Shown piece by piece: positions 1 through 64,000 of a stretch of DNA of 64,000 nt. The stretch spans positions 25,808-89,807 of the forward strand of contig CAVTHK010000008.1 of the NCBI GenBank assembly GCA_963734495.1. Direction: 5' to 3'. Numbering within the stretch: the first letter of the stretch is position 1; each line of letters starts with the position of its first letter. The notes beneath the pieces are model-generated. The model was not told the DNA's origin, searched no databases, and worked only from the letters and a program-made list of their open reading frames with translations. Origin of the DNA: an uncultured Spirochaetota bacterium. GTDB taxonomy: Bacteria > Spirochaetota > Spirochaetia > SZUA-6 > CAVTHK01. A program made the translations under genes and the position numbers.

Positions 1-517
1 TGTCCTTCGAGTAGGCCTCGCGGCGGGCCTCGGTGTCCATCTGGGAGAGGACGAAGCCGACGCTCACGCCGAGCATTTCGTAGATCGGGCCCATCCATCC
101 GGCGTCGCGCTCCGCCAGATAGTCGTTGACCGTGACGATGTGGACGCCGAGCCCGGGCAGCGAGTTGAGAAAGGCGGAGGCCACGCTGCAGATGGTCTTG
201 CCCTCGCCCGTCTTCATCTCGGTGATGCTTCCCCGGTGGAGGGCGACCGCGCCCATCAGCTGGACGTCAAAGGTGCGCTCGCCGAGGACCCTGCGGCCCG
301 CCTCGCGCGCCATCGCGTACGCCTCGGGGAGGAGGTCGTCGAGCGAGGCCCCGGCGGCCAGGCGCTCCTTGAGCCGCGCGGTCTCCTCGCGGAACGCGCC
401 GTCGGGGAGCCCGAGGTACCTGGACTCGAGGGCGTTGATCCTGCGGACGATAGGGATGAACGACTTGGCGTCGCGGCTGCGCTTGGTCCCGACGAGTCGC
501 TCGATCATCTGGAGCAT
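1..517 (-). CDS. secA: Preprotein translocase ATPase SecA, N-terminal part (runs off window start)
   Basis: Manual minus-strand translation: MLQMIERLVGTK...FDVQLMGAVALHRGSITEMKTGEGKT...VHIVTVNDYLAERDAGWMGPIY, canonical SecA motifs. Confidence 0.95.
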   Translation of the reverse strand, partial: MLQMIERLVGTKRSRDAKSFIPIVRRINALESRYLGLPDGAFREETARLKERLAAGASLDDLLPEAYAMAREAGRRVLGERTFDVQLMGAVALHRGSITEMKTGEGKTICSVASAFLNSLPGLGVHIVTVNDYLAERDAGWMGPIYEMLGVSVGFVLSQMDTEARREAYSKD

Positions 518-523
518 GGGTAC

Positions 524-576
524 AGTGTACCCTCGCCCCGCAAACGTTGACAAGCTCGGGCCGCGGCGACTACACT
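524..576. promoter_or_regulatory. Overlapping divergent sigma70-type promoters (secA on -, lipoprotein operon on +)
   Basis: + strand TTGACA(547-552)-N18-TACACT(571-576); - strand TTGTCA(553-548)-N18-TACACT(529-524). Confidence 0.55.
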
Positions 577-646
577 CGTCGCGCACATGCACGCGCCGGG
601 ACTGCACTCGGGGGCCGGGGACGGCCGGAGGCCGTCGCCCGCGGGA

Positions 647-1864
647 ATGCGGGCGCGCGTCCTTCTCTTGACCGCAATGGCGGCCGCCTTCGTGTCCTGC
701 ACAAAGATCTCCACGCCGACTCTCCCGCGGGAAGAGCTGTTCTCGCTGGGCCTCGGCAACATGGAGAACCAGATCGACCTCTTCATGGTCGACGGCCGCC
801 CCCTCAACAGGAGCAACCTGATCTACGTCAAGGGCGGAAGGATCTACATCGTCAACGGGAACGCCTCCAAGATCATGGAGTTCACCCCGTTCGGCGACCT
901 GGTCTTCCTGCTCTACAACGCGGACGTCAACCCGCAGCCCGTCATCCTCAAGCCGGCCGCGGCCGGCGCCGACGAGCCCAACCGCCGCGCGCAGGGCTAC
1001 GCGCTCGCCGACCCCGGGGTGATGGCCGTCGACGGCGAGAAGCGGCTGTACGTCGAGGACCGCGTCGGCCCTCTGCAGGGCCGCTTCGACGAGAGCACGG
1101 GGACGACGCACTACGCCCACGTCCTGCGGTTCGACCGCGACGGGAAGCTGATCGACTACCTGGGCCAGGAGGGGGTGGGGGGGACCCCCTTCCCGTTCAT
1201 CGACGCCATCCGCATCACCGCGCACGACGAGCCGGTGGTCGTCTGCCGCGTGCCCCCGGCCCGCTGGATCGTCTACTGGTTCACCAAGGAGGGCTCGCTT
1301 CTCTACCGCGTGGAGTTCGACCGCGACTACCTGCCCGCCCCGCAGGACACGCTCCCGTTCCTGGAGGGGATCTTCGCGGACTATTCCCGCCGCGAGCTCC
1401 TGCTCGCCGTGAGCTACTACAGGGAAGAGATCAACGCGTCCACCCGCACGCCCGAGACGTGGCTGCACGTCGGGACGCGGATCCACCGTTTCGACATCGC
1501 CAAGGCGGAGTACGTCGGTCAGGTCGACGTCCCCGACGCCGGCGTGCGGCGCGAGCGGGTCGGGGCTTCCGAGCTGGAGATCCCGTCTCCGCCTTACGAG
1601 TTCCTCGGCAATACCCGCAACGGCTACCTGTTCTTCCTCAAGCCCGAGGAGGCCAACACCTACCGGCTCCTCGTCCTGGACGCGAGGGGCCGGGAGCATG
1701 CCCGGCGCCTCATCACGGTCGAGGACCAGGAGCTTTCCTTCAAGAAACTTACCCTCTCCGAGGAAGGCGTGCTCGCGGGTCTGCTCGGCCTCAATGACGG
1801 GGCGCGGGTCGTCTGGTGGCGGGCGGACCGGCTCGTCGAAGGTGCGGGGGATGCGCGTCGTTAG
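647..1864 (+). CDS. Conserved hypothetical lipoprotein, beta-propeller-like
   Basis: MRARVLLLTAMAAAFVSC lipobox-like N-terminus; GC3-biased coding frame; first gene of an operon with nnr. Confidence 0.7.
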   Translation: MRARVLLLTAMAAAFVSCTKISTPTLPREELFSLGLGNMENQIDLFMVDGRPLNRSNLIYVKGGRIYIVNGNASKIMEFTPFGDLVFLLYNADVNPQPVILKPAAAGADEPNRRAQGYALADPGVMAVDGEKRLYVEDRVGPLQGRFDESTGTTHYAHVLRFDRDGKLIDYLGQEGVGGTPFPFIDAIRITAHDEPVVVCRVPPARWIVYWFTKEGSLLYRVEFDRDYLPAPQDTLPFLEGIFADYSRRELLLAVSYYREEINASTRTPETWLHVGTRIHRFDIAKAEYVGQVDVPDAGVRRERVGASELEIPSPPYEFLGNTRNGYLFFLKPEEANTYRLLVLDARGREHARRLITVEDQELSFKKLTLSEEGVLAGLLGLNDGARVVWWRADRLVEGAGDARR

Positions 1865-3347
1865 CTCGGCCGAGATGGCCGAGATCGACCGGTTGACGCA
1901 GGCGGAGTACTCGATCCCCGGGATCGTCCTGATGGAAAACGCGGGCGCGAATGCCTTTCGAGCCCTGCTCGACCAAGGCCTGCGCGAGCCGGTCGTCTTC
2001 GCGGCCGGTAAAGGGAACAACGGCGGCGACGCTTTCGTGATGGCGCGCCACGCGCAGCTCGCCGGGATCAAGCGGCTCGCCGTCATCCTCGCGGCCGGGA
2101 GGCCGCGCGAAGGCAGCGAGCCCGCGCTCAACCTGGCCTCCTGCAGAGCTCTCGGCATCGGCGTCATCGGTTTCGAGGAACGGGCGGCCCGGGCCCGGCT
2201 GCAGGAAGCGGCGTGGATCGTGGACGGCGTCGCGGGCACGGGGCTCACCGGCCCTCTGCGCGCTCCGCTCGACCGGGTCGTGCGGGCCATCAACCGCGCG
2301 CCGGGAAAGAGGGCGGCGGTCGACGTTCCCAGCGGCCTGCGCGACGGCTGGGTCGCGGCGGAGCCCGTGGTTCACGCGGACGTCACCCTGACCATGGGGC
2401 TTCCCAAGCGCTGCCTGTACCTGCCGCAGGCCCGCGCTCTCTGCGGCAGGATACGCGTCGTCGACGTCGGTTTTCCCCCCGCGCTCCTGGAGGCGGCCCA
2501 CCTGCGGGGCGAGCTGCTCGCCGCGGCCGACCTGGATCGCCTCGTTCCGCCGCTCGCGCCCGACACGTACAAGAACCGGCGCGGTCACCTCGCGGTGTTC
2601 GCCGGCTCCCCCGGCACCACCGGCGCGGCGTGGCTTGCGGCTCACGCGGCGGCGCGATCGCGGACCGGGCTCGTGACGTTGTACGCGCATCCGGAGATCT
2701 ACGCCGCGGTCGCCGGCGGGTACAGCTCCGTGATGGTGCGCCGCGGCACGCCGACCGCTCTGGAGCTGGCCCGCCACACCGCCTTCGTGGCGGGTCCGGG
2801 GTGGGGGACGACGCAAGAGCGCAGGTCGGAGCTGGCGCTGCTGCTGCGGAGTCCGCTCCCGGGCGTCATCGACGCGGACGCCCTTGCTCTTGCGGCGGAC
2901 ATCCTGGCGAGGGACGGCGTCGCTCCCGGCGGGAACCGCGTGCTGACGCCTCACCCCGGCGAGGCCGCGCGCGTCCTCGACTGCCCGGTCGCGGACGTCC
3001 TGCGCGACCCTCTCGCGGCGCTCGAGGAGGCGGAAAAGAGGCTCGGCTGCGTGATCGTGCTCAAGGGGCACGTGACGACGGTCTGGTCTCCGGGCGGCCG
3101 CTTTGCAGTGCTCGACGGCATGAACGCCGCGCTGGCGACGGGAGGCAGCGGCGACGTGCTCGCCGGAACGATCGGCGGGCTGCTCGCGAGCGGCCTCACG
3201 GCCGAGGCCGCCGCCCGAGCCGGGGTGCTGGCGCATTCGGTGGCGGCCTTCCGCGCGGCAAAGGCGCGCGGGCTCTTCCTTTCGGAGGACCTGTTGCCGT
3301 TTCTCTCGCGCGTCTTCGCGCCGCGGCCTGACCGGAGGCAGCCGTGA
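1851..3347 (+). CDS. nnr: Bifunctional NAD(P)H-hydrate epimerase/dehydratase (YjeF/Nnr)
   Basis: LMENAG, GKGNNGGD, VDVPSG, GPGWG, DADAL, LTPHPGEA, LATGGSGDVLAG motifs. Confidence 0.93.
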   Translation: MRVVSSAEMAEIDRLTQAEYSIPGIVLMENAGANAFRALLDQGLREPVVFAAGKGNNGGDAFVMARHAQLAGIKRLAVILAAGRPREGSEPALNLASCRALGIGVIGFEERAARARLQEAAWIVDGVAGTGLTGPLRAPLDRVVRAINRAPGKRAAVDVPSGLRDGWVAAEPVVHADVTLTMGLPKRCLYLPQARALCGRIRVVDVGFPPALLEAAHLRGELLAAADLDRLVPPLAPDTYKNRRGHLAVFAGSPGTTGAAWLAAHAAARSRTGLVTLYAHPEIYAAVAGGYSSVMVRRGTPTALELARHTAFVAGPGWGTTQERRSELALLLRSPLPGVIDADALALAADILARDGVAPGGNRVLTPHPGEAARVLDCPVADVLRDPLAALEEAEKRLGCVIVLKGHVTTVWSPGGRFAVLDGMNAALATGGSGDVLAGTIGGLLASGLTAEAAARAGVLAHSVAAFRAAKARGLFLSEDLLPFLSRVFAPRPDRRQP

Positions 3348-3820
3348 GCGACGACCTGAACTTCCACTACAAGCGCGACGAGCGCCTCTCGATGCGCAGC
3401 GCGCCGCAGCCTCGCGCCGAGGGCGGAGGCCCCATCCGCCGCCGCGGCATCCCCATCCTGTTCGTCGGGGTCCTGATCGCCATCGTGCTGGTCCTCCAGC
3501 GCCATCCGCCCGCGGCGGGGCCCTACCGCGCCGAGCTCGCGGGGTGCCAGGTCACGCTGACCGCGATCGCGGCCGGCGACGACGTCATCGCCGCGCTCGA
3601 GCTCAAGGGCGGCGCGAGCGTCGCGGCCGGCGAGCGGCTGTTCGCAATCTTCCGCGCCGGCGAAGCGGAGCTGCGCCTCTCCGAAATGCTGCCCGCAGCC
3701 GGGCGCTCGGTCACCCTCGACGGCCGCATCATCGGGGCCGGGGCCGCGCGCGAAGTGGTCGTCGAGGTGACGGCGGGCGGCAAGACCGCCGTGCTGCGCC
3801 GAGCCCTCGAGCGCGGCTGA
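3344..3820 (+). CDS. Hypothetical single-TM protein
   Basis: GTGA overlap with nnr stop; one hydrophobic segment. Confidence 0.6.
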   Translation: MSDDLNFHYKRDERLSMRSAPQPRAEGGGPIRRRGIPILFVGVLIAIVLVLQRHPPAAGPYRAELAGCQVTLTAIAAGDDVIAALELKGGASVAAGERLFAIFRAGEAELRLSEMLPAAGRSVTLDGRIIGAGAAREVVVEVTAGGKTAVLRRALERG

Positions 3821-3898
3821 GGCGCGCGGCCGCGCGCGCGGTTGACGCGGCCCTTGGCCGGGGCGTATTCTCGCATCGCTCGCGACCCGGAGGGGGGA

Positions 3899-4306
3899 AT
3901 GCTCCAGTTCTATGCGCTGTCCGTGTTCGCCAACATCCTCACGGGGCTGATCGTGGCCTCCGACGCGACCGAAGGCAAGGGGTTTCTCGGCCAGCTGCGA
4001 AAGCTGTTCGAGGAGAACAGCCTCAAGTTCGGCCTCGGGCTCGCTTCGCTCGTGATCGCCTTCTTCAAGCTCCTGAGCCCCATCGAGGGTGACGTGCCCG
4101 TCATCGGCGATCTCCTGCCCGCCGTCGCGGGCCTCGCGACCGGGGCGATCCTGCTGTTCGACTTCTTCCGCGGCTCTTCCGACATCAAGAGCTCGACGGT
4201 CGACAAGCTCGAGACCGGGATCCTCTCCTACCGCAGGTACATCGGCATCGGCGCCGCAGTGACGGGGCTCCTTCATTTTCTCATTCCGACGGTCCCCATC
4301 TTCTAG
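3899..4306 (+). CDS. Hypothetical 4-TM membrane protein
   Basis: GGAGG RBS, upstream TTGACG-N18-TATTCT promoter (3842-3871), hydrophobic helices. Confidence 0.75.
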   Translation: MLQFYALSVFANILTGLIVASDATEGKGFLGQLRKLFEENSLKFGLGLASLVIAFFKLLSPIEGDVPVIGDLLPAVAGLATGAILLFDFFRGSSDIKSSTVDKLETGILSYRRYIGIGAAVTGLLHFLIPTVPIF

Positions 4307-5053
4307 GTGAGCCGGCGCGTCCTCTTCCTCGATTTCGACGGGGTGATCTGCGACTCGATCGACGAGTGCTTCGTGAGCTCCTGGCTCGCGTACCATCGGC
4401 GGCCCGGCAGCCGGCAGCCGTCGAGCCTCGCCATCGGGCTGCGCAGGCGGTTCGCGGAGATGCGGCCCTTTATCCGCTCGGGCGAGGATTACGTCGTCAT
4501 CCAGCGGCTGCTGGCCGAGGGGCGGGTCGTGTCGACCCAGGCGGAGTTCGACGCCGCGCTCGCGGCCGAGGGCGGGATGGGCCGGCTCAAGGAGGAGTTC
4601 TACGCCGCGCGCGGGGGCCTTCTGGAGAGCGACCGTGCCTACTGGCTGTCGTTGAACCGGGTGTACCCGGAGGTGCGAAGCCCGCTGGCCAGGATTGCGG
4701 ACAGGGATGACGTGCGAGTCCTCTCGACGAAGAAGAGCGAGTTCATCGTGGAGATCCTCGCGGCCAACGGCATCTCGATGCCCATCGATCGCGTGATCTA
4801 CACCGGTTCGCGGACCAAGGCGGAGATCATCGTTGCGATGCTGTCGCCGGCCGACCGGGCCCTGCTCGTCGACGACCAGATCGACCACCTGGTCGCCTGC
4901 AGGGACCCGCGCGTGGAGGTGCGGCTCGCGCTGTGGGGCTACATCAGACCGGAGTGGCCCGGGCAGCACCCCGAGGTCCCGGCCGTCGGTCTCGATGCGC
5001 TCGAGGCGCTGCTCGCGCCCTGGCTCACTCGCCCTCGGCCAGCAGGTGCATGA
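4307..5053 (+). CDS. HAD-superfamily hydrolase
   Basis: N-terminal LDFDGVICDS motif I; LLVDD motif IV. Confidence 0.85.
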   Translation: MSRRVLFLDFDGVICDSIDECFVSSWLAYHRRPGSRQPSSLAIGLRRRFAEMRPFIRSGEDYVVIQRLLAEGRVVSTQAEFDAALAAEGGMGRLKEEFYAARGGLLESDRAYWLSLNRVYPEVRSPLARIADRDDVRVLSTKKSEFIVEILAANGISMPIDRVIYTGSRTKAEIIVAMLSPADRALLVDDQIDHLVACRDPRVEVRLALWGYIRPEWPGQHPEVPAVGLDALEALLAPWLTRPRPAGA

Positions 5054-5474
5054 GCTCTTCCTCGGACACGACCGGCCCGCCCTCTTCCCGCCCGCGCGAC
5101 GTCTCCGCGACCTGGTAGTCGAGCTCGCGCTCCATCTCCCGCAGAGTCTCGCGCATGCGCTGGTACCGGGGGCCCTGTTCGGCGAGCGCGGCGGACATCG
5201 GGGAGCGGTCGGCGAGGATCGTCTCCAGAACGTCGAGGATGAGGACGGCGAGGGATCGCAGGTCGATCAGCACCTGCAGCCGTTCCTTCCGGAAGGAGCT
5301 TTCCTTGAGCGCCCGGAAGATCCGGCCTGCGGTCGTTGCGACGAAATGGATCTCCCGGTCTATGTACTCCGCGAACAGGTCGGGGTCGACAGCCCGGCCG
5401 AGGTTGCGGATGAGCGCGCCGACCTGAGCATGGAGGTAGAGGATGTCGGCTGCGAAATTGACTTTCTTGGGCAT
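5025..5474 (-). CDS. Hypothetical helical protein
   Basis: MPKKVNFAADILYL... protein-like composition ending VVSEEELMHLLAEGE; start chosen at ATG 5474. Confidence 0.7.
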   Translation of the reverse strand: MPKKVNFAADILYLHAQVGALIRNLGRAVDPDLFAEYIDREIHFVATTAGRIFRALKESSFRKERLQVLIDLRSLAVLILDVLETILADRSPMSAALAEQGPRYQRMRETLREMERELDYQVAETSRGREEGGPVVSEEELMHLLAEGE

Positions 5475-5776
5475 CCCTTTTAATGGTCGGATGGTCTCCT
5501 CGTTCGCTTGACGCTGCACCGGCGCTCGCGGGCGTTCGGGACGCGTGGCGCAGGGCGCAGCGCGGGGCGCGGCAGGGCACAGGGGGCGGGGCCCGCGGGG
5601 AGACAGGCGCGAGCGAGTCCGGGGGGCGGACGATGGGGCGGCGGGCGCCTTGCGGGCCGACCCAGCCGGCCTTTGCCCCGTGGCGTCGATGAGAAGCGCC
5701 GCGACGGGGGTGTGCCCTGCGAAAGGCAAGGGATCCATCGGACGCGTTCATTGATGAGATGATGCGTCACGTCACC

Positions 5777-5806
5777 TTGACACTCGCCGCGCCGCCGCGT
5801 TATGGT
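5777..5806 (+). promoter_or_regulatory. sigma70-type promoter of rpsF operon
   Basis: TTGACA(5777-5782)-N18-TATGGT(5801-5806). Confidence 0.55.
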
Positions 5807-5811
5807 CTTTC

Positions 5812-5863
5812 ATACCTCTTCATTCGCCGCGCGAACGTGGCGGATCGTAAGGCCAGGGGGAGG
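5812..5863 (+). ncRNA. Putative S6:S18 ribosomal protein leader (cis-regulatory RNA)
   Basis: CCTCT can pair with the SD-containing GGGGGAGG; inner stem CGCCGC/GTGGCG; internal-loop CCA (CCR) directly upstream of rpsF. Confidence 0.55.
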
Positions 5864-5869
5864 AACCCG

Positions 5870-6193
5870 TTGTACACGTACGAGGCAGTCTTCATCTATC
5901 CGTCCGGCGCCGACAAACTGGTGTCCGGAAAAGAGGCGGTCGCCCAGGAGTTCGCCACGGCCGGCGTCAAGGTCCTCAGCGAAGAGGACATGGCCGAACG
6001 TGATCTGGCGTACCCGATCCAGGGCAGCGACCGCGGTCACTACATCCTCTACAACGTAGAGGCGCCGGACCAGGCGATCGGGAACCTCGAAAAAGTCCTC
6101 AGGATCAAGTCGGGCATCCTCAGATTCCACTTCTACAGGCAGGACTTGCGCATACGGCAGCCCAAGGCCGCCGCAGCAGCAGCCAAGACCTGA
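5870..6193 (+). CDS. rpsF: 30S ribosomal protein S6
   Basis: YEAVFI...RDLAYPI...GHYILYNV...ILR; TTG start after GGAGG; rpsF-ssb-rpsR order. Confidence 0.92.
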   Translation: MYTYEAVFIYPSGADKLVSGKEAVAQEFATAGVKVLSEEDMAERDLAYPIQGSDRGHYILYNVEAPDQAIGNLEKVLRIKSGILRFHFYRQDLRIRQPKAAAAAAKT

Positions 6194-6197
6194 CGCC

Positions 6198-6677
6198 ATG
6201 GCCGACATCAACCGTGTCATCATCGTCGGGCGGCTGACGAGGGACGCCGAGCTCAAGTACACTTCGGGGGGCTCCCCCGTGGCGAAGTTCGGCCTCGCGG
6301 TGAATCGCCGGCGCAAGGTCGGCGACCAGTGGGAAGAGGAAGCCAACTTCTTCGACGTCGTCGTCTGGGGGCGGACCGCAGAGGCGCTCAACCAGTACCT
6401 CGTCAAAGGCAAGCAGATCGGGGTCGAAGGCGAGCTCCGCCAGGATCGCTGGGAGCAGGACGGCCAGAAGCGCAGCCGAGTCGAGATCGTCGCCAGCAAC
6501 ATCATGCTCCTCGGCGGCAGGGGCGGCGAGGGCGGGCCTGGTCCGTCGAGCCCCGGCGGGCCCGGAGGCCAGGGAGGCCAGGGAGGCCCGGCGGGACCCG
6601 CCCGCGGCGGCGGAGCGGCCGGCGGTCCTGCGGGCCACGAGGGCCAGGACGATTTCGAGGACGATATCCCATTCTGA
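6198..6677 (+). CDS. ssb: Single-stranded DNA-binding protein
   Basis: INRVIIVGRLTRDAEL OB fold; C-terminal DDIPF. Confidence 0.97.
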   Translation: MADINRVIIVGRLTRDAELKYTSGGSPVAKFGLAVNRRRKVGDQWEEEANFFDVVVWGRTAEALNQYLVKGKQIGVEGELRQDRWEQDGQKRSRVEIVASNIMLLGGRGGEGGPGPSSPGGPGGQGGQGGPAGPARGGGAAGGPAGHEGQDDFEDDIPF

Positions 6678-6728
6678 TTCCGACGGCCGCGCCCCCGTTG
6701 TCCGGCTGCGCGGCCAGCAGGAGGACAC

Positions 6729-7148
6729 GTGTCTGACGACAGCAACAGGGTCGAGCCCGGCGAGGCGACAAGCAGGCGGACCGAGTCGGCCCCGGACGTT
6801 CCGGCCGACCGGCCGGCGCCGAGGCGCAGCGAAGATTCCGACGAAGGCGGGCGCGAGGACGACCGCAGGGAGCGGGGCGGACCTGGCGGCGGCAGGGACG
6901 AGCGCCGCGGCGGTCGGGGGGGCGGCGGCCGCTACCGGGTCTTTTTCCGCAAGAAGGTCTGCCGGTTCTGCAAGGGCCGGGTGAGCATCGACTATCTCGA
7001 TGCTGCCGCGCTGCGCCGCTTCACGACGGAGCGGGGCAAGATCCTGCCGGGCCGCATGACCGGAACCTGCGCCAAGCACCAGCGCGTGCTCGCCCGCGCC
7101 ATCAAGAGGGCACGCTCCCTCGCGATGCTCCCGTTCGTCGCGAGGTAG
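6729..7148 (+). CDS. rpsR: 30S ribosomal protein S18 (zinc-binding type) with long N-terminal extension
   Basis: RKKVCRFC...IDY...[26 protein letters not shown]. Confidence 0.95.
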
Positions 7149-7163
7149 CGGGCCGCGACGGAA

Positions 7164-8279
7164 ATGGAGAACCGAGCGCGGGTCTGGCTCCGGCTCCTCG
7201 GACGCGCCGCCCTGGCGGTGGCGGCCTACCACGCGGGGATCGTCGTCGCGTTCGCGTACATGGTCGCATCGCGGTCCACGCTGGTGCAGGTCCCGCTTCA
7301 CTTCGCTTTCCTGCTGGTCCCGCTGCAGGTGGTCTACCGGCGCAGCGGGCCGCGGGACTTCCTCAGGGTGAGCGCGCTCGCCGTGCTCGTCCTGGCCGCG
7401 CTGCGCGTGGCGCTCGCGGCGAGCGCGCTGCGCGAGCTCGCGGCGGCGGGGCCGCAGAGCGAGATCGAGCGCGTGGTCCTCGCGCCGCTGCCCGGGGTGG
7501 TCTTTCCCCTGGTCGCGATCGAGCTCCTGACGGTGATCGCGCTCCTCGCCGGGCTCGTCTGGGTGAACATCTACGGGCCCGCGGTGCTGCGCTGGCGCAC
7601 GATCTACCTCGCGCTCGCGGCGACCGCCTGCTCGGCCGTCGTCGCGCTCGGGGCGATCGCGGCCCTGGCGGGCAATCACGCGTTCGTGGAGAGCATGAAG
7701 CTGCTCTTCGCCAACGTGATGGATCTGTTCTCAAAGGCGGCCGCGCAGGCCGACGCGACCCTGCCGAAGCTGCCGGGCGCCGACGAGATGCTGCGGACGT
7801 TCTGGGACTACCTGTTCGGAAGCTTCGTGTTCGGGTACTTCCTGAACCTGGCGGGCTCCTGGTACGTCGGCGGGCGGATCGGCAGCCGCAACCGGTTCGC
7901 CGAAGGCGCGAAGCTGCAGGCCTTTCAGCTGCCCGACCTGATGGTCTGGCCGCTGATAGCGAGCTGGTCGGTGGTGCTGCTCGGCCGCTTCGCGACGCTC
8001 GGCTGGCTGCGAGCCTTCGCGCTGAACGCCGGCCTGATCCTGCTCGCGCTGTACGCGGTGCAGGGGCTGGCCGTCATCGAGACGCTCCTCGCGCGCAGCC
8101 GTCGCGGGCCCGAAGGGGGCAGGCGGCTGCTGGTCATGGGCCTGCTGGTCGCTCTGGTCGTCCCGGTCCTGACCGTGGTCGCGATGGTCGTCGTACCCCT
8201 TGTTGGGGTGTCGGAGATATGGATAAAATACCGGATCGAGAGGAAGGAAGGGACCGATGAAGGTCAAGGTGATTCTTAG
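7164..8279 (+). CDS. DUF2232/YybS-like polytopic membrane protein
   Basis: Multiple TM helices, FQLPD...QGLAV pattern, conserved position between rpsR and rplI. Confidence 0.75.
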   Translation: MENRARVWLRLLGRAALAVAAYHAGIVVAFAYMVASRSTLVQVPLHFAFLLVPLQVVYRRSGPRDFLRVSALAVLVLAALRVALAASALRELAAAGPQSEIERVVLAPLPGVVFPLVAIELLTVIALLAGLVWVNIYGPAVLRWRTIYLALAATACSAVVALGAIAALAGNHAFVESMKLLFANVMDLFSKAAAQADATLPKLPGADEMLRTFWDYLFGSFVFGYFLNLAGSWYVGGRIGSRNRFAEGAKLQAFQLPDLMVWPLIASWSVVLLGRFATLGWLRAFALNAGLILLALYAVQGLAVIETLLARSRRGPEGGRRLLVMGLLVALVVPVLTVVAMVVVPLVGVSEIWIKYRIERKEGTDEGQGDS

Positions 8280-8715
8280 CCAGGACATACTGAACTTGGG
8301 CGAAGAGGGCGATGTCCGCGAGGTTGCAGCCGGCTACGCCCGCAACTACCTCTTTCCGAAGAAGCTGGCCATGGCCCACACGCACAAGGCCCTGCAGCTC
8401 TTCGAGAGCCGCCGGGCGCACATCGAGACGCGCAAGGAGGCCAAGCGGAGCGAGGCGTCAGGGCTGGCCGAGAAGCTCAGCGCGGAAGAGCTCAAGTTCG
8501 TGATGCCGGCGGGCGAGAACGGCAAGCTGTTCGGGAGCGTCAGCGCCGCGATGATCGGCGACGAGCTCGGCAAGCGCGGCTATCAAATCGAGCGGAAGCG
8601 GATCGAAGTTCCGGACAACCACATTCGACAGGTCGGCTCCCACACGGTCAAGATCAAGCTGTACGGCCAGCAGGAAGCGCCCGTCAAGGTGGTGGTGGAA
8701 GCGGCCGCTCCCTAA
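8257..8715 (+). CDS. rplI: 50S ribosomal protein L9
   Basis: MKVKVIL..DI.NLG.EGD..EVAAGYARNYLFP; GKLFGSV. Confidence 0.97.
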   Translation: MKVKVILSQDILNLGEEGDVREVAAGYARNYLFPKKLAMAHTHKALQLFESRRAHIETRKEAKRSEASGLAEKLSAEELKFVMPAGENGKLFGSVSAAMIGDELGKRGYQIERKRIEVPDNHIRQVGSHTVKIKLYGQQEAPVKVVVEAAAP

Positions 8716-8725
8716 GGGTCCGCGG

Positions 8726-10057
8726 GTGGCAACGCTCAAGGACCAGGGCGCGCCGCACAACCCCGAGGCCGAGGCGGCCTGTCTCGGCGCCCTGCTGCTG
8801 GCGCCCGAGTCGGTCTCCGAGGTCATCCAGTACATCCGGCCGGAAGACTTCTTCAACGGGCGCAACCGGCGCGTGTTCGGGGCGATCCTCGCGCTCTACA
8901 ACCGGGGAGACGCGATCGACCTGCTGACGGTGACCGAGGCGCTGCGCGGTCAGGGCGAGCTCGACCCGGCGGGCGGCCCCGCCTACGTGTCGGAGCTCAC
9001 TTCGGCGGTCCCCACCGCGGCCAACGTCGCGTACTATGCCCGCCTCGTCCAGGACGAGAGCACGCGCAGGCGGCTCCTGGCCATCTCGGCCCAGATCTCG
9101 GCGCAGGCGCACGACGAGACCGTCGAGGCGCGGCAGACCATAGAAGACGCCGAGCGGCAGATCTACCAGCTCAGCGACGACCGGTACGCCGGAAGCTACG
9201 TGCCGGTAAGGGAGATCATTCCGGAGACGATCGCCACGATCGAGAAGCTCTACCACACCAAGGAGAGCTACACCGGCGTTCCATCCGGGTTCGGCGACCT
9301 CGATTCGCTCACGAGCGGGTTCCAGGCTTCGGAGTTCATCGTGATCGGCGCGCGACCGTCGGTGGGGAAGACCGCGCTGGCGCTCTCCATGGCCGCCAAC
9401 ATCGCGATGCGGTACAACAAGCCCGTAGGGTTCTTCACGCTGGAGATGTCGCGCAAGGCGATCGTGCAGCGCCTGGTCGCGAGCGAGGCGCGCCTCGACT
9501 CGCACCGGCTGCGCAGCGGGATGCTCAAGCCTTCGGACTTCCACAACCTCACCGAGGCCGCGGGGAGGCTGTACGAGACTCCGCTGTACATCGAGGACTC
9601 GCCGAACCTGTCGATCCTCGACCTGCGCGCGATGGCGAGGAGGATGCGCTCCCAGAACGCGGTCGAGATCATCTTCGTCGACTACCTGACGCTGATCACC
9701 TCGGAGAACAAGGAGCTGCAGCGGCACGAGCAGATCGCGGAGATCAGCCGCTCGCTCAAGGCGCTCGCCCGCGAGCTCGACGTCCCCGTGATCGCGCTGT
9801 CGCAGGTGCGGCGCGAGACCGAAGGCAAGGAACCGAACCTCGCCGACATCCGGGAAAGCGGCTCCATCGAGCAGGACGCCGACGTCGTCATCTTCCTCCA
9901 CCGCGAGCGGCACGGCCGCGATTCCGAGGAGGAGGAGAACGACGTCGAGACCGACCTGATCGTGGCCAAGCAGCGCAACGGCCCGGTGGGCAAGGTCAAG
10001 CTCGCGTTCGTGCCCAGGTACACGCGGTTCGAGAACTGGACGCGGGACCGGCGCTGA
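8726..10057 (+). CDS. dnaB: Replicative DNA helicase
   Basis: PHNPEAE; IGARPSVGKT Walker A; FTLEMS; VDYL; ALSQ; IRESGSIEQDAD; KQRNGP. Confidence 0.97.
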   Translation: MATLKDQGAPHNPEAEAACLGALLLAPESVSEVIQYIRPEDFFNGRNRRVFGAILALYNRGDAIDLLTVTEALRGQGELDPAGGPAYVSELTSAVPTAANVAYYARLVQDESTRRRLLAISAQISAQAHDETVEARQTIEDAERQIYQLSDDRYAGSYVPVREIIPETIATIEKLYHTKESYTGVPSGFGDLDSLTSGFQASEFIVIGARPSVGKTALALSMAANIAMRYNKPVGFFTLEMSRKAIVQRLVASEARLDSHRLRSGMLKPSDFHNLTEAAGRLYETPLYIEDSPNLSILDLRAMARRMRSQNAVEIIFVDYLTLITSENKELQRHEQIAEISRSLKALARELDVPVIALSQVRRETEGKEPNLADIRESGSIEQDADVVIFLHRERHGRDSEEEENDVETDLIVAKQRNGPVGKVKLAFVPRYTRFENWTRDRR

Positions 10058-10083
10058 CGGTGTCTGAAGCCGCGCTCGCGCAC

Positions 10084-12095
10084 CTACCGTTCGAGGATGT
10101 AGCGGTCGGCGTCGCGGCTGTAGACGCGGTTCTCCTGAGGCAGCACCGCGAGCCAGCTCGAGTCGGCAAACACGTACAGATCGGCGAGGAGCCTGCCGCT
10201 GCGGGTCTCCCAGAGGCTCACGGTGCGGTCGCGGTTGATCGCGGCGAGGAGGCGTCGTCCGGCTGCGAGCGCGCGGGGCACGTGGGTCGAGGCCTCGAGG
10301 GGCCTGACCCTTCCGTCCGCCCACTCCTGGACGCCCTCCATCCCGATGGAGGAGTAGAGCCTCGCGCCGTCGGCATCAAAGGCGATCGAGGCCCCGCCAT
10401 CCTCGCCCGCGTAGCGGATGACCGTCTGCAGGCGCTCGAAACCCGCCCCGTCGTGCAGCCGCACGGTCGTGCTGCTTTCGCCGCCCGACTCCTCCACGGC
10501 GAGCGAGAAGAACCGGGCGCGGGCCGGGTCTGCCGCGAGGGCGTAGCTGAGGAATGCCGTGTCCGGAAGCGGGACGGTCTCGCCGGTCCGCGTGTTGATG
10601 CGGATCAGCGGATGCTCCAGCCGCGACAGACGGGTCCTCGCCCCGACGAGCACGCCGTCGGGCATCCAGATGACGGCGCGGGTGCTCTGGGCCGTCAGGC
10701 GATACAGCCGAGCGAAGCTCGAGCGGTCGATGAGCTGGATGGTGCCGTCGGCCTCGAGCGTCAACAGCGCGTCGGGGCCGCCGCTCGCGACGCCGAGGAG
10801 CGGCGAGCCGAACAGGTCGTCCGGCACGGCGGCCACTTCGTCGAGGGCGAGGTCCTCCCCCGGAGGCGCGAGCGTATAGAGCCGGAGAGCCCGGCCGCTG
10901 CGGTCCCAGACCGCCAGCGTGCGATCGTCGAGAAAGCTCACCGCGGGCTCATCCATGCCGGGCAGCGGAATTCGCTGCGCGCGGTAGCCCTTCACCGTAG
11001 ACCGTCCTCCAAACAGGCGAGGGGTCGTGTCGATCTCGAACAGCCACACGCCCTCGGCATCCGCCAGCGCGGTCCGGTCGCCGCCCGCCGCGACCGCGTT
11101 GAGCCGCGCCAGGTTGTCGCGCGAGATTTCGGCCGGGGCGCCGTAGAAAGGGACCTTGACGATCGTGCCGCGCTCGTCGCCGACGTAGACGGCATCGAGC
11201 GCGGCCGCCAGGGCCGTGAGGCCGCCCGTCATGCGGGCGAGGTCGGGCGCGCCCGCCAGCTCCAGCGGGGCCGTGGACCCGCCCCAGTAGGACCACTGGC
11301 TCAGGCTGCTCCTTCCGCTCGAAGAGCCGGACACCACCAGGATGCGGGAGCCGTCCGGGCTGGCGTCGAGGGCGAGGACGTCCGCGATCGGCCGGTCGGC
11401 GAGCATCTCGCCCGTGGCGACGTCGATCACCGCGAGGCCGGTGCGCGAGCGCGCGAGCATCGTCGCCAGGTCCTCCGTGATCCGGCGCGGGGCGAGATCG
11501 GCGACGGTGGCGACTTCCTTGATCTTGTCGCCCGAGCGCAGCTCCCAGTAGCTGATCTTTCCCGAGGGCTGGTAGGCCATGAGGTTGCGCTCGGTGCGCG
11601 AGAAGGCGACGAACGAGACGATGCCGAATCCCTGGCTCAGGTACGGCAGGGCGCGCCCCGAGCGCGCGTCGAGGATGCTGATGCTCCGGTAGTCGGCGCG
11701 GGTGTACACGAGGTATGTCCCGAGCGTGGAAAAGCTCAGGTGAAGGGGCATGTCCGGCAGATCGACGGAATACAGGCGCGAGCCCCGCGACCAGTCCCAG
11801 ACGGTGATGCGCGCGCTGCGCGTCGTCGGAGCGTCCACCGTCGCCAGCAGGGGCGCCGACGGATGGATCGCGAGCCGCTGGACGGGAGAGCGGGAAACGG
11901 CGAGCGCCGCTTCCTGCCGGCCCGTCTTGAGGTCCCACACGCGGACGGTGCCGTCGGAGCCCGCGCTCGCGAGCAGCCCCCGCCCGCTGTCGACCGCAAG
12001 CGCAGTGATCGCCCCCTGGTGCCCGGTGTCGACCGTGAGCGCCGCCGCGGACGCCGCCGCCAGAACCGCGAGCGCGGCCGCGAGCCGCCACCGGC
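10084..12095 (-). CDS. Secreted WD40/beta-propeller repeat protein (start codon uncertain)
   Basis: Signal-like RLAAALAVLAAASAAA followed by GHQGAITALA...LASAGSDGTVRVWD WD40 repeats. Confidence 0.8.
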
Positions 12096-12709
12096 TACAG
12101 CGTGCGGTAGATCCGGTTGACCGATACATAGGGCCGCTGCAGAATCTCGCTGAACGGTTCCTCGCGGGCGATCTCATGCAGCCTCTCCTTGGCCCGCTGG
12201 TACGTCGCCTCGGGGACGCGCGACAGCGCGACCTCGCGGTCGCGGAGCCCCTCGATCTGGAAGCGCAGGCGCCCGTCGGCCTCGCGGCCCACGAACAGGA
12301 CGCGCACGTCGCGCTGCTCCTCGCTCTCGAGCGCCCGGCTGAGGAGATAGTACTTGACGACCTCAACGGCGGAATCGTCGAGCCCCTCGCGCCAGATGCG
12401 GAGCTTCTCGACGAGCTCGGGGTAGCCGATCGCGACCCGGGCCGGGTCGCCGATCTCGTACTCCAGCGCGCCTCTCTGGAACGCGCTGCGGTCCAGCTCG
12501 GGAATGAGGAACACCTCGAAGCCGGCCGAAGGCGAATGCACCCGCACGGGCAGCTCGGGTTTCAGGAGCGTCCCGCAGTGGGGGCACTCGAGGCTCATAA
12601 AGGTGCCCTCCAGGATCTCGTCCGCGGCACGCGGATTGCCGTCCAGGTCGACGGCGTCGGCAAAGTCCGTCTGGACGCGCTCTCCGCAGTAGCACTCGAT
12701 CTCTTTCAC
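12095..12709 (-). CDS. CpXC-domain (zinc-ribbon) protein
   Basis: IECYCG...LECPHCG; follows rseP as in Treponema gene order. Confidence 0.75.
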   Translation of the reverse strand: MKEIECYCGERVQTDFADAVDLDGNPRAADEILEGTFMSLECPHCGTLLKPELPVRVHSPSAGFEVFLIPELDRSAFQRGALEYEIGDPARVAIGYPELVEKLRIWREGLDDSAVEVVKYYLLSRALESEEQRDVRVLFVGREADGRLRFQIEGLRDREVALSRVPEATYQRAKERLHEIAREEPFSEILQRPYVSVNRIYRTL

Positions 12710-12714
12710 GGCAG

Positions 12715-14115
12715 CTACCCCACGTAGAACAGTATATCGCTCGCCACCGCGAGGAAGATGAGCCCGAAGACCACGATCGTCCCGATGATCTGAAAACGCC
12801 ACAGCAACCGCGGCCCGAGCTGCCTCCGCGAGATCGCCTCGGCCCCCGAGATCACGATGAGCCCGCCGTCGAGCGCCGGCAGCGGCAGCAGGTTCATGAT
12901 GGCAATGGCGATCGAGAGCAGCGAGACGAACTGGAAGAACGCCACGACGCCTTCTCCGACCCCGAGGCGGAAGCCGAACACCGCGGCCTCCCCGACCATG
13001 CGCGTGATGCGGATGGGGCCGGCAACCACCTCGTCGAGCTTGCGGTTGTGCATGTGCAGCAGCTGCCGCAGGCCCGAAACCGACATGCTCACGATCTCGC
13101 CGGTGCGCTGCACGCCCGTGACGAGAGCCTCGCCGAAGCCGAGCCGCGGAGAGCGGTAGACCTTTTGCGCGAAGGTGAGCCCGATGTCGATGCGGCCGCC
13201 GGCGGCGCCCCCTGCATCGAGCCTGGTCGTCCTCTGCTCTCCGCCGCGGTGATACGAGATCGTCGCAGGCTCCGCGCCCGCGCGGAAATGGTCCTCGAGG
13301 ACGGCGTAGAACGCAACGTCGTACGGCACCGGCTTGTCGTCGACGGCGGTGATGAGGTCGCCGGCCTGCAGGCCCGACCGTTCAGCGGTCGAGCCGGGGT
13401 CCACGCGCGCGACCCGCGGCTCGACCCACGCGTAGACTCCGATCCTGCCGAGGCGGGTCTCCGCGTCCCGATCGGGCACGATACGGAGCGCGATCCTGCT
13501 GCCCGCGCGGTCCACGCTGAGGGCCAGCGCGCGGCCCGGGCTGCGGCGCACCGTCTCGGAGATCTCCCAGAAGCTCTGGACGGGCCGGCCGTCGATCGCG
13601 AGGATGCGGTCGCCCGTCTCGAGGCCCGCCTTGTCGGCAGGGTAGCTTGCCGGGGCCGTGCCCTGGCTCGCCGCCGCCTGGTCGTACTGCGACGCGAGGA
13701 CGATCCTGCCGTCCGTGGAGTGGATGCGGAACCCGAGCCACCAGATCAGGGTGAGCACCAGGACCGCGAAGACGAAGTTGGACGCCGGCCCCGCGACGGC
13801 GACGACGATGCGGCGCCAGGGGGCCGCGGCGAGGAAGGAGCCGGGCTCCGCGCGCACCGCCGCGACCTTCTCCGCGCTCATGTCGCCGCGGAGCATCTCG
13901 CCCTTCATCTTGCAGTAGCCGCCGATGGGGAACCAGGCGATCTGGTAGAGAGTGCTCCCGCGGGTGAACCCCCAGAGGCGCCGGCCCCAGCCGAGGGAAA
14001 AGACTTCGACCTCGATCCCACTCGCTTTGGCTGCGAGGAAATGGCCCAGCTCGTGGACGAACACGATCATCCCCAGTCCGAGGATGCCGAAAAACAACGT
14101 CGAAACGACGGTCAC
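12715..14115 (-). CDS. rseP: RIP (M50) zinc metalloprotease with PDZ domains
   Basis: HELGH, FSLGWG, PIGGYCKM, AGPASN, NLLPLPALDGG. Confidence 0.95.
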   Translation of the reverse strand: MTVVSTLFFGILGLGMIVFVHELGHFLAAKASGIEVEVFSLGWGRRLWGFTRGSTLYQIAWFPIGGYCKMKGEMLRGDMSAEKVAAVRAEPGSFLAAAPWRRIVVAVAGPASNFVFAVLVLTLIWWLGFRIHSTDGRIVLASQYDQAAASQGTAPASYPADKAGLETGDRILAIDGRPVQSFWEISETVRRSPGRALALSVDRAGSRIALRIVPDRDAETRLGRIGVYAWVEPRVARVDPGSTAERSGLQAGDLITAVDDKPVPYDVAFYAVLEDHFRAGAEPATISYHRGGEQRTTRLDAGGAAGGRIDIGLTFAQKVYRSPRLGFGEALVTGVQRTGEIVSMSVSGLRQLLHMHNRKLDEVVAGPIRITRMVGEAAVFGFRLGVGEGVVAFFQFVSLLSIAIAIMNLLPLPALDGGLIVISGAEAISRRQLGPRLLWRFQIIGTIVVFGLIFLAVASDILFYVG

Positions 14116-14148
14116 TTGAACGCTCTCCCGGGTCGATCCCCGGCCGGT

Positions 14149-14988
14149 CTACCGGCCGAGCAGCCCGACCAATAGGTAGTATAACGGCGCGGCGAGCAGC
14201 AGAGAGTCGGCCGAGTCCAGGAGGCCGCCCCTGCCCATCATCAGCGTCCCCGAATCCTTGACGCCGGCCGAGCGCTTGAGCACGCTCTCTATGAGGTCGC
14301 CGAGGATGGTGGCGCAGCCGATGACCGTTCCCAGCAACAGGGCCCCCGCCGTTCCCCCGGGCACGAGCCGCGGCCAGAGAAGAAGCGCGGCCAGCGAGAC
14401 CACAAGCGACATTACGAAGCCGGCGACGAAGCCTGCGATCGACTTGGTGGGACTGATCAGCAGCCCGATGGGCCGGCCCACGAGCATCCCCACCGCCCAC
14501 GCCGCAGTGTCGTTGCCGAACACCAGGGCGAAGAGGAACAGCAGGTGAAACGTGGCGTCCTGGAGCGTGGAAACCCGCGCGATGAACAGCACGAAGAGGC
14601 CGGGATAGACGAGCACGACCAGTGAGGCCGCGACGCGGGTGAGAACGGCCTCCATGTCCTGCTTGTTGTCGACCCAGATCCCCCGCAGCAGGAGAAGTCC
14701 GACCGCGCCGCAGACCCAGAGCAGCAGGTGAGACTCGCCGATGACGCCGACGGCCTGCAGATACGAAGCGGCGGGAAAGCTCGCGCCCAGCAACGGCGCG
14801 AGCCAGCGGTACGTGCTCAGGGACCGCTTCTCGAAGAGGTTCCTCACCTCGAGCGCGCCCATGAACGTGGCGGCGACGCACGTGACGTTGATCAGCAGGA
14901 ATTTGGCCCCCGTCAGGCGGTAGGCCATGAGGAACAGCAACGGAAGCACCAGCGCCGCCAGCATGATCCTCGCCAGCAGCTTGTTCAT
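14149..14988 (-). CDS. cdsA: Phosphatidate cytidylyltransferase
   Basis: ISPTKS..GF..G; GDLIESVLKRSAGVKDSG..GRGGLLD. Confidence 0.93.
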   Translation of the reverse strand: MNKLLARIMLAALVLPLLFLMAYRLTGAKFLLINVTCVAATFMGALEVRNLFEKRSLSTYRWLAPLLGASFPAASYLQAVGVIGESHLLLWVCGAVGLLLLRGIWVDNKQDMEAVLTRVAASLVVLVYPGLFVLFIARVSTLQDATFHLLFLFALVFGNDTAAWAVGMLVGRPIGLLISPTKSIAGFVAGFVMSLVVSLAALLLWPRLVPGGTAGALLLGTVIGCATILGDLIESVLKRSAGVKDSGTLMMGRGGLLDSADSLLLAAPLYYLLVGLLGR

Positions 14989-15716
14989 CTCTTGCCGCCG
15001 AACGTGCGTTTGCGCTGCTGGTAGTCGCAGAGCGCCAGGGCGAGCTGCTCGCCGTCCCAGTCGGGCCATCTCAGGGGGCTGAAGAACAGCTCGGCGTAGG
15101 CGCTTTCCCACAGGAGGAAGTTCGAGAGCCTCTGCTCGCCGCCGGTGCGGATGACAAGGTCGAGGGGCGGCAGGTCGGGCTGGTCGAGGTGGCGCTCGAG
15201 GTCCGTGAACGAAAGCGCGGCCTGGCCCGCGCCGTTGTTCCGACCGTGGTCCTTCCCCGCGGCCAGCCAGCGATTGACGGCCCTCACGATCTCGTCGCGG
15301 CCTCCGTAGTTGATGGCCAGGTTGACCGTGATCCCCGGGTACGCCGCCGTCGCCGCCTCCACCCGCTCGACCTCACGCGTCACATCGGGCGGCAGGCGCG
15401 CGCAGTCTCCCGAGTGCACGACGCGCACCTTGTTCGCCCGGTAGAAGTCCAGCTCCTTGCGGAGGTGCGTCCGGAGCAGGAGCATGAGAAAATCGACCTC
15501 GTCCCGCGCACGGGCCCAGTTCTCGGTGGAAAAGGTGTAGAGGGAAAGGTATCTCAGGCCCAGGTCGGACGCGGCCTTGACGACGCGCTTGGCCGCGCTC
15601 AGACCCTCCTTGTGCCCGTACGTGCGGGGCTTGCCGCGGCTGGCCGCCCAGCGGCCGTTTCCGTCCATGATGATGCCGACATGGACCGGAAGCGATCGTG
15701 GATCTAGATCCGCCAT
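14985..15716 (-). CDS. uppS: Undecaprenyl diphosphate synthase
   Basis: HVGIIMDGNGRWA; FSTENW; NYGGRDEI; DLVIRTGGEQRLSNFLLW. Confidence 0.97.
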   Translation of the reverse strand: MADLDPRSLPVHVGIIMDGNGRWAASRGKPRTYGHKEGLSAAKRVVKAASDLGLRYLSLYTFSTENWARARDEVDFLMLLLRTHLRKELDFYRANKVRVVHSGDCARLPPDVTREVERVEAATAAYPGITVNLAINYGGRDEIVRAVNRWLAAGKDHGRNNGAGQAALSFTDLERHLDQPDLPPLDLVIRTGGEQRLSNFLLWESAYAELFFSPLRWPDWDGEQLALALCDYQQRKRTFGGKR

Positions 15717-16276
15717 CAGACCTCGAGGATTTCCTTCTCTTTAGCCTCCAGGAGCTTCGCCACCTCGGCGATGTACTTGTCCGTGAGCTTCTGCGTCTCG
15801 TCCTGGGCCCTCTTCGACTCGTCCTCGCTGATCTCGGAGTCCTTCTGCAGCTTCTTCAATTCCTCGTTCGCGTCGCGGCGGATATTGCGGATCGCGACCC
15901 GGCTCGCCTCCGCCTTGTTGCGCGCCAGCTTGACGTACTCCTGCCGCCTCTGCTCGGTCAGCGGCGGGATGTTGATCCGGATGACCTTGCCGTCGTTGCT
16001 CGGGTTCACGGACAGCTCGGACTTCTGGATCGCCTTTTCGATCTCCGTCAGCACCGAGCGGTCCCACGGCTGGATGACGACGAGCCGGGGCTCGGGCACG
16101 CTGATCGTCGCCACCTGGTTCAGCGGCGTGGCCTGCCCGTAGTACTCGACCTTGATCTTTTCGAACAGGGCGGCCGAGGCCCTCCCTGTGCGGATGCCGT
16201 TGAAATCGTCGGAGAGAGCCTGGATGGCCTTTTTCATCCTTTCTTCGGATTGCCGCTTGACCTTATCCACACTCAC
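15716..16276 (-). CDS. frr: Ribosome recycling factor
   Basis: IRTGRAS; VEYYG..TPLNQVA; IPPLTEQRR; RVAIRNIRRD. Confidence 0.97.
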   Translation of the reverse strand: MSVDKVKRQSEERMKKAIQALSDDFNGIRTGRASAALFEKIKVEYYGQATPLNQVATISVPEPRLVVIQPWDRSVLTEIEKAIQKSELSVNPSNDGKVIRINIPPLTEQRRQEYVKLARNKAEASRVAIRNIRRDANEELKKLQKDSEISEDESKRAQDETQKLTDKYIAEVAKLLEAKEKEILEV

Positions 16277-16302
16277 TCTTGAGCCTCCTGGACGCCCGGG
16301 CC

Positions 16303-17139
16303 CTACTGGCCTACCTTGAAGTAGAGGTAATCCACGAGATCGACCTTGCCCCCGGCCTGCTTGCCGAGGTCCTCGAGGACTTTCGAGACCTTGATCTTCT
16401 CGTCCTTCACGAACCCCTGCTCGAGCAGGCAGATCTCGGAGAGGTGCTTGTTGACCTTGCCCTTGACGATGCCCGCCAGCACGTTCTCCGGCTTGTCCAT
16501 GCCCTCGACCTGCTTGCGGAAGATCGCTTCCTGCTCCGCGATGTAGGCCGGGGCGATCTGGTCGCGCGAGAGGTACGCCGGAGCGAACGCCGCGACGTGC
16601 AGCGCCAGGTCGAAGGTGACCTCCTTGACCCGCGGGTGCGACGCCAGCGCGGGGCTGCCGAGGCGGAACTTGAGGATCACGCCGATCCGGCCTTCGCCGT
16701 GGATATAGTCCACGAGCATCTCGGCGGGCGAGGCGTCGACCGCCTTGTAGCGGCGCAGCCCCATGTTCTCCTTGATGATGCTCGCGGTGTCCTTGACGAG
16801 GGATTCCAGCGCGGCAGCGTCGACCGCCGCGCCATCCGCGATCACCTTGTCCAGGATCTTCGTTCCGAGGGCGATAAAGTCGTCAGTGCGCGCCACGAAG
16901 TCGGTCTCGCACGAGAGCTCGACGAGGCCCGCCCGCCTGCCGGCGATCCGGGAAAAGACCCGGCCCTCGTTCGTGGTGCGGCCCATGCGCTTGGCCGTGG
17001 CCGCGAGCCCCGACTCCTTGAGCAGCCTTTCCGCCTTGGCCATGTCGCCGCCGGCATCCACCAGCGCCTTCTTGCAGTCCATCATGCCGGCACCCGTCTT
17101 GTCGCGCAGCTCCTTGACGGCGGCAGGTGTCACGGTCAT
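16303..17139 (-). CDS. tsf: Elongation factor Ts
   Basis: VKELRDKTGAGMMDCKKAL; CETDFVA. Confidence 0.97.
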   Translation of the reverse strand: MTVTPAAVKELRDKTGAGMMDCKKALVDAGGDMAKAERLLKESGLAATAKRMGRTTNEGRVFSRIAGRRAGLVELSCETDFVARTDDFIALGTKILDKVIADGAAVDAAALESLVKDTASIIKENMGLRRYKAVDASPAEMLVDYIHGEGRIGVILKFRLGSPALASHPRVKEVTFDLALHVAAFAPAYLSRDQIAPAYIAEQEAIFRKQVEGMDKPENVLAGIVKGKVNKHLSEICLLEQGFVKDEKIKVSKVLEDLGKQAGGKVDLVDYLYFKVGQ

Positions 17140-17148
17140 TCGTCTCTC

Positions 17149-18123
17149 CTATTCGTCGTAGAGTTTGTCTTCGTCTTCGATGTTCTTTTCCAGCAGGACC
17201 TCGCTCGAGGCTGCCGGCGCCTGCTCCTTGCGCTTTTCCTGCTCTTCGGGGGTGTAGTTGGAGTAGTCTTCGGCCGTGAAGCCGGGGGCCTCGGCCGGCG
17301 CGCCCTCGCCCACGACGGCGGCGACCGGGACCGTCTCGACCTCGCCTGTCCTGGGGGCCGCGGGAACCGCGGCGACCGGCGCCGCACCGGCGAGCGCGAC
17401 TTCCTCGTCCTCCTGGAGCGTCTCTATGACTTCGAGGCCGACCTCGTTCTCGGCGTCGATGACCGCGTTGGCGATGATCTGGGTGAACAGCGTGATCGCG
17501 CGGATGGCGTCGTCGTTCCCGGGGATGGGGAAGGTGATGCCCTCGGGGTTGCAGTTGGTATCGACGACGGCGACGATGGGCAGGCCCATGCGCTGCGCCT
17601 CGGCCACCGCGATCGCCTCCTTGCGGGTGTCGATCACGAAGACGACGCCGGGCAGCTCCTTCATCTCCTTGATCCCGCCCAGGTTCTTCTCGAGGCGCGC
17701 CTTTTCCTTGTTGAGCTGCGAGACCTCTTTCTTGGTGAGGTTCTCGAAGGATCCGTCGACCTCCATCTTCTCGAGCTTCTTGAGCCGGAGCAGCGACTTC
17801 TTGATGGTGGCGAAGTTGGTGAGCATCCCGCCCAGCCAGCGGTTGTTCACGTAGAACATGTTGCAGCGCTGGGCCTCTTCCTGGATGGCCTGCTGCGCCT
17901 GCTTCTTCGTGCCGACGAACAGCACGCCCTTGCTGGCGAGCACCGCCTGACGGACGGCCTCGTAGGCTTCCTTGATGGCAGCGATCGTTTTCTGCAGGTC
18001 GATGATATGGATCCCGTTGCGCTCGGCGAAGATGTACTTCTTCATCCGGGGATCCCAGCGCTTGGTCTGGTGACCGAAGTGCACGCCCGATTCGAGCAGG
18101 CTCTTCATCGTGACAACGGCCAA
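17149..18123 (-). CDS. rpsB: 30S ribosomal protein S2 with acidic C-terminal tail
   Basis: [42 protein letters not shown] start at 18123. Confidence 0.97.
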
Positions 18124-18124
18124 A

Positions 18125-18250
18125 GCACTCCCTCCTCGCGGCGCGGTTTCCCGCGCCACGCGCGCCCCGTCGAGGGCGCCCCCTTCTCGTGTTTCTCGCA
18201 CCCCTTCGGCCTCGGCGCGCGGCCGGGGCGATGGGGCCGGAAGATATGGC
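18125..18250 (-). promoter_or_regulatory. Possible structured rpsB leader (S2 autoregulatory site)
   Basis: GC-rich hairpins and a GGGGUGC element in the 5' UTR of rpsB; recognition by eye only. Confidence 0.3.
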
Positions 18251-18260
18251 GCTCCCGGTC

Positions 18261-18839
18261 CTAGAACCGGTAACCGCCGGCCCTCAACATGCCATAAAAC
18301 GTCTCGAGCGGCAAGCCCACGACATTGCTGTAGGACCCTTCGATGGAAGCCACGAGAAAGGCGCCTCGCTCCTGCACGCGGTAGGCCCCCGCGGCGCCCC
18401 GCCACTCGCCTGCCCGGAGGTACCAGTCGATCTCGTCTTCCGTGAGGTCGCGGAAGCGGACTCGCGTCGTCGCCAGCGCGGACGTCCGTCGCGTCCGCGA
18501 GCGGCCGAATAGAGGGCAAGACCCGTGTGCACGAAGTGGTCCCGTCCCGCGAGGAGCCGCAGAAAGCCGCGCGCCTCTTCCGGTCCGAAGGCTTGCCCAG
18601 GAGCTCTGCCCGCCACCTCCACGAGGGTGTCGCAGCCGAGCACCCACTGCAGGCGTCCGCGGGCGGCGCGAACGGCGCCCGCCTTGCGCTCGGCGAGCGC
18701 GAGCACCAGCGAGGGCCGGCGCCGCGCCGGGCTCGGCGCGCTCGTCGACGCGCGGGTCGCGGGAGCGGAAGGGCACGCCCGCGCGCCGCAGGAGCTCCTT
18801 TCGCCGGGGCGACGTCGATGCCAGGAGAAGCGGTTCCAT
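18261..18839 (-). CDS. maf: Maf-family nucleoside triphosphate pyrophosphatase, internal compensating frameshifts
   Basis: [14 protein letters not shown], then frame switch to RKA...VLGCDTLV...GRDHFVHTG, then back to AGAYRVQ...[13 protein letters not shown]. Confidence 0.85.
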
Positions 18840-19066
18840 CAGAGCCGCCGCGCCAGCAGCGCGGCCGCGCCGCCTCCGATGATGCTGCCCGGGTTCACCC
18901 TGACCGTGAGCGCGACGACGTAGAGGTCGAACACCTGCAGCGGCCCGCTGGCCAGCGACACCGGCAGACGGAGGAGGCGTTCGACGACTTCCCAGGCCAG
19001 ACTGCCTGCGACGGCGCCGAGGACGACGATCAGCACGAAGAGAGCAGGGGACGACTTGCTTGCCAT
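18839..19066 (-). CDS. Small membrane protein, DUF4321-like
   Basis: [23 protein letters not shown]...[19 protein letters not shown]; coupled to maf; own TTGACC-N18-TACACT promoter at 19114-19085. Confidence 0.65.
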
Positions 19067-19119
19067 GGCGTGTCCGCGCCGCGGAGTGTAGGAGGCGGCC
19101 CGGCCGTGGGTCAAGGGCG

Positions 19120-19471
19120 GCGCGGCCGCTGCGCGCGGCGGCGACGCGCCGCGGCTGCCCGCGCGCTCGAGGCGCTGCCGGATCTCGAGCTTTTCGTTGT
19201 CGGGGTTCGGCTGGCAGGGCACGTCGTCGGGAAAGTCCTTCCACGCGCGCAGCGCGAGGCGCCCCCCTCTCGCGACCGTCTCGTTGATGCGGCCGAGGTC
19301 GTGCGTGCGCGCGTAGAAGCTCACCTGGCTCACCGGCACTCCCTGCCAGTCGTAACGGTAGAAGCTGACGGTGTAGCAGCCGTTCTCAGCGATGGCGTCC
19401 GTGGATTGCCAGCCGAGGGTCGCCATATGGATGCGGATGTCGTAGGCGTCGATGAGAACGCGCTTGCTCAT
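19120..19471 (-). CDS. Hypothetical protein (3' end uncertain; reads in frame into the DUF4321-like gene)
   Basis: MSKRVLIDAYDIRIH...; protein-like for ~105 aa, then low-complexity. Confidence 0.5.
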
Positions 19472-19624
19472 CGCTGTGGACTATACTATACATATGTATG
19501 CTAATCAACCCGGGCGCTTCAACCGCAGGGCCCGCACCAGCTTCTGTCGGCCAATCCGGCTGTGGCGGCGAGATTCGGCCGGTCGACCTTCTTCATTTTG
19601 TGATCTGGGGGCTGGACGCTTGGG

Positions 19625-19672
19625 TTGACAGCGCACGCCCCGGCATGATAAGGTCCAAATGGTAATGCCACT
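19625..19672 (+). promoter_or_regulatory. Promoter with FadR-type operator
   Basis: TTGACA at 19625-19630; AAATGGTAATGCCACT resembles the TGGT-N3-ACCA FadR/PdhR palindrome, directly upstream of the GntR gene. Confidence 0.55.
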
Positions 19673-20476
19673 ATGCCACCCCTCCATGGTACCATACCCG
19701 GGAGGGACGCGGGGGCTGGACAGGTGTTCGAGCCGGTCAAGAACGAGAAGCTCTACAAGATGGTCGTCAGCCAGGTCAAGGCGCTGATAGCCGACGGCAA
19801 GCTGGCGCCCGGAGACCGGCTTCCGCCGGAACGGGAGCTCGCGGGCCTGCTGTCGGTCAGCCGGGCCAGCCTGCGTCAGGCGCTGTCGGCCATGGAGGCG
19901 CTCGGAATCCTCGAACGGCGGCAGGGCGACGGGACGTACGTGACGACCGCCAGCGACGAGGTCGACGTCATCGCCTCCTTCAGCGAGAACCTCGTGAGCC
20001 GGCAGCTGACCCCGCTCGAGATCCTGGAAGCCCGCATCGTCGTCGAGTGTCCGGTGGCGCGCATGTGCGCCGAACGGGCCACCGACGACGAGATCCGCAT
20101 CATCGGCGAGCGGCTCGAGCGCCATCGGCTCAAGGTCGGGAAATCCGCTTCGCTCGAGGAAATGAACCGCGATTTCCACCTCGCGGTGGCGGAGGGCGCC
20201 CACAGCGCCTGCGTCCTGCGGCTCGCGCAGGGGCTCTACGAGATGATGGAGACCAACCTCTGGCCCACGCTCAAGACCCTGGTGGAGCAGGACGAGCAGC
20301 GGACCGAGCACCATCTCGATCAGCACGAGAAGATCTTCGGCTGCATCCGGTCGCGGCGCCCGGCCGAGGCTGAGGAGGCGATGAGGAAGCACCTGCAGAC
20401 GATCGAGCACGAGTTCCTCGAGGACGCGCAGAAGGCGAAGGCCGCGGAGCGCCCGCCGGCCCGGAGCCGCAAATGA
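19673..20476 (+). CDS. GntR/FadR-family transcriptional regulator
   Basis: LAPGDRLPPERELA..LSVSRASLRQAL..LE..G.L.RRQGDGTYV wHTH plus FCD domain. Confidence 0.93.
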   Translation: MPPLHGTIPGRDAGAGQVFEPVKNEKLYKMVVSQVKALIADGKLAPGDRLPPERELAGLLSVSRASLRQALSAMEALGILERRQGDGTYVTTASDEVDVIASFSENLVSRQLTPLEILEARIVVECPVARMCAERATDDEIRIIGERLERHRLKVGKSASLEEMNRDFHLAVAEGAHSACVLRLAQGLYEMMETNLWPTLKTLVEQDEQRTEHHLDQHEKIFGCIRSRRPAEAEEAMRKHLQTIEHEFLEDAQKAKAAERPPARSRK

Positions 20477-20576
20477 AGGGAGCGGCCGCCGGAGGCGCCG
20501 GGGAACCGTCAGTGAGAAGACACTCGCGGGACGTTGTCCCGCTCCGCAACACCATCATTCGGAAGGGGGCGATACC

Positions 20577-22094
20577 ATGAAAAGGCTTTGCACGGCTCTT
20601 GTGGTGTCGGTATTGGCTGCGGCCCTGTCGATCGGGGCATTCGCGGGCCCGGTGAGCGAGTCCGCATCCGCGACGGCGAAGGAGGCGCCGCTGGAGATCC
20701 AGATGACGGTGCGGCTCTTCGATCAGGTCCCGGACATGACCAACGCTTACTGGGTCGAGTACCAGAAGAGAACCAACACGAAGCTCGACGTGACGTGGAT
20801 CCCGGACGGCGACTACGCGACCAAGCTGAACCTCATCCTGGCATCGAGCGCGATCCCCGAGGTCCTGATCGCAAACCCGTCCAACAACTGGAACAGCCCG
20901 CCGTTCCTGAACGCGGTCAAGAACGGGGCCTTCACGGAGCTGACCCCGATCCTCGGCGACTTCAGCAAGTACCCCAACCTCAAGAACAACTGCGCCCCGA
21001 ACGCCTGGGTCGTGGGCCGTGCTTTCGGCAAGATCTACGGCGTGCCGCAGAACGTCCCGACCGTCTCCTCAGTCCCGAAGATCCGCAAGGATCTCCTCGA
21101 TGACCTCAAGCTCCCGCTGCCCACGACGATGGACGAATACGCCGCGGTGGTGAAAAAGGTGGTCGACGCCAACCCCGGCATCATCGGCATCGTGTCCAAG
21201 CAGGACATGTTCGTGAACTCCAGCGGCGGCCTCGCCGACTCCTTTGGCGTCACCGCGCCCACCTACAACTCCGGAGGCGGGCTCATCTTCTGGAAGCTGA
21301 CGCCTCAGTTCGCGGACTTCGTGGACTGGGTGCGCAACGCGTACTCCATGGGGATCCTCGCCAAGGAGTTCTCGGTCATGAAGCCGACCCAGGCGACCGA
21401 GCTCTACACCTCCGGCAAGGCCGTGTCGTTCCTCAACGAGAGCATGAGGTGGGATTACGCGTTCACCGAGATGCTGAAAAAGGTCAAGGCCAACGCGGAC
21501 AACGAGCCGGTTCCCCCGCTCAAGGGACCCAGGGGCTACGCGGCCAAGGCCGGCACCGGCATCGTGGACCAGATGTTCATCAGCGCCAAGGTGCCCAGGG
21601 ACAAGGCCATCCGCATCCTCGACTACTTCGAGAAGACCACCAACGAGGAGTACTACACACTGAGCACCTACGGCGTGCAGGGCATCCACTACAACATCGT
21701 CAACGGCTACAAGGTCGTGACCCCGCAGCGCGACAAGGACCTCGGCTCCAGCGCGCCGTGGCAGGTGCTTCCCCTCATGTACTACAAGTACATGAAGACC
21801 GACAGCACGGCCGCGCCCGAGGAATACAACATCGCGCACCGCAAGATGGTCGACTCCTGGGGCTACTTTGACAAGGCGATCCCCGACCCGTTCGACGTCG
21901 CCCAGTCGCAGACCTGGATCACCACGTGGCCCAAGTTCGCTCAGGAATGGGCTTCCATGTGCGTCAAGGCGGTCGTCGGGCAGGTCACGATGGCGCAGTA
22001 TCGCCAGTACATCGATGGCCTCAACGCCAACCCGGACATCCAGAAGGCGGGTGCCGAGTTCGCGGCCAGCTACAAGGAAATCTTCGGAAAATAG
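20577..22094 (+). CDS. Carbohydrate ABC transporter substrate-binding protein (LplA-like)
   Basis: Signal peptide; KLNLILASSAIPE; IRKDLLD.L.L..P.T.DE; YGVQGIHY. Confidence 0.9.
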   Translation: MKRLCTALVVSVLAAALSIGAFAGPVSESASATAKEAPLEIQMTVRLFDQVPDMTNAYWVEYQKRTNTKLDVTWIPDGDYATKLNLILASSAIPEVLIANPSNNWNSPPFLNAVKNGAFTELTPILGDFSKYPNLKNNCAPNAWVVGRAFGKIYGVPQNVPTVSSVPKIRKDLLDDLKLPLPTTMDEYAAVVKKVVDANPGIIGIVSKQDMFVNSSGGLADSFGVTAPTYNSGGGLIFWKLTPQFADFVDWVRNAYSMGILAKEFSVMKPTQATELYTSGKAVSFLNESMRWDYAFTEMLKKVKANADNEPVPPLKGPRGYAAKAGTGIVDQMFISAKVPRDKAIRILDYFEKTTNEEYYTLSTYGVQGIHYNIVNGYKVVTPQRDKDLGSSAPWQVLPLMYYKYMKTDSTAAPEEYNIAHRKMVDSWGYFDKAIPDPFDVAQSQTWITTWPKFAQEWASMCVKAVVGQVTMAQYRQYIDGLNANPDIQKAGAEFAASYKEIFGK

Positions 22095-22111
22095 CGACGG
22101 CTGACAGGTGC

Positions 22112-22148
22112 GGTGACCCTGGGCGGACCTCCTCCGCCCGGGGTCGCC
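22112..22148 (+). terminator. Intercistronic stem-loop after SBP gene
   Basis: GTGACCCTGGGCGGA-cctcc-TCCGCCCGGGGTCGC inverted repeat. Confidence 0.55.
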
Positions 22149-22197
22149 TTGTCGCCGGTGGAAGCGCCATTGTGTTTCAGGGATACTGGCTCTTGAC

Positions 22198-23136
22198 ATG
22201 ACCCCCAAACAGCCGACCGTCATGGCCTCGCGACACAGCCTGGGCCGAAGGATCTTCGAGAGCCGGCAGATCTACCTCCTGTTTCTGCCGGGACTGCTGT
22301 TCTTTCTGACCTTCCACTACGCACCGATGTGGATGCTGGTCATCGCGTTCCAGAACTACAGCCCCTTTGCGGGGGTGTGGAAAAGCGAATGGGTCGGGCT
22401 GGCCCACTTCAAGAGCCTGCTCTCCGATCCGCATTTCTACGTCCTGTTCCGCAACACCCTCGCCATCAACCTCATCAAGCTGCTGTTCTACTTTCCCGCG
22501 CCGATCTTTCTCGCGCTGATGCTGAACGAAGTGCGGCACAACTCCTTTAAACGGATCAACCAGACCATCGTCTACCTCCCGCACTTCCTTTCGTGGGTCG
22601 TCATCGCGAGCATGACGTTCTTTGCCCTCTCGGTGGACGTCGGCTTTGTCAACAAGGCGCTGGTCAGGATGGGCCTGGGCAGCGTGACGTTCCTGTCCAA
22701 CCCGAACTATTTCTGGGGCATCCTCACCGGCCAGATCATCTGGAAGGAGTCGGGGTGGGGGACCATCATCTTCCTGGCCGCCATGGCGGGGGTGGATCTG
22801 GACCTTTACGAGGCCGCCGTGATGGACGGAGCCGGGCGGCTGCGCCAGATCTGGCACATCACGCTGCCGGCCATCCGATCGACAATCGTCGTGCTCCTGA
22901 TCCTGCGCCTGGGCGCCATCGCCGACGTGGGCCTGGAGCAGATCCTCCTGATGTGGAACCCGCTGGTCAACGACGTGGCCAACGTGTTCGACACCTACTC
23001 CTACATGCTGGGCATTCAGCAGGGCGACGTGAGCATCGGCGCGGCCGTCGGGTTGTTCAAGGGCCTGGTGGGGCTCGTCCTGGTTCTCGTCGCGAACAAC
23101 GTGGTCAAGAAGCTCGGCCACGAAGGGATCTACTGA
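22198..23136 (+). CDS. Carbohydrate ABC permease (LplB-like)
   Basis: YLPHFLSWV; LYEAAVMDGA EAA loop. Confidence 0.93.
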   Translation: MTPKQPTVMASRHSLGRRIFESRQIYLLFLPGLLFFLTFHYAPMWMLVIAFQNYSPFAGVWKSEWVGLAHFKSLLSDPHFYVLFRNTLAINLIKLLFYFPAPIFLALMLNEVRHNSFKRINQTIVYLPHFLSWVVIASMTFFALSVDVGFVNKALVRMGLGSVTFLSNPNYFWGILTGQIIWKESGWGTIIFLAAMAGVDLDLYEAAVMDGAGRLRQIWHITLPAIRSTIVVLLILRLGAIADVGLEQILLMWNPLVNDVANVFDTYSYMLGIQQGDVSIGAAVGLFKGLVGLVLVLVANNVVKKLGHEGIY

Positions 23137-24011
23137 TGGCGACGCTGCTGCGGCGCGGCAAGATGGCCTGGGGCGACTACGTCAACTACGGCGCGCTCGC
23201 TCTCGTCTCCATGATCAGCGTGGCGCCTTTCATCTACGTCATCGTCATCTCGTTGACGGACCCCGCCACCTACATACCCCTGACGTTCTATCTCATCCCG
23301 AAAAGACTGTCGCTCGCCACCTACCAGTACCTGCTGTCGACCAACAGCTTCATGAACTCCCTCAAGAGCACCGTCTTCGTCACCGTGGCCGGAACCGTGC
23401 TGAACCTGGTGACGACGTTCAGCATGGCCTACGCGCTCACGCGGAAGAAAGTGCCGGGCCGCAAGCTGTTCCAGGCCCTGATCATCGTCACGCTGTTCTT
23501 CCAGGCCGGCATCATCCCCGTGTACCTGGTGGTGCAGAAGCTCGGCCTGCTGAACTCTTACTGGTCGCTGATCTTCGTGAGCCTGACCAACGCGTGGAGC
23601 CTGATCGTCGTCCGCAGCTTTATCGAGTCGATCCCGGCGGACCTGGAAAACGCCGCGCGGATCGATGGCTGCAGCGACATCGGGGTGTTCTTCCGGATGA
23701 TCATCCCGCTCTCCATGCCCGCGATCGCGGCCTTCACGCTGTTCTTCGCGGTCCACCACTGGAACACCTACTTCAACGCCCTCATCTACATCTCCGACAC
23801 GCGCAAGTGGACGCTGCAGCTGCTGATCAAGCAGCTGGTGATCGACGCGGACGCGATGGGCGCCGCCCACACCGACTCGGACAGGGCGCCGCCGCAGGAG
23901 ACCATGAGGATGGCTTCCATCGTGCTCTCGATGCTCCCCATCCTCCTGGTGTACCCGTTTCTCCAGAAGCATTTCGCGAAAGGTGTGATGCTCGGCTCGA
24001 TCAAGGGCTGA
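23136..24011 (+). CDS. Carbohydrate ABC permease (LplC-like)
   Basis: LENAARIDGC; YPFLQKHFAKGVMLGSIKG. Confidence 0.93.
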   Translation: MATLLRRGKMAWGDYVNYGALALVSMISVAPFIYVIVISLTDPATYIPLTFYLIPKRLSLATYQYLLSTNSFMNSLKSTVFVTVAGTVLNLVTTFSMAYALTRKKVPGRKLFQALIIVTLFFQAGIIPVYLVVQKLGLLNSYWSLIFVSLTNAWSLIVVRSFIESIPADLENAARIDGCSDIGVFFRMIIPLSMPAIAAFTLFFAVHHWNTYFNALIYISDTRKWTLQLLIKQLVIDADAMGAAHTDSDRAPPQETMRMASIVLSMLPILLVYPFLQKHFAKGVMLGSIKG

Positions 24012-24081
24012 GCGGCAATCTCGGGCGCAAAGGCGCGAAGGCGCACAGGCGCAGGCGGACAGGCGCAAAGGAGTCATCGGC

Positions 24082-25086
24082 ATGGCAGGGACACGGACGA
24101 TCCGCACGGTGCTGGCGACGGTGCCGTACACGGGATGGCACATCGAGAAGCTGCGGGCCGCCTTCGCGCCGGCAAAGGTCGTCCAGGTGGACAAGAGCGA
24201 CGCGGCCGGGATCGCGCGGGCGCTCGAGGAGGCCGACGTGGCGGTGCTCGCAGGCGATCTGGACGACCGCACCATCAAGGCCGCGAAGCTCAGGTGGGTC
24301 CACTGCGACCACGCGGGGCTCAACAACTCCGCGCGCCCCGGTGTGTTCGAGAAGGGCCTGATCGTGACCGGCTCGGCGGGCCGCTCGGCGCCCGTTCTGG
24401 CGGAGCACGCCCTCTTCCTCATCCTGTCCCTGATCTACGATTCGCACGGGCTGCACGACGCGCAGAAGGCGCATCGCTGGCGCGGGATTCCCGGCTACGG
24501 CGACCGGCGCGGGATGTTCAGCAAGACCATGGGGATCATCGGCCTGGGCTACACGGGCAAGGAGCTCGCGAAGCGCGCAAAGCTCTTCGGCATGCGCGTG
24601 CTCGGCTACGCGCGCGGCGCCATGGAGCCGCCCGAGGGCGTGGACGTCCTGTACTGCCTCGACCGCGGGCAGACGCCCGACGCGCTGCTCAAGGAGAGCG
24701 ACATCGTGGTCCTCTGCTGCCGGCTGTCGGACGAGACCTGGCACATGATGGGGCCGCGTCAGCTCCAGATCATGAAGCGGACCGCGTTCCTCATCAACAT
24801 GGCCCGCGGTCCCGTCGTCGACGAGCAGGCGCTCATCGCCGCTCTGCGCGCCGGGACGATTGCGGGCGCGGGCTCCGACGTCTTCGAAACGGAGCCTTTG
24901 CCCGCGGACAGCGGGCTGTGGGACGCGCCTCACATGGTGATCACTCCGCACCAGACGCCCGAGGTGCCCGACCTCTGGGCGCAGGGCCTCAACATCATCT
25001 GCGAGAACATCCGCCGGTACCGGGCAGGAGAGCCGATGCTCAACATGCTGGTGCCGCGGGACGTCTACACCAAGGGTCAGGGTTGA
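24082..25086 (+). CDS. D-2-hydroxyacid dehydrogenase family protein
   Basis: GIIGLGYTG Rossmann motif; INMARGPVVDE; DVFETEPLP; ITPH. Confidence 0.93.
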   Translation: MAGTRTIRTVLATVPYTGWHIEKLRAAFAPAKVVQVDKSDAAGIARALEEADVAVLAGDLDDRTIKAAKLRWVHCDHAGLNNSARPGVFEKGLIVTGSAGRSAPVLAEHALFLILSLIYDSHGLHDAQKAHRWRGIPGYGDRRGMFSKTMGIIGLGYTGKELAKRAKLFGMRVLGYARGAMEPPEGVDVLYCLDRGQTPDALLKESDIVVLCCRLSDETWHMMGPRQLQIMKRTAFLINMARGPVVDEQALIAALRAGTIAGAGSDVFETEPLPADSGLWDAPHMVITPHQTPEVPDLWAQGLNIICENIRRYRAGEPMLNMLVPRDVYTKGQG

Positions 25087-25097
25087 AAGGGACGAGA

Positions 25098-27640
25098 ATG
25101 AAGGCAGACGGCGGCACGGTACGGCTCGATCGCGGATGGCAGGTTGCGCGTGTGGCGGCTCTCGCCGAGGGACCGTTCGACGGCGAACAGCTCGCGTGGA
25201 TCGACGCGGTGGTTCCGGGCGCGGTTCAATACGATCTCGTGAGGGCGGGGCTGCTGGACAACCCCTTCCGCAGCACCGATGCGGCGCGCGCGGCCGAGTG
25301 GGTCGCGGAATCCGACTGGCTCTACCGCGTGCGGTTCGACGCGCCGCAGCGGCGGCGACGCGCCGGCGGCGCCGCGGGCGCGGCCGGCGCGGGCTGCGGG
25401 CCTTTCTCGATCTCCAGGGGATCGACACGTTCTCCGACATCCGGGTCAACGGCGAGCCGGTGGGCTCGACGCGGAACGCCTATCGCGGCTACCAGTTCGA
25501 GCTGCGCCCCGGCCTGCTCAAGGCGAAGGGCAACGAGCTTACCGTGCGCGTCAAAGCGCACGGCAGGATGATCCGCGCCTTGGTGCCCGAGGCGAAGAGG
25601 ATGGGCCGCGAAGGGGACGTCACCGGCCTGCTCGGCAAGTCGCTGATCCGCCGCTACCAGCGGAACTTCTACGGGGGCTCCAGCCTTCTCAACCTCGGCA
25701 CCGGGGTCCTCGGCATCGGGATCAACAAGCCGGTCGAGCTGCGGTTCTACCCGGGAGCAAGGATCAAGGACCAGCTCGTCCGTGTCGTCGGCCTTTCGGA
25801 GGCCCAGGCGGAGGTCGCGGTCGCCGTCGACATCGATGCGGCCCGCGATGCGAGGGAGCTCGTCGTAACCGCTGCGCTGGGCGAGCCGGGCGCGGGAAAG
25901 CCCGTGGCCTCGGGCAGCGCCGCGGTCAAGGCCGGCCGCGCGGAGCTGCGCCTGACGGTCCAGCGTCCAAAGCTGTGGTGGCCCTCCGGCTACGGCGAGC
26001 AGGCGCTCTACGACCTGAGGCTCGAGCTCACCGCCGGCGGCCCGGCGGTGGACGCCTCGGAGTCCCGCGTGGGTCTGCGGCGGGTCGAGCTCGCAAGGCG
26101 CCTCGATAACGGCAAGGACACCTTTCAGCTCCGGGTCAACGGCCGCCGCATCCACTGCCGCGGCTACAACCTGATCCCGGTCGACTACATCAAGGTGCAC
26201 GGCGAGTGGGAGGAGTACCAGAGGCTGCTCGAGCTCGTAAAGGCCTCGGGCGCGAACATCATCCGCATCTGGGGCGGAGGGGCGGTCGAGGACGAGCGGT
26301 TCTACCGGGCCTGCGACGAGCTGGGCATCATGCTGTGGCAGGATTACTTCCTCCACAGCAACGTCTACCCCGACTACGACGCGGAGTGGGTCGAGGAGTT
26401 CAGGCAGGAATCCGTGGAGCTCACGAAGCGGCTGCGCAACCACGCCTGCCTCGCCATGCTCTGCGGCGGCAACGAGCAGCAGGAAGGGTGGGACGAGTGG
26501 GGGTGGAAGGACGACATGGACCGGTTCTACGGCGAGCCGCTGGTCCGCGAGCTCCTTCCCAGGGTGGCGGCCGAGCACTGCCCGGACGTGCCCTACGTCC
26601 CGAACTCGCCGCACGGCAGGAACTTCGCCCAGTCTCCCGTCGACGGCGACATGCACTGCTGGGGCAACTTCTACAATTCCACGAAGGACCCCACGTTCGT
26701 CACGGAGAGCTGCTGGAACCTCGAGAGCTATTCCCGGCCCCAGACACTGCTCAAGGCGATGGGGCTCGACGTCGACCGCCTCGACCAGCGGGGCTGGCAC
26801 AAGGAGTGGAAGCGCATCACCGGCCTGCCGCTCATCAACCGGTTCCCGTTCAGCACGTACTTCGACGTGAGCTCGCTCCGGGGCTACCTGCACTCACTCG
26901 AGGTCGAGCACGCCCTCGCGGACTACCACGCGTTCTCCAACCTGCGGCTGCGCAGCAGCTCGTGCAACGGGATCCTGTACTGGTCTCTCAACAAGGGCGG
27001 CCCGCTGTTCGGGTTCGGCTGCATCGACTACCTCGGCTACCCGCTGATGAGCTACTACGTGACGAAGCGCCTGTACGCCGACGCGGTCGTGGGCGTCTAC
27101 AGGGACGCCGACGACGTGCGGGTCATGTGCTCGAACGAGGGACAGGCAGAGCTGAAGGGAACCCTCCGGGTGCGTCACATGGCTGCCGGCGGTCGGGTGC
27201 TCGGTCGGTGGGAAAGCGCCGTGGAGGTCCCGTCGGGGAAGACCATGCGCGTGCTGGACCTCCCCGGCCGTTACGCGGAGGTGGGCGACCGGCTCTCCGA
27301 GGTCGTGCACGCCGCGCTCTATGACGGCGACCGGCTCGTATCCGAAGACACGCTGTTCTTCTGCCCGTTCGCGGAGTTCGCGCGGGCCGCCTCGCCCCTC
27401 GCGGTCAAGGCGGCGAGGGCGGGCGACGGCTGGACGCTCGAGATCGAGTCGTCCCAAGTCTGCAAGATGGTGGAGCTCGAGACCGAGGCGCGCGTCGTGT
27501 TCAGCGACAACTACTTCCCGCTGGTCCCCGGCGTCCGCAAGATCGTGCGGATGTCGCCGCTGGCCGGGGCTCCGTTGCCCGACTCGGTCTCGGTCGGGGT
27601 CACCGACGGCGCGCCGCCCGCGAAGGTTTCGCCGGGCTGA
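25098..27640 (+). CDS. Glycoside hydrolase family 2 (beta-mannosidase-like), frameshift near 25370-25400
   Basis: N-term VPGAVQYDL...DW.YR in one frame; GIDTF, LWWP.GYGEQ.LY, IRIWGGG, CDELGIMLWQDY, CGGNE in the next. Confidence 0.9.
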
Positions 27641-27699
27641 GCCGCTCGCGACCGGGGCGCGAGTTTGCGCGGGGCGTCGCCCGCGCATACAATCTCGAT

Positions 27700-30636
27700 G
27701 TGAAGCGGCGAACCTCCGCCGGGCGGCACGGTGCGGGCTTTGGGGCTTCATCTCTCGTGGGCCGGCAATCCGAGATGGAACGGCTCGTGGGTCTCCTCGG
27801 CTCGTCGATGCGGGGCAGGGGAGCGGTCGTCACGATCACGGGCGACCACGGCGTCGGCAAGACTCGTCTGGCGCGGGAGCTCTGCGCCCTTGCGGAACGG
27901 GCCGGCGCCGGGGTGCTGTGGGGGCAGGCGCGCGACGACGAGGGCTCGCCGGCATACGGGCCCTGGGCCGAGATCGTCATCCGCCACATCGAACGCGTGG
28001 GAAGGGCGCGGGCCCGCGCCCTGATGGGAGGCGGCGCGGGCGACATCGCGAGGATGCTTCCCGGTCTCGACACCCGTCGTTCCCCCGCATCGCAGTCTCC
28101 TGAGCCACCGTCGCCCGAGGCGCGCTTCCGCCTCTTCGTCTCCATGCGAAGCTACCTCCGGCGAGTGGCCGATGCAGGCCCGCTCGTGCTCGTCCTGGAC
28201 GACCTGCACTACTGCGATCCCGACAGCCTGCGCCTGCTCGAAGCGGTGGCCGACGACCTGCGCGACAGCAGGACGCTGCTGGTCGGCACTTGCGTCGAGA
28301 AGCGGGCCGCGCGCCATCCCGCTCTCGCCGCCGTCCTCGAAGGCCTGACCAAGCTGCCGTGGCACGAGCGACTCGCGATCGGCAACCTGAGCCGCGAGGA
28401 GACCCACCGCCTGCTGGCGCGCGAGGTCGGCGACGAGAGCGCGGCTGGGTTCGCCGATCTCGTCCATGCGCGGACCGACGGGAACCCGCTGTTCGTCATC
28501 CAGGCTGCGCGCGCCCTCGCGACCCGCGCGGCACGCAGCCCCGCGGCGGCGCCCGGCGAGGGGTGGGAGCGCGGGGCGGCGGAGAGCGCCGGGATCCTCG
28601 CGACCCGCAGGATGGCGCGCCTGTCGGAGGCCGCGCGCGGGCTCGTGCGGATGGCCGCGGTCCTCGGACGCGACGTCGACGTCGGGCTCCTGGCGCGGGC
28701 CGCTTCACTGGCTCCCGCCCGCGTGAGGAGGCTCCTGGGCGAAAGCGTCGAAGAAGGGCTGATCGCGGACGACGGCGGCGACCGCTTCCGGTTCGCGCAT
28801 GAGATCGTGCAGAGCGGCATCCTGGAAACCCTCGCGCCGGCAGCTCGATCCTCGATCCACCGCGCCGCCGGCGAGGCGCTGGAAGCGGTGAGAGCCGAAG
28901 GCGCTGCGGTGGAGCCGGCTGCGCTCGCATGGCATTTCGAGGCTGCAGGCATCGAGTGCCGCGACAAGGCCGTCCGTTACCTCCGCGAGGCCGGCACGAA
29001 GGCGCTCGAGTCCGCGGCGTACGACACGGCGCTCAGGTGCTTCGACGCCGCAAGCCGGGACCCGCAGATCTCCGTGTCGCAGCGGGCCGAGCTCGCATCG
29101 CTCAGGGCCCGCTCCCTCTTCGCGCTGGGCCGCTTTCTCGACGTGACGCCGCGCCTCGCCGAGGCTTTCGACCTCTACGAGGCGGCAGGGGACACGCAGC
29201 GCGCGGCCGGGACGGCGCAGTTTGCCGACTATCCCGGAGCCGCGGCGCGGCTGCCGCGCGAGGATCTGCGGAGGCTGCAGGCGCGCGCGCTGTCCGCCGT
29301 CCCACCCGATTCGGTCGCGGCCGCGGGCCTGCTGTGCGCCCTCGCCGAAGGCCGCTCGTACGCGGATCACCGCGGGGCTGCCTCTTCTTTTGCCCGCGCG
29401 CTCGACCTGGCGCGCGCGCACGGCGATCGCGGGCTCGAGTCGAGGGTGCTCCATGCGTGGGCCTGGCTCGAGTACCGGACCCTGAACATGCCCGAGTGCT
29501 TGCGGATGGGCGCGCAGGCGCTCGAGATCGCGCGTGAGACGCGCGACCGCGATTCGGAGCTCGTCTTCGGCGGCCGCCTCGGCGTCTGGAGGCTCTGCGC
29601 CGGCGACTGCCGTGGCGCGGAGGAGCTTGCCCGCGACCTGAGGAGCGCGGGCGAAGGGATGCGCTCCAGCGTGTGGGCGTATGACCTGCAGGCGCTCATC
29701 AGGCTGCTCGCCGTCTGGAGGGGCCGGTGGAGCGACTACCATCGGGAGGTGAAGCACGCGCAGTGGCTGCGGGAGCCGGGGGTCGTCTCGCGGGAGAAGC
29801 CGGCATCGGGCGAACCGGTCGGGATCAGGACGGCCGCCGAGGTCCTCGCCATCGTCGAATCAAATCCCGACTACTACATCGACCCGGACCGGATCGCGGC
29901 GCGCGCGGCCGGTGCCGCGGACGCTTCCCGCGCGCTCGGAGATCGAAGCTGCGTCGAGCAGGTCAAGCGTCTGGCCGAGCGCGCGCTTGCGATGGAGCCG
30001 AGCTCGTGGGGCAATCTCCACGCACTCGTCGCCCTCGGAGTTGCCGCGGTGATGGAGTCGGACCTCGAGTCGCTGCGCAGAGTCTGTACGCCGGAGCTGG
30101 CCGCCGCGCCGGCTGACTTCATCCTGGAATGTCCGGGCTATGCCATTGACAGCGTCCGCGGGCTCTTCTGGGGCCGGCTCGGGAAGGACGCCGAGGCTCG
30201 GCGCTATTTCGACGCCGCGCTCGCGTTCAGCCGGCGCGGCGAGCTCATCTGGGAGCACGCGTGGACCTGCTGCTACTATGCCGCATTCCTCGCCCGGCGC
30301 GGCGAGTGGGCGAGGGCGCGAGCGCTCGCCGCGGAAGCGCGTCGGATCGGCTGGGGGCTGGGCATGCTCGGGTTCGAGCAGGAGCTGGCCGAGGTGGAGC
30401 GCACCGTCGGGGAGCCTCTGCCGGACGGCTTGACCGAGCGCGAGCTGCAGGTGATCCGCCTGGTCGCGGCGGGACGGTCGACCAAGGAGATCGCGGGCGA
30501 TCTCTCCATCAGCCATCACACCGCCACCAATCATCTCCGCCACATCTACCGCAAGGCTCGCGTCACCAACCGCGTCGACCTGGCGCGCTACGCCGCGGAC
30601 AAGCGGATCGTTCCGGCCGCGGGCGCGTCGAAGTAA
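27700..30636 (+). CDS. STAND AAA ATPase / TPR / LuxR-HTH transcriptional regulator
   Basis: GDHGVGKT Walker A, LVLDDLH Walker B, RTDGNPLF, FRFAH, C-terminal LTERELQVIRLVAAGRSTKEIA. Confidence 0.92.
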   Translation: MKRRTSAGRHGAGFGASSLVGRQSEMERLVGLLGSSMRGRGAVVTITGDHGVGKTRLARELCALAERAGAGVLWGQARDDEGSPAYGPWAEIVIRHIERVGRARARALMGGGAGDIARMLPGLDTRRSPASQSPEPPSPEARFRLFVSMRSYLRRVADAGPLVLVLDDLHYCDPDSLRLLEAVADDLRDSRTLLVGTCVEKRAARHPALAAVLEGLTKLPWHERLAIGNLSREETHRLLAREVGDESAAGFADLVHARTDGNPLFVIQAARALATRAARSPAAAPGEGWERGAAESAGILATRRMARLSEAARGLVRMAAVLGRDVDVGLLARAASLAPARVRRLLGESVEEGLIADDGGDRFRFAHEIVQSGILETLAPAARSSIHRAAGEALEAVRAEGAAVEPAALAWHFEAAGIECRDKAVRYLREAGTKALESAAYDTALRCFDAASRDPQISVSQRAELASLRARSLFALGRFLDVTPRLAEAFDLYEAAGDTQRAAGTAQFADYPGAAARLPREDLRRLQARALSAVPPDSVAAAGLLCALAEGRSYADHRGAASSFARALDLARAHGDRGLESRVLHAWAWLEYRTLNMPECLRMGAQALEIARETRDRDSELVFGGRLGVWRLCAGDCRGAEELARDLRSAGEGMRSSVWAYDLQALIRLLAVWRGRWSDYHREVKHAQWLREPGVVSREKPASGEPVGIRTAAEVLAIVESNPDYYIDPDRIAARAAGAADASRALGDRSCVEQVKRLAERALAMEPSSWGNLHALVALGVAAVMESDLESLRRVCTPELAAAPADFILECPGYAIDSVRGLFWGRLGKDAEARRYFDAALAFSRRGELIWEHAWTCCYYAAFLARRGEWARARALAAEARRIGWGLGMLGFEQELAEVERTVGEPLPDGLTERELQVIRLVAAGRSTKEIAGDLSISHHTATNHLRHIYRKARVTNRVDLARYAADKRIVPAAGASK

Positions 30637-30730
30637 CCGCCGCGCATGGCGGAGCCCTGCCATACGCGCGCGCGAGGGATGGGTGCATTCCGTCATTTCG
30701 CCGTGACTCGGTCTCTACGACGCTGGGCCC

Positions 30731-31453
30731 ATGGGAGAACCGTTTGGGTTTGCGGCGCCGGGAAAGGTCTCGCTTCGCGTCTCGAGCCTCCGGGCGGGCG
30801 AAGAGAGCGAGCCGTCGCGCCGGAGCGCGGCGCTCGGCGAACGGCCCCTTGCGGCGCTCAAGCTGGGCCTGCTGGCTGCAGGCGCTGCGGCGATGCTCCT
30901 CGCGGCGGGGCACAGGCCGCCGCTGCTGCGTTCGGTGGCTTCGCCCGCAGCGGGAGTGGAGCTGCGCTACCCCGCGGGCTGGCACGCGGACTGGAGCGCC
31001 TCCTGCGCCGTCGCCGCCTGGGAGCAGCCGCCAGGGGCCGTCGCCAAAGGGTGCCGCGTCTTCCTTATGCGCCTCTCATGGCCGGCGTTCGAAGATCTCC
31101 ACTACCTCCTGCTGCACCGCGCGCCGCCCGCGGGATGGCGCGAGCAGAACAGCGGCATTCTCGCCGCCGCGGCGGCCTGTTTCGGAGCCGCCTCGCTCTG
31201 GGAGTGTCCGCCTGCCGAGCACGTCGCGCTCGGGGGACGGCCGGCCGAGATGCTGCTGTCGCGCTGCGGCGGCGACTGGACGGCTCTGGTCGTGGCTCCC
31301 GGCGAAGACCTGGTTCTCGCCGGCTTCAGCGCGCCGACGGCAAAGGACCTCAGGCGGGTCTGGAAGGCCTGGCTGGCCATGATCGCGGACGCGCGACTCG
31401 ACGGGCACCCGCCCCCGGCCGCCCGCGCGGTTGCGGCGGCGCCTACTCCTTGA
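30731..31453 (+). CDS. Hypothetical exported protein
   Basis: ORF fills the gap; hydrophobic segment then VELRYPAGW; no recognised family. Confidence 0.4.
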   Translation: MGEPFGFAAPGKVSLRVSSLRAGEESEPSRRSAALGERPLAALKLGLLAAGAAAMLLAAGHRPPLLRSVASPAAGVELRYPAGWHADWSASCAVAAWEQPPGAVAKGCRVFLMRLSWPAFEDLHYLLLHRAPPAGWREQNSGILAAAAACFGAASLWECPPAEHVALGGRPAEMLLSRCGGDWTALVVAPGEDLVLAGFSAPTAKDLRRVWKAWLAMIADARLDGHPPPAARAVAAAPTP

Positions 31454-31775
31454 GGACGAGGTAGACCGTCAGGCGCGCCCGCGCCCCGTCGCCTGCGACG
31501 GCGCCGTCGAGCCTCAGCCACCCGCCGAAGTGCGTGACCCTCACGAAGAAGCTTCCGACGCGGTCGATCCGGGGAAGGCACGTGTCGTCGTCCATCCATT
31601 CGATCCCGTCGACCGAGAGCTGCACCGTCGCGCGCAGCACCGGGGACCCTTCGATTTCGTGCACGCGGACCACGAACATCGCCTCGCTCGCCCAGCCGCA
31701 CTCGTACGGCTCGGTCCGGAAGCCTCCCGCGAACCAGCTCATCCGCTCCAGGACGACAGTCTGGAAGTTGCGCAT
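31443..31775 (-). CDS. Small all-beta hypothetical protein (possibly DUF6385-like)
   Basis: MRNFQTVVLER...TEPYECGWASEA...VQLSVDGIEW...FGGWLRL; family name from recall only. Confidence 0.7.
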   Translation of the reverse strand: MRNFQTVVLERMSWFAGGFRTEPYECGWASEAMFVVRVHEIEGSPVLRATVQLSVDGIEWMDDDTCLPRIDRVGSFFVRVTHFGGWLRLDGAVAGDGARARLTVYLVLKE

Positions 31776-31777
31776 GA

Positions 31778-32743
31778 TCACTCCCGGCCGCCGGCCACCG
31801 GACTGGACGACAACACGGCAGAGTCCACGAACAGGAACGCCCTGCGGTCGGTGTCGGATTCCACGAAGACGTTCGAGTTGAGCAGCGCGCGGATCCGCGG
31901 GTAAGGCTCCACCAGGGTCGGCCTGCAACCGCGGAGGTCGAAGACCCGATCCGCGCACCTCAGCTCCACGTACTCGCGCTTCGCCATGTCGATCAGGAGC
32001 GAGAAGTAGTGCCAGTTGAGCTTGTCGTTCGTCTCGTTCCAGCAGAGGTCCTGCCTGCCGTCCGGCACGTCCTCGAAGCCTTCGCCGCCGCCGTCTTCGG
32101 TGCGTTTCCCGTACAGGTGCGCGTCGATGCCGCGCTTGATGCTCGGGACGTGAGTCGCGTCCGCCGAGGCCGGGTCGCCGCCCACGGCGCTCTGGCCGGT
32201 CTCGCCCCAGTCCTCGTCCCTGCCCGGCTTCGCCCTGAAGTACTGCCAGCGATGCTGCAGCTTCCCGCCTGCCGAGTTCATGTGGCGGACGCCGATGAAG
32301 TAGCGTTTCTCCGCGTCCTGGATGTCCCACATGAACCCGAAAGCGCGCAAGTCGTTCTCGCCGATCCCCGGCCGGTCCTGCTCGACCTTGAGGCCGAAGA
32401 TCATCTCGAACTTCAGGAGCTCGCGGCGGACGAACGTGATCCGTTTGAGCGCCTGGGCCGTACTGCCCCTCGCCGGCAGCTCGGACGGCGGAGCGGCAAC
32501 CGGCCGCGTCGCGACCTTGAGGCAGTAGGTCCCGGAAAACGATCCGAACGTGCCGACGAGCGTAAAGGGGATCGAGCTGAGCATGGGGGGCCCGACCATC
32601 GTGAACCGCTGCTGGGCCGGGAAATACTCCAGCTCGTCCTGCTTGAGGTTGGGGGCGTAGGCTGTCCACCCGCACAAGCCGCTGTCGAAGTCGTCGTGGA
32701 AGATGAGGCGCGGCAGAGGCTCGTAGATCCCAATCGTCCCCAT
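31778..32743 (-). CDS. Hypothetical protein with jelly-roll-like pattern (possibly DUF6772-like)
   Basis: PLPRLIFHDDFDSGLCGW...NETNDKLNWHYF...FLFVDSAVLS; AGGAGG RBS. Confidence 0.75.
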   Translation of the reverse strand: MGTIGIYEPLPRLIFHDDFDSGLCGWTAYAPNLKQDELEYFPAQQRFTMVGPPMLSSIPFTLVGTFGSFSGTYCLKVATRPVAAPPSELPARGSTAQALKRITFVRRELLKFEMIFGLKVEQDRPGIGENDLRAFGFMWDIQDAEKRYFIGVRHMNSAGGKLQHRWQYFRAKPGRDEDWGETGQSAVGGDPASADATHVPSIKRGIDAHLYGKRTEDGGGEGFEDVPDGRQDLCWNETNDKLNWHYFSLLIDMAKREYVELRCADRVFDLRGCRPTLVEPYPRIRALLNSNVFVESDTDRRAFLFVDSAVLSSSPVAGGRE

Positions 32744-32914
32744 GCTTTTCCCTCCTGGCCCGCGCCCAAAGGTACAGAAAAAGCCTCGGCCGCGGGACTG
32801 GATCCCGTCGCCCCGGGTGGCCCCGCGTCCAGACTTGACAACGCGCCGGCTTGGTCTATGGTGAAGGCACGCAGCCGCCGCCGGCGGTGCGCAGACTTTC
32901 GAGGAGGTGGAAGG

Positions 32915-34200
32915 ATGCGAAACATGCGAGCAGCGATTCTCGTGACTCGTGCTCGTTCCGGGCATGTTCCTCTATGCCGGAGGGGGGACCGAGCCGAAGG
33001 CCGCGGCCGCAGGTCCTGTCAAGCTCACGTTCTGGGCCTGGGGCCCTCACGTCGAAGCGGTCAACAAGGAGATCGGCCCTGCGTTCAACAAGCTGCACCC
33101 CAACGTGACGGTCGAGGCCGTCTCGATGGGACCCTGGGACCTGATGGACAAGTTCTACACCTCGATCGTCACGGGCAAGGGGCTGCCCGACTCGGCCAAC
33201 CTCGTCCGCCGTGTCATCGCTAAGTACCTCATCCCCGAGCTTCTTTACGACTTTACGAGCTTCGTGCAGCCGAAGGCCAAGGACTTTCCGGCGGCCTTCA
33301 TCAAGGACGTGACCTCATCTGACGGGAAGATCCTCGCGATCCCCCCCGACTACGGCCCCGGAGTCGTGTACTACGACATTGCGCTGGCCAAGAAGCTCAA
33401 CGTCGACGTCACGAAGATCAAGACGTGGCAGGACTACTACGAGCTGACGAAACGCTTGAGCGCCAGCAACCCCGACGTCTACATGCACCCGATGTTCTAC
33501 CCCGGAGCCTCGTGGGGCTCGAACCAGTGGAAGCTCTTCGCCCAGGGCGCCGGCGGGAACATCTACGACGAGAAGGGCAAGGTCATCCGAGACAACAAGC
33601 TGCTCAGGGAAGTGACGCGAGTTCTACTACAAGCTGCACACGGACGTGAAGTGCGCAAAGGGGAAGGTCAACGACCCGGCGATTTACGACATCCTCCGCC
33701 AGGGCAAGCTGCTCTTCTGGCCCTCCAACTCCTACCGCGCGATGGAGATCGCGGCGCAGGACCCGTCGCTCAACCTCAAGCTCGGCACCTTCCCGTGGCC
33801 GCTCTGGAAGGAAAACGCCCCTGCCTACACCGGCAACTGGGGCGGCGTGGCCATCGTCGTGCCGAAGAAGGGGCCCAACGTCGACATCGCCGCGGAGTTC
33901 TCCGAGTTCTACGCGACCAACGAGACCGCGCTCACCGGCCTGTTCTTCTCGACGACGGGTGTCCCCACCTACGCGCCGGTGCAGAGCAAGATCCTGGCGA
34001 TGAAGGACCGCCAGGCCTTCGCGGTGGACCTGATCAAGAGCATCACGGCGCGCGAGGTGGCGCCGTGGACCTTCGTCGAGTGGTCTCAGACCGAGAAGAT
34101 CCTCGGCGACGGGCTGGACAACATGTTCGCGAACAACCAGGACCCCGCTCAGGCCTGGAACGGCATCGAAGCGCAGCTGATCAAGATCCTCGGCCTGTAG
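32915..34200 (+). CDS. Sugar ABC substrate-binding protein, frameshifts near 32945 and 33620
   Basis: Signal peptide, LTFWAW, FNKLHPNVTV, GLPD, NWGG across joined frames; TTGACA/TATGGT promoter 32835-32862. Confidence 0.85.
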
Positions 34201-34223
34201 AGCTCTGCGGAGCTCTCCTGAGC

Positions 34224-34259
34224 AGGCGGCGGAAGCGGGGACGGCCCGCTCCGCCGCCT
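34224..34259 (+). terminator. Intercistronic stem-loop after SBP gene
   Basis: AGGCGGCGGAAGCGGG...CCCGCTCCGCCGCCT followed by a short T run. Confidence 0.55.
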
Positions 34260-34278
34260 CTTTCCCCGGGGAGACGGC

Positions 34279-35145
34279 GTGTTCAACCGCAAGTACAGCC
34301 CCTACCTGTTCACGGCTCCGTTCGCGATCATGTTCCTCGCGTTCTGGGTCTGGCCCATCGTCCAGTCGCTCCTCTGGAGCCTGCTCGACTGGGACGGCAT
34401 CAGGAAGGCGAAGTTTGTCGGCCTGCGCAACTACTTCGCGCTGTTCCGCGAGACGGTCTTCCTGGTGTCGCTCCGCAATACCGTGGCCGCGGCCGTCGTC
34501 TACATCGCGCTCCTCGTGCTCCTCGCGCTCGTCATAGCCGTCGGGCTCAATTCGCAGATGCTCGCGGGCAGGACCGTGTTCCGATCCGCGTTCTTCATCC
34601 CCGTCACCGTCTCGCTGCCGGTCGTCGCGCTGATCTTCATGATCATCTACACACCGCACAACGGCATCCTCAACAAGATCTTCGGGCTCTTCGGGGCACG
34701 GCAGACGGACTGGCTCGGCAATCCTCACACGGCCCTCGGATCGATCGTGGCGCTCAGGCTCTGGCGGGCGGCTGGCTATTACTCCGTCTTCGTTCTGGCG
34801 GGGCTCCAGGCGATTCCCCGGGAGACGGTGGAGGCGAGCGTGATCGACGGCGCCTCTTCGCTCCAGAGCGGCTTGTTCGTCATCCTGCCGCAGCTCAAGC
34901 CCGTGCTCGTCTACGTCGCCATCGCGTCGTCCGTGTGGGCTTTTCAGCTCTTCGAGGAGCCGTGGATCCTGACGGAAGGCGGGCCCGCCAACGCGACGTC
35001 CACGGTCGGCATCCACATCTACACCAACGGTTTCAAGTTCTTCAAGCTCGGCTACGCATCCGCCAGCGCGTACCTGCTGGCCATGATCATCCTCGGATTC
35101 GCCCTGCTGCAGCTCGGCGCCGCGCGAGAGGGGCGCCAGACGTGA
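34279..35145 (+). CDS. Carbohydrate ABC permease (MalF-type)
   Basis: FVGLRNY; EASVIDGA; TEGGPANAT; LGYASA. Confidence 0.92.
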   Translation: MFNRKYSPYLFTAPFAIMFLAFWVWPIVQSLLWSLLDWDGIRKAKFVGLRNYFALFRETVFLVSLRNTVAAAVVYIALLVLLALVIAVGLNSQMLAGRTVFRSAFFIPVTVSLPVVALIFMIIYTPHNGILNKIFGLFGARQTDWLGNPHTALGSIVALRLWRAAGYYSVFVLAGLQAIPRETVEASVIDGASSLQSGLFVILPQLKPVLVYVAIASSVWAFQLFEEPWILTEGGPANATSTVGIHIYTNGFKFFKLGYASASAYLLAMIILGFALLQLGAAREGRQT

Positions 35146-35972
35146 CCCGGACCCGGCGGCTCGGCGCGCGCATCGGGCTGTTCCTGATCTTCGGGGCAGC
35201 GGCCCTCGTGATCATATTCCCCTTCTACTGGATGGCGGTCTCTTCGCTGCGCACCAACGGCCAGATCTTCAGCGCCGATTTCAATCTGATACCGAAGTCG
35301 ATCACCTGGAAGAACTACCACGACCTGTTCACGACGACGCTGTTCTTCCGCTGGGTTCTGAACTCCCTGATCGTCGCGGCATCCACGACGCTGCTCGGCG
35401 TGTTCTTCAGCACGTTCGCCGGCTTCGCGTTCGCGAAATACAGGTTCGCGGGCGCCGGCGTACTGTTCATGTCGATCTTCGTGATGGTCTCGGTCCCCCG
35501 TTTCGTCACCATCATCCCGATCTTCAAAGTCCTGTCCGACCTGTCGCTGACCAACACCTACGCCGCACTGATCCTGCCGTTTGCCGTCAACCCCTTTGCG
35601 GTCTTCCTGATGAGGCAGTACATCCGCAGCGTTCCCGACGACCTGCTGGACAGCGCCCGCATCGACGGCCTGAACGAGCTCGGGCTCGTGGCGAGGATCG
35701 TCGCGCCGACCATCCGGCCGGCCATCGGCGCGGCCGGGATCTTCATCCTGATGTCTTCGTGGAACGACTTCCTCTTTCCGCTCATCCTGATGGGGGACCC
35801 CGAGATGACGCTTTTCCCCGTCGGCCTGTCGTCGCTCAAGACGCTCTACGTGATCGAGTGGGGCATGATCATGGCAGGCTCGCTCCTCTCGACCCTGCCG
35901 CTGATCATCGCCTTCCTGTTCCTGCAGCGGCAGTTCGTCGCCGGGCTGACCGAAGGGTCGATCAAGGGATAG
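35142..35972 (+). CDS. Carbohydrate ABC permease (MalG-type)
   Basis: FPFYWM; DSARIDG; WNDFLFPL; QRQFVAGL..GSIKG. Confidence 0.92.
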   Translation: MTRTRRLGARIGLFLIFGAAALVIIFPFYWMAVSSLRTNGQIFSADFNLIPKSITWKNYHDLFTTTLFFRWVLNSLIVAASTTLLGVFFSTFAGFAFAKYRFAGAGVLFMSIFVMVSVPRFVTIIPIFKVLSDLSLTNTYAALILPFAVNPFAVFLMRQYIRSVPDDLLDSARIDGLNELGLVARIVAPTIRPAIGAAGIFILMSSWNDFLFPLILMGDPEMTLFPVGLSSLKTLYVIEWGMIMAGSLLSTLPLIIAFLFLQRQFVAGLTEGSIKG

Positions 35973-36103
35973 CGGACTTCGCTGCGACCTTCTTGATCGT
36001 TCCGCGGCACCGGGCCTGCCAGGCAGGTCGGTTCGTTCTGGAAAAAATTGAAAGTCCGTCGTGCGCGGGCTACCTGTATAGGATGACAGAAAAGGAGTCT
36101 CCA

Positions 36104-37192
36104 GTGAAGAAGCTCGTGCCTCTGGTCTCACTGGCACTGATCGTGTTCTGCGCCGCCGCATTCGCGGCTCCCCCGTACGTGGATGTGCCTGTGAACTCTT
36201 CGAAGCAGACCTCGACGGTCACCGGCTACGGTCTTCCTTCGTTCTTCGGCGCCGCCACCGACTACCACGCAGTCTTCAAGTTCTCGCCGCTGGCGCCCGG
36301 GAAGCGCTACGAGGTCACGCTGACCTACGACGCGGGCACGGACATCGGCTACGGCCACAGCTGGATAGACGGCGACCCGATGGGCAAGGACTACGCCTCG
36401 TTCGTGGGCATAGGGACGGGCACCGGGACACGCGAGCTGAAGGGCAAGGAGGACAAGTTTCTCTTTACCGTCGACCCGAAGAGCACCTCGAGCGTGCTGT
36501 ACCTGGTCGTGCGTTCCAACAAGCCGTGGAAGCTCGCCGCGACCCTGACGGACCGCGCGTCGGGCCTTACGCGCAACTCGCAGGACAAGTGGGGCTACTA
36601 CTACGTGAACGATTTCGACTTCGACCGGACCTCGCCATTCCTGCTCAAGCGCAGCGGCGCTCCCGCCGCGGCCGCCCCGCAGACCGCGGCATCGGGCTAC
36701 GTCGACGTCGCCAACGGCGATACGAAGAACGCCGCCACCGCGGCGGGCTTCTCCTGGATGCCGAACTACCTCGGCGGGCCCGAAGGCTTCTACGCCATCT
36801 TCCGGCTCGGGCCGCTCGGCCCGGGGAAACGCTACGAGGCGACGATGACCTTCGACGCGGGTACCGACATCGGCTACGGCCACAGCTGGGTCGACGGCGA
36901 CCCCAGGGGCAAGGACATCGCCTCTTTCGTCGGTATCGGCACGGGCACCGGCACCCGCGAGATGAAGGGCGCCGAGAAGAAGTTCCTGTTCACGGTGGAC
37001 CCGAAAAGCACCGCGGCTTTTCTCTACGTCGTGCTCCGGTCGAACAAGCCGTTCAACCTGTCGTTCGGCCTGACCGACCGGCTCTCCGGCGTCACGCCCA
37101 ACAGTCAGGACAAGTGGGGCTACTACTACGTGACCGATTTCGACGCGGACCGGAACGCCCCGTTCGTGCTGACGCGGGGCCCTGCCAGGTGA
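36104..37192 (+). CDS. Secreted protein made of two tandem copies of an unrecognised ~160-aa domain
   Basis: AAGGAG RBS, VKKLVPLVSLALIVFCAAAFA signal peptide; duplicated DAGTDIGYGHSW.DGDP.GKD.ASFVGIGTGTGTRE...QDKWGYYYV.DFD. Confidence 0.85.
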   Translation: MKKLVPLVSLALIVFCAAAFAAPPYVDVPVNSSKQTSTVTGYGLPSFFGAATDYHAVFKFSPLAPGKRYEVTLTYDAGTDIGYGHSWIDGDPMGKDYASFVGIGTGTGTRELKGKEDKFLFTVDPKSTSSVLYLVVRSNKPWKLAATLTDRASGLTRNSQDKWGYYYVNDFDFDRTSPFLLKRSGAPAAAAPQTAASGYVDVANGDTKNAATAAGFSWMPNYLGGPEGFYAIFRLGPLGPGKRYEATMTFDAGTDIGYGHSWVDGDPRGKDIASFVGIGTGTGTREMKGAEKKFLFTVDPKSTAAFLYVVLRSNKPFNLSFGLTDRLSGVTPNSQDKWGYYYVTDFDADRNAPFVLTRGPAR

Positions 37193-37422
37193 CGTCCTCC
37201 CCGGGAGCGCCCGTCCGCGACACGGGCATCAGCCCTGCCGCGCCGGGCGCCGCCCGAGGCATCCGAATGGCCGCCTGCCGAAAGGGACGCCTTGTTCGTC
37301 CAGGCCTTGGCCATCGACGGAGAGCTCCGGCAGAGCAGTCCAGCTCGCGTCGTCACCCCGGCGCCGCCGTCGGAGGCTCTCGCCTCTCTGTCCACGAGTT
37401 GCTTATCTTCTTCTGACCCTAT

Positions 37423-38679
37423 ATGTCCGAGACTCCTGACGCACGCGTGGGCCTTGCGGCAACGGCGGCCGTGACAACGTCGTCGACGGTCTTCCCCATC
37501 CTGATCGCCATCAGCCTGTCGCACCTCCTGAACGACACCCTGCAGTCTCTGATCCCGGCAGTCTACCCGCTGGTCAAGCAGTCCTTCGGGCTCACCTTTG
37601 CCCAGGTCGGCCTCATCACCTTCACCTTCCAGCTCACCGCCTCCCTCCTGCAGCCGGTGGTGGGCGCGCTGACGGATCGCAGACCGCAGCCGTTCTCCCT
37701 CGCCGTGGGGATGGGGTTCACGCTGACGGGTCTCGTGCTTCTCTCCTTCGCCCGCACGTACGAAGCTCTGCTGATCTCGGTCGGCCTCGTGGGGCTCGGC
37801 TCCTCCGTGTTTCATCCTGAGTCGTCCCGGGTCGCCTATATGGCCGCAGGCGGCCGCAGGGGCCTGGCGCAGTCGGTCTTCCAGGTCGGGGGCAACGCCG
37901 GCTCCTCGCTCGGGCCTCTGCTGGCCGCGGTGATCGTCGCGTCTCGCGGGACGGCTCACGTGATCTGGTTCGCTCCGCTCGCGGTCCTGGGCATCGTGAT
38001 CCTGTCCCGGGTCGGCCTCTGGTACCGGCGCAGGATCGGCGGCGTCGCGAGGGCCCTGCGCCCGGCGATGGGTCCCGCGGCCGGCTTGTCCCGATCGCGG
38101 GTCGCCGTATCGGTGGCGATTCTTCTCGTGTTGATCTTTTCCAAGTACTTCTACCTCGCGGGGATAACCAGCTACTACACGTTCTACCTGATTGACAAGT
38201 TCGGCCTGTCGGTCAGGGCATCCCAGATTCATCTCTTTCTGTTTCAGCTCGCAGTGGCCGCAGGGACCGTGATTGGAGGTCCTGTGGGCGACCGCGTCGG
38301 AAGGAAATACGTGATCTGGGGATCGATCCTCGGCGTCGCGCCTCTGACGCTCCTTCTGCCTCATGTCGGCTTGGCGGCCACGACCGCCCTGAGCCTGCCC
38401 ATCGGCATGATCCTGGCCTCGGCGTTCCCGTCCATCCTCGTCTACGCGCAGGAGCTTCTCCCGGGCAACCTGGGGCTCATCTCCGGCCTCTTCTTCGGCT
38501 TCGCGTTCGGAATGGCGGGGATCGGGTCCGCGGTGCTTGGCGCGATCGCCGACCACACCGGCATCCAGTACGTCTACCGCCTCACCGCATGGCTGCCGCT
38601 TCTCGGGGCGGTCGCCGCCTTCCTGCCGACCGTCGGCGGGAGAGGGAACGCGGCCCGGCGGTCGGCGCGCGCAGCCTGA
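37423..38679 (+). CDS. MFS transporter, Fsr (fosmidomycin resistance) family
   Basis: SHLLND.LQSLIPAVYP; SSVFHPESSRVA; AQSVFQVGGNAG; FSKYFY. Confidence 0.9.
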   Translation: MSETPDARVGLAATAAVTTSSTVFPILIAISLSHLLNDTLQSLIPAVYPLVKQSFGLTFAQVGLITFTFQLTASLLQPVVGALTDRRPQPFSLAVGMGFTLTGLVLLSFARTYEALLISVGLVGLGSSVFHPESSRVAYMAAGGRRGLAQSVFQVGGNAGSSLGPLLAAVIVASRGTAHVIWFAPLAVLGIVILSRVGLWYRRRIGGVARALRPAMGPAAGLSRSRVAVSVAILLVLIFSKYFYLAGITSYYTFYLIDKFGLSVRASQIHLFLFQLAVAAGTVIGGPVGDRVGRKYVIWGSILGVAPLTLLLPHVGLAATTALSLPIGMILASAFPSILVYAQELLPGNLGLISGLFFGFAFGMAGIGSAVLGAIADHTGIQYVYRLTAWLPLLGAVAAFLPTVGGRGNAARRSARAA

Positions 38680-38842
38680 GCCTGGCCTGTCGAGGCCGCA
38701 TGCAGACGGCCCGACAACGCGTCGAAAGCCGCGCGCGCGACCGAGCTTCTCTGACGATCTTCGATTATGCTTGACTCCTGAGGGACACGTGCTACCATGC
38801 GAGGGCTTGTGTTCGCCGCATGAAGGGTCGGATCCGGGGCCC

Positions 38843-38992
38843 ATGCGCGGAGATGTCGACAGCGTGCGCATCAGCCAGATCTCCGGTGTCTCGCGCGGCA
38901 TGGTGAGCAAGGCGACTTCTCCGACATCTCCGGAACAACCGCCTCCGGGCCAGTCACCGGGTTCCGGTACTGCCTGGCGTTGTCTGCGCTGA
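38843..38992 (+). pseudogene. Possible LacI-type HTH remnant
   Basis: RISQISGVSRGMVSKA resembles the LacI helix-turn-helix; preceded by TTGACT-N16-TACCAT promoter; stops after 49 aa. Confidence 0.35.
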
Positions 38993-39099
38993 ACACTCAT
39001 TCGCACGATCTGAGGAGGTGAACGGCACTGTGCGCTGCAGGAGACGGGCTTTGCCCGGCTCGAAGTCTCGCAGCTTTCGTGGAGGAAAGGGGTGACACT

Positions 39100-40764
39100 A
39101 TGAAACGGTTTCGCTTCGTGGCAATCATCGTCGCCGCGATGCTGGCGAGCCAGATCGCCGTTGCGACCGGGACGCAGGAAAAGCCGGGGACCGCCGCAGC
39201 CGCACCCGCCGGCAAGATCGACCCCCTGGGAAAGTACGAGCAGCCGCTCAAGGTTTCGTGGTCGATTCAGACCGCGGCGGCTTCGAAGCTCCTCGACAAG
39301 GACACCTGGGAGGACAACCGCTGGAGCCGCCTGATCAAGGAAAAGCTCAACATCGACCTCGTGGTCGCCTTTTCCGCCGACGCCAGCAGCCAGGCTTATC
39401 AGACCAAGCTGAACGCCGTCATCGCATCGGGCGACCTGCCGGACATCTTCAAGACGCAGCAGCCCGACGTGTTTCTGCAGCTGGCGGAGAACGGACAACT
39501 GGCCGATCTCACGGACGTCTACGCCAGGTACGCAACCGATTCGATCAAGGCATACCAGACCAGGTTCGCCGATGCGTACAAAGGCGCTTCGATAGGCGGC
39601 AAGCTATACGCGATACCGCGCATGAACGACAACTTCCACCAGGCGCCGTTCCTCTGGATCCGCGATGATTGGCTGAAGCGGACCAACTCTCAGCCTCCGA
39701 AGACCGTCGATGAGATGGTCGCTCTCGCAAGAAAGTTCGCCACCGGCGATCCGGACGGCAACGGCAAGAACGGCGACACCTACGGGCTCGCGCTCAACAG
39801 GGATCTCATCAGGCAGAACCACGCCAGCATTCTCGGCCTCGTTTCCGCGTTCGGGGTGCCGGGACGTGACCGCGACCTCTTCTACCGAGGCAAGGACGGC
39901 AGGATCACCTGGGCCTGGATCCAGCCAGGCATGAAGCCGGCGCTGTCTCTGCTGCGCGACATGTACAAGGAAGGCCTGATCAACAAGGAGTTCACAGCCA
40001 AGAACGAGTCGGCGCTGATCGAAGACTGGGTCAGCGCCAAGATCGGCATGGCGTACGGCAGCAACTGGGGCACGTGGTATCCCTACAACAACGTCTACAA
40101 GAAGGACGGAGTCATCACGCGGGCCTATCCCATCCCGACACAGCCCGGCACCGACTACAAGGTGGGCATCCAGAGCAATGCCGTCGGCCAGGTGACGATG
40201 GTCAGCAGGAAGTCCAGGAATCCCGAAGCGGCGATCAAGATCCTCAACTTGTACGATCAGACCGTCAACTACGGGGGCAAAGAGGCCTACCTCCGGTATT
40301 GGGCCGACGAGCAGTACAGGCTCTGCCCGGTGTACATCGACATTCCGAACGAGGTCTTCGAGAAGGAGGTGCTCGACGCTCTTGCCAAGGGAAGCGGCGA
40401 TGGCCTGCCATCATTTGCCAGGAGGTCATACGACTACGTGGTGGGCTTCGAGAATGGAACTCTGGCGAAGGACGACAATGCGTTTGGCACATGGGGCCAG
40501 ATGAACAAGAATGGCTCGCTCCAGATCGTCCTGAACAGGTACATGCCCGACAACGCGGTGGTGCAGAGCATCATGGGCATCAGACGGCCCGAGGTGTGGC
40601 TGACGAACGTTTCCCAGCTCGACACGCTCACGATAACGACGTTTACAGACATCATCATCGGCGCCAAGCCGGTCGACTATTTCGACACCTACGTGCAGCA
40701 GTGGCTCAAGGCGGGCGGCCAGCAGACGCTCGACGAGCTTGAAAAGCTGTATCCGGCGAAATAG
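39100..40764 (+). CDS. Carbohydrate ABC substrate-binding protein (LplA-like)
   Basis: Signal peptide; KLNAVIASGDLPD; LWIRDDWL; GDPDGNGK.DT; WLKAGG. Confidence 0.92.
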   Translation: MKRFRFVAIIVAAMLASQIAVATGTQEKPGTAAAAPAGKIDPLGKYEQPLKVSWSIQTAAASKLLDKDTWEDNRWSRLIKEKLNIDLVVAFSADASSQAYQTKLNAVIASGDLPDIFKTQQPDVFLQLAENGQLADLTDVYARYATDSIKAYQTRFADAYKGASIGGKLYAIPRMNDNFHQAPFLWIRDDWLKRTNSQPPKTVDEMVALARKFATGDPDGNGKNGDTYGLALNRDLIRQNHASILGLVSAFGVPGRDRDLFYRGKDGRITWAWIQPGMKPALSLLRDMYKEGLINKEFTAKNESALIEDWVSAKIGMAYGSNWGTWYPYNNVYKKDGVITRAYPIPTQPGTDYKVGIQSNAVGQVTMVSRKSRNPEAAIKILNLYDQTVNYGGKEAYLRYWADEQYRLCPVYIDIPNEVFEKEVLDALAKGSGDGLPSFARRSYDYVVGFENGTLAKDDNAFGTWGQMNKNGSLQIVLNRYMPDNAVVQSIMGIRRPEVWLTNVSQLDTLTITTFTDIIIGAKPVDYFDTYVQQWLKAGGQQTLDELEKLYPAK

Positions 40765-40779
40765 GCGTTTCGACGCGCA

Positions 40780-40809
40780 GGCCGCGGCGGGGTTTCTCCC
40801 GCCGCGGCC
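40780..40809 (+). terminator. Intercistronic stem-loop after SBP gene
   Basis: GGCCGCGGCGGG-gtttct-CCCGCCGCGGCC perfect 12-bp stem. Confidence 0.6.
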
Positions 40810-40940
40810 GTTCCAGGGCAAGGTCGCGCCGGTATGCGGCGAGCATTCTTTCGAGCTGCCTCGACGACCTCGGACCGTGCCGTGAGTGAGCCGGCGGACT
40901 CGGGTCCGCATCCGGCTCGCTCGCAGTTGCTGGAGAGCTG

Positions 40941-41852
40941 GTGAATCAGAGACAACGAGACAAAGCGCTGAGAGAGCTTCCCCTGTACATCATGCTGATT
41001 CCAGCGGTCGTCCTTGTGGCCATCTACAGCTACGGCTCCATGGCGGGCGTCGTCATCGCCTTCCAGAAGTTCGTCGCGGCCAAAGGCTTTTTCGGGGAAC
41101 AGAAATGGGTGGGGCTCCAGAACTTCAGAACGCTGTTCGCCATGCCCAGCATCTGGCTGGTCATCCGCAACACGGTCGTCATCGCGCTGGGCAAGATGGT
41201 CGGCGGCATAGCAGTTCCGGTCGTGTTCGCGCTGCTCCTGAACGAAGTCGGGAGCGTCTCCGCGAAGCGCTTCTTCCAGACTCTGGTCTACCTGCCGAAT
41301 TTCCTGTCATGGGTCATTCTGGCCGGCATCCTCATCGAGGTTCTGTCTCCGAGCGAAGGCTTCGTCAACGTTCTCCTGTCCAGGCTCGGGATCAAGCCGA
41401 TCTTCTTTCTGGGCAATGCGAAAGTGTTTCCGGCCACGATGATCCTGACCGATATCTGGAAAGGTTTCGGATTCGGATCGGTGATTTACCTGGCCGCCCT
41501 GACGAGCATAGACCCGGGGCTCTACGAGTCTGCGGTGATCGACGGCGCGAACCGGTGGCAGCAGACAGGACACATCACTCTGCCCGGCATCTCGAGCACG
41601 ATCGTGCTGATGACCGTGCTGAGCCTGGCGAATATCCTCAACGGCGGTTTCGACCAGATCTACAACATGTACAGCCCCGTGGTCTACTCCACCGGCGATA
41701 TTCTGGATACGTTCGTCTACCGGCTCGGCATCGAGCAGGCCCAGTACTCGCTCTCGACGGCCGCCGGCCTGTTCAAATCGGTCGTATCGCTGGTGTTCAT
41801 CGTGGCATCCTACTATCTGGCCGACAGGCTTGCCGGATACAGGGTGTTCTGA
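40941..41852 (+). CDS. Carbohydrate ABC permease (LplB-like)
   Basis: YLPNFLSWV; LYESAVIDGANRW. Confidence 0.92.
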   Translation: MNQRQRDKALRELPLYIMLIPAVVLVAIYSYGSMAGVVIAFQKFVAAKGFFGEQKWVGLQNFRTLFAMPSIWLVIRNTVVIALGKMVGGIAVPVVFALLLNEVGSVSAKRFFQTLVYLPNFLSWVILAGILIEVLSPSEGFVNVLLSRLGIKPIFFLGNAKVFPATMILTDIWKGFGFGSVIYLAALTSIDPGLYESAVIDGANRWQQTGHITLPGISSTIVLMTVLSLANILNGGFDQIYNMYSPVVYSTGDILDTFVYRLGIEQAQYSLSTAAGLFKSVVSLVFIVASYYLADRLAGYRVF

Positions 41853-41865
41853 GGAGAAAGGGACG

Positions 41866-42760
41866 ATGAAGGAATCCGTACCGCGCAGAGTATTCCTCGT
41901 GCTCAACACGGTTTTCCTGCTGCTCGTGGCGCTCCTTTGCATATCGCCGTTCGTCAACCTGCTGGCGGTCTCTTTCTCCAACAAGGTTTCCGTCGCCGCG
42001 GGCGAAGTCACCTTCTTCCCGGTCGGCTTCACGACGGTGTCGTACGAGTTCATCACGAACACCTCGAAGTTCATCGAGTCTCTCGCGGTCTCTCTCAAGC
42101 GGACGGCGATCGGCGTCCCGCTCAATCTCCTGTTGATCATCATGACGGCCTATCCCCTTTCGAAGTCCAGAGCAGGATTTCGGGGCGCGGAACTTCTTCT
42201 CCTGGTTCTTTGTCGTGACGATTCTCTTCCACGCCGGTTTGATACCCACGTACATGGTGGTCAGGACTACAGGCCTGATCGACAAGATCTGGGCGCTCGT
42301 TCTGCCGGGCGCGGTCCCGGTCTTCAGCATGCTGGTGGTCATGAACTACATGCGCAGCCTGCCGAAGGAGCTGGAGGAGGCGGCGTACATGGACGGCGCG
42401 ACTCACGTGCAGACGCTGATCCAGGTCATTCTGCCGGTCTCGACGCCCACGATCGCAACGGTGGCGTTGTTTTCGTTCGTCGGACACTGGAACAGCTGGT
42501 TCGACGGAATGATCTACATGAACAAGGTCCAGCACTATCCTCTGCAGACCTACCTGCAGACGGTCGTGGTGAATCCCGAGGAGTTCATGCGCAGCAACAC
42601 GGACCTGAGCGGCAACCTGGCCCGATACCTGGCGCTTGTCAGCGCGCGCACCACCGGCGCGGCGCAGATGTTCCTCGCGATGATACCGATCCTGTGCGTC
42701 TATCCGTACCTGCAGAAGTACTTTACGACCGGGCTCGTGCTGGGCAGCGTCAAGGGGTGA
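41866..42760 (+). CDS. Carbohydrate ABC permease (LplC-like), frameshift near 42190
   Basis: N half ...TAYPLSK; C half LEEAAYMDGA...YPYLQKYFTTGLVLGSVKG. Confidence 0.88.
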
Positions 42761-42855
42761 GCCGCCGAGCGCGCCCGGTGGCTCAGCCGACGCCGTCATC
42801 AGCCGGTCGACGCGCTCGCCGGCCTGCGTGCGGCGGCATGGACGCGACCGGCCGA

Positions 42856-44097
42856 TTACGGTCGAGCGGCGCGCGTGCCGGCCGGCTCAGGACGCTTTGC
42901 GAGAACCGCTCGAAAAAGGACCGCCCCGCACGACAGCGTGATCACCCCGGCTACCACCGCTACCGTGGTGAAGCTCGCGGCAAAGCCGCGCGCGTCGATG
43001 AGCCGTCCCACCAGAGGCGTCAGGACGCCGCCTGCTTCCATGCCCGAGAAGAAGTACAATCCCAGGACAGTCGATCGGCGGCGCGCCGGAATGCTCGCCA
43101 CCAGAAACGCTTCCGAGGTCGGGCCTCGGAAGAACATGAGAGAGCCGATCGCGAGGAGCGTCGCCGCCAGGGGCAGGCCGAACGGGACCGCGACGAGCAG
43201 CAGGAGAGCCGGCGGGAGAAGCACGCCGACCGCGACCACGAGCCGCAGCGGGCCGAATCGGTCGGACAGGTGGCCCGCGAGCGGCCCAGCCACGAACGCG
43301 GTAAAGTACGCCAGGGACAGATAGGCGGCGGCGAGCTGCGTGCTTGCGCCGTGAGTGTCCACGATGAACAGGGGCACAAAAGCGAGAACTGAAGTCACCG
43401 TGGCCGAGATCGTCGTGGAAAGCACGAGCAACGCCGCGATCTGCAAAACGGGGACAGGCGCACCGTCGGTCTTCTCGGCTTCGGCGAAGCCGCCCCGCGA
43501 GGGGCGTGGCGCGGCCCCGCGCCCGAGCAGCGCGTAGAGCAGAACCCCGAAAGCCAGCACGGGAAGCGAAACGGCCAGGAAAGCGCCCCGCCAGCCCCAG
43601 AGGCCCGCGAGGAAAACACCGAGCAGGGGCGCCACAAAGTGGCTCGCCCCGCCTCCGGCGAGGTGGAAGCCGAGGGCCCGGCCTCGTGTCTCCGACGGCA
43701 CGGCGGTCCAGATCACCGGCGAGGCGGCGGGGTGATAGCCTCCGCCTGCCACCCCCATCAGGATCAGGGCGGCCACAGCGAACGCGTACCCCGGTGCGAT
43801 CCCCAGCAGGGCGCCGGCGAGTGCCACGCCGGCGATCCCGAACGTCAGCAGTCCTCTTGGTCCTATGCGGTCGGCGAGCCAGCCGGCAGGGGGCTGGCCG
43901 ATGCCGTAGGCGAGCGCGAACGCGGAGACCACGACACCGGCCTCGGCATAGGTCAGCCCGAAGCCGTCGCGTATGAAAGGCAGCAGCGGGACGACGAGCG
44001 CGGTGACGAGATGGTGAAAGAAGTGCGCCCCCGCCATGAGCGCAACCAGCGATCCGGGTTTCACCAGCGGTTGCACCCGGGGAGGAGACGAATCCAC
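42856..44097 (-). CDS. MFS transporter
   Basis: AHFFHH...PLLPFI; GWLADRIGPR motif A; YHPAA; GHLSDRFG. Confidence 0.88.
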   Translation of the reverse strand: MDSSPPRVQPLVKPGSLVALMAGAHFFHHLVTALVVPLLPFIRDGFGLTYAEAGVVVSAFALAYGIGQPPAGWLADRIGPRGLLTFGIAGVALAGALLGIAPGYAFAVAALILMGVAGGGYHPAASPVIWTAVPSETRGRALGFHLAGGGASHFVAPLLGVFLAGLWGWRGAFLAVSLPVLAFGVLLYALLGRGAAPRPSRGGFAEAEKTDGAPVPVLQIAALLVLSTTISATVTSVLAFVPLFIVDTHGASTQLAAAYLSLAYFTAFVAGPLAGHLSDRFGPLRLVVAVGVLLPPALLLLVAVPFGLPLAATLLAIGSLMFFRGPTSEAFLVASIPARRRSTVLGLYFFSGMEAGGVLTPLVGRLIDARGFAASFTTVAVVAGVITLSCGAVLFRAVLAKRPEPAGTRAARP

Positions 44098-44253
44098 TGC
44101 GACCACCTTTCGACACGCCGGCTCACGCGGCCGCGCACCGCGCGTGAGCCTTGCGCCAGATGATACAGCAGCCTGCCCTCCGCGTCGACTGCGCGGGCGT
44201 CCCCGAGACGAGCGCCGCTTGCGTCTGGCGCCGCACCCGGTTACGCTGGACGC

Positions 44254-44794
44254 ATGAAAGAGATCTACAGTCTGCTCGCAGAGTACAACGCGAACGCCAA
44301 CGGGATTCTGTTGGGCGTCCTCGAAAAAGCGCCGGCCGGGCTGGTGACCAGAGATGCAGGTTCCTACTTCGGCACCATCCTCGGGGTCCTCAACCACATC
44401 CTGCGCTCGGACCTGGGCTACCTGGCTCGTATCCGGGCCAGCCAGCCCGGGTTCAAGTCGCTCGCGGCTCCGGCGGCGGCGTACGACCCGGCGACCGCTC
44501 CGAAGCAGCTCTATGACAACTTCGCCGATCTTACGAAGCGTCGCAGGCAGGTAGACGAGGTATTCACAGTGTTCGCGGCGGAGCTCACCGGACGAAACAC
44601 TCAAATGGGAAATTCGCATGACCAACGCCAGAGGCGAAGCCGAGAGCTTTGCCGTCTGGGAGGTCCTGACACAGCTTTTCAACCACCAGACGCACCACCG
44701 CGGCCAGATCTCCCAGATCCTGGACGCCGCGAAGATCGAGCACGACTTCTCGAGCGTCACGACGGTGGTGCGGGCGCGGAGGGCGCGGCGGTAG
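44254..44794 (+). CDS. DinB/YfiT-like metal-binding protein, frameshift near 44590
   Basis: YNANAN...GSYFGTILGVLNHIL..D, then in shifted frame LFNHQTHHRGQISQILD. Confidence 0.85.
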
Positions 44795-44883
44795 GGCGAA
44801 CAGCCGCCAGGGCTCCCGCCGCCCGCGCACCGTCGCCATCCGAGCGTCGAGCCCGGGCGCGCCAAGGCTTCGGAGGCACAGGA

Positions 44884-46122
44884 ATGCACGCGGAAATCGT
44901 CATGATCGGAACCGAGCTCCTGCTCGGCGAGATCGTCGACACCAACGCAGTGTTGCTCGCCAGGATGCTTCGGGACGTAGGAATCGATCTCTTCTACAAG
45001 ACGACGGTCGGCGACAACGAACAACGAATCACCGAAGTGCTCGACCGCGCCCTTGACCGCTCCCACATCGTGGTTACATCGGGCGGCCTCGGGCCCACGG
45101 CAGACGACGTGACGCGGCAGGCCGTGGCCCGGGCCACGGGGCGCGCCCTGGTCCACAGCGCGGAGCTGGAGGCTCAGATCGCCGCCCGGTTCCGCAGCTT
45201 TGGTCGGGCGATGGCGGAGAACAACAGGCAGCAGGCCTTTCTGCCGGAAGGCGCCCTGCCGCTCCCCAATCCGGTGGGCACGGCCCCTTGCTTTCTCAGC
45301 GAGGACACCAGGGGCCGTGGATTCGTCGTCTCGCTGCCTGGCGTTCCTCGCGAGCTCGAGTACATGATGACCCATACCGTCCTGCCGCTCCTGGTAGAGC
45401 GCGCCGGCGGCAAGAAGACCCTCAAGGTCCGCGTCCTGCGGACCTGCGCCGTAGGTGAAAGCAACGTCGACCGGGCTATCCGCGACCTGGAGCTGCTGGC
45501 CAACCCGACTGTGGGGCTGTCGGCCCACGCCGGGCAGACCGACGTGCGCATCACTGCCAAGGCAGACACCGAGGCCGAGGCGCTCTCGCTGATTGCGCCC
45601 GTCGAAGCGGCGATCCGAAAGGCGCTTGGAGTAGCGATTTACGGAGTCGAGGGCCAGTCGGTGGCCGAGGTCGTGGGCCGGCTGATCTCCGACGCAGGTC
45701 TTGCGCTCGGCGTACTGGACACCGTCACCGACGGTCAGCTGGTGGTCGAGCTGCAGACGGCGGGCTACGGCGCGAGCGTGGCGAGAGATCTTCACCCGCA
45801 CACCCTGTCGGAGGTCTCGAGGTTCGTAGAGCTCGACATGAAGGACCGCGCAATCCCGACTCCGGCCGGCGAAGGGGCGCAGCTCGCCCTGTCTCTTGCG
45901 GAGAAGGTGGCCCCGCCGGGCGGCATCGGGCTTGCCCTCGTCGGTCCCTTCTCCGAAGAGACCGTCGCCATGGCCGTCTGCGGTCCGGGCGAGCTGCGCG
46001 TGGTGCGCTCGACGAGAGGCTTTCGACGCGAGCCCGAATACCGCAGGCGCTGGCTGATCATACAGGGTCTGGACTGGATTCGGCGGTCGTTGCTCCGGGA
46101 GCTGGATTCACCTGTCGACTAG
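44884..46122 (+). CDS. cinA: CinA-family protein (molybdopterin-binding-like domain; divergent C-terminal domain)
   Basis: AEIVMIGTELLLGEIVDTNA; VGDN; SGGLGPTADD; LPGVPRE. Confidence 0.88.
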   Translation: MHAEIVMIGTELLLGEIVDTNAVLLARMLRDVGIDLFYKTTVGDNEQRITEVLDRALDRSHIVVTSGGLGPTADDVTRQAVARATGRALVHSAELEAQIAARFRSFGRAMAENNRQQAFLPEGALPLPNPVGTAPCFLSEDTRGRGFVVSLPGVPRELEYMMTHTVLPLLVERAGGKKTLKVRVLRTCAVGESNVDRAIRDLELLANPTVGLSAHAGQTDVRITAKADTEAEALSLIAPVEAAIRKALGVAIYGVEGQSVAEVVGRLISDAGLALGVLDTVTDGQLVVELQTAGYGASVARDLHPHTLSEVSRFVELDMKDRAIPTPAGEGAQLALSLAEKVAPPGGIGLALVGPFSEETVAMAVCGPGELRVVRSTRGFRREPEYRRRWLIIQGLDWIRRSLLRELDSPVD

Positions 46123-46396
46123 AGGCCCAGCCCGAGCCGACATGCACGCCCCTTCGCCGCGCGGCGATTCGCCGGAGTGGTGGCGTCCTCGAAGACGCCC
46201 CCATCAAAGGCGCTCATCGCACCCGAAGCCGATGATCCGGACGCCCCCAGGATGAAACGCCAAGCGACTTGGGAAAACGCTTCGTGCTGACTGGCGATCA
46301 TCTGAACGCGCTCATGGCACGCCCGTGAGCGGCCAGCGAAATCCGGCGGGTCATCCGGACGGACCCGAAAAGCCTCTCCCTCAATCCTTCATCGTT

Positions 46397-47335
46397 TCAA
46401 AGCTTTTCTACTGCGTCAGGCGTCCTGGCCTTGGGCTGCCGTGCGGGAACAGCGCCCGCCAGAAAAGCTGACGCATACCGAACGCGCCAATCAGGCCTCG
46501 TCTTGTCGAGGGGCTCCAAGCCCCAGTATTTCCATGGCCAGTCGTGTCTCAACGATCGATCACCGTCGTGGATGTCTTCCATCAGATCCACAAGCGGCTT
46601 CCAACCCAGATCCCGTGCGACTCTTGTTCGAACCTGCAGATCGATTCCGGAAACGAACACGTACCCACCCGCACGGACCAATCCGGCAATGTTGCGTAGA
46701 CATTCTTCTGCGTCATGCTCATCCATGTGACACAGGAAATTGTTCGCCACCACGATATCCTGCGGACCGAGGATTGCGTGCAATCGCGGGTCTCTGGCGT
46801 CGCCGTGGTGCCACGTTATTCCGTCCCTGATCCATTGTTTGACCCTGACGGAATCCTCCCCCGCGTCGAACATTTCCCTCATCTCCTGTTCGGTCAAACG
46901 CTCGAAGGTCTTTGCCTCGCTGAACTCCGAATTGCGCAGGGAGTAGACTCCCCTCTGCGCAAACTCCAGTACTTCCTTCGAAATATCGACGGCATGCAGA
47001 ATGACCTTCAGGTCGGGCCGCGCTGAACGAACAGCCCACAAGATGGAATAGACCTCTGCCCCTTTGCTGCACGCGATCACCGAGATATTCAGGGGTGCCG
47101 CGGTTTCTTTCTGATTTGCGAGACGACAGATCAGTTCCAGTTGCGGGCGGTTTCGCAGGAACAGTGTGCCGAAATTCTGCCCTCTTGTGGCGGTTGTGCG
47201 GACAAGCCGATGCAGGAGGTTTCCGTAGGCGCGGACCGCGCGAAGATCTCTCGGCAACGGAGGGAGACGATTCCAGAGCCATTGATTCAGGCGCAGATAT
47301 GCCCTGATCGGCGATTTCCCGAATACTTTGAACAT
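46397..47335 (-). CDS. CheR-like SAM-dependent methyltransferase (catalytic domain only)
   Basis: TLFLRN; ACSKGAEVYSI; AVDIS..VLEFAQRGVY; DIVVANNFL. Confidence 0.8.
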   Translation of the reverse strand: MFKVFGKSPIRAYLRLNQWLWNRLPPLPRDLRAVRAYGNLLHRLVRTTATRGQNFGTLFLRNRPQLELICRLANQKETAAPLNISVIACSKGAEVYSILWAVRSARPDLKVILHAVDISKEVLEFAQRGVYSLRNSEFSEAKTFERLTEQEMREMFDAGEDSVRVKQWIRDGITWHHGDARDPRLHAILGPQDIVVANNFLCHMDEHDAEECLRNIAGLVRAGGYVFVSGIDLQVRTRVARDLGWKPLVDLMEDIHDGDRSLRHDWPWKYWGLEPLDKTRPDWRVRYASAFLAGAVPARQPKARTPDAVEKL

Positions 47336-47391
47336 GACGATCTTCTCCAGAAATGGGCGGGACAGCCGCGCCGCGTGGCAGCCACAGTCTG

Positions 47392-48490
47392 TCATGTGCT
47401 CATCAAGGGGGTGCGTCGGGGTGCGCCACCCTGCGCAGCGCCTGAAGGCTCCATTTTCTGCCACATATCATTGAATACAAGGCTGTACTGTTCATCCAGG
47501 GCCTCGCGGAACTCTTCAACGCGTTGTCTGATCTTTGCTTTGAGCACATCTCGGTCTCTTTCGAGACCTCTGAATTGCTCGATCAACCTGGAAGAATCGA
47601 GCTGATTGATGTCGTTGGAGTATCGCGACAAGTCCATCTGCGCCATCAAAGAGACGCACTTGTGATGAAATGAGATCGAGAGGACTGGCTTGTTGAGAAC
47701 CAGGGACAGCACCAGGTTGTGGAACCTGGTAGCTACCACGAAGTCGGTGGCAGCGATCTGCGACAGCAGTTGCTCGACAGTGAGAGCCGGTTCGTGGATG
47801 ACACGCTTCTCATCTTCCGGCAGCAACGACCCTTTGAGCAGGTCTTTGAACTCTTGCGTCACATGCTGGTCCCACCAGATCTCTCCGGTCAGTATTCGGA
47901 CATCGTATTGTCGAGCCAACAGCCATCTCACGAACGCTGCCAGGTTCTCCAGATAGGACAGGTAGATCGCGTGATCTGGTCTCTCGCTGCTGTACTTACC
48001 CGCATCGTCCATCAGACCGATGCCCACAACCGTTCGTTCCGATTGCTGGTTTACGAATTGCGGCAACGCGATCTCGGGCAAGCTGAATGCCAGATCCGGA
48101 TATACAGGGTCGCCGCTCGTCTCGAATCCGATACTCCCAAGAAGACTCCTGCTGGACTGATCACGATAGGAACGAAAATCTGCCAGACGCAGGGAGGCTG
48201 CAGTGAACCATCTGCCCAGGGCGCTGTAGATGGGGCCGGCGCCAACGCATACAAAGAGTAGCTTGCACCCGCAAAGCTTCGAAATCATCGACCATTTGAA
48301 CAGATTGTAGGGCCCCCATTCGACAAAGACGCCGTATGCATCCGTCAGCAATCCCGTTCCTGCCACAATGAACATATCTACGCCATGGAGAATCCTGATA
48401 CCGTCGAGCCACCGATAGATCTCTCTGGGAACTCCGAGAGTGACCTTGTGGAGGAATCTTGCCAGGGGGTTTCGTTCCCGAGATTGCCCT
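47392..48490 (-). pseudogene. Polysaccharide pyruvyl transferase family protein, apparently 5'-truncated
   Basis: VAGTGLLTD; VGAGP; SYRDQSS; PDLAF; VATRFH; the usual N-terminal GNxG segment and a clear start are not visible. Confidence 0.7.
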
Positions 48491-48820
48491 CGCCGAAATT
48501 GTCCGGGCGGCGGCCCGGTTTCGGCGCCTGGGTGCAGCAGGCACTCGGACTGCCGCACCTGATCGTTTCGCTGATGCCCGGACCCCTGGAAGCCCGGTTG
48601 GGCGAGGCCGTCGATAACGGCCGGTAGGACACCGCGACAGCAGCTTGGTCCCTGCGATATTGCGATCTGGAGCCGCCAGGACGGAGGCGGGCGACCGTGG
48701 TGCCGGCCATTCCGAGGGGGTGGGGCGCCTTGCGGCGGCCTTCACCTTTGAAGATCCGCAACTGCCTTGAGTCCCGCCAAACAGCGCCACAACGACAGAG
48801 AGAGGCGGCTTCTGCGCAGT

Positions 48821-48877
48821 GCTGGACGAAATCGCTGGACGAAATCGCTTGACAGGCAAACATGTTCGCTATGTAAT
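48821..48877 (+). promoter_or_regulatory. Promoter with 13-bp tandem repeat abutting -35
   Basis: GCTGGACGAAATC x2, then GCTTGACA; TTGACA(48849-48854)-N17-TGTAAT(48872-48877). Confidence 0.55.
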
Positions 48878-48905
48878 GCTCCTATTCAAAAGGAGGGACT
48901 CACTA

Positions 48906-50201
48906 ATGAGGCGAGCGGTATCTCTTGTCTTCGTGGCTGTCATGCTGTCGCTGGCGATCTTGCCGTCCGCAGCCCAGGAAGTCATCAATTTCTGGCACAC
49001 GGGCGGGTCAGGCGCGCTGCAGCAGGCCGTCAAGTACGCGGTTGAGAAGTTCAACACCACGGTGGGCGCGCAAAAGGGCATCAAGGTCGTGGACACCTAC
49101 ATCGGAGGATACGACCCGCTCACCGCAAAGATCCAGTTGGCGGTGCAGGCCGGCGAGCAGCCCCAGGTCGCCATCCTGGCCAACACGATGGTCGGCTGGT
49201 TCATGGACGACGGCGTTCTCGCGGACATGATGCCCTATGCCAAGGCAGACGGCTTCAGTGTTACCAACATCATGTCGCCGTTCATGCTGACGATGGGCAA
49301 CCGCGAGGGCAAGCTGCACTCCGTCCCCTTCTTCCGTTCGACCCCGCTGCTCTATTACAACAAGGGCATGGCGGCCAAGGCCGGCGTGACTCCTCCGACC
49401 ACCATGCAGGAGCTCGAGGCCTTTGGCAAGGCGCTTTACAAGAAGGACGCGAAGGGCGAAGTCCAGGTCTGGGGGTTCGAGTGCCTCAAGGACTTCGGCT
49501 ACTACAACGCCGCGAACCTCTGGCAGCTGGGCTCCAGCATGTTCAACGAAAAAGGCACGGCCTCCCCGGCCCTGCAGGACGGAACGATGCTCAAGGTCCT
49601 TTCCGACTGGCGCCGCTGGGTCGACGAGGGCTGGTGCCGCCCGTTCGACTCCACGGAACAGGGCGCAAAGATGAGCGAGCTCTTCTACCAGGGCAAGCTG
49701 GCGAGCATGTGGCAGTCCTGCGGCGCCCTGAGGAACACGATGAACGGGGCTTCGGCCGCCGGCATCGAGCTGGGCGTCATGCCGTTCACCACCTATGACA
49801 CCAAGAAACCCGTCAGCGAGATCGGCGGCGGCAACGTCGGCATCATCGGCAAGGGCAACAGCAAGAAGCAGATCGCCGCATCCTGGGAGTTCATCAAGGT
49901 GCTGATGTCCGACGACGTCGTGGCCAACACCTCGATCGCCACCGGCTACCTCCCGGTCACCAACTCGGTCTCGACCTTCAAGACCATGACCGATTACTGG
50001 AAGACGAATCCTCTGGCCAAGGTCGCCTACGACCAGCTCGGGACGGCCGTCCCGCAGGAGTTCCCCTACGTTCCTTTCCTGCAGGATTTCACCATCGTCT
50101 GCTGGGATGCGTCGTCGCTGCTCATCCAGGACCGGAGCTTGACGCCGCAACAGGCGGTCGACTACATCAAGAAGAACACCGCTGATCTCTTCCGCCGATG
50201 A
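48906..50201 (+). CDS. ABC substrate-binding protein, UgpB-like
   Basis: Signal peptide; INFWH; PFFRSTPLLYYNK; GGGN; TGYLPV. Confidence 0.88.
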   Translation: MRRAVSLVFVAVMLSLAILPSAAQEVINFWHTGGSGALQQAVKYAVEKFNTTVGAQKGIKVVDTYIGGYDPLTAKIQLAVQAGEQPQVAILANTMVGWFMDDGVLADMMPYAKADGFSVTNIMSPFMLTMGNREGKLHSVPFFRSTPLLYYNKGMAAKAGVTPPTTMQELEAFGKALYKKDAKGEVQVWGFECLKDFGYYNAANLWQLGSSMFNEKGTASPALQDGTMLKVLSDWRRWVDEGWCRPFDSTEQGAKMSELFYQGKLASMWQSCGALRNTMNGASAAGIELGVMPFTTYDTKKPVSEIGGGNVGIIGKGNSKKQIAASWEFIKVLMSDDVVANTSIATGYLPVTNSVSTFKTMTDYWKTNPLAKVAYDQLGTAVPQEFPYVPFLQDFTIVCWDASSLLIQDRSLTPQQAVDYIKKNTADLFRR

Positions 50202-50210
50202 CTGATCCCG

Positions 50211-50255
50211 CGGCGGATCGGCGAGGGCCCCTGACGGGGCCTTCGCCGACCGCTG
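50211..50255 (+). terminator. Intercistronic stem-loop after SBP gene
   Basis: TCGGCGAGGGCCCC-tgac-GGGGCCTTCGCCGA. Confidence 0.55.
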
Positions 50256-50484
50256 CGGAGATGCGGTCGCTCGGGCAACGCGCCGTCGGCACCCTGTCAT
50301 GGAGAGCGTGTTGAAGCTCGGTCGCGCTATCGCCGGCCGGGAGTCGCGCGCGAGCAGGCGGCACGGAGTTGACTGCTCGAACGCCTTTCTGTATAGCGGC
50401 CGGCGTACACGTGAGCCTCGGCAGTTTCCCGCTCGTGTCCACCGCAAAGATTCCGGTACCTGTCTCTTCGGGGGTGAAGCGTAA

Positions 50485-51546
50485 ATGGCTGGTATAGAGT
50501 TCAAGAAGGTCAGCAAATCCTTTGGCCATACCAAGGTCATCGAGAACCTGGACCTCACGATTCAGGACGGGAAGTTCACCGTGCTGGTCGGCGCTTCCGG
50601 ATGCGGCAAGACCACCCTTCTGCGCATGATCGCCGGAATCGGCCCCGCGACCTCCGGCCATATCCTGATGGACGGCAGGGACATCACCGACCTCGCGCCG
50701 GGCAAGCGCGACATCGCCATGGTCTTTCAGAACTACGCGATCTACCCGACGATGTCGGTAAGGGAGAACATCGAGTTCGGCCTGAAGAACAAGAGGGTGG
50801 CCAGGGAGGAGCGTGAGCGCCTGATCGGGGAGGTGACCGATTCGGTGGGCCTTTCGGAATACCTGCATCGGAAGCCCGGCACGCTTTCCGGCGGCCAACG
50901 GCAGCGCGTGGCGCTGGCGCGCGCCATGGTCAAGAAACCCAAGGTATTCCTGATGGACGAGCCGCTCTCCAACCTGGACGCGAAGCTGCGGATCGCGATG
51001 CGCGTGGAGCTCATCGAGCTGCATGAAAAGCTCAAGACCACGTTCGTCTACGTCACCCACGACCAGGTCGAAGCCATGTCCATGGCGGACGTGATCGTCC
51101 TGATGGACAAGGGAGGGATTGAGCAGGAAGGCTCCCCGCGGGACATCTACAGCGATCCCAACAGCGTTTTCGTCGCGCAGTTCATCGGCTCCCCCGCGAT
51201 GAACATCCTGGAGATGCGGGATGGGCTCAAGGTGGGTTTCCGGCCCGAAAAGGCCGTCATGGCCAAGGCTCCGGCGAGCGCCAAGTTCAGGCGTCGCGGA
51301 CGGATCGTCACCCACGAGATGCTCGGGTCGGAGACGATCTACAAGGTCGTCATGGGGCCGTTTTCCGCGATGGTCAAGAGCCTGAACGACGATTTCACGA
51401 GCGGGGACGAGGTGATCGTCAACGTCGCCGCCGAACACGTCTACTACTTCGGCCAGGACGGCCGGCGCATCCGCAAGTCGGACGTGCAGGCTTACGAAAG
51501 AGCGCAGGCCATGGCGGAGGAACTGAACGATGATGCCCGAAGCTGA
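50485..51546 (+). CDS. ABC ATP-binding protein, MalK/UgpC family
   Basis: GASGCGKTT; LSGGQRQRVAL; DEPLSNLDAKLR; VTHDQ. Confidence 0.95.
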   Translation: MAGIEFKKVSKSFGHTKVIENLDLTIQDGKFTVLVGASGCGKTTLLRMIAGIGPATSGHILMDGRDITDLAPGKRDIAMVFQNYAIYPTMSVRENIEFGLKNKRVAREERERLIGEVTDSVGLSEYLHRKPGTLSGGQRQRVALARAMVKKPKVFLMDEPLSNLDAKLRIAMRVELIELHEKLKTTFVYVTHDQVEAMSMADVIVLMDKGGIEQEGSPRDIYSDPNSVFVAQFIGSPAMNILEMRDGLKVGFRPEKAVMAKAPASAKFRRRGRIVTHEMLGSETIYKVVMGPFSAMVKSLNDDFTSGDEVIVNVAAEHVYYFGQDGRRIRKSDVQAYERAQAMAEELNDDARS

Positions 51547-52456
51547 CAGCCTGCTGACGACACGAAGGCGCGGAAGGGTCTGGCGCGGCTACCTCCTGTC
51601 CTATGCGATGATTGCGCCGGCGATCGCTTTTCTGCTGGTATTCGTCGTCTACCCGATGTTCCACATCATCGAGTTGAGCCTGTACAAGGGAAACGCGACC
51701 AATCCGTACAAGGAATTCGTGGGGCTCGCGAATTACGAGAGCATCTTCTTCGTCAAGATCGATTTCCTCGAAGCGCTCAAGAACACGGCCGTGTACACGG
51801 GCTTTATCGTCGTCATCCTGATCTTCATGGCGCTGCTCTTCGCGCTATGGATGTTCGAAGACCGGAAGATCAACAAGGTCGCGCAAACCGCCTTCTTCAC
51901 GCCGCACCTTGTGGCTTCGGTCTCCTGCGCCTTTATCTGGAGCTGGCTGTTCAACTCGGACACGTACGGCCTTTTCAACTCGATCCTGAAAGCGTTCGGT
52001 CAGGCGCCGGTCAACTGGCTCGGAAGCACCCGGACCGCGATGGCCTCTATCATCACGATGAACGTGTGGAAAGGCATCGGCTATTACGCGCTCATCATCC
52101 TCTCGGCGCTCAAGGCGATCCCGCCGGAAATCTACGAGGCGGCGCGGCTCGACGACGCGTCCAGGCTCAAGACATTCTGGAAGATCACCCTGCCGATGCT
52201 GTCCCCGCAGCTCTTCTTTCTGCTGGTCACGATCACGATCGGCTCCTTTAAGGTCTTTGACTCCGTCCGCCTGATGACGGGCGGCGGCCCGGGCACGTCA
52301 ACGCAGGTGATCTCCCTGTACATCTACAATTATGCGTTCCAGCGCAACAACACGCTCGGCGTCGGTTCCGCCGCCGGCGTCGTGCTTATGATCATCCTGA
52401 TCGTGGTGACGCTGATCGACTTTAAGGGGCTGGAAAAGCGGGTGCACTATCAATGA
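51530..52456 (+). CDS. ABC permease, UgpA-like
   Basis: FVGLANY; IYEAARLDDA; MTGGGP; EKRVHYQ. Confidence 0.9.
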   Translation: MMPEADSLLTTRRRGRVWRGYLLSYAMIAPAIAFLLVFVVYPMFHIIELSLYKGNATNPYKEFVGLANYESIFFVKIDFLEALKNTAVYTGFIVVILIFMALLFALWMFEDRKINKVAQTAFFTPHLVASVSCAFIWSWLFNSDTYGLFNSILKAFGQAPVNWLGSTRTAMASIITMNVWKGIGYYALIILSALKAIPPEIYEAARLDDASRLKTFWKITLPMLSPQLFFLLVTITIGSFKVFDSVRLMTGGGPGTSTQVISLYIYNYAFQRNNTLGVGSAAGVVLMIILIVVTLIDFKGLEKRVHYQ

Positions 52457-53344
52457 GGCGGAGGCAGCGTACAACCATGGTGCTTAAGGCCATCGAGGAA
52501 AGCCAGCTCAAGCGGAAGTTCCTCAATTACATCCCGAAACTGCCGAGTGACCTGATCAAGATCGCGGCCCTGCTGGCATTCTCCTTTCCGTTCTACTGGA
52601 TGCTGATCACGGCTTTCAAGACCTATATCGAATCGATCGCCACGCCGCCGACGCTCTGGCCCACGGACTTCACGTTTGAGAGCTTCAAGACGATCAGCCA
52701 ACTGGGCGTCGGTCTGTGGCGCTACGCGTTGAACTCCGTCATCATCACGGCATCGGTCGTCGTGATCCAGATCATCGTCATGGTCCCTGCGGCCTACGCA
52801 TTCGCCAAGCGCAGGTTCCCGCTCATGGGTCCTCTCTTCGGCGTCGTGCTTGTCGCGTTCATGATCCCCGAGCAGATCACCTACATCTCGAGTATTCCTC
52901 TTGATGTCGAAGCTCAAGGTGATCAACACCCTCTGGCCGCAGATCATTCCCTTTGGCGCCAACGCGTTCGGCATCTTCATGCTCCGCCAGGGCTTCAAGC
53001 AGGTCCCCGACGAGATCGTGGAGTCCGCCAAGCTGGACAGCGCCACCGAGCTGCAGGTCATGACCCGGATCATGCTCCCGATGAGCAAATCGTACATGAT
53101 CACGATCGCCATGTTCTCGTTCATCGCCCACTGGAACTCCTATTTCTGGCCACTGGTCATGACGATGAACGACTCGGTGCGCCCGCTGACCATGGCGATC
53201 GAAAGGCTCAGGGACGCGGAGCAGGGAGTACTCTGGAACCATGTCATGGCGTCCAACACGATCCTCGTGGCCCCGGTCATCGTGATCTTCCTGTTTGCCA
53301 GCCAGAAGATCATAGCGGCTTTCGCGTACAAAGGCGTGAAGTAG
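52453..53344 (+). CDS. ABC permease, UgpE-like, frameshift near 52890
   Basis: FPFYWML...PPTLWP; after shift AFGIFMLRQGF..VP.EIVESAKLD; HWNSYFWPL. Confidence 0.87.
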
Positions 53345-53935
53345 GCAGCGGCATTCGAGCGCCTGGGCAGTGACCCCGCTGTAACGCGGCCGAGCAGACT
53401 CGCGGCAGTGCCGCGGGTCGAGTTCCGCCGATGGTCAGGCGGAGGCCGGCAGGAGTCGAGCCGGGCGTCGCCCCAGCAAGCCGCCCCCACCGACTGTTCC
53501 GACCACGAGGGCCTGAGACGCGGCGAATAACGAAAACGGCTCCTCCTCTCCCCGTATTGTCTCGGTTCCTGAGACAACGTCCGTGGAAGGCTTCGAACGC
53601 TGCGCGGGCGCCCGGCTTTCGGCCGTGGCGAAGCCTGGCGGGACGTCAAAGCCTGGTCACTCGCGCTACCGCTGCGTCCGATACGGCACGCCTTCCGTCC
53701 GTCAGCGAACCATTCCTCGTGTGGATCGTTTCGGAGGCCTGCATCCAGCCTGTGGCGGAACGGCTTCAGCAGGGCCGGTAGCACCAGAAACGGCCGCGCT
53801 TCTTGAGGTAGGACGGCTGCCTCATGCCAGCCGCTCCAGGACCGCTTTGATCCACGGGGTCCAATCCTTGGTCCGGGAGGCGAGTCGCACGAAATGCCGA
53901 AAAGAGGCAAACTCGGGAAGAACGGCAGTTGCCGA

Positions 53936-53978
53936 TGGGCAGCGCGGGATTCGAACCCACGGCCTTTGGCTCCGGAGG
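53936..53978 (-). repeat. tRNA-Arg(CCG) 3'-half fragment, att-like copy 1
   Basis: Reverse complement C-CTCCGGA-GCCAA-AGGCC-GTGGG-TTCGAAT-CCCGC-GCTGCCC-A; no D-arm or 5' acceptor strand upstream. Confidence 0.92.
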
Positions 53979-53996
53979 CCGTTGGCCCCTCAAGTA

Positions 53997-54290
53997 TCAA
54001 CTCGCCCTAACGAGAGGCTCGGGAAGATGCTTGACGCGAGATCGGGCTCTGTAGACATCCACAGCTTGCTGAGCGTTCAGCCAGAACTCTGGCGACGTGT
54101 TCAAGGCGCGCCCGATCCTGATCGCCATCTCCGCACTGATCGACGTCCGGTTGTTGACGATGCGGTTCACCACCTTGACATCACAGCCGAGGTGGTCGGC
54201 GAGTTGCTTCTGCGTAAGGTTGAGCGGCTTGAGGAATTCCTCCGAGAGGATTTCGCCCGGACTGGTCGGTTCTCGCTCGATCGCAAACAT
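53997..54290 (-). CDS. higA: HigA-family antitoxin (XRE HTH)
   Basis: PTSPGEILSEEFLKPLNLTQ..LA...ISAEMAIRI..ALNTSPEFWLNAQ. Confidence 0.93.
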   Translation of the reverse strand: MFAIEREPTSPGEILSEEFLKPLNLTQKQLADHLGCDVKVVNRIVNNRTSISAEMAIRIGRALNTSPEFWLNAQQAVDVYRARSRVKHLPEPLVRAS

Positions 54291-54306
54291 GTACACCTCC
54301 GTGAGG

Positions 54307-54597
54307 CTAGTGGTAGTCGATGATGGCGACTTCCGTGGGTCCAGCATCGAGCCAACGGAAGACGATCCGCCAACGTTCGTTGACTCTGACACTATGGTAT
54401 CCAGTTCGGGTTCCCCGCAGTACTTCGAGGCGGTTTCCAGGAGGGGACCGGAGATCATCCAAACGTGCTGCGTAGTGGATCATGTCCAGCTTGCGCTTGG
54501 CCACCTTCGCCACGCCCTGCCATCTGACGCGCCGCCCGACCTTGCCTGTAACGAAGAAGCTCTCCGTGTCCGCGTCTGAGAAGCTTTGAATGGCCAC
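54307..54597 (-). CDS. higB: HigB (RelE/ParE superfamily) toxin
   Basis: IQSFSD..TE; ARLDDLRSPPGNRLE.L.G.R.GYHSVRVNERWRIVFRW; IIDYH. Confidence 0.93.
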   Translation of the reverse strand: MAIQSFSDADTESFFVTGKVGRRVRWQGVAKVAKRKLDMIHYAARLDDLRSPPGNRLEVLRGTRTGYHSVRVNERWRIVFRWLDAGPTEVAIIDYH

Positions 54598-54607
54598 TTC
54601 GGAGCCA

Positions 54608-54637
54608 AATATACCTCACAGAGGTATACCCGGTCAA
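54608..54637 (-). promoter_or_regulatory. higBA promoter with palindromic operator
   Basis: TTGACC-N18-TATATT on - strand overlapping the perfect inverted repeat TATACCTC-aca-GAGGTATA (54610-54628). Confidence 0.75.
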
Positions 54638-54687
54638 GGGAAGAAAGCGCACCTCTTGGCATGAAACAGGGAGGAACGCGGCCGATT

Positions 54688-54730
54688 TGGGCAGCGCGGG
54701 ATTCGAACCCACGGCCTTTGGCTCCGGAGG
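54688..54730 (-). repeat. tRNA-Arg(CCG) 3'-half fragment, att-like copy 2
   Basis: Identical 43-mer TGGGCAGCGCGGGATTCGAACCCACGGCCTTTGGCTCCGGAGG. Confidence 0.92.
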
Positions 54731-54784
54731 GCTCATGTGTTGGGGCGCAGAGCTTCGGCTCACGGGGGCCAGAGGTCCGGCGCC

Positions 54785-55072
54785 CTATTTCCGCGTGACG
54801 AGCTCGATCGCCTTCCGAATCTTGTCCTCGTCCACAAGTCGATCCGTGCTGTACCTGTACAGAACGCTGGAGATCAGCGTCTGGTAGGACAGACCTTCCG
54901 ACGCTGCCTTTCGCTTGATCACCTCCAGCACGGTCTCGTTGAGCCTCAGGCTGACTGTTCTGGACTTGGTCGCCTTTGACAGGATCCTCTTGCGCTCATC
55001 ATCTGAGACCGGCACATACCGATCAATGGATTCCTCTATCTGGCTCTCATATCGATCGAGGTTCTTTGCCAC
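54785..55072 (-). CDS. CopG/RHH-type antitoxin (partner of BrnT-like toxin)
   Basis: KSRTVSLRL...IKRKAASEGLSYQTLISSVLYRY; overlaps the toxin 3' end; start GTG 55072 or ATG 55087. Confidence 0.82.
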   Translation of the reverse strand: MAKNLDRYESQIEESIDRYVPVSDDERKRILSKATKSRTVSLRLNETVLEVIKRKAASEGLSYQTLISSVLYRYSTDRLVDEDKIRKAIELVTRK

Positions 55073-55334
55073 CCTTCGTGCCTCCATATCGCTTGTGCAG
55101 CTTTCGGCTCGGATAGGCGGTCTTCAGAGCAATGTTTCCGTCGGCGTCCTCGACGAACGGAACACAGTAGGTGTAGCCACGCAGGGACACCACAAAGACC
55201 TTCTGGTTCTCTCGAGCCGGATTCTTCAGAATCGCCAGGACTTCTCGCTTCATGATGAGCTCCGCGACTTCCTCGAACGAAACGCCTCGGGTCTGAACCA
55301 GCCTGCAATCCTTGGCATCGTCCCAGACGATCAT
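55047..55334 (-). CDS. BrnT-like type II toxin
   Basis: WDDAK...RGVSFEEV...ILKNP.RENQKVFVV...Y.VPFVED...LKTAYPSRK; TTGACA promoter at 55368-55363. Confidence 0.82.
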   Translation of the reverse strand: MIVWDDAKDCRLVQTRGVSFEEVAELIMKREVLAILKNPARENQKVFVVSLRGYTYCVPFVEDADGNIALKTAYPSRKLHKRYGGTKGGKEPRSI

Positions 55335-55388
55335 GATTCAATGTGCTGTTTTGTATAGACTTTGTCAAACTCGCGGCGGCGGGGGATT

Positions 55389-55431
55389 TGGGCAGCGCGG
55401 GATTCGAACCCACGGCCTTTGGCTCCGGAGG
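55389..55431 (-). repeat. tRNA-Arg(CCG) 3'-half fragment, att-like copy 3
   Basis: Identical 43-mer. Confidence 0.92.
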
Positions 55432-55564
55432 GCGCGGGGGCGGCTCCAGGCGGCCTGCAGCTTGCGTGGCGGGCCGCCGGAACATAGGATGATGCGGGAT
55501 TGGCAGCAGGCTGGTGAAGCCGGCCATTACTGTGATGTTAACACCTAAATGATAGTGGTGCAAG

Positions 55565-55759
55565 ATGCTCGCTGACAACGTGAAGCGCTACCGGACCAAG
55601 AAGGGGCTGTCCCAGGATCAGCTGGCGCGGAAGGCCGGCGTCACCTACAGCACGCTGACCAAGCTCGAGTCCGGCGTGAACCAGAACCCCAAGGTGAAGA
55701 CGCTCCAGCAGATCGCCGCGGCCCTCGACGTCACGCTCAACGACCTGATGAAGGAATAG
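55565..55759 (+). CDS. XRE-family HTH regulator
   Basis: NVKRYR.KKGLSQDQLARKAGVTYSTL.KLESG...NP...TLQQIAAALDV. Confidence 0.92.
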   Translation: MLADNVKRYRTKKGLSQDQLARKAGVTYSTLTKLESGVNQNPKVKTLQQIAAALDVTLNDLMKE

Positions 55760-55798
55760 TTGGGTCGCTTCGCATCGCAGGAAACTACGGAGGTAGAA

Positions 55799-56485
55799 AT
55801 GCCGCAATACGACGCCGTAGAGAAGGACGCCTACTACAGCGCCTTTGCGCCAGCTCGCAGTCGGAAGCCGCAGCCTCCGCTACAAGAGGCTCTGCGTATC
55901 GCACTGGACACAAGGCAATTCGAGATCAGCCTATACTGGACACGATCTGCCTACTTCTGGGCTTTCGTCTCGGTGGGTCTCGCTGGCTTTTTTGCTCTTG
56001 AAAGTGAAACCAGCAATCCCGCGCCGGCCTGGATGCCGGCCGTAATCGCCCTGCTTCTGTTGGTGTTTTCCGCCGCTTGGTACGTGGTGGCTCGGGCCAG
56101 CAAGTTCTGGCAAGAGAACTGGGAGCTTCACGTTGACTACTTGGCGGACAAGGTTGGAGGACCACTCTTCCAGACGGTGGCAAATCCAGCGAACCGGTCA
56201 TGGTGGAAGCCGCTCGATGGACTGGCCGTATCAGTCTCACGTGTGAACATGATCCTTTCCTTGGCGGTGACCATCGTCTCCGACGGCTTACTGTGGTATG
56301 CAACGAACCAGTGGCTGAAACCCACCTCACCCCGCGACGCAGTCAGCGTCGCCGTCGGTGCGCTCGCTTTGCTCATTGGAGTGTTGGCCCTTTTTGTGCA
56401 CGGGGCCCGTTCACACATCGACCTCGCAAAGGACTTGAGAAAGGGGAAAGCCGCTCGGACGGATTTCGTTCGACGTCGATTATAG
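55799..56485 (+). CDS. 4-TM membrane protein with ALDTRxFEIxLYWxRxxYFW motif
   Basis: GGAGG RBS; ALDTRQFEISLYWTRSAYFW, SKFWQENWE.H, SVSRVN motifs around TM pairs. Confidence 0.75.
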   Translation: MPQYDAVEKDAYYSAFAPARSRKPQPPLQEALRIALDTRQFEISLYWTRSAYFWAFVSVGLAGFFALESETSNPAPAWMPAVIALLLLVFSAAWYVVARASKFWQENWELHVDYLADKVGGPLFQTVANPANRSWWKPLDGLAVSVSRVNMILSLAVTIVSDGLLWYATNQWLKPTSPRDAVSVAVGALALLIGVLALFVHGARSHIDLAKDLRKGKAARTDFVRRRL

Positions 56486-56617
56486 CGACCCGCCAGCGGG
56501 CGCGCCGCCGGCGGGCTGCTTCGCGCGTGCCGCACTCCCCCAACGGTACTTCGGGAACGGCCGTGCCAGTAGGGGGAATGCGGGACGGCAGGGGCCGGAG
56601 GGGGCCGGGGGGGGGCC

Positions 56618-57412
56618 GTGAATTGCGTACGGAGCCTGATCGCTTTTGTTGCAGTCAGCTACGCCGTAATGGCCGCCTTCACGGGATGCGCGACCGTTGA
56701 GGAGATAGGCTCGTCGGTGGGCAAGAGGACAGAAGCGTTCCTGGACGGGCTCAAGGCCGCGACGAAGGACAGCAGCGAGTCCCGACAGGGTTCCGACCAG
56801 GGCAGCCACCGCGATGACTGGGAAGCGCCCGAGCTCGATCTCGGCAAGGAGGCTGAGTATCTTTCCGACACCGAGCGGCGAATCGTGCTCGAATTGAACA
56901 AGGTACGCAGCGATCCGAAGCGCTATGCGGAACTCTACATCAAACCACGACTCGGCAACTTTGTCGGAAAGGACTATTCGGAGCCGGGCAACGTCACCAT
57001 CCGTACAAACGAAGGACGCGCCGCAGTCGAGGAGTGCATCCGTAGCTTGCAGTCGTTCGGTCCACGACAGGCGTTGCGTCCGACAAAGGCGCTTTCAGCT
57101 GCCGCGCGGGATCATGTACGCGACACCGGACCGAAGGGGGCGGTCGGTCATGCTGGAAGCGACCGAAGCTCTCCGGCGGTGCGCGTGCGGCGATACGACG
57201 CTTCGCTCCAGTACATCGGAGAGAACATCGATTACGGAGCCGCGGACGCGCGCGACATTGTGCTAGCGCTGCTGATAGACGACGGAGTCCCCAGCCGAGG
57301 CCATCGAATGAACATCATGAACGCCGACTACGACTTGGTCGGCGTCTCAGTCGGACCGCACAAGACCTACCGCCAGATGTGCGTTCTGGACTTCTCCAGC
57401 ACCCAGAAGTAG
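56618..57412 (+). CDS. CAP (SCP) domain lipoprotein
   Basis: FTGC lipobox-like; ELNKVRSDP; AARDH; GH.G; GENI.YG; DDGVPSRGHRMNIMN. Confidence 0.88.
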   Translation: MNCVRSLIAFVAVSYAVMAAFTGCATVEEIGSSVGKRTEAFLDGLKAATKDSSESRQGSDQGSHRDDWEAPELDLGKEAEYLSDTERRIVLELNKVRSDPKRYAELYIKPRLGNFVGKDYSEPGNVTIRTNEGRAAVEECIRSLQSFGPRQALRPTKALSAAARDHVRDTGPKGAVGHAGSDRSSPAVRVRRYDASLQYIGENIDYGAADARDIVLALLIDDGVPSRGHRMNIMNADYDLVGVSVGPHKTYRQMCVLDFSSTQK

Positions 57413-57899
57413 ACGTCGACTCGCAACGTCACGCCAAACCACTACCAAGCGGGAAATCTCCGTCGAAATCGGCCGAGGCCGACCGCAGGCGGACGCGCCC
57501 CCACGTCCTGTGGTGGCGCTCGGCTGGAGGACCGGCCAGAGGCCGCCTGGCAAGGATGCCGGGCGGCCTCTGGCCTCCGGAGGGGGGCCGGATTGGGGAT
57601 AAGACCCAGATACCAGGCTCGCAGGATTGCCGTTGTCGCCACAGCAATCGCGGGGAGATCTGGATGGTCGTCGTCCTTCTATGACGAGCGCCTCTGCAAC
57701 GCCCACCGCACCGACGAAATCCCCCGCCGCTATCAGCCTCGCAGCCCGAACGTTCTCCGAGCCCTCTTCCGCGGCCACTTCGCCGATGCACGTGCATCAG
57801 CGACTGTGTGCTCGGCGCGTCCGGCTTCACATCGCTCTTCGCGGTCGCCTTCGCCGTCACGCTGGCGGCCTGGGCGCTGCTGCGCTGGGCATCTCCGAC

Positions 57900-57964
57900 T
57901 CGTCGTGCCGTCCGATTCCTGCCCGTGTAGCGGTAGTCCGTGAAGTCGCCCCCCGTCCCGTACG
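57900..57964 (-). repeat. Orphan RHS-core remnant, degenerate copy of 59787-59850
   Basis: Encodes AYGTGGDFTDYRYTG versus AYGTGGDYTAYRYTG in the main RHS gene; nucleotide similarity visible. Confidence 0.8.
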
Positions 57965-58159
57965 CCCTTGCGGGCTCGGACCCGCTTCGGCCGCGCAGAC
58001 GCGGCCTCGCGGCCCTGCGCATCCTTCGCACAGGGAGTGGATCGCGGAGACTCGGTCACCGTACGCGATGGCCGAAGCCAGGCGGCTAACAGCAGCGCCT
58101 CCCGCGTTTGGGTGCGCCGCGTCGCGCATGCGCTGTCCATGCTGCCTTCAGCCGCTTCA

Positions 58160-58735
58160 ACCATCTTGCCAATGCTTCTCAGATGGCAGGTCGCTATACT
58201 CTCTGGATCACGATCTCTTGAGACCTTGCCATCCCGCACAAACAGGCGCATAGACCACCAGCGGGATGTGAACGCCCTCTGAGGATTCGACGCGTTGCTG
58301 GGATCCTCTATTACATATGCGATCACATCGGCGCCGGTGTCTCGGTCACGTGCACGCGCCGCCGGCTCACCGAATCTTGACACCACGTAGGACTAAGCAG
58401 ATCCCACAGTAACCCCGTCTCGAAGCGCGAATCTTTCACTCCGCACAACGATGCGCTCGACCTCGTCAGGCCCGCCCTGGATGAAGCCGACTGAACAACC
58501 AGAGTACATCATCATGTCGTACCTGAGGTTCGGATAGAGCCTGTCGGACTCGATGGCGACTCGCTCCGGTAGGCCAAGCCTTTCCACAACCACGGGCTTG
58601 GTTTGGCCGATGCTCAGGAAACGCTCCGTTCCCAAGATAACGACACGGAAGTCGCTTGGTGCAAGCACGGACCCCGCCCCATCTCCATGCGCGAGAGAGC
58701 CAAGGAGCAGCATTCAAATTCCCATTCCCACCATG
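58160..58735 (-). pseudogene. Putative exported immunity protein, interrupted by stops/frameshifts
   Basis: Immediately downstream of toxin tip; LSIGQTK..V..RLGLP and GVTVGSA*..VVSRFGEP segments; ends approximate. Confidence 0.45.
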
Positions 58736-58745
58736 GCGTATCTCC

Positions 58746-61700
58746 CTATCTTCCATACAGGCGGCGCAAAAGGAAGAGCGGATCGACACCCTGCCCGAAG
58801 CGCGACAACGCAAGATGCAGATGGTACCCGCTGCTTGCCCCCGTATTGCCCACCCAACCTATCCACTGCCCAGAGAACACCGACTGATTAGCCCGCACGA
58901 GAGGTGCGCGAAGCAGATGGCAGCAGTACGACTGTACTCCGTTGGCGTGGTCTATTCGCACGAAATAGCCCGCCCGCGCGTTGAATCCAGTTTCCGCCAC
59001 TGTTCCGCCCCAAAGAGAGTTCACGCGAGTTCCTCCTCTGGCAGCCATGTCCACCCCCTGATGGAATGGCTCGTAACCCGACCAATGTACTCCGCGCCTC
59101 TGGGCCCGTACTGATCCGTGTACCTGATGAATCTGCGCTGATCAATCGGCCGCGATGCGGGGTCCATATCATCGAATTGGTCAGCGCCACGCTCGAAGCT
59201 GTCGCGATATGCCAGTCCCAACCCTGGATCACCCCGGCCGAGGTTCGACACTCCCCAAATGAGACTCCTCGCCTCGCATGTCGCGCCGAGGTGCTCGGAG
59301 AACAGTCCGGCCATTCCGCCACCCAACGCGGCTCCGATCCCCACCGCACCGAAGAACCCGCCCGTGCTCCAGTCATCGTACGGCGTGGTGGCGAGGTAGT
59401 TCGCGCCTCCTCCGAACGCACCGACGGTCGCCCCATATGCGATATCACCTCCCAGCCCTCCGATAGTATCAGCCATCCCGAGCCCGCCAGCCCCGAGTGC
59501 GCCGCCGAACGCTCCCACCACTGCGCTGGCCCCGAACGACGACCAGCTCCACGTGTCCTGCCAGCCGACAGCGATAGCGACGCCTTGATAGGCCGCATTC
59601 GTCGCCGCTCCTATGACGGCCCCCAGCAGCATCGCGAGAAGGAACGAATCACCTTCCGGATCGACGTAGATGATCGGGTTGTTCCCGCAATACGTGTATC
59701 TGTTCAGCCCATCCAGCGCGCTGTCGGCCTCGATGAACCTCCCCAGCTCCCGCATCGTAGTACCGCGCCCCGTAGTAGTAGAGCGCCGTCGTGCCGTCCG
59801 CCTCCTGCCCCGTGTAGCGGTAAGCCGTATAGTCGCCCCCCGTCCCGTATGCCTCCGTCCCGTACGGCTCATAGCCGATCGTCTGCACCACCACTCCACT
59901 AGAGTCCGTCAGGCTCGTCGCGCTCCCCAGGTGGTCCTTGTGGATGAACAGAAGCCCGCTCACCGTGCTCCGCTGCGCCACCACCTGCCCGTTGGCGCTG
60001 TAGTACTTCGTCGCCTCGCTCACCGCCCCCTCGACCCGCACCTCCTGGTAGCCGGCAAACCAGTACAGCGTCACGGTAGTGCCGACCGCCTTCCACAGCC
60101 GCTGCCCGAGTCGTCGTAGGCGAAGCTCGTCGTCGTCCCTTCCTTCGTGACGCTCGCCACCCTGTTCTCGGAGTCGTAGGCGATGACGCGGCCTTTCCCT
60201 GAGCTCATGTTCCCGTTGGCGTTGTACTGGTAGCTGTTCGCCCCGTCGTCACTCACCGCGTCGGGCCTCACCCCTCCCGCCTCGGGGTAGCTGTAGGCCC
60301 ACCCGTCCTTCTCCGTGAGATTGTTGTATGCATCGTAGGCGTAGCTCTTGCTCCCGTAGACGCCGCTCGCGCCCGCGAGCCGGTACAGCCCGTCGTAGGT
60401 GTAGTTCTCGGAATGCTCGGGCGCCAGCAGGTCATCCCTGGCAAGGATTTGCCCACCTCGTTGTACTCGTAGTGAAGGTCCACCACCCCCGCTGTTCGAT
60501 GTCCGTAAGCCGTCCGCTCAGCGGGTCGTAGGCGAACCCGGTCGTCTTGCCGTTGCCGAAGCCGAGCTGCGTCACCTTGCAGTTTGCGTCGTCGTCGACA
60601 TTGGCGACGTAGCTGGAGGCGCCGCCCGCGGTCTCCAGGTTGCCGCCGCCGTTGTAGCTGTACTCGACCACCTCGCCGTCGGGGTAGGTCTCGGTCGATA
60701 GCCTCCCCATCGAGTCGTAGCTCATCGACACCGACTTGGAGCCGAAGCCGCTGATCGATCGGGTGGTCCCGGTGACCCGATCGCGCTCGTCGTAGCTGTA
60801 GGTGTCGGCCCCCAAAGGATGCGACACGACCCAGGGATGGCCCGTGAGCGTGTAGGTGTAGGAGGTGACGACGATGTCGTCGTGCTTCTTCACCGTCGGC
60901 CTGTTCAGCTCGTCGTACTGGAAGCGCAGCACCTGGTCCATCGCGTCCCGCTGGTAGGTCAGGTTCCCGTTCTCGTCGTACCCGTAGGCCCAGTCCCCCA
61001 TGTCCGGGTCGGTGTAGGCAGTCTTCCTCCCGAGCATGTCAACGGTAACCGTGATAGCGTTCTCGGTCGGAGTCTCCCGCGGATCGTTCTGCCACGATGG
61101 TGCCGTCCCGACCCTTCTGTTTTCGCACACGGCGGTACCAGGAGCCCTTGCTGGAAGGGAACGAGCTCTTCATGTCGGCGTAGGTGTAGCCCGTGTAGTC
61201 CAAGTTGCTGTAGGCGTAGGAGTAGCTGTGGTTGCGTCTACCTCAGTCGCCGTCACGTGCCCTTCGGCGTCGACAGACGCCTGGTAGTCCTTCGTGTAGA
61301 TCTTGTAGGTGTTGGTTCCGTCTGCACGGGCCTCAAAGCGGTAAGGGCTGCCGATCTCATCGAGGTAGGTCGTCAAGAACGACCTGTTCGGGGAGTTGCG
61401 TTCGCCCGACGCGTTGAAGTCGATGCCGCTCGAAACGTACGGAAGCGATGTCTTGAAGAGGCGCCCTGTCGCGTCGTAGTAGTAGTCCACCGCGGAGTAC
61501 TGCCCCGTGGTCTCGAGCTCGGTCTTTGATCTGGACCTTCCTTCCGAGCCCGTCGAGATAGGTTCGGGCAAACAAATAGTCAGTCTCCGCATTTCTTGCC
61601 TCGATATCGACATAGACGGGGGAGGCGGGCAGCGCCGCCGAGTCGGAATAGCTTTGACGTTTCGTCGGACTCGTGTTGCTGTCGCCATAGTCCCAGGTCC

Positions 61701-64000
61701 TCGCGAGCCGCCCGAAGACATCGTACCGCAGGTAGCGAGATATCTGCCGCTCGTTCTTCACCTCCTCCAGTTGCATTAGGCCGTTGGGGATGTTGACGAC
61801 CTGAAGTCCGAGCGCGTTGGTCGTCGTCGTAACCAGCGTGTCGTAGTCTGAGTCGTACTCGAGCGTGGACGCGACGTTCCCCCTGCCGTCTTTGGTCTTC
61901 CAGAGGTTGCCGTGTGGGTAATAGGCGAATTGCTGCGAAGTGTCGTCAGCTCCGTTCTCGTATTCGATCCGCGCGACCAGTCCTTTCGTGCCGGGGTTAC
62001 CCGCGGTTGCGACCGCATCCCCGAAGTCGTTGTCCGAGTCGCCGGCATAGTAGAAGAACCGTTTCTCTGACGCGACGGCAAAGGACCCAGCGAGGCCGTA
62101 CGCCGACACGGTCTGCTTGGTTGGCAGGAAGAGCCATCTGGACGTGTCGATCGCGTACTCGGTCACTGCCTCCGTCTTGTCCTCAAGAATATCGTTCCCA
62201 TCCGTGTCGACTTCGCCGTAGTCGATCAGAGAAGCGAGGTTGCCGTACGTATCGGGCGGCGCATACTCGACGCGGCGACTCACCCTGGGCGCCGTCTCCC
62301 TGTCTATAGGGTCGATTCCGTCGTACGCGTGACCATACCGATTCGTGTGATATCGGTGCCTGACTCGCGGATAGGCTGGGTCATCTACTCTCGTCGCGTA
62401 CTCGTACTCTATACGGCTGTAGAGCATGCCGTCGGACCCATAAACCTCCTCAGCCTCCACCACCCTGGCCAAGTATCGCGCCTCCGCGGGATCGCTGCTC
62501 TGGGTGTAAAAGCTCCTGACCTCTTCACCGTCCGGAAGCGTCTTTTCGATCCACGCGAAGCAGAGATCGGCCCGGTCCGCCGGAAGCTCGCTCCGGAACC
62601 TGCCGTCGTGATAGGAGTAGTTTGTGGTCCCGACCGTTCCCATCCCATCATCCGTCGCAACTCTCGTCACCAGAAGCCGGGGACACGCGTTGGCGATGAT
62701 GGGGTAGAGGGAACCGGAAGGATCAATCGCGCCCGGCACCTGTGGAGCGGGGGCGACCTCTATCGTCGTGGACCCACCGGACCCAAGTAGAATCGATCCA
62801 AGCCGCGACCTGAAAGATTCGGAAGGAAAAGCCCTGACTTGAATACCTGCGTTTGCGCCTATGAAGTCCGCGACAATGTCGCATGAACCATCGCCGTCCA
62901 CGTCCGCGGGGACCAGTACCAGTAGCTGCCATAGCTGCTCGTCGCCATGGTTTGTTGTGCTTGCGCTTGGAGGGTCCCATCGCCTTGCGACAGAAAAGCC
63001 CTGAGGTAGATGCCGGCGTTGGCACCTATGTAGTACGCGAGCATGTCCGTGCGACCGTCGCCGTTGACGTCAGCAGGGACCATGTGCCAGTAGTCGCCAA
63101 TGTAGCCCGTTGTTGCCGCGACTTGCAGGCCCGTGGGTTCGAACTCCCCGTTTCCGCGCGACAGAAACGCACTCAGTGCAATCCCTTGCCCGCCCATCGG
63201 CCAGTTCCCGCCAATAGAGTACGCAAGCATGTCCGTACGCCCGTCGCCGTTCAAGTCCGCTGGGACCATGCACCACTGGTTGTCATACATGCTCGTCGCC
63301 ATGGTTTGCTGTGCCTGAGCTTGGAACGTCCCGTCCCCTTGCGACAGAAAAGCCCTGAGGTAGATGCCGGCGTTTGCACCTATGAAATATGCCAGCATGT
63401 CAGTGCGACCGTCGCCGTTGACGTCAGCAGGGACCATGTACCAGTAGCTGCCATAGCTGCTCGTCGCCATGGTTTGCTGTGTCTGCGCTTGGAACGTCCC
63501 GTCCCCTTGCGACAGAAAAGCCCTAGAGGTAGATGCCGGCGTTTGCGCCTGTTAAATATGCCAGCATGTCAGTGCGACCGTCGCCGTTGACGTCAGCAGG
63601 GACCATGTACCAGTAGCTGCCATAGCTGCTCGTCGCCATGGTTTGCTGTGTCTGCGCTTGGAACGTCCCGTCCCCTTGCGACAGAAAAGCCCTGAGGTAG
63701 ATGCCGGCGTTTGCACCTATGAAATATGCCAGCATGTCGGTGCGACCGTCGCCGTTGACGTCAGCAGGGACCATGTACCAGTAGTCGCCGTAGCTGCTCG
63801 TCGCCATGGTTTGCTGTGTCTGCGCTTGGAACGTCCCGTCCCCTTGCGACAGAAAAGCCCTGAGGTAGATGCCGGCGTTTGCACCTATGAAATATGCAAG
63901 CATATCGGTGCGACCGTCGCCGTTGACGTCAGCAGGGATCATGTACCAGTAATCGCCGTAGCTGCCCGGCGCCAGAACCTGCTGTTGCCTCGCCGCAAAA
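58746..64000 (-). pseudogene. RHS/YD-repeat polymorphic toxin with FG-GAP repeats, TcdB-like middle region and C-terminal M23 peptidase; multiple frameshifts; 5' end outside window
   Basis: ADVNGDGRTD repeats; YD repeats (YDENGNL, YDELNR, YDSMGRL); DHLGS; YRYTGQE.D; YYYGARYYD; LNRYTYCGNNPIIYVDPEG; tip HQGVD...GNTGASSGYHLH. Confidence 0.88.
62850..63965 (-). repeat. Tandem 168-bp (56-aa) FG-GAP/VCBS-type repeat array, about 7 units
   Basis: GCGACCGTCGCCGTTGACGTCAGCAGGGA recurs at 63051, 63405, 63574, 63742, 63910; a divergent longer unit near 63236 and a degenerate terminal unit near 62890. Confidence 0.92.

What the first reader, a model, noticed from the sequence alone, without database searches (positions are those of the whole stretch)
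53936..55431. Array of integrase-less toxin-antitoxin mini-cassettes, each bracketed by identical tRNA-Arg(CCG) half-gene repeats
Seen: three perfect 43-bp direct repeats (53936, 54688, 55389; periods 752 and 701 bp). Each parses exactly as tRNA position 31, the 7-nt anticodon loop CTCCGGA, the rest of the 3' half and discriminator A. Between copies 1 and 2 lies only promoter+higB+higA; between copies 2 and 3 only promoter+BrnT-like toxin+CopG-like antitoxin. Both operons are co-oriented with the tRNA fragments. Established: tyrosine integrases often cross over in the anticodon loop and leave such a 3' fragment at the island end. Inference: these are ~0.7-kb non-autonomous units, far smaller than normal tRNA islands, stacked like integron cassettes or pdif modules but using a tRNA att site and an integrase in trans. 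Perfect repeat identity suggests recent activity or selection. This is the best candidate for an undescribed system here.
Basis: partly seen in the sequence, partly recalled or inferred. Interest (0 to 1): 0.9.

Follow-up and report, generated by a model that had tools for sequence, protein, structure and literature searches.

The report
Toxin-antitoxin mini-modules between tRNA-Arg half-gene scars
Two tiny toxin-antitoxin gene pairs sit between three identical leftover halves of an arginine tRNA gene, most likely the last survivors of mobile islands that inserted one after another and then decayed, although they could still be small shuffleable modules.

Summary
Three exact 43-bp copies of the tRNA-Arg(CCG) 3' half (window 53936, 54688, 55389; minus strand) bracket only HigB/HigA and a BrnT-like/CopG-BrnA-like pair.

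The window ends at the contig end. The intact tRNA and a twice-frameshifted tyrosine integrase lie on another contig (C7), oriented so that a join is possible. The array also continues: 111 nt beyond copy 1 lie the first 52 nt of a second integrase of the same family.

A relative from another family of the same order (G067) has a third such unit, antitoxin plus ParE between two fragments 682 bp apart. None of the 6 assembled intervals at this site in 4 genomes holds an intact integrase. Broken integrases and TA pairs recur there.

Best reading (0.55): this is a tandem accretion array at a tRNA att site whose units decayed to integrase-less, att-flanked remnants (CIME-like), with the addiction modules surviving.

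Rival (0.3): these are natural minimal modules moved in trans. The tight borders, lack of arm or integrase debris and perfect repeats favour it.

No circles, empty sites or cognate intact integrase could be shown. It is a new variant of a known kind. The scan's earlier notes, unchecked here, report similar integrase-less tRNA cassettes on other DNA.

The parts
53774..53825 (-). Stub of a tyrosine integrase gene (first 52 nt, ATG at 53825). It starts 111 nt downstream of copy 1 in tRNA orientation and marks a fourth, decayed, integrase-bearing element.
   Evidence: blastn gives 47/52 identical (90%) to the first 52 nt of the C7 integrase, which starts 115 nt after the intact tRNA. tblastx aligns the 17 N-terminal residues.
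53936..53978 (-). Copy 1 of the tRNA-Arg(CCG) 3' half (att scar). Identity to the intact tRNA runs 2 bases further, to 53980.
53997..54290 (-). HigA antitoxin (97 aa).
   Evidence: PF01381, 45 bits. TIGR02607, 99.2 bits (cut-off 47.7).
54307..54597 (-). HigB toxin (96 aa, GTG start).
   Evidence: PF05015, 64.2 bits (cut-off 27).
54608..54637 (-). Sigma-70-like promoter of higBA (TTGACC, 18 nt, TATATT), overlapping an inverted repeat.
   Evidence: 2 promoter-like sites found against 0.4 expected; sequence.
54688..54730 (-). Copy 2 of the tRNA-Arg(CCG) 3' half.
54785..55087 (-). CopG/BrnA-like antitoxin (100 aa).
   Evidence: PF12441, 33.3 bits (cut-off 28); PF14384, 26.0 bits (cut-off 26.1). 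NF047399, weak.
55047..55334 (-). BrnT-like toxin (95 aa), overlapping the antitoxin gene.
   Evidence: PF04365, 26.4 bits, below the cut-off of 34.5; homologues of 46-55% identity in 25 other genomes of the order.
55389..55431 (-). Copy 3 of the tRNA-Arg(CCG) 3' half.
55432..57412 (+). End of the next, larger element: a conserved att junction, then XRE (55565-55759), 8xMP membrane protein (55760-56485) and CAP-domain protein (56618-57412).
   Evidence: HTH_3 64 bits, 8xMP 106 bits, CAP 37 bits. The same junction followed by an XRE gene occurs in metagenome contig L085, in G059 and, with a truncated XRE, in G067.

Best explanation
This is the distal part of a tandem array of integrative elements that inserted one after another into the anticodon loop of tRNA-Arg(CCG). 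Each insertion by a tyrosine integrase supplies a new 3' half to the tRNA and pushes the previous 3' half outward, so every element is followed by a 43-bp half-gene scar (established mechanism; inferred here). The elements then decayed. Integrase and cargo were lost, but the toxin-antitoxin operons stayed, because cells that delete an addiction module are killed or arrested (inferred). What remains are two att-flanked, integrase-less units of 0.7 kb, CIME-like in the terms of the S. thermophilus literature, plus a 52-nt integrase stub. In this assembly they have no working cognate integrase. They could move only if a related integrase were supplied in trans, or by RecA recombination between the 43-bp repeats.
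For: (1) The repeats equal the tRNA 3' half from the anticodon loop onward.
(2) The intact tRNA on C7 is followed 115 nt later by a tyrosine integrase (PF00589, 84 bits).
(3) The tRNA's 3' half differs by one T-stem base from the three scars. The scars match the same-genus G001 tRNA exactly. This is expected if the C7 element arrived last and donated its own 3' half.
(4) Decay is shown directly at this site. The C7 integrase lies in three frames. A 52-nt integrase stub follows copy 1. Only integrase N-terminal halves remain in G055 and G059. In G067 the conserved arm is kept but the integrase is gone, with BrnT/BrnA (96 and 66 bits) surviving next to it.
(5) None of the 6 assembled tRNA-to-fragment or fragment-to-fragment intervals (G000 x2, G064 x2, G067, G055) holds an intact integrase. 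For the two G064 intervals only the three largest ORFs were sent to Pfam. Three of the 6 hold only a TA pair, and a fourth has a UPF0175 antitoxin (81.8 bits) near its att end.
(6) In G000 two other tRNA-bounded segments, Thr(CGT) of 7.6 kb and Asn(GTT) of 3.8 kb, also lack any PF00589 hit.
(7) The cassettes are accessory and of lower GC.
Against: All three TA-only units are tightly bounded. Only 16-90 nt lie between the scars and the coding sequence on either side, and much of that is promoter. No trace of the conserved integrase-side arm, of integrase or of the far-side arm was found. By contrast, the clearly deleted elements at the same site keep such debris. Random deletions ending a few bases after a complete scar three times over would be surprising. 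An integrase-made aberrant excision in the anticodon loop would not leave a complete 3' half. The three scars are 43/43 identical, whereas the two G067 scars differ at 2 positions; this suggests recency, conversion or selection. Linkage of the array to the tRNA on C7 is not shown, because both contigs end. The G001 arrangement next to the ABC operon is different.
Confidence: 0.55

Rival explanations
1. The TA pairs are natural minimal modules that never carried an integrase. A circle of one TA operon plus one 43-bp site is inserted and excised by a tRNA-Arg(CCG)-specific integrase supplied in trans by a co-resident or visiting island. The array is therefore shuffled like dif modules or integron cassettes.
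For: Both sides of all 3 units have tight borders, and no arm or integrase debris was found. The architecture recurs in a different family of the order with a different TA family (ParE, 70.5 bits). A short far-side junction is conserved: 7 nt are shared by the G067 unit and the neighbouring element, and a 6-nt junction is shared by the HigBA unit and the G055 island. All 3 units are co-oriented with the tRNA, as are the TA pairs beside the att site in G067 and G055. The repeats are perfect. Two other integrase-less units with about 130 bp of homologous arm occur in G064. TA pairs are typical cargo of small recombinase-site-flanked modules (dif modules, PMC13141974, passages).
Against: No intact cognate integrase was found in G000, which is 83% complete, nor at this tRNA in the other arrays examined. 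The integrase N-terminus resembles an arm-binding type (my recall, not tested), yet the units hold no repeated arm-like motifs. The 11 closest BrnT-like loci in the order (46-55% identity) have no tRNA or fragment within 1.5 kb. No joints were seen in the one run available. No fragment-type junction was found in 185,579 species' genomes, and only 3 in metagenome contigs, none with a TA-only unit.
Confidence: 0.3
2. The units spread or persist by host homologous recombination between the 43-bp repeats (Campbell-type looping out and in, unequal crossing-over, gene conversion) without any site-specific recombinase. This would also keep the repeats identical.
For: There are three perfect 43-bp direct repeats and no working cognate integrase.
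Against: It does not explain how a unit first came to lie between two tRNA halves. 43 bp is a poor RecA substrate (general knowledge, not tested). In G067 the repeats have diverged.
Confidence: 0.07
3. Assembly artefact: the repeats or their order come from mis-joining at a repeated 43-mer.
For: The genome is a draft of 18 contigs. Contigs break near this locus, and several genes nearby look frameshifted.
Against: Each interval is unique sequence with intact overlapping operons. 43 bp is shorter than reads or the usual k-mers (general knowledge). The same architecture occurs in G067. A 216-bp contig of an independent run covers part of higBA with 4 differences.
Confidence: 0.03

Closest known systems
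CIMEs (cis-mobilizable elements) and tandem accretion of ICE/IME-type islands (ICESt1/ICESt3 of Streptococcus thermophilus; defined in PMC5704250, passages read)
   Same: The units are flanked by attL- and attR-type sites, have lost or lack integration and transfer genes, and lie in tandem with related elements at one target gene. Decay followed by accretion is the proposed route.
   Different: Here the units are only 0.7 kb and hold nothing but a TA operon. The site is the anticodon-loop-to-3'-end half of a tRNA. No conjugation genes or parent element are known, and cis or trans mobilisation is untested.
tRNA-gene genomic islands in tandem arrays, including tycheposon-built islands of Prochlorococcus (bioRxiv 10.1101/2020.12.28.424599, passages read)
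   Same: Successive integrations at one tRNA are separated only by partial tRNA copies. Fragmented integrases and extra partial tRNAs mark older events.
   Different: The tycheposon hallmark genes were not looked for and none was seen. The host is a high-GC uncultured bacterium. TA-only units are not mentioned in the passages I read.
dif modules of Acinetobacter Rep_3 plasmids (PMC13141974, passages read)
   Same: Both are small modules bounded by recombinase sites, carried without their own recombinase. TA pairs, higBA above all, are the commonest cargo.
   Different: dif modules are bounded by 28-bp XerC/XerD sites in alternating inverted orientation on plasmids. Here the sites are direct repeats of a tRNA half on a chromosome, and the likely enzyme is a phage-type integrase.
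Integron gene cassettes, including TA cassettes of chromosomal integrons (recalled; no paper read)
   Same: Both are arrays of small co-oriented units, each with one recombination site, and TA units could stabilise the array.
   Different: There is no attC fold, no IntI with attI and Pc, and at least the higBA unit has its own promoter.

Membership tests
tRNA-integrated island array made by a tyrosine integrase | The direct repeat equals the 3' part of a tRNA gene, starting in or at the anticodon loop. | tested here: met
   tRNA positions 32-74 (copies 2 and 3) and 30-74 (copy 1).
tRNA-integrated island array made by a tyrosine integrase | An intact copy of that tRNA lies next to an integrase gene in the same genome. 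| tested here: met
   the tRNA is at C7:459266-459339, and PF00589 (84 bits) begins 115 nt downstream. The gene is in three reading frames.
tRNA-integrated island array made by a tyrosine integrase | The array is physically contiguous with the tRNA gene. | not testable with these tools
   The window end is the C8 contig end. The C7 and C8 ends share no sequence. Their orientation is compatible with a join.
tRNA-integrated island array made by a tyrosine integrase | The content is accessory and foreign. | tested here: met
   There is no DNA match to the cassettes in same-genus G001. GC is 0.583 and 0.562 against 0.654.
CIME (cis-mobilizable element) | Flanked by att sites while lacking integrase and transfer genes. 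| tested here: met
   the only genes are the TA pairs; no PF00589 hit on contig C8.
CIME (cis-mobilizable element) | Derived from a larger ICE or IME by deletion. | tested here: inconclusive
   Decay is evident around the units, but the units themselves hold no debris and no parent element was found.
CIME (cis-mobilizable element) | Excised or mobilised by a related element's integrase. | not testable with these tools
   Only one run holds a small share of the stretch, and it shows no joints.
Integron cassette array | attC sites, IntI with attI and Pc, and promoterless cassettes. | tested here: not met
   The repeat is a tRNA half. No tyrosine recombinase lies on the contig. higBA has its own promoter-like site.
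dif modules | 28-bp XerC/XerD sites in alternating orientation. | tested here: not met
   The repeats are direct copies of a 43-bp tRNA half. The definition is from PMC13141974.
Type II TA, HigB/HigA | A HigB-like RelE-fold toxin followed by a HigA HTH antitoxin. | tested here: met
   PF05015, 64.2 bits; TIGR02607, 99.2 bits. Activity was not tested.
Type II TA, BrnT/BrnA | A BrnT toxin followed by a BrnA/CopG-type antitoxin. | tested here: inconclusive
   The toxin scores 26.4 bits, below the cut-off of 34.5. The antitoxin scores 33.3 bits on PF12441 (above 28) and 26.0 bits on PF14384 against a cut-off of 26.1.
Tycheposons | The hallmark deep-branching tyrosine recombinase and replication genes. 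| not tested
   No comparison with tycheposon proteins was made.

The most novel reading that the evidence does not exclude
tRNA half-genes serve as the recombination sites of a cassette system. TA operons, and perhaps other one- or two-gene units such as the 1.0-kb unit in G064, are free-standing modules of about 0.7-1 kb. Each carries a single tRNA-Arg(CCG) half-site and no arm sites, and is inserted, excised and reshuffled in chromosomal arrays by an island integrase acting in trans. This would be a chromosomal counterpart of Acinetobacter dif modules. The TA cargo would stabilise the whole array at the tRNA hotspot.
Probability: 0.25. Interest if true: 0.75.

Novelty: new variant of a known kind. 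Interest (0 to 1): 0.45.

Why it matters
If the units are fossils, they give a clear picture of how addiction modules outlive the mobile elements that brought them. That would explain part of the chromosomal TA load near tRNA hotspots. If they still move, they would show that a phage-type integrase can handle arm-less, sub-kilobase modules. That would extend the cassette principle of integrons and dif modules to tRNA att sites, and would bear on how small adaptive or defence genes accumulate at tRNA genes. The same scan has noted integrase-less cassettes at other tRNAs in other phyla (AI notes, unchecked), so the phenomenon may be broader than the literature I could search suggests.

Tried and rejected
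1. Reads. The only run offered (X1, share 0.06) gave 15 laid contigs, mostly other organisms' tRNAs. One 216-bp contig lay on 54189-54404 and there were no joints. This says nothing about circles or empty sites.

2. Genome contigs. A fragment-specific pattern gave 0 hits. The plain 32-mer gave 53 loci, each with a single match. Because the fragment-specific scan found none, their junctions read as in the intact gene; I did not run ARAGORN on them.

3. Metagenome contigs. There were 3 hits. L085 shares the junction and XRE of the element right of copy 3. L084 and L086 belong to another tRNA-Arg. None shows a TA-only unit. An ORF in L085 that looked VapC-like by eye had no Pfam match, so I dropped it.

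4. Viral contigs. The 32-mer gave 0 hits.

5. Class-level sample. In 401 genomes, 113 had a match, and only G000 showed several matches close together on one contig. G109, G121, G253 and G337 have matches on separate contigs that I did not open. G032's three matches are intact tRNA genes.

6. Closest integrase relatives. G021 (56% identity) sits at tRNA-Val. G067:C162 (59%) has no tRNA beside it. G019's integrase at tRNA-Arg is only 35% identical and heads an island of more than 15 kb. None gave a parent element with a TA pair.

7. Rfam. No match at E <= 1 in 53300-55900, so the fragments are not hidden RNA genes of a known family.

8. None is shared between the ends of a unit or between units.

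9. Synteny with G001. It ends at window ~53341 and continues there with a region that lies on C5 in G000. This gives no empty-site allele.

10. Literature. Searches turned up no description of TA-only units between tRNA half-gene repeats. This covers the held library only, and supplements were not seen.
Full report
**Observation**

The window carries three exact 43-bp direct repeats at 53936-53978, 54688-54730 and 55389-55431, spaced 752 and 701 bp. Their reverse complement is the 3' part of tRNA-Arg(CCG). It runs from the last base of the 5' anticodon-stem strand through the loop CTCCGGA, the variable loop, the T arm and the acceptor strand to the discriminator.

ARAGORN finds no tRNA in the window, and Rfam finds nothing in 53300-55900. 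A genome-wide search finds only these three copies plus the intact gene.

Between copies 1 and 2 lie HigB (PF05015, 64 bits) and HigA (TIGR02607, 99 bits), with a sigma-70-like promoter. Between copies 2 and 3 lie a BrnT-like protein (26.4 bits, below Pfam's cut-off) and a CopG/BrnA-like antitoxin. All are on the minus strand, co-oriented with the fragments.

**Where the tRNA and integrase are**

The window is G000:C8:25808-89807, so base 64000 is the contig end.

The intact tRNA-Arg(CCG) is on C7 (459266-459339, plus strand), 4.6 kb from that contig's end. A tyrosine integrase starts 115 nt downstream. Its catalytic domain scores 84 bits on PF00589, but the gene is spread over three reading frames, so it looks inactive unless these are assembly errors.

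C7 read forward followed by C8 read backward would place the three fragments downstream of the tRNA in the right orientation. The contig ends share no sequence, however, and C8 ends in tandem FG-GAP-type repeats.

The resident tRNA differs from the three fragments at one T-stem base. The fragments are identical to the tRNA of the same-genus genome G001. That fits an anticodon-loop crossover in which the last-arrived element donated its own 3' half. The same variant base occurs in one fragment of G064.

**The array goes on**

In tRNA orientation, 111 nt after copy 1, lie 52 nt that are 90% identical to the first 52 nt of the C7 integrase gene. Homology then stops (window 53774-53825). Copy 1 is therefore the left end of a fourth element whose integrase and far end have been deleted. 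Synteny with G001 resumes at about 53341, at the end of an ABC-transporter operon.

To the right of copy 3 lies the end of a larger element: a conserved junction, then XRE, 8xMP and CAP genes, followed by RHS and FG-GAP fragments. The same junction followed by an XRE gene occurs in a metagenome contig (L085), in G059 and, with a truncated XRE, in G067.

**Relatives**

In the 92 genomes of the order, 46 match the 32-mer core with up to 3 mismatches. True fragments were verified in 5 genomes: G000, G055, G059, G064 and G067. G032's three matches are complete tRNA genes.

- **G067.** Two fragments lie 682 bp apart and enclose only a 79-aa antitoxin candidate and a ParE toxin (70.5 bits), co-oriented with the fragments. 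This is a third TA-only unit, in another family of the order and with another toxin family. On another G067 contig the intact tRNA is followed by the conserved arm with its palindrome. No integrase follows; instead there is a terminator-like hairpin and then BrnT/BrnA (96 and 66 bits).
- **G055.** The order is tRNA, arm, an integrase N-terminal half only, a sulfatase, a UPF0175 antitoxin with a small partner, and then a fragment.
- **G059.** The order is XRE, fragment, arm, an integrase N-terminal half, and host genes.
- **G064.** The order is tRNA, 3.9 kb with no integrase among the ORFs tested, fragment, 1.0 kb with a lipoprotein-like ORF, and fragment. About 130 bp of homologous arm follow both fragments.

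In all, 6 assembled intervals were examined. None has an intact integrase, with the caveat that in G064 only the three largest ORFs were tested. Three are TA-only.

In a class-wide sample of 401 genomes, only G000 showed several matches close together on one contig. Four genomes with matches on separate contigs were not opened.

**Other searches**

Public genome contigs gave no fragment-type junction. Viral contigs gave none of the 32-mer. Within G000, tRNA-Thr(CGT) and tRNA-Asn(GTT) also have 3'-half fragments 7.6 and 3.8 kb away, with no PF00589 hit between. tRNA-Leu(CAG) has a 14.7-kb island with an intact integrase.

**Weighing the readings**

Several results argue for a graveyard of accreted elements in which TA operons, being addictive, are what survives:
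- broken integrases are found throughout this site;
- integrase-less intervals are the norm;
- no cognate intact integrase is seen in G000, where the next best is 26-30% identical and sits at tRNA-Leu;
- the closest BrnT-like homologues elsewhere in the order are not associated with tRNA fragments (0 of 11 loci).

This is what the literature calls decay to a CIME followed by accretion (PMC5704250, passages). It also resembles the partial tRNAs and degenerated elements of tycheposon islands (passages).

Against simple random deletion, the three TA-only units are cleanly cut on both sides:
- only 16-90 nt lie between scar and coding sequence;
- much of that is promoter;
- no remnant of arm or integrase is detectable.

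The demonstrably deleted neighbours, in contrast, keep such remnants. The G000 scars are also perfectly identical, whereas those of G067 have diverged.

A minimal-module reading therefore stays open. In it, units are moved in trans or by recombination between the repeats. Its nearest functional parallel is the dif modules of Acinetobacter plasmids, in which higBA is the usual cargo (PMC13141974, passages). I put decay-derived, currently immobile CIME-like remnants at 0.55 and natural trans-mobilised modules at 0.3.

**Novelty**

The general kind is known: tRNA att scars, tandem accretion and integrase-less att-flanked remnants. The sub-kilobase, TA-only form, recurring in two families of one order, is a variant that I did not find described in three library searches. 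Those cover the held library only, and supplements were not seen.

Earlier notes of this scan report integrase-less cassettes at other tRNAs on other DNA. I used them as leads only. The arm-repeat lead was tested here and not met.

Reads that could settle mobility were not available.

Noticed in passing
L005:7455-8575 (G000:C7:459454-460574): The tyrosine integrase next to the intact tRNA-Arg(CCG) is spread over three reading frames, with shifts near L005 7551-7569 and 7872. It is either a pseudogene or an assembly error. A conserved palindrome lies about 20 nt before its start codon and recurs in G055 and G067.
   Followed up: partly
L116:4695-5285 and L139:779-1375: In G055 and G059, which belong to different families, the same integrase family is cut to an N-terminal half of about 190 aa at a similar point. 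In each case it sits right after a tRNA-Arg(CCG) 3' end. This is either recurrent truncation or a retained N-terminal fragment.
   Followed up: no
window 55565-57412: An XRE regulator, an 8xMP octameric membrane protein (106 bits) and a CAP-domain protein form the att-proximal end of the next element. The XRE and its junction are conserved in L085, G059 and, truncated, in G067.
   Followed up: partly
window 59649-64000: RHS/YD-repeat fragments lie in several frames (59649-61130). FG-GAP/dockerin-like tandem repeats of about 168 bp (62826-64000) run into the contig end and probably caused the assembly break.
   Followed up: partly
L134 (G000:C12:30500-35200) and L135 (G000:C7:387300-395400): Two further tRNA-bounded segments in the same genome, tRNA-Asn(GTT) of 3.8 kb and tRNA-Thr(CGT) of 7.6 kb, end in exact 43- and 42-nt 3'-half fragments and have no PF00589 hit. 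The Thr segment carries a STAND-type NTPase/kinase and a LuxR-TPR regulator.
   Followed up: partly
G000:C1:35794-38155 and G000:C9:166820-169181: There are two copies of three tandem tyrosine recombinase genes with identical scores, which look like recombinase-in-trio elements.
   Followed up: no
window ~53341 / L026:1667-1724: Synteny with same-genus G001 breaks at the end of the ABC permease gene. In G001 the next DNA matches G000:C5:135298 downward (a 6-phosphogluconate-dehydrogenase-like gene end, named from reading the sequence by eye, no family search), so the island array sits at a rearrangement breakpoint.
   Followed up: partly
L114:5442-5618 and 6464-6641: In G064 two integrase-less units (1.0 and 3.9 kb) share about 130 bp of homologous arm next to their tRNA fragments, unlike the TA units, which have none.
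   Followed up: partly
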